A stretch of DNA of 13,932 nt from Actinomycetota bacterium (GTDB taxonomy: Bacteria > Actinomycetota > Actinomycetes > JAKEEW01): positions 1 to 13,932 of the forward strand of contig JBKOZJ010000190.1 of NCBI GenBank assembly GCA_046725875.1, read 5' to 3'. Numbering within the stretch: position 1 is the first letter of the stretch; every line of letters begins with the position of its first letter. The notes beneath the pieces were generated by a model that was given only the letters and a program-made list of their open reading frames with translations, ran no database searches and was not told the DNA's origin. Made by a program: the position numbers and the translations under genes. Shown one piece after another: positions 1-13,932 of this stretch.

Positions 1-1349
1 ACGGCGGTTTCGTGGAGGTGCCGCGAGGTGTCGAGGAGCACGCCACCAGGCGTCGCGAAGATCCCTTGGACCCGGCCTCCGGGGCGGGTCAGGTAGAGGA
101 CGAGCGCCCGCCCGCCCTCCGGCTCGGGTCGGCCCGGCTCCTGCTCTCGGTCCGCTCCGGCCGCGCCTGCCGGCTGCAGGCCTGGGTTGAGTACGGCAAC
201 CAGCCGCGGCGCGCCCGGAATCCACGGAACGCCGACGTAGTCCTCGGGCACGGCGAGCTCGGCCAGTCTCCGACGCAACTCGGCTGCGGTGATGATCGAT
301 CGGTCCTCGGGTCGGTGGGCGAGGCAGTCGGTAAACAGCCGCCGCCAGCCGGGTGACAAGCGGTCGTCGATGGAGTAGCGGGCATGGCAGACCAGGTCGT
401 ACTGCTGCTCTGGCGTGACGCCGGCGGTGATGTGGCGACCGGTAAGCATTCGGTGCATGGTCACGGCAAGTGCCCAGACGTCGCTGGATTGGTCCGGTTT
501 CCAACTTGGCGACGGTGCCATGCTCTGCACGTTGGGCTCTTTGCGGCCGGGCGTCCTCGGTTGCTCCCCCGCTTTGGGACCGCCGGCCGGCAGGCGAACT
601 GCCGGCTCGGTGGTCTGGAAGTCGCCGTTCTGGCACGACTCTGGCGGGAGGTAGGCAAGGGTTCGCGCGGTCAGGGCGGGTGCCGCGATCGCCGGGTCGG
701 ACCTCGTGGAGACACCGAAGTCAGCGATCTTGAAGGCCGGCCCGACCCGCAGTACGTTGCTCGGCTTGATGTCGCCGTGCACTACTCGGCGACTGTGAAT
801 GTGCTCCAGGCCCGCCGCGACCTGTTCGAAGATGCCCGCCCATCCCTGTTCGTCGGGCCGCGTGCGGCGCGCGAAGCCGTACAAATCCTCGGCGGCCAGC
901 TCGAGGACCAGCCCGACGAAGCTCGCCCGGACCTGGCCGGCCTCCCCTGCAGCGGCCGGGCTGCGAGGCGCCTCCCCCTCCTGTGGAGCCTCCGCAGTCT
1001 TGTCAGATGCGCCTGCCCTGTCTGGTTCGCCGTGTTGGTTGGGGAGAGTGAACCGGAAGCTGGTGATCAGGCCGAGGACGTTCTCGTGGCCTTCCACCTC
1101 GGTGATCCTCTCGGCCTCGTCCCGAACCTGGGTTAGCTCCGCCTCGGTTCCTCGGATGCACTTGAGCGCCCGCTCCTCCGGGCCGAACTCGGTCCGCGTC
1201 CGCTCGGTCGCCGGGCGCACGACATAGACGGACGAGTATCCGCCGTCCGCAAGGTGGCGCACGATCTCCCAGGTGGTCGGCTCCTCGCCAACCATGTCCC
1301 CGGTGGCCAGCGGCACGACGCCCACCGGAGCATGCGGTGTCGGCGTCAC
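1..1349 (-). CDS. Hanks-type serine/threonine protein kinase, 3' end truncated by the window edge
   Basis: My manual translation of the minus strand is open from GTG 1349 (AGGAGG at 1363-1358) to position 1. Motifs: Gly-loop LADGGYSSVY, RALK (Lys codon at 1163), HENVLGL, catalytic loop HGDIKPSN (779-756), DFG (722-714), TLAYLPPE, SDVWALAVTMHRMLTG, and subdomain XI CLAHRPEDR. It is absent from the ORF track because there is no stop codon in the window. Confidence 0.93.
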   Translation of the reverse strand, partial: MTPTPHAPVGVVPLATGDMVGEEPTTWEIVRHLADGGYSSVYVVRPATERTRTEFGPEERALKCIRGTEAELTQVRDEAERITEVEGHENVLGLITSFRFTLPNQHGEPDRAGASDKTAEAPQEGEAPRSPAAAGEAGQVRASFVGLVLELAAEDLYGFARRTRPDEQGWAGIFEQVAAGLEHIHSRRVVHGDIKPSNVLRVGPAFKIADFGVSTRSDPAIAAPALTARTLAYLPPESCQNGDFQTTEPAVRLPAGGPKAGEQPRTPGRKEPNVQSMAPSPSWKPDQSSDVWALAVTMHRMLTGRHITAGVTPEQQYDLVCHARYSIDDRLSPGWRRLFTDCLAHRPEDRSIITAAELRRRLAELAVPEDYVGVPWIPGAPRLVAVLNPGLQPAGAAGADREQEPGRPEPEGGRALVLYLTRPGGRVQGIFATPGGVLLDTSRHLHETA

Positions 1350-1684
1350 CGGTGCCCCCTCCTGGTCGCATTCGTACAGCTGGGCCGGCCCATGCTTCAC
1401 AGTCTTGCGCTCCCGGGCGATGTCCGGGATGGCCCCGCCGGAGAGCGTAGCCGCCGACCGGTTGAGGATCACCCCTTCGATGCGACATCGCGTTGGTTCG
1501 TTCCATCCCCGATTGAAACCGGTGCGTCTCGTCGAGCCGCTCCCCGGGGAGGGGTTTCCCCCGTTGTCGGCCGCCGCGTCCACCGCGAGCCTGGCTGCAG
1601 ATCGACGACAACCGGTTAGCCGCAATCCGGTTCCACTTCCGGAGAGCGCCTGCTCCCCGGGGCTCGAGAGGGTGTGAGGATCCG

Positions 1685-2305
1685 ATGACGGAGTGGGTGG
1701 AGGTCTTCCCGGCATACCGGGATGGTTTGGTGCGTTTCGCCGAGACCTATGCGCACCGGCGGTGTGAGGCCGAGGACGTGGTCCAGGATGTGTTCGTCCG
1801 GCTGCTCCGGCCGGGCGGGGCGGCTGTTCCCGAGCGGCCAGGTGCCTATCTACGACGCGCGGTCGCGAATGAGTGTGTCAGCCACTGGCGGCGCCGGCAG
1901 CGTGAACGCCTGACGGCCGACATTCCTGACTGGACTGCCCTGCCTGACCCGGCGAACGCTACCGTCGACCGCCTGGTGGTTCGGGCCGCGGTCGGGAAGT
2001 TGCCGCTGCGGATGCGCCAGGTGGTCGCGCTCAGTTTCCTGGAGGGGATGAGCGACGCGGACGTGGCGCTGGCCCTGGCCATCACGCCGGTGACCGTGCG
2101 TACGACCCGAGCCAGGGCACTGCGGCATCTCGCGAGCCTGCTGGCCGACCACCGCCCATCCAGCCGGGGACCCGCGACCCGAGGCGAGCCGAAGGCCAAG
2201 GTTCGCCAGCTTGAGCCGGCCGTCCTGACCCAGCGCGAGCAGGTCGAGCGGGCGGGAGCCGGCGGCAGCGCGCCAGAGTCAGCCGAGCTCGCCGCGGCCG
2301 CCTGA
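1685..2305 (+). CDS. ECF RNA polymerase sigma-70 factor (SigE-like) with ~53 aa C-terminal extension
   Basis: Sigma2 motif EAEDVVQDVFVRL...AYLRRAVANECVSHWRR; sigma4 motif LPLRMRQVVALSFLEGMSDADVALALAITPVTVRTTRARAL; GAGGA just upstream of ATG 1685. Confidence 0.93.
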   Translation: MTEWVEVFPAYRDGLVRFAETYAHRRCEAEDVVQDVFVRLLRPGGAAVPERPGAYLRRAVANECVSHWRRRQRERLTADIPDWTALPDPANATVDRLVVRAAVGKLPLRMRQVVALSFLEGMSDADVALALAITPVTVRTTRARALRHLASLLADHRPSSRGPATRGEPKAKVRQLEPAVLTQREQVERAGAGGSAPESAELAAAA

Positions 2306-2836
2306 ACCGCCGCGGGGCGTCGGCCGACTCCTTGCGCCGGGCGATGGCTGGGACACCTGACCCACCAGCGGCAACACCCGATAGGGGATCTGCGTCGCCA
2401 AGGCGATGACCGTCGACGTCCGGACGATCCCGTCGAAGCTCACAATGCGGTCGATCACTCGCTGGAGGTCGGCGTTGGAACGCCCGACAATGCGGCAGAT
2501 CAGGTCAGCCGCGCCGGTGATCGTATACGCCTCCAACACCTCTGGAATAGTAGCGAGATGGTCCGCGACAGCGTCGTGGCCGCCCTTCTGCCGGATCTCC
2601 AGGGTCACGAACGCCATCACGGCATAGCCGAGCGCCGCCGGATCGAGATCCGGTCCGAATCCGACGATCACACCGCGGTTCTGCAGCCGGTCCAGGCGGG
2701 CCTGGACCGTCCCGCGCGCCACCCCGAGCCGGCGGGACGCCTCGAGCACGCCGATCCTGGGCTCGGCAGCGAACAGGAGGATGAGCTGCGCGTCGAGCGG
2801 ATCGAGGGTGTGCTCATCCAGCTCGCTCCGGTCCAT
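2279..2836 (-). CDS. Lrp/AsnC family transcriptional regulator (positioned like Streptomyces HpdA, divergent from hppD)
   Basis: N-terminal HTH LDPLDAQLI...EASRRLGVARGTVQARLDRL; RAM domain IPEVLEAYTITGAADLICRIV...GIVRTSTVI; divergent from hppD. Confidence 0.95.
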   Translation of the reverse strand: MDRSELDEHTLDPLDAQLILLFAAEPRIGVLEASRRLGVARGTVQARLDRLQNRGVIVGFGPDLDPAALGYAVMAFVTLEIRQKGGHDAVADHLATIPEVLEAYTITGAADLICRIVGRSNADLQRVIDRIVSFDGIVRTSTVIALATQIPYRVLPLVGQVSQPSPGARSRPTPRGGSGGRGELG

Positions 2837-2856
2837 GGCGCAAGAGCATCCAGACT

Positions 2857-4228
<1,372 letters not shown>

Positions 4229-4232
4229 ATCT

Positions 4233-4305
4233 AACTCCGCGGCCGCTCGGGCCCGTGGATCAACTTTGCGGCGGCCAACTCCGCGGCGGCCCACTCAGCG
4301 CCGGG
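4233..4305. repeat. Short degenerate 15-bp tandem repeat between convergent stop codons
   Basis: AACTTTGCGGCGGCC at 4262-4276 and AACTCCGCGGCGGCC at 4277-4291, a degenerate copy CACTCAGCGCCGG from 4292, and a partial copy AACTCCGCGGC at 4233-4243. Confidence 0.5.
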
Positions 4306-6100
4306 TTCTTGGTCGTGCTTTCTTCCCCTGGGGCTGGACAACCCGAGCCGCCGCCTCCTTGAGGGCGGCGATCGCGTCGTCGTCCGCGGTGAGCGACGGC
4401 CCCGACTCGGCGGCCTCGGGCGACTCGCCTGCGGGCGAATCCGCGCCGACCGGCTCATCCGCGGACTTGGCCGCACCTGCCTCGTCGAGCGTGGTCCCGC
4501 TGTCCGTGGGTTCGGCGTCGGCGTTGTCGGCCCGGACTGGCTCGGCGGCGCCGGTCTTCGTTTCCTCGCCTGCGACGGATCCGCCGGGCACCTCATCGTG
4601 CTCACCAGTGGCCGATTCGTCGGTGCCAGGTTCGCCGTCCGTTGCCGCGGCCTCGTGGTCAGGCGCATCGGACAGCGCGGCGCCCTGTTCCGCGACGGCA
4701 TCCGGCTGCGGCTCGTGGTACTCGTCGTCCTCGCCCATCATCGCGGCCAGTGCGGGCGGGAACGTCTCTTCGCCGGGCGGTTCGGTCTCGTCCTGCTCGC
4801 TCCCTGGAGTCTCGCCCCGGCCTTCCGCCTCGCGTGTCTCGCTGTCCGCTTCCGTCGGCCCGGCTCTCCCAGCCGCCTCGTCCGGTCCCGCCGCTGCTTT
4901 CTCCGCCTCGGCTGTCTTGTCGTCGACTGGCGACGCCGCGGTCGAACCAATGCCGTCCGCGGTTGTGGTCTCGGCTCCCGGCGGCTCGGATTGACTGGGC
5001 AAGATATCCGGCCGCGCACCCTCGACGCTCACCGACGAGTCCATGCTGTCCGCCGCGGCGTCCGGGGCAACCTGCGGTTGGGCCGGAATGGTAAGCCGCG
5101 GACCCGCGCCGTTGGGGGACGCTTCATCCTCGTCCGGGGTGGTGGACACTCCCTCGCTGAGCGCGGACGCCCGTGGCGGAGCTTCCACAGCCAGGCGGGG
5201 CGGCAGGACGGTCGGCAGTCCGGCAAGGTCGGCCGCGAGAATGACCTCCGTTCCGGCGAGCCCCACCGAACAGAACATAGTGACCTGGTCGTCATCGGTC
5301 CGGCCGCCGGCAGCGCCAACGAGCACCTTGCCAAGCTCCACCATGCTCCGCGTGCTGAGGGCATGGGGCTGCGGGTTGCCGTGGACCTGCGCGAGCGAAT
5401 CCGTGACCACCAGGTGCACGCGGTCGAGCAGGTCAAGCGGGATCTCGTGCGCGGACAGCGTCTTTGGTCCGACGCTGGTCACGTGCATCCCGGGCTCGAG
5501 CCATGCGCTGTCGAAGACCGGCGTCGAACTGTTCGTCGCCACGATAACGGCATCACGGTGGCGGAACGCTCTCCGCGCGCTGTCCACCGCGACGGCATCG
5601 ACGAGCAGCTGCTCCCGGCAGCGTGCGGCGAAGCACTCTCGCCAATAGGGGTTGCGGCTGTAGACCTTGATGTGCGACCAGTCGCGGACCGCCGTCGCAG
5701 CCCAGACCTGAGCCCATGCCTGGTGGCCGGTTCCGATCACTCCAAGAGTGTTCGCATCCGGCTTGGCAAGCGCGTCGATGGCGACCGCGCCGATCGCTCC
5801 CGTCCGGCGTCGGCCCAGCTCGGCTCCTAATACGACCGCAGCGAGCCGACGGCTCTCGCTGTCCCAGACCGCGACGACCTGCTCGGAGTCGACATGATCG
5901 TAGATGCGGACGCCATGGACGAGGCCCTCGAGCGCCCCCGCCGTGTAGACGAGCCGGCCGGGCGCGATGTCGTTGTATGCCCGCGCCGGCGCGCTCAGCC
6001 GCCCCTCACCATGTGCGCTAAGGGCGCGGCGGGTGACGGCGATCGCCCGGCTCGCCGTGCACGAGCGAGCGACGTCGGCGTCGGTAAGGATCAAGACCAC
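4295..6100 (-). CDS. Ornithine cyclodeaminase/mu-crystallin family NAD(P)-dependent protein fused to a long acidic low-complexity C-terminal region
   Basis: First ~293 aa carry MVLILTDADV, RRTGAIGAVA, Rossmann motif LGVIGTGHQA, IVATNSSTPV, GMHVTSVG, HEI, VVTD and TMFCSVGLAGTEV. The remaining ~307 aa are rich in A/E/D/P/G/S/T. Confidence 0.9.
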   Translation of the reverse strand: MVLILTDADVARSCTASRAIAVTRRALSAHGEGRLSAPARAYNDIAPGRLVYTAGALEGLVHGVRIYDHVDSEQVVAVWDSESRRLAAVVLGAELGRRRTGAIGAVAIDALAKPDANTLGVIGTGHQAWAQVWAATAVRDWSHIKVYSRNPYWRECFAARCREQLLVDAVAVDSARRAFRHRDAVIVATNSSTPVFDSAWLEPGMHVTSVGPKTLSAHEIPLDLLDRVHLVVTDSLAQVHGNPQPHALSTRSMVELGKVLVGAAGGRTDDDQVTMFCSVGLAGTEVILAADLAGLPTVLPPRLAVEAPPRASALSEGVSTTPDEDEASPNGAGPRLTIPAQPQVAPDAAADSMDSSVSVEGARPDILPSQSEPPGAETTTADGIGSTAASPVDDKTAEAEKAAAGPDEAAGRAGPTEADSETREAEGRGETPGSEQDETEPPGEETFPPALAAMMGEDDEYHEPQPDAVAEQGAALSDAPDHEAAATDGEPGTDESATGEHDEVPGGSVAGEETKTGAAEPVRADNADAEPTDSGTTLDEAGAAKSADEPVGADSPAGESPEAAESGPSLTADDDAIAALKEAAARVVQPQGKKARPRTRR

Positions 6101-6264
6101 GGCAGGCGCTCCACTCGATCCGGTATCAAGTCGTCTAGGAAGCTGGCGCCCTCTCGACTGCCACCTACTAGACAGGCTCCGACGTTAGCGGACGACCGGG
6201 CCGAATGTGGACCTCTTGGCCGGTTCGAGTGTCGCCGGCGGTGCATCCATCCCGATTCCTCACT

Positions 6265-7578
6265 TCAGGTGGTGGCCGAGGGGCGGACGGTCCCGCTCAG
6301 GGAGCCGAAGCCAAGCCGGGAATCGGCCGGTCCCGACGCCGTGGCCCGGATGGTTACGGTATCCCCGTCCTCCAGGAAGGATCGCCGCGAGCCGTCGGCA
6401 AGGATCACTGGCTCGGCGCCGTTCCAGGAGAGCTCGAGGAAGCTGCCGCATTGGTCGCGGGCCGGCCCAGAGACCGTTCCGGAGGCATAGAGGTCCCCGG
6501 TTCGGACCGAGGCGCCGTTCACTGTCATGTGCGCGAGCTGCTGCGCCGGCGTCCAGTACATCTCGGCGAACGGTGGGCGGGACACGACCGTGTCGTTCCA
6601 CTCCACCTCCAGTAGCAGCTCAAGCCCCCAGGAGCGGTCGTCGGCCAGATAGGGCAGCACCGGCGGCTCCTGCGCGGGTGCGGTCACGCGGGCGTGCTCA
6701 AGTGCGTCCAGTGGCACGACCCACGGTGAGATCGACGTCGCGAATGACTTACCGAGGAACGGGCCGAGCGGCACGTACTCCCATGACTGGATGTCCCGTG
6801 CGCTCCAGTCGTTGACCAGGACCGCCCCGAAGACGTGCTCCCGGAAGGAGGCTACGGGCACCGACTCGCCCAGCTTCGACGGCACACCGATGACGAACCC
6901 AACCTCCGCCTCGATATCGAGGCGAGTGGACGGGCCGAAGGAGGGCTGCGCATTGCGGGCCACCCGTCGCTGGCCACTCGGCCGGACGATCGGCGTCCCC
7001 GACACGACGACCGTGCCGGCCCGCCCGTGGTAGCCGATCGGCAGGTGCCGCCAGTTCGGCGTCAGTGGCTCACTGTCCGGGCGGAACAACCGTCCGACGT
7101 TCTCTGCATGGTGTCTCGACGAGTAGAAGTCGACGTAGTCCCCGATCTCGACCGGCAGGTGCAACGTCACCTCGGACTGTGGCACCAGATAGGGCGAGAC
7201 CGCATCGCGATACACCGGAGCGGAGAGCAGCTCCGACAGGCGTTCCCGGACCGCGCTCCAGGCCGGCCGACCTCGCGACATGAACTGATTGAGGGACGGC
7301 ATGGCGAAGTCGTTGGAGTACGGAACATGGACGCCGCTTGCGGCAAGCGCGGCGACATCAAGGACGCACTCCCCGATGGCGACACCGACTCGCGGTCGTC
7401 CGTTCCGATCGCGCGAGTTCGCGGCGAAGACGCCGTAGGGCAGGTTGGAAAGTGGAAAGTCCGACCCCTCCGGCACGCCGATCCAGGTCGAGGGTGCGTC
7501 CGCTTGCGAAGGCCGGGTGAATCTTAGGGGGTTATCCCGCTGAGGCGCTCGACGTGACGTCTCGCGGGACGGCGTCAT
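6265..7578 (-). CDS. fahA: Fumarylacetoacetase
   Basis: Motifs SDFPLSNLPYGVF, IGDYVDFYSSRHHAENVG, PNWRHLPIGYHGRAGTVVVSG, LDIEAE, NDWSARDIQSWEYVPLGPFLGKSF, SGTVSG, GSFLEL, FLEDGD. Its start overlaps the upstream stop (ATGA, 7575-7578). Confidence 0.97.
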   Translation of the reverse strand: MTPSRETSRRAPQRDNPLRFTRPSQADAPSTWIGVPEGSDFPLSNLPYGVFAANSRDRNGRPRVGVAIGECVLDVAALAASGVHVPYSNDFAMPSLNQFMSRGRPAWSAVRERLSELLSAPVYRDAVSPYLVPQSEVTLHLPVEIGDYVDFYSSRHHAENVGRLFRPDSEPLTPNWRHLPIGYHGRAGTVVVSGTPIVRPSGQRRVARNAQPSFGPSTRLDIEAEVGFVIGVPSKLGESVPVASFREHVFGAVLVNDWSARDIQSWEYVPLGPFLGKSFATSISPWVVPLDALEHARVTAPAQEPPVLPYLADDRSWGLELLLEVEWNDTVVSRPPFAEMYWTPAQQLAHMTVNGASVRTGDLYASGTVSGPARDQCGSFLELSWNGAEPVILADGSRRSFLEDGDTVTIRATASGPADSRLGFGSLSGTVRPSATT

Positions 7579-8462
7579 GTGACATCCTGCGCGACCACCG
7601 GTGGCGGCTCATATCTCTCGATCAGCCCGAGCGCTGCGAGGTCGTCGACCGGCTCGTCTACGCTGCACGTGCCGAATCCCGTGAAACTGCTCCGGATGGC
7701 GGCGGCTGCGCTCGCGTCCACGCCGAGCGTGGTGGCGACCAGCGCTGCTGTCTCCTTGCTCGCGAGAATCTCGATGAGATCGTCGACCGAGCCGCCTTCC
7801 GTCGCCGCGTGGGTGGCGAGGAGGATGTTGAGGAAGCCGTGATGCTCGAAGCCGCTGTGTTGGTCGCCGTGGCGTACGGCCTGATGCAGCCCGGCGGTGC
7901 ATTTGAACGGAGCGCCCTCGGTCACGCTTGCCCGGACGAACTCGGCCACCTCGATCTCGCTCGGGAAGGCATCGGCAACCAGCCCACCCGTGCGAAGCTT
8001 GACTCCGTAACCACGCGCGGCGACCAGCGAGAGTGCGTCTCGCCAACCGGCAATCCGGGGGAGCTCGACGAACGCCGCGATGTCATCGGTCAGTCGGGAA
8101 AATGCGCGCACCGCCTCGTGTGCTGCGGCAGCGGGGTCGCCATCGACACCGATGGGGACCTCGATCGCGGTAAGCCTCAGACGGGAGTCGTCCGCGCTGG
8201 CACTGACCGCGTCAGGCAGTCGCTCCAGACCGGTATCAAGGATCAGGCTGACCGCGAAGCGGTCATCGTCCACGAGCTCAGCCTGCAGCTCGTCGAGCCG
8301 CGAGGCCGGGCATAGAAACCGGCCGACCAGATCCGCGTAGTCTCCGGTGCGATGATGGCGATGCTCTTTGACCGCGGTTGACATCGGCATGTTGCCCGGG
8401 GGGAAAAGCGATGCATCATCAACTAGGGCAGCCAAAAGCGGGCTCACTGCTCCGGTTGACAT
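7575..8462 (-). CDS. Uncharacterised soluble alpha/beta protein coupled to fahA
   Basis: Enzyme-like motifs LVDDASLFPPG, FVELP, KLRTGG, FKCTAGLHQA, HHGFLNIL, GFGTCSVDEP. Start placed at ATG 8462 because the track start (8522) would translate through the operator. Its stop overlaps the fahA start. Confidence 0.85.
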   Translation of the reverse strand: MSTGAVSPLLAALVDDASLFPPGNMPMSTAVKEHRHHRTGDYADLVGRFLCPASRLDELQAELVDDDRFAVSLILDTGLERLPDAVSASADDSRLRLTAIEVPIGVDGDPAAAAHEAVRAFSRLTDDIAAFVELPRIAGWRDALSLVAARGYGVKLRTGGLVADAFPSEIEVAEFVRASVTEGAPFKCTAGLHQAVRHGDQHSGFEHHGFLNILLATHAATEGGSVDDLIEILASKETAALVATTLGVDASAAAAIRSSFTGFGTCSVDEPVDDLAALGLIERYEPPPVVAQDVT

Positions 8463-8481
8463 GTCCGTGACCTTACCGCAA

Positions 8482-8519
8482 TGTTCTTCTATAGGACAAT
8501 GCTGTCCGATAATCGGACA
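8482..8519. promoter_or_regulatory. Putative IclR-family operator, perfect 17-bp palindrome plus a degenerate tandem copy
   Basis: TGTCCGAT-A-ATCGGACA at 8503-8519 and TGTTCTTC-T-ATAGGACA at 8482-8498, 21 bp apart. From memory it resembles PobR/PcaR/PcaU-type IclR operators. It lies between the divergent hypothetical-fahA and hmgA units. Confidence 0.75.
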
Positions 8520-8561
8520 CACCTGCTAGACGGTCGAACGGGGCCAGGAAGGCATCGAACC

Positions 8562-9764
8562 ATGCCGTACTACCGGGCGGTGGGGCAGATCCCGCACAAG
8601 CGACACACGCAGTTCCGTAGGCCAGACGGCGGGCTCTATGCAGAGGAGCTGATGGGGATCGAGGGGTTCTCCAGCGAGTCCGCGCTCCTCTATCACGAGG
8701 GTCTGCCGACGGCGATCGTCGACGTTGAGGAGTGGACGATGCCGGCCGACACCTCGACGCCGAACCATCCGCTCAAGCCGAGACACTTTACGACCCACAA
8801 GCTCGACACCGGCGGGGCTGACGCCGTGAACGGGCGGCAGCTGTTGCTCGCCAATGGAGATGTCCGGGTTTCGTACGCGGGGGTCGACTCACCGTCGGCC
8901 CTCTATCGAAATGCGATCGGGGACGAGTGTGTTTATGTGGAGTCCGGCCGAGCGACGGTCGAGACGGTCTTTGGCGCGCTCACGGTAGCCAAGGGTGACT
9001 ACGTGGTGCTGCCGACCTCGACGACGCACAGGTGGATTCCGGACGAATCGGCGGATGGCGGACCGCTCCGGCTCTTCGTCGTGGAGGCGACCGGACATAT
9101 CGCGCCGCCGGGCCGCTATCTCACCAGACGCGGTCAGTTCAACGAGTTCTCGCCCTACTGCGAACGTGACCTGCGTGGGCCGACCGAGCCGCTGGTCGTG
9201 CCGGGCGAGGACGTCGAGGTTTTCGTACGCCATCGAAGCGGCGGCACGCGCTTCGTTTACGCACGCCACCCGTTCGACGTGGTCGGTTGGGATGGCTGCC
9301 TCTACCCGTACGCCTTCAACATCGAGGACTTCGAGCCGATTACCGGGCGAGTCCACCAGCCGCCGCCGGTGCATCAGACTTTCGCCGGCCCGAACTTCGT
9401 CATCTGCTCGTTCGTTCCGCGGAAGTTCGATTACCACCCGCTGTCGATTCCGGCTCCGTATAACCATGCGAACGTCGACTCCGACGAGGTCATCTTCTAT
9501 GTGGGCGGCGATTTCATGTCACGCAAAGGCGCAGGTATCGAGCTCGGGTCCATCTCGCTTCATCCGAACGGCTTCACGCACGGCCCGCAGCCAGGATCGG
9601 TGGAGGCGTCGATCGGCAAGGAGGCGACCGACGAGTGGGCGGTCATGGTTGACACATTCCGCCCGCTCGAGCTGGGCGACGCGGCGCTGGCCTGCGAAGA
9701 CACGGCGTACGCATGGACCTGGGCCGGTCGGCGCAACGACGGCCCGGATAGCACCACGGGGTGA
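8562..9764 (+). CDS. hmgA: Homogentisate 1,2-dioxygenase
   Basis: Motifs MPYYRAVGQIPHKRHTQF, EELMGIEGFSSESALLYH, HPFDVVGWDG, HQPPPVHQTF, CSFVPR, PYNHANVDSDEV, HGPQPG, VMVDTFRPL. AGGAAGG precedes ATG 8562, which I prefer to the track start at 8481. Confidence 0.96.
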   Translation: MPYYRAVGQIPHKRHTQFRRPDGGLYAEELMGIEGFSSESALLYHEGLPTAIVDVEEWTMPADTSTPNHPLKPRHFTTHKLDTGGADAVNGRQLLLANGDVRVSYAGVDSPSALYRNAIGDECVYVESGRATVETVFGALTVAKGDYVVLPTSTTHRWIPDESADGGPLRLFVVEATGHIAPPGRYLTRRGQFNEFSPYCERDLRGPTEPLVVPGEDVEVFVRHRSGGTRFVYARHPFDVVGWDGCLYPYAFNIEDFEPITGRVHQPPPVHQTFAGPNFVICSFVPRKFDYHPLSIPAPYNHANVDSDEVIFYVGGDFMSRKGAGIELGSISLHPNGFTHGPQPGSVEASIGKEATDEWAVMVDTFRPLELGDAALACEDTAYAWTWAGRRNDGPDSTTG

Positions 9765-9780
9765 CACGCCGCGGGCGACT

Positions 9781-9802
9781 CCCCGGCCGCGCTCGGTCGG
9801 GG
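9781..9802 (+). terminator. GC-rich hairpin after hmgA, possible U-tract-less terminator
   Basis: CCCCGGCCG-CGCT-CGGTCGGGG forms a 9-bp stem with one G:U pair, starting 17 nt after the hmgA stop. It is immediately followed by TAGGGT (9803-9808), a possible -10 element for the next gene. Confidence 0.4.
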
Positions 9803-9851
9803 TAGGGTAGCGGCCCAACATTCGCCGCGCGCCCTGGAGGAAGCCGCCGCC

Positions 9852-11540
9852 GTGTCACGTACGCGCTTAGCCCTGATCGGAATCATCGGAGTCGCTCTCG
9901 CCAGTCTCACCGGAGCTGTTGTCTTAACATCTGCGTCGGCCACGCCCGCTCCGCGCAGGATCGTCGCCGGCTGGTTGCCGTACTGGAGCATGGACAGCTC
10001 GCTCGCCACCGCCACCTCGAACGCCGACCTGTGGAGCGACGCATCTCCGTTCTGGTACGAGGCGACTGGCGCGAGCACGATCACCAACCACCCCGGCGCC
10101 GGAGACCCTGCCGTCCGCGATGCGCTGCGGGACCAGGGCATCAAAGTCCTGCCGACGGTTACCGAGACCCTCAACGCACCACAGATGGCCGCCCTGCTCG
10201 GCGACGCAAGTCAGCGCAGCGCCCACGTGACCACGCTGGTCAACCTCGTTACCACGAACGGCTACGACGGCATCGACCTCGACTACGAGCGAATGAACTG
10301 GGGCACGAGCGACCCGGCCGTGAAGACCGCCGTACGGACCGGCTTCGTCACCTTCGTTAGGGAGCTCGCAAGCGCGCTCGACACATACGGGAAGATGCTG
10401 GCCGTAACCGTCGGAGCGCGGACGAGCTCGACCACGGCGAGCTGGGCCGTCTTCGACTACAAGGGGATCGGCGCGGTTGCGGACCGGGTCCGCATCATGA
10501 CCTACGACTACCACGTCAGCACTCCAGGCGCGATCGCACCGCTGTGGTGGGTCGAGAAAGTCCTTGCGTACGCGGTCACCGAGATCCCGGCCGGTCGCAT
10601 CCAAGTCGGCGCGCCACTGTACGGCCGCGACTGGGTCTGTGCGGACTCCACATGCGAGACCAGGGCGTCTGGCACGAGCGTTAAGACCTTGAGTTACCGG
10701 CAGGCCGATGCACTGCGCGTCAATGAGGAGGCCGCCCGGCTCTGGTCGGCCACGGATGCCGCGCCGTACTTCACCTACCTGGACGATCTCGCCAGGACGC
10801 ACGTCGTTTGGTACAACGACGTCGATTCGACGAAGGCGAAGATGACGCTCGTCGGGGAGTACTATCTCGCCGGCATCGCCTTCTGGGCGGTCGGCTACGA
10901 GGACGCCCGCCAGTGGACGCCGCTGCGCGACTATGCCGTCAGCATCGCAAAGAAGTCGCGGTCGGTCTCCATCGGGAGCTTGCCGAGCAGCATTACCTAC
11001 GGAACCAAGCTGACGGTCACCGGGACCGTCAGGGATATGTCCGGGACCGTCCTGGCGAGCCAGAAGGTGGTGCTGCAGCGGCGCAGCACTACCGGCTCGA
11101 CATGGAGCAACGTTGCCACTGCCTGGACATCATCGACGGGCAGTGTCTCGTTCAGTTACACGCCGTCGACCAACAGCGTCTTCCGCCTCTATGCACCGTC
11201 GAACTGGACCTTCTACTCGGCGACGAGCAGCGAGAAGACCACATTGGTCAAGTGGAAGGTCACCGCCGCAGCTAGTGACACCACGCCGGCGAGGGGTCAG
11301 ACAATCAGGATCAGCGGGAAGGTCTCGCCGATCCGGTCGGGCACCACGGTGGAGCGGCAGAAGCTGGCCAACGGCACCTGGGTTCGCATGGCCACGACCA
11401 CCGTGAAGTCCGATGGCAGCTACTCCTTCTCCGTGCTGATGCCGTCCACCTCAACCACCCTTACCTATCGGATCAAGGTTCCGGGCACGTCGCTGAACGC
11501 CACGGCGTATTCATCCTCAATCAAGATCACGGTCGGTTGA
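9852..11540 (+). CDS. Secreted glycoside hydrolase family 18 protein (chitinase-like/YaaH-SleL-like) with two C-terminal beta-rich Ig-like repeats
   Basis: Signal peptide MSRTRLALIGIIGVALASLTGAVVLTSASA; catalytic motif DGIDLDYE (10266-10289); IMTYDYH, PGAIAP, GAPLYGRDW, VVWY, GIAFWAVG; Thr/Ser-rich beta domains after about 10950; GGAGG at 9836-9840. Confidence 0.92.
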   Translation: MSRTRLALIGIIGVALASLTGAVVLTSASATPAPRRIVAGWLPYWSMDSSLATATSNADLWSDASPFWYEATGASTITNHPGAGDPAVRDALRDQGIKVLPTVTETLNAPQMAALLGDASQRSAHVTTLVNLVTTNGYDGIDLDYERMNWGTSDPAVKTAVRTGFVTFVRELASALDTYGKMLAVTVGARTSSTTASWAVFDYKGIGAVADRVRIMTYDYHVSTPGAIAPLWWVEKVLAYAVTEIPAGRIQVGAPLYGRDWVCADSTCETRASGTSVKTLSYRQADALRVNEEAARLWSATDAAPYFTYLDDLARTHVVWYNDVDSTKAKMTLVGEYYLAGIAFWAVGYEDARQWTPLRDYAVSIAKKSRSVSIGSLPSSITYGTKLTVTGTVRDMSGTVLASQKVVLQRRSTTGSTWSNVATAWTSSTGSVSFSYTPSTNSVFRLYAPSNWTFYSATSSEKTTLVKWKVTAAASDTTPARGQTIRISGKVSPIRSGTTVERQKLANGTWVRMATTTVKSDGSYSFSVLMPSTSTTLTYRIKVPGTSLNATAYSSSIKITVG

Positions 11541-11650
11541 TCAGGGGGACGCCGTGCGCGAGCTCGTCCCGTGGCCGGCGGCGGGCCTGGGCCTCAATGG
11601 GCCGTGGACGCAGACCATCGTCGGTCGGATAGCCGTCTGGTCGCGGGTCG

Positions 11651-11671
11651 GTGATCCAGTAACTGGATCAC
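11651..11671. promoter_or_regulatory. Perfect 21-bp palindrome, putative operator
   Basis: GTGATCCAGT-A-ACTGGATCAC. The 1-nt spacer and moderate GC content fit a protein-binding dyad better than a terminator. Confidence 0.6.
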
Positions 11672-11673
11672 GC

Positions 11674-11751
11674 GTCACCTACCTGGCTGGTCGTGCGGTC
11701 ACCTAGGTTGCCGGCGGTCAAGGTGACACATATTCGATCAGTGAAGGTGAT
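11674..11751. repeat. Nested symmetric array of four TCACCT/AGGTGA boxes
   Basis: GTCACCT at 11674-11680 and 11698-11704; AGGTGAC at 11721-11727 and AGGTGAT at 11745-11751. Both inverted pairs share the same centre (11712.5). Confidence 0.55.
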
Positions 11752-11982
11752 CATCTGCCGATGACCGGCCCCGCGCGGCCAGGCGCCCGTGGAACCGGGC
11801 CAACCCAAAGGGACTACGTACACGTGGAGCTAGGTCCGGCGCATCGTGGCGGATCGAGCCCGAGAAGCGCGGCGACAGTTCGATCAGATCATGGCGACCG
11901 GATCGCCTGTGGACGAAATCCCGGCTGGAGCGGCTGAGGCACGGCAGGATGGGCCCGCGACATCCGCCGCCGGGGAGTGTGT

Positions 11983-13632
11983 ATGGGACCTTGGGCCGTC
12001 CGACTCGCTGTGTTGCTCGGCACGGCGGCGACCGGTCTTGTCGGGTACGCCGGAGCGGCCACCGCCGCTGCCGATGTGCCGCGGCATCCGGTTGGCAACG
12101 AGACGATCAACCAGTCGGTCAACCTCCGGATCCAGCCCGAGCAGATCCAAATCGACTATGTGCTCGACGTCGCCGAGTTGCCCGCATTCTCGCTATGCGA
12201 GCAGCAGTTCGGGAGCGCCGGCTGTCACCCAGATCCGAGCCAGGCCGAACGGATGGCCCGCGAGGAATGCGACTACGACGCCGGGTTGATGCGGCTTGCG
12301 CTGCCGGCTGGCAGGCGCCCGACGGTCCGGGTGGCCGGCTCGGAGGTGGTCTTCCTTGACGGTAGCGGCGGCCTGTCCACCTTCCGCCTCACCTGCGCGT
12401 TCGTCGCGGACCTCGAAATCAGCGCCGAGACCGAGCTGACCTTTTCCAACGACGCCTACTTCGACACGATCGGCATTCGAGAGGTCACCGCGGTCGGCGA
12501 CGGCACGACCCTGGTGCGGTCTAGTGTTGGCAGCAGGTCGCCGACCCACCGGCTGACCGCCTTCCCGATGGAGGTGCTGCGCAACCCGCCTGACGTGCGT
12601 GAGGCGGACCTCGTCGTGCGCCCCGGTGGTCCGCGTCTCGGGGGTTCGGCGGCGCCGGGAGGCAATGGCGACACCGCCACGTCGTCCGGCAGCGACCGCG
12701 AAGCCCCAGTGGGAAGCTCGCCGTGGTCGATCGACAAGCTTTCTCGCACGTTCACCGGGTTCGTTACGCATCGGGATCTGACGGTCGCGTTTGTTATCGC
12801 GGCCCTCCTCGCGTCGGTGGGACTCGGTGCTGCCCACGCGGTCGCACCGGGTCACGGCAAGACGATGATGGCGGCTTACCTTGTCGCGGAGCGAGGCAGC
12901 GGACGGCTTGCCGTCCTCGTCGGGCTCACTGTGACCGCGACCCATACCGCTGGCGTCCTGATATTGGGCGTGGTGCTGTCCGCGACGGCCGCATTGGCCC
13001 CCTCGCGCGTCTATCCATGGCTGGGGATTGCGAGCGGCCTGCTTGTCGTCGCGGTCGGCGTCGGGCTGGTCCGCCGGGCCTGGCCAGTGCATGGGCGTGC
13101 GCATGGCGACGAGGGCCACGAGCACACGCACGGTCATGGGAACGAGCCCGGTCACAAGTTCTGGCTGGACCACGAACACCCGCGGCGTCCTGGGCCGCGT
13201 CTTCGGAGCGTCGTCGGCATGGGCATAGCGGGCGGGCTGGCACCCAGCCCGTCGGCCGTCGTCGTCCTGCTCGGCGGGATCGCGATCGGCCGGCCGTGGT
13301 TCGGTGTGCTGCTGGTCGTTGCCTACGGCCTAGGTATGGCGGTCATCCTGGCCGGGATCGGGTTCGCCCTCGTGCGGCTGCGGGACACGGCCGCCCGCCG
13401 CGGCAGGTCACTCCGCGTCCCCGGCATCGCTCGTGCACTGCCCCGGCTGACCTCAATCGCTGTAGTCGTGGTTGGCGTCGTCCTCCTCGCCCGCTCGGCG
13501 GTCGTCGTGCTTGCCTACCCGCCAGGACGCGATCCGCAGGGTCTAGCCCTGCCTCCGCGGAACAACGTTGGACCGTCGCGGCGAAAATCGGCGTCAGAAC
13601 GAAGATCCTGGACCGTCAGCTTGACGGAATGA
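11983..13632 (+). CDS. Nickel/cobalt transporter (RcnA/NiCoT-like membrane domain) with N-terminal extracytoplasmic domain
   Basis: Signal peptide, HPVGNETINQ motif, HAVAPGHGKT signature, TATHTAGV, His-rich loop HGRAHGDEGHEHTHGHGNEPGH, GLAPSPSA, and about six hydrophobic segments; GGGGAG (11972-11977) precedes ATG 11983. Confidence 0.9.
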   Translation: MGPWAVRLAVLLGTAATGLVGYAGAATAAADVPRHPVGNETINQSVNLRIQPEQIQIDYVLDVAELPAFSLCEQQFGSAGCHPDPSQAERMAREECDYDAGLMRLALPAGRRPTVRVAGSEVVFLDGSGGLSTFRLTCAFVADLEISAETELTFSNDAYFDTIGIREVTAVGDGTTLVRSSVGSRSPTHRLTAFPMEVLRNPPDVREADLVVRPGGPRLGGSAAPGGNGDTATSSGSDREAPVGSSPWSIDKLSRTFTGFVTHRDLTVAFVIAALLASVGLGAAHAVAPGHGKTMMAAYLVAERGSGRLAVLVGLTVTATHTAGVLILGVVLSATAALAPSRVYPWLGIASGLLVVAVGVGLVRRAWPVHGRAHGDEGHEHTHGHGNEPGHKFWLDHEHPRRPGPRLRSVVGMGIAGGLAPSPSAVVVLLGGIAIGRPWFGVLLVVAYGLGMAVILAGIGFALVRLRDTAARRGRSLRVPGIARALPRLTSIAVVVVGVVLLARSAVVVLAYPPGRDPQGLALPPRNNVGPSRRKSASERRSWTVSLTE

Positions 13633-13912
13633 TGCGTTCCGCCGACGGCAGGCCGTCGAGCGCGCGGTGCCGGCTGACCAGCAGCATGACCGCGGTCATG
13701 CCTCCGAGACACAGCCCGACGAGCGCGCCGGGTATGGGCCGGAACCATCCCGAACCCACCGCCCCGCCCGCGGCCAGGGCCGCCACAACGAGCCCGGCGC
13801 CGGCGGCGACGTACCTCTGTGCACGGCCGGCCTCGGTCGAGCGGGCTAGGCCCGACCGCCAGGCGGCGGGGACGGGCAGGCGTGACAGCGCGCCAGCCGC
13901 CCGGTCGAGGAT
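13616..13912 (-). CDS. 3' fragment of a probable membrane protein (5' end missing)
   Basis: Open frame with two hydrophobic segments (YVAAGAGLVVAALAAGGAVG; GALVGLCLGGMTAVMLLV). The track's MYKRQ N-terminus comes from the adapter. It overlaps the transporter 3' end by 17 nt. Confidence 0.55.
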   Translation of the reverse strand: MLDRAAGALSRLPVPAAWRSGLARSTEAGRAQRYVAAGAGLVVAALAAGGAVGSGWFRPIPGALVGLCLGGMTAVMLLVSRHRALDGLPSAERIIPSS

Positions 13913-13932
13913 CTGTCTCTTATACACATCTG
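13913..13932 (+). other. Nextera/Tn5 mosaic-end adapter contamination
   Basis: Exact CTGTCTCTTATACACATCT followed by G at the extreme end of the sequence. Confidence 0.97.

Follow-up and report, generated by a model that had tools for sequence, protein, structure and literature searches.

Which enzyme converts maleylacetoacetate to fumarylacetoacetate in Gram-positive bacteria? The homogentisate route of tyrosine and phenylalanine degradation is a central pathway, and to our knowledge annotation leaves the isomerase step without a gene in essentially all Actinomycetota, as it does in many Bacillota. A glutathione-independent maleylacetoacetate isomerase activity was reportedly described from Gram-positive bacteria in 1985. 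Our literature search returned no gene for such an enzyme and no name for the protein family considered below. For Bacillus genomes, two reports state that the isomerase gene cannot be identified (PMC4457819, PMC6193087). The stretch of 13,932 nucleotides analyzed here, called the window throughout, raises this question for an actinobacterial locus. The original prediction singled out an uncharacterized gene next to fahA, here termed X, as a candidate for the absent isomerase.

The locus and its uncharacterized gene

The window was said to encode HppD, HmgA and FahA, and this is borne out. The most secure assignment is that of fahA (6265..7578, minus strand), which encodes a fumarylacetoacetase of the long, two-domain type (FAA_hydrolase_N and FAA_hydrolase) and scores 479.9 bits against TIGR01266, where the cutoff is 375.3. 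The gene for the upstream pathway step, hppD (2993..4228, plus strand; 4-hydroxyphenylpyruvate dioxygenase), is recognized by its domains (Glyoxalase and Glyoxalase_5 HPPD N-terminal domains), and its product is 53% identical to that of the annotated Priestia hppD. Divergent from it is a gene for an Lrp/AsnC regulator (2279..2836, minus strand; AsnC_trans_reg and HTH_AsnC), a pairing also seen in Priestia and Tsukamurella. The hmgA gene (8562..9764, plus strand, in a frame open from 8481) encodes a divergent type of homogentisate 1,2-dioxygenase with weak matches to HgmA_N/C, Cupin and TIGR01015, the last reaching only 34.6 bits where the cutoff is 510. Its identification comes from its 49% identity to the annotated homogentisate 1,2-dioxygenase of Priestia; across the annotated or Pfam-supported HmgA proteins of Priestia and Kovacikia, identity is 49-54%. 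As also predicted, the window contains neither a GST-zeta MaiA nor a DinB-like isomerase: none of the 40 ORFs scanned matched GST or DinB/MDMPI models, and the window is gene-packed, with no space for a further gene of 200 amino acids.

X occupies 7575..8462 on the minus strand and encodes a protein of 295 amino acids within a frame open over 7575..8522. The start given in the original prediction, the ATG at 8462, is correct: a 100%-identical database protein of 295 amino acids begins at the same MST... position, and this start position is common to X and 37 aligned homologues. X is a genuine and widely conserved gene. At E<=1e-3 the family comprises 5765 representative clusters, which, with two exceptions only, carry the source names "hypothetical" or "uncharacterized". 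A search of the atlas with X gave unnamed actinobacterial clusters only.

The profile scan of X gave no match to any Pfam or NCBIfam model. No GST_N or GST_C match was found in Pfam/NCBIfam for X and 38 homologues, even at E<=10, and X had no Pfam match to MDMPI_N or DinB; as a control, MDMPI_N was recognized by that library in a neighboring plasmid gene with an E-value of 4.9e-15. Bacillota members of the family carry two UniRef names, "HpcH/HpaI aldolase/citrate lyase domain-containing" and "Glutamate--cysteine ligase", that lack Pfam support even at E<=1 and were set aside. CbiZ was likewise dismissed as a chance match: it was found in 7 of 38 members in a lenient Pfam scan, below the gathering score, with a best E-value of 0.0024.

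Gene neighborhood across phyla

Synteny in Actinomycetota was inspected within 8 kb on either side of X in the best 80 of 579 confirmed genome matches. In 69 of the 80 loci, fahA lies downstream of X on the same strand, at a distance of at most 150 bp in 67; two of the 11 misses had no sequence left to assess. The count for hmgA upstream of X is also 69 of 80, with one of its 11 misses not assessable. Both genes adjoin X in 64 loci and at least one of them does so in 74, and more than ten families are represented among the linked loci. The MaiA and DinB-type enzymes are not routine companions of X: among 171 neighbor ORFs/cluster representatives from the 80 loci there was no GST match and one MST/DinB match, an MST/DinB_2 gene convergent to X in one locus.

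Linkage of X to fahA extends to plasmids and to other phyla. Ten plasmid loci were examined from 24 records found, those of Priestia megaterium and a cyanobacterium among them, and in all ten, which span three phyla, fahA is directly downstream of X. Three of the ten also carry an MDMPI_N gene at a distance of 1-4 kb from the X-fahA pair; these plasmids form one related Streptomyces group in which hmgA is not nearby. In Bacillota and Cyanobacteriota, where X is only 26-29% identical, the linkage to fahA persists, and the Priestia and cyanobacterial pairs belong to clusters that otherwise cover the whole route from tyrosine to acetoacetate. In Priestia megaterium (Bacillota), an Lrp gene precedes the cluster hppD-X-fahA-hisC-hmgA-permease. 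The cyanobacterium Kovacikia carries genes for an aminotransferase and an AMP-ligase together with hmgA and hppD, divergent from X-fahA; none of 11 Kovacikia ORFs matched GST, and the cluster has a second unassigned ORF, of 307 amino acids. Gene order is hmgA-X-fahA-CoA transferase A-B in Streptomyces sp. Alt3, hmgA-X-fahA flanked by IS elements in Pseudonocardia, and Lrp followed by hppD-hmgA-X-fahA in Tsukamurella. In several homogentisate clusters that are complete in all other respects, X alone lacks an assignment. Across lineages it stays beside fahA and hmgA and co-oriented with them, which makes it a member of the homogentisate-pathway gene cluster. The original prediction would have suffered had homologues been mostly unlinked to hmgA and fahA or regularly accompanied by a known isomerase, and the genome and plasmid loci show the opposite. 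The computational checks suggested there all turned out in its favor.

The few loci that depart from this pattern bear on whether the role of X lies outside tyrosine catabolism, the gene simply being carried along with fahA. In six of the 80 genome loci neither fahA nor hmgA occurs within 8 kb of X, and genes for an amino-acid permease, a GDSL lipase or an S41 peptidase adjoin it instead; four of the six belong to one Kitasatospora/Streptomyces tateyamensis clade. Chance hitch-hiking is nevertheless insufficient to explain a linkage that is kept in three phyla, at such low identity and in several gene orders, and we regard this explanation as very improbable.

The ATGA overlap with fahA that was claimed for X is present at 7575..7578 (minus strand), where the TGA stop of X and the fahA start codon interlock in a 4-bp overlap, so that the two genes are translationally coupled. 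Equivalent 4-bp overlaps occur in Priestia, Kovacikia, Tsukamurella and Pseudonocardia. The two proteins are also joined in one natural fusion, P0258 (683 amino acids), in which X makes up residues 1-278 and FahA residues 302-663. The AF2 model of this fusion, built from a mixed alignment, is poor (pLDDT 69.2, pTM 0.58). A second apparent fused form, P0270 (695 amino acids, E 1e-9), was rejected; it has no Pfam domain and, by eye, looks of low complexity and frame-shift-like, with an HmgA-like beginning.

Predicted fold and conserved residues

A barrel fold had been guessed for X, and the AF2 model, with its eight beta/alpha units (pLDDT 94.7, pTM 0.91), likewise predicts a (beta/alpha)8 barrel. 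X is without a close solved relative, the best TM-score in Foldseek being 0.53. The top structures, 5c5y_B and 9fd7_A, have a TMq of 0.53 and a TMt of 0.61-0.63, and the best fold matches are 9-14% identical to X with an rmsd of 5-6 Å or more. These matches are aldolases and other barrels of C-C/C-H chemistry, namely DERA, FBP aldolase and HMG-CoA lyase, and among the leading matches all those of familiar fold are TIM barrels. No sequence-profile match of X to DeoC/DERA was found. We know of no TIM-barrel C=C cis-trans isomerase, and the fold therefore offers no precedent for the proposed reaction of X.

Several other assignments were considered and rejected. Mandelate oxidase, an FMN-dependent alpha-hydroxy-acid oxidase, gave the lowest E-value (5.2e-4) with a TMq of only 0.41 and an rmsd of 10.7 Å, and X has no FMN_dh Pfam match. 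Two PDB sequence-profile matches to photosystem I-N (E 0.41-1.1) were attributed to chance. The likeness of FKCTAGLH to the KKCGH loop of isocitrate lyase was discounted as its Cys is not conserved, and neither isocitrate lyase nor PEP mutase is among the fold matches.

All six motifs quoted in the original prediction (DD..FPPG, VE, KLRTGG, FKCTAGLH, HHGF and FGTCS..EP) are found in X, and they are conserved in sets of 38 and 262 homologues, with the exception of the FKCTAGLH Cys, which is present in 190 of 262. As catalytic candidates, the motif residues fared unevenly: C266 (in FGTCS), K155, K187 and H193 are conserved across phyla, whereas neither the FKCTAGLH Cys nor the second DD aspartate is. 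The residues D15, E101, E133, K155, R157, K187, T189, H193, R197, H208, N212, R257 and C266 are invariant in 262 sequences from the actinobacterial side and 119 from Bacillota, and C266 is the single universal cysteine of the family. In the AF2 model, the invariant residues map to the ends of strands 1 and 4-8 and to the subsequent loops, with K155 on predicted strand 6, K187 on predicted strand 7 and C266 directly after predicted strand 8. The polar residues conserved across phyla thus occupy what is predicted to be the catalytic face, at the C-terminal ends of the barrel strands.

This arrangement also bears on whether X merely assists FahA without catalysis of its own, as a partner, scaffold or maturation factor, which its translational coupling to fahA and the one X-FahA fusion might suggest. 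FahA homologues in other organisms work alone, and a canonical enzyme barrel whose predicted catalytic face keeps about 13 invariant polar residues across phyla would be out of place in such a partner. We therefore give this idea very little credence.

Proposed function and mechanism

X is the best candidate for the step of tyrosine breakdown that lacks a known gene in Gram-positive bacteria, because it adjoins the genes of the neighboring steps in three phyla. We infer that X is probably a glutathione-independent maleylacetoacetate cis-trans isomerase of new fold. It would convert 4-maleylacetoacetate, the product of HmgA, to 4-fumarylacetoacetate, the substrate of FahA.

An alternative that we consider unlikely, though well short of negligible, is that X acts on homogentisate intermediates in some other way. 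It could catalyze keto-enol tautomerization of maleyl- or fumarylacetoacetate, could hydrolyze, decarboxylate or cleave a side product such as a species derived from succinyl- or maleylacetoacetate, or could detoxify these reactive electrophiles; isomerization would then be spontaneous, thiol-catalyzed or carried out by an unlinked DinB-type enzyme. Synteny gives membership of a pathway and not a reaction, the best fold matches are barrels of the aldolase/lyase type (DERA at a TM-score of 0.53, FBP aldolase and HMG-CoA lyase), and the conserved D/E/H set might bind a metal in the way that is typical of lyases. MDMPI_N genes also lie near X-fahA in one plasmid lineage, and the B. cereus group, whose operon is described as hppD-fahA-hmgA without X (PMC4457819, PMC6193087), copes without it, so X is not universally needed. 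On the other hand, no further step is missing in Priestia, Tsukamurella and Streptomyces sp. Alt3, where all other genes of the cluster are assigned. The tight coupling of X to the long FahA in particular, through 4-bp overlaps and one fusion, suggests that X passes FahA its substrate, and DinB-type neighbors are sporadic, occurring in one of 80 genome loci and in three of ten plasmid loci, these three being of a single lineage.

Returning to X as an isomerase, we tentatively propose it as a candidate for the first (beta/alpha)8-barrel C=C cis-trans isomerase, one that would be cofactor-independent; Cys266, activated by Lys155, Lys187 and His193, may take the place of glutathione, mycothiol or bacillithiol, although the odds are somewhat against this more specific proposal. 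In the most likely mechanism, the thiolate of C266 would add across C2=C3 of the enone, with the 4-oxo/beta-diketone polarized either by Lys155 and Lys187 (as an iminium or through charge) or by a divalent metal on D15/E101/E133/H193. The C2-C3 bond would then rotate and the thiol depart, while Arg157, Arg197 and Arg257 could bind the two carboxylates. Such an addition-rotation-elimination sequence would be the one followed with glutathione in MaiA or with Cys in maleate isomerase, the nucleophile being supplied here by the protein. The presence of X in three phyla with different thiols argues for its independence from any one low-molecular-weight thiol. Bacillota and a cyanobacterium, which also carry X, are not known to make mycothiol. 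Since X is also present in a cyanobacterium, an organism that makes glutathione, a lack of glutathione can be only part of the story.

Comparison with known systems is instructive. GST-zeta MaiA/HmgC/GSTZ1 (EC 5.2.1.2) shares with X the proposed reaction and an operon position between or beside hmgA and fahA (PMC8449657, PMC6193087). MaiA is a GST of thioredoxin-like fold with glutathione as the nucleophile, whereas X is a predicted TIM barrel without a GST domain, and its nucleophile would therefore be protein-borne or another cofactor. Mycothiol-dependent maleylpyruvate isomerase (MDMPI) is the actinobacterial, glutathione-free solution for the gentisate pathway, where a maleyl-ketoacid undergoes cis-trans isomerization; it is a four-helix-bundle DinB protein that uses a metal and mycothiol, in contrast to X, which matches neither MDMPI_N nor DinB. 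Maleate cis-trans isomerase, of the Asp/Glu racemase superfamily, is cofactor-free, and its active-site Cys adds covalently to the double bond. It may serve as a mechanistic model for C266, but differs from X in fold and substrate and has a cysteine pair rather than one universal cysteine. Class I aldolase TIM barrels such as DERA, which has a Schiff-base lysine and a second lysine on strands 6 and 7, resemble X in their barrel fold and are its best structural matches; the invariant lysines of X, placed by prediction on strands 6 and 7, may correspond to these two. DERA differs from X in its low identity (9-14%), the lack of a profile match and its operon context.

If X is the isomerase, tyrosine/phenylalanine catabolism would be closed in Actinomycetota, many Bacillota and some Cyanobacteriota, and X would be the long-missing gene for the glutathione-independent activity of Gram-positive bacteria from the 1980s. 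Metabolic reconstructions and gap-filling would be repaired for a large share of soil bacteria, and a large family with thousands of members, now almost wholly "hypothetical protein", would gain a name. The few C=C cis-trans isomerases would be joined by one with a new fold and, probably, a mechanism of its own. Engineers of aromatic catabolism or of pyomelanin control in Streptomyces and Rhodococcus hosts would also have a thiol-free isomerase to work with.

The region between X and hmgA

X and hmgA were predicted to share an operator region. The shared divergent region stands, while the start of hmgA at 8481 does not: the gene most likely begins at the ATG at 8562, because residue 28 of the longer ORF is where the N-terminus of the annotated Priestia HmgA aligns. 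With that start, the divergent intergenic region would span 8463..8561 (about 99 bp). It holds a perfect palindrome, GTCCGATAATCGGAC, at 8504-8518. When three mismatches were allowed, at least one palindrome of this type was found in 144 of 200 shuffles; a single such site in 13.9 kb, taken alone, is not unusual by chance. Among 80 related loci, however, 12 have this palindrome type no more than 200 bp upstream of X, and GTCCGATAATCGGAC is a likely operator for some regulator.

Gene X and its surroundings

Our analysis showed that X lies in a single open frame at 7575-8522 of the reverse strand, in which an ATG at 8462 gives a protein of 295 amino acids (7575-8462). Because a 295-aa database entry that is 100% identical begins at the same MST... 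position, as do 37 homologues in an alignment, the coordinates of the original prediction are right. The TGA of X and the ATG of fahA share the ATGA at 7575-7578, the overlap from which coupling had been proposed. By its sequence, the downstream gene (6265-7578, reverse strand) is a bona fide fumarylacetoacetase, scoring 479.9 bits against TIGR01266 (cutoff 375.3). Upstream of X and divergent from it is a gene for a cupin protein (frame 8481-9764, forward strand) with weak matches to HgmA_N, HgmA_C and TIGR01015 (34.6 bits; cutoff 510). This protein shares 49-54% identity with homogentisate dioxygenases of Priestia and Kovacikia that are annotated as such or supported by Pfam, which identifies it as an HmgA of a divergent type. 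Since the N-terminus of the annotated Priestia HmgA falls at residue 28 of the longer frame when the two are aligned, hmgA likely starts at the ATG at 8562 rather than at 8481, which would leave a 99-bp divergent intergenic region (8463-8561).

The hppD gene (2993-4228, forward strand) adjoins a gene for an Lrp/AsnC regulator. A scan of 40 window ORFs gave no GST and no DinB/MDMPI match, as the original prediction had held. Genes for a Ser/Thr protein kinase (3-1715, reverse strand), an ECF sigma factor (1685-2305, forward), a GH18 chitinase-like protein (9852-11540, forward) and a NicO-type nickel/cobalt transporter (11977-13632, forward) flank the cluster and appear unrelated to X. A 601-aa ORF (4295-6100, reverse strand) starts 164 bp downstream of fahA; its residues 3-292 resemble ornithine cyclodeaminase/mu-crystallin, its C-terminal 300 residues match no Pfam family, and it is kept over its whole length (58%) in L001, one of the related genome loci.

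The X family

X matched nothing in Pfam-A or NCBIfam, and 38 family members scanned at E≤10 gave sub-threshold noise only. The family is large: a word-indexed search from X, with 8000 candidates scored, recovered at least 1210 proteins at E≤1e-3, and an exhaustive profile search recovered 5765 representative clusters at E≤1e-3, 2672 of which passed E≤1e-30. When the Priestia homologue was the query, at least 7997 of 8000 scored candidates passed E≤1e-3, a large Bacillota branch that includes Priestia, Paenibacillus, Brevibacillus, Aneurinibacillus and Peribacillus, among others. Source names were all "hypothetical" or "uncharacterized" except for two automatic UniRef names, which were set aside for want of Pfam support. 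One representative from the profile search (P0258, 683 aa) joins X (residues 1-278) cleanly and in frame, through a short linker, to a complete FahA (302-663); as it is a single cluster and may be an artefact of sequencing or of a stop codon, we count it as no more than supportive.

Genomic context of X

A scan of species-representative genomes matched 599 stretches, of which 579 encode X relatives; the best 80 were inspected over up to 8 kb on each side, with FahA, HmgA and HppD located by tblastn using the window's own proteins. This set is redundant, with about 22 Kribbella and 15 Pseudonocardiaceae loci. Among these best 80 of 579, fahA is downstream of X on the same strand in 69, at ≤150 bp in 67 and at 526 bp (L065) and 655 bp (L064) in the others; the 11 loci without fahA include two (L006, L019) that cannot be judged, as their sequence ends ≤141 bp from X. 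The hmgA gene is upstream in 69 of the same 80 (62 divergent, 7 co-directional), and the 11 without it include L001, with just 93 bp of upstream sequence. Both partners occur in 64 of these best 80 loci, fahA only in 5, hmgA only in 5 and neither in 6, so that the proposed tie to hmgA and fahA holds within 8 kb. Linked loci come from Kribbellaceae, Nocardioidaceae, Pseudonocardiaceae, Nocardiaceae, Streptomycetaceae, Thermomonosporaceae, Geodermatophilaceae, Catenulisporaceae, Micromonosporaceae, Streptosporangiaceae, Jiangellales and Acidimicrobiales. A quick maximum-likelihood tree places four of the six unlinked loci, all from Kitasatospora/Streptomyces tateyamensis, in a single clade that sits within the linked loci, which points to lineage-specific relocation rather than a deep paralogue. 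Neighbours of unlinked X genes encode an amino-acid permease, GDSL lipases and an S41 peptidase. Two records are probably mislabelled or contaminated: X from L061, labelled "Rhodococcus rhodnii NRRL B-16535", is nearly the same as the Actinosynnema protein (branch length 0.007), and L073, titled Rhodococcus sp., carries a cyanobacterial family label on the tree.

A tblastn search of PLSDB returned 24 records, of which 10 were inspected; fahA is directly downstream of X in all 10, and hmgA is in view in 7. In Priestia megaterium (Bacillota; X 26% identical) an Lrp gene precedes hppD-X-fahA-hisC (aminotransferase)-hmgA-amino-acid permease, with a 4-bp overlap of X and fahA. The same 4-bp overlap is found in Kovacikia minuta (Cyanobacteriota, L082; X 29% identical), where X-fahA is divergent from a one-strand run of genes for an aminotransferase, an acetoacetyl-CoA-synthetase-like ligase, a 307-aa ORF, hmgA and hppD. 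That second unassigned ORF (L082 3895-4818, reverse strand), flanked by the AMP-ligase gene and hmgA, was not among the recurrent neighbours seen at other loci. Streptomyces sp. Alt3 has hmgA-X-fahA followed by genes for CoA transferases A and B, and Tsukamurella has Lrp beside hppD-hmgA-X-fahA. On a Pseudonocardia plasmid (L086 1786-8813) hmgA-X-fahA stands alone between IS5 and IS1380 transposases and has the look of a mobile homogentisate module of three genes. In each of the three phyla seen, X seems to keep company with HmgA of the divergent type. In several plasmid clusters the whole enzyme set leading from tyrosine or homogentisate to fumarate and acetoacetyl-CoA is encoded, bar the isomerase, and X is the sole gene without an assignment in them.

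Known isomerases near X

The 80 loci gave 905 crude ORF calls, which were clustered, and 171 ORFs were scanned for domains: representatives of recurrent clusters, neighbours in the exceptional loci, and 114 more clusters in the range of 150-330 aa. The calls relied on a GC3 filter and greedy overlap removal, by which genes can be missed. Known isomerases are not routine near X: GST_N/GST_C and MDMPI_N had no match among the 171 ORFs, and an MST/DinB_2 gene, convergent to X, was seen once (L071). Genuine counter-evidence comes from one related group of Streptomyces linear plasmids (L083, L084, L089), which carry X-fahA-iclR with hmgA not nearby. An MDMPI_N gene (E 4.9e-15) lies 1-4 kb from X-fahA in these three (L083 3346-4002, L084 295-951, L089 1-141), sharing the strand in two of them and lying on the opposite one in the third. 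A tblastn search with the plasmid protein found it in no other locus examined. The counter-evidence stays within a single lineage. DinB/MDMPI paralogues are very numerous in Streptomyces. In both L083 and L084, the gene immediately before X encodes a conserved 203-aa protein with no Pfam match.

Predicted fold and conserved residues

The original prediction had guessed a barrel, and the AlphaFold2 model built with a 38-row alignment (pLDDT 94.7, pTM 0.91) is a (beta/alpha)8 barrel of eight strand-helix units. Foldseek against the PDB gave 8 matches at E≤1e-3 with identities of 9-17% throughout; the best TM-scores (0.53, query-normalised) were to deoxyribose-phosphate aldolases, and mandelate oxidase came first by E-value, yet with a TM-score of 0.41 and an rmsd of about 10.7 Å. 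Since these are generic barrel matches and a PDB sequence-profile search found nothing real, the modelled fold is familiar and has no identifiable superfamily-level relative among solved structures.

Residues were counted in an actinobacterial-side set (n=262) and a Bacillota set (n=119). Conserved in all 119 Bacillota sequences are D15 (255/262 on the actinobacterial side), E133 (261), K155 (260), R157 (261), K187 (256), T189 (258), H193 (258), N212 (260), R257 (262) and C266 (256); E101 (246/262, Asp in 12; 109/119, Asp in 10), R197 (244/262; 118/119) and H208 (248/262; 111/119, Tyr in 8) follow. Of the motifs suggested as catalytic, DD and FKCTAGLH stand in part: D15, K187 and H193 are conserved, and D16 (Tyr in 119/119 Bacillota) and C188 (Cys in 190/262; Phe in 118/119 Bacillota) are not. 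C51 is not conserved either, being Cys in 200/262 and aliphatic in Bacillota. On the model's secondary structure the conserved set maps to strands 1, 4, 5, 6, 7 and 8, at their C-terminal ends and in the loops after them, and these residues would cluster in space. Such strand ends and loops are the usual catalytic face of TIM barrels.

A candidate maleylacetoacetate isomerase

X is a real, widespread and unnamed barrel protein, and the model suggests that it is an enzyme. Its place in the homogentisate pathway is nearly certain. The hmgA-X-fahA order, the coupling to fahA and the hole in the pathway together suggest that X would convert maleylacetoacetate to fumarylacetoacetate, and we regard it as the best available candidate for a glutathione-independent maleylacetoacetate isomerase, an assignment that we hold to be somewhat more likely than not. 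If true, X would be a case in which a known enzyme has been replaced by a non-homologous protein of a new fold, and it would close a recognised gap in the pathway.

Glutathione-independent maleylacetoacetate isomerase activity was reportedly described in Gram-positive bacteria in the Journal of Bacteriology in 1985. Our full-text literature search found no published paper naming the X family or any Gram-positive gene for this enzyme. In the accessible text of the respective studies, the gene was not identifiable in B. anthracis (PMC4457819) or B. thuringiensis (PMC6193087), whose operon is hppD-fahA-hmgA, without X; the former refers to Crawford (1976) for a route through a maleylacetoacetate hydrolase that some Bacillus use. 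For B. thuringiensis, an operon fragment of about 3.9 kb is given, in which the promoter takes up 394 bp, hmgA 1173 bp and the terminator 232 bp (PMC6193087), sizes implying a B. cereus-group hydrolase gene of about 1 kb, shorter than the X-paired fahA. This fits the speculation that X accompanies a fumaryl-specific long FahA. The accessible part of one paper includes the isomerase step in its pathway legend. In Rhodococcus globerulus grown on phenylalanine and 2-hydroxyphenylacetate, HmgA and HmgB were detected and, in the part of the study available, no isomerase was reported (PMC11889516).

Isomerisation would need a passing loss of C2=C3 double-bond character. In the GST-zeta isomerase this is brought about by glutathione, and in maleate isomerase an active-site cysteine plays a similar role. 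The polar equipment of X comprises one universal cysteine (C266), two invariant lysines, a histidine, a D/E/E cluster and three arginines; the lysines are on strands 6 and 7, positions that class I aldolases use. Based on this set, we propose that the arginines would suit a dicarboxylate and that the C266 thiol could add to an enone activated by a lysine (as iminium or by charge) or by a metal on the acidic cluster, with rotation and then elimination to follow. The phyla that carry the family, Actinomycetota, Bacillota and Cyanobacteriota, between them use mycothiol, bacillithiol and glutathione. This distribution favours an X that works without dependence on any particular low-molecular-weight thiol, and X may instead be aided by a generic thiol such as cysteine, or by a flavin.

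Putative regulation

The operator region that X and hmgA were predicted to share would be the 99-bp intergenic stretch, which holds a perfect 7-1-7 palindrome, GTCCGATAATCGGAC, at 8504-8518 that is likely an operator. An IclR gene after fahA, absent from this window, occurs in 17 of the 80 loci. Of the 80 related loci, 12 from several families have a palindrome of the same type (..CGATWATCG..) no further than 200 bp ahead of X.
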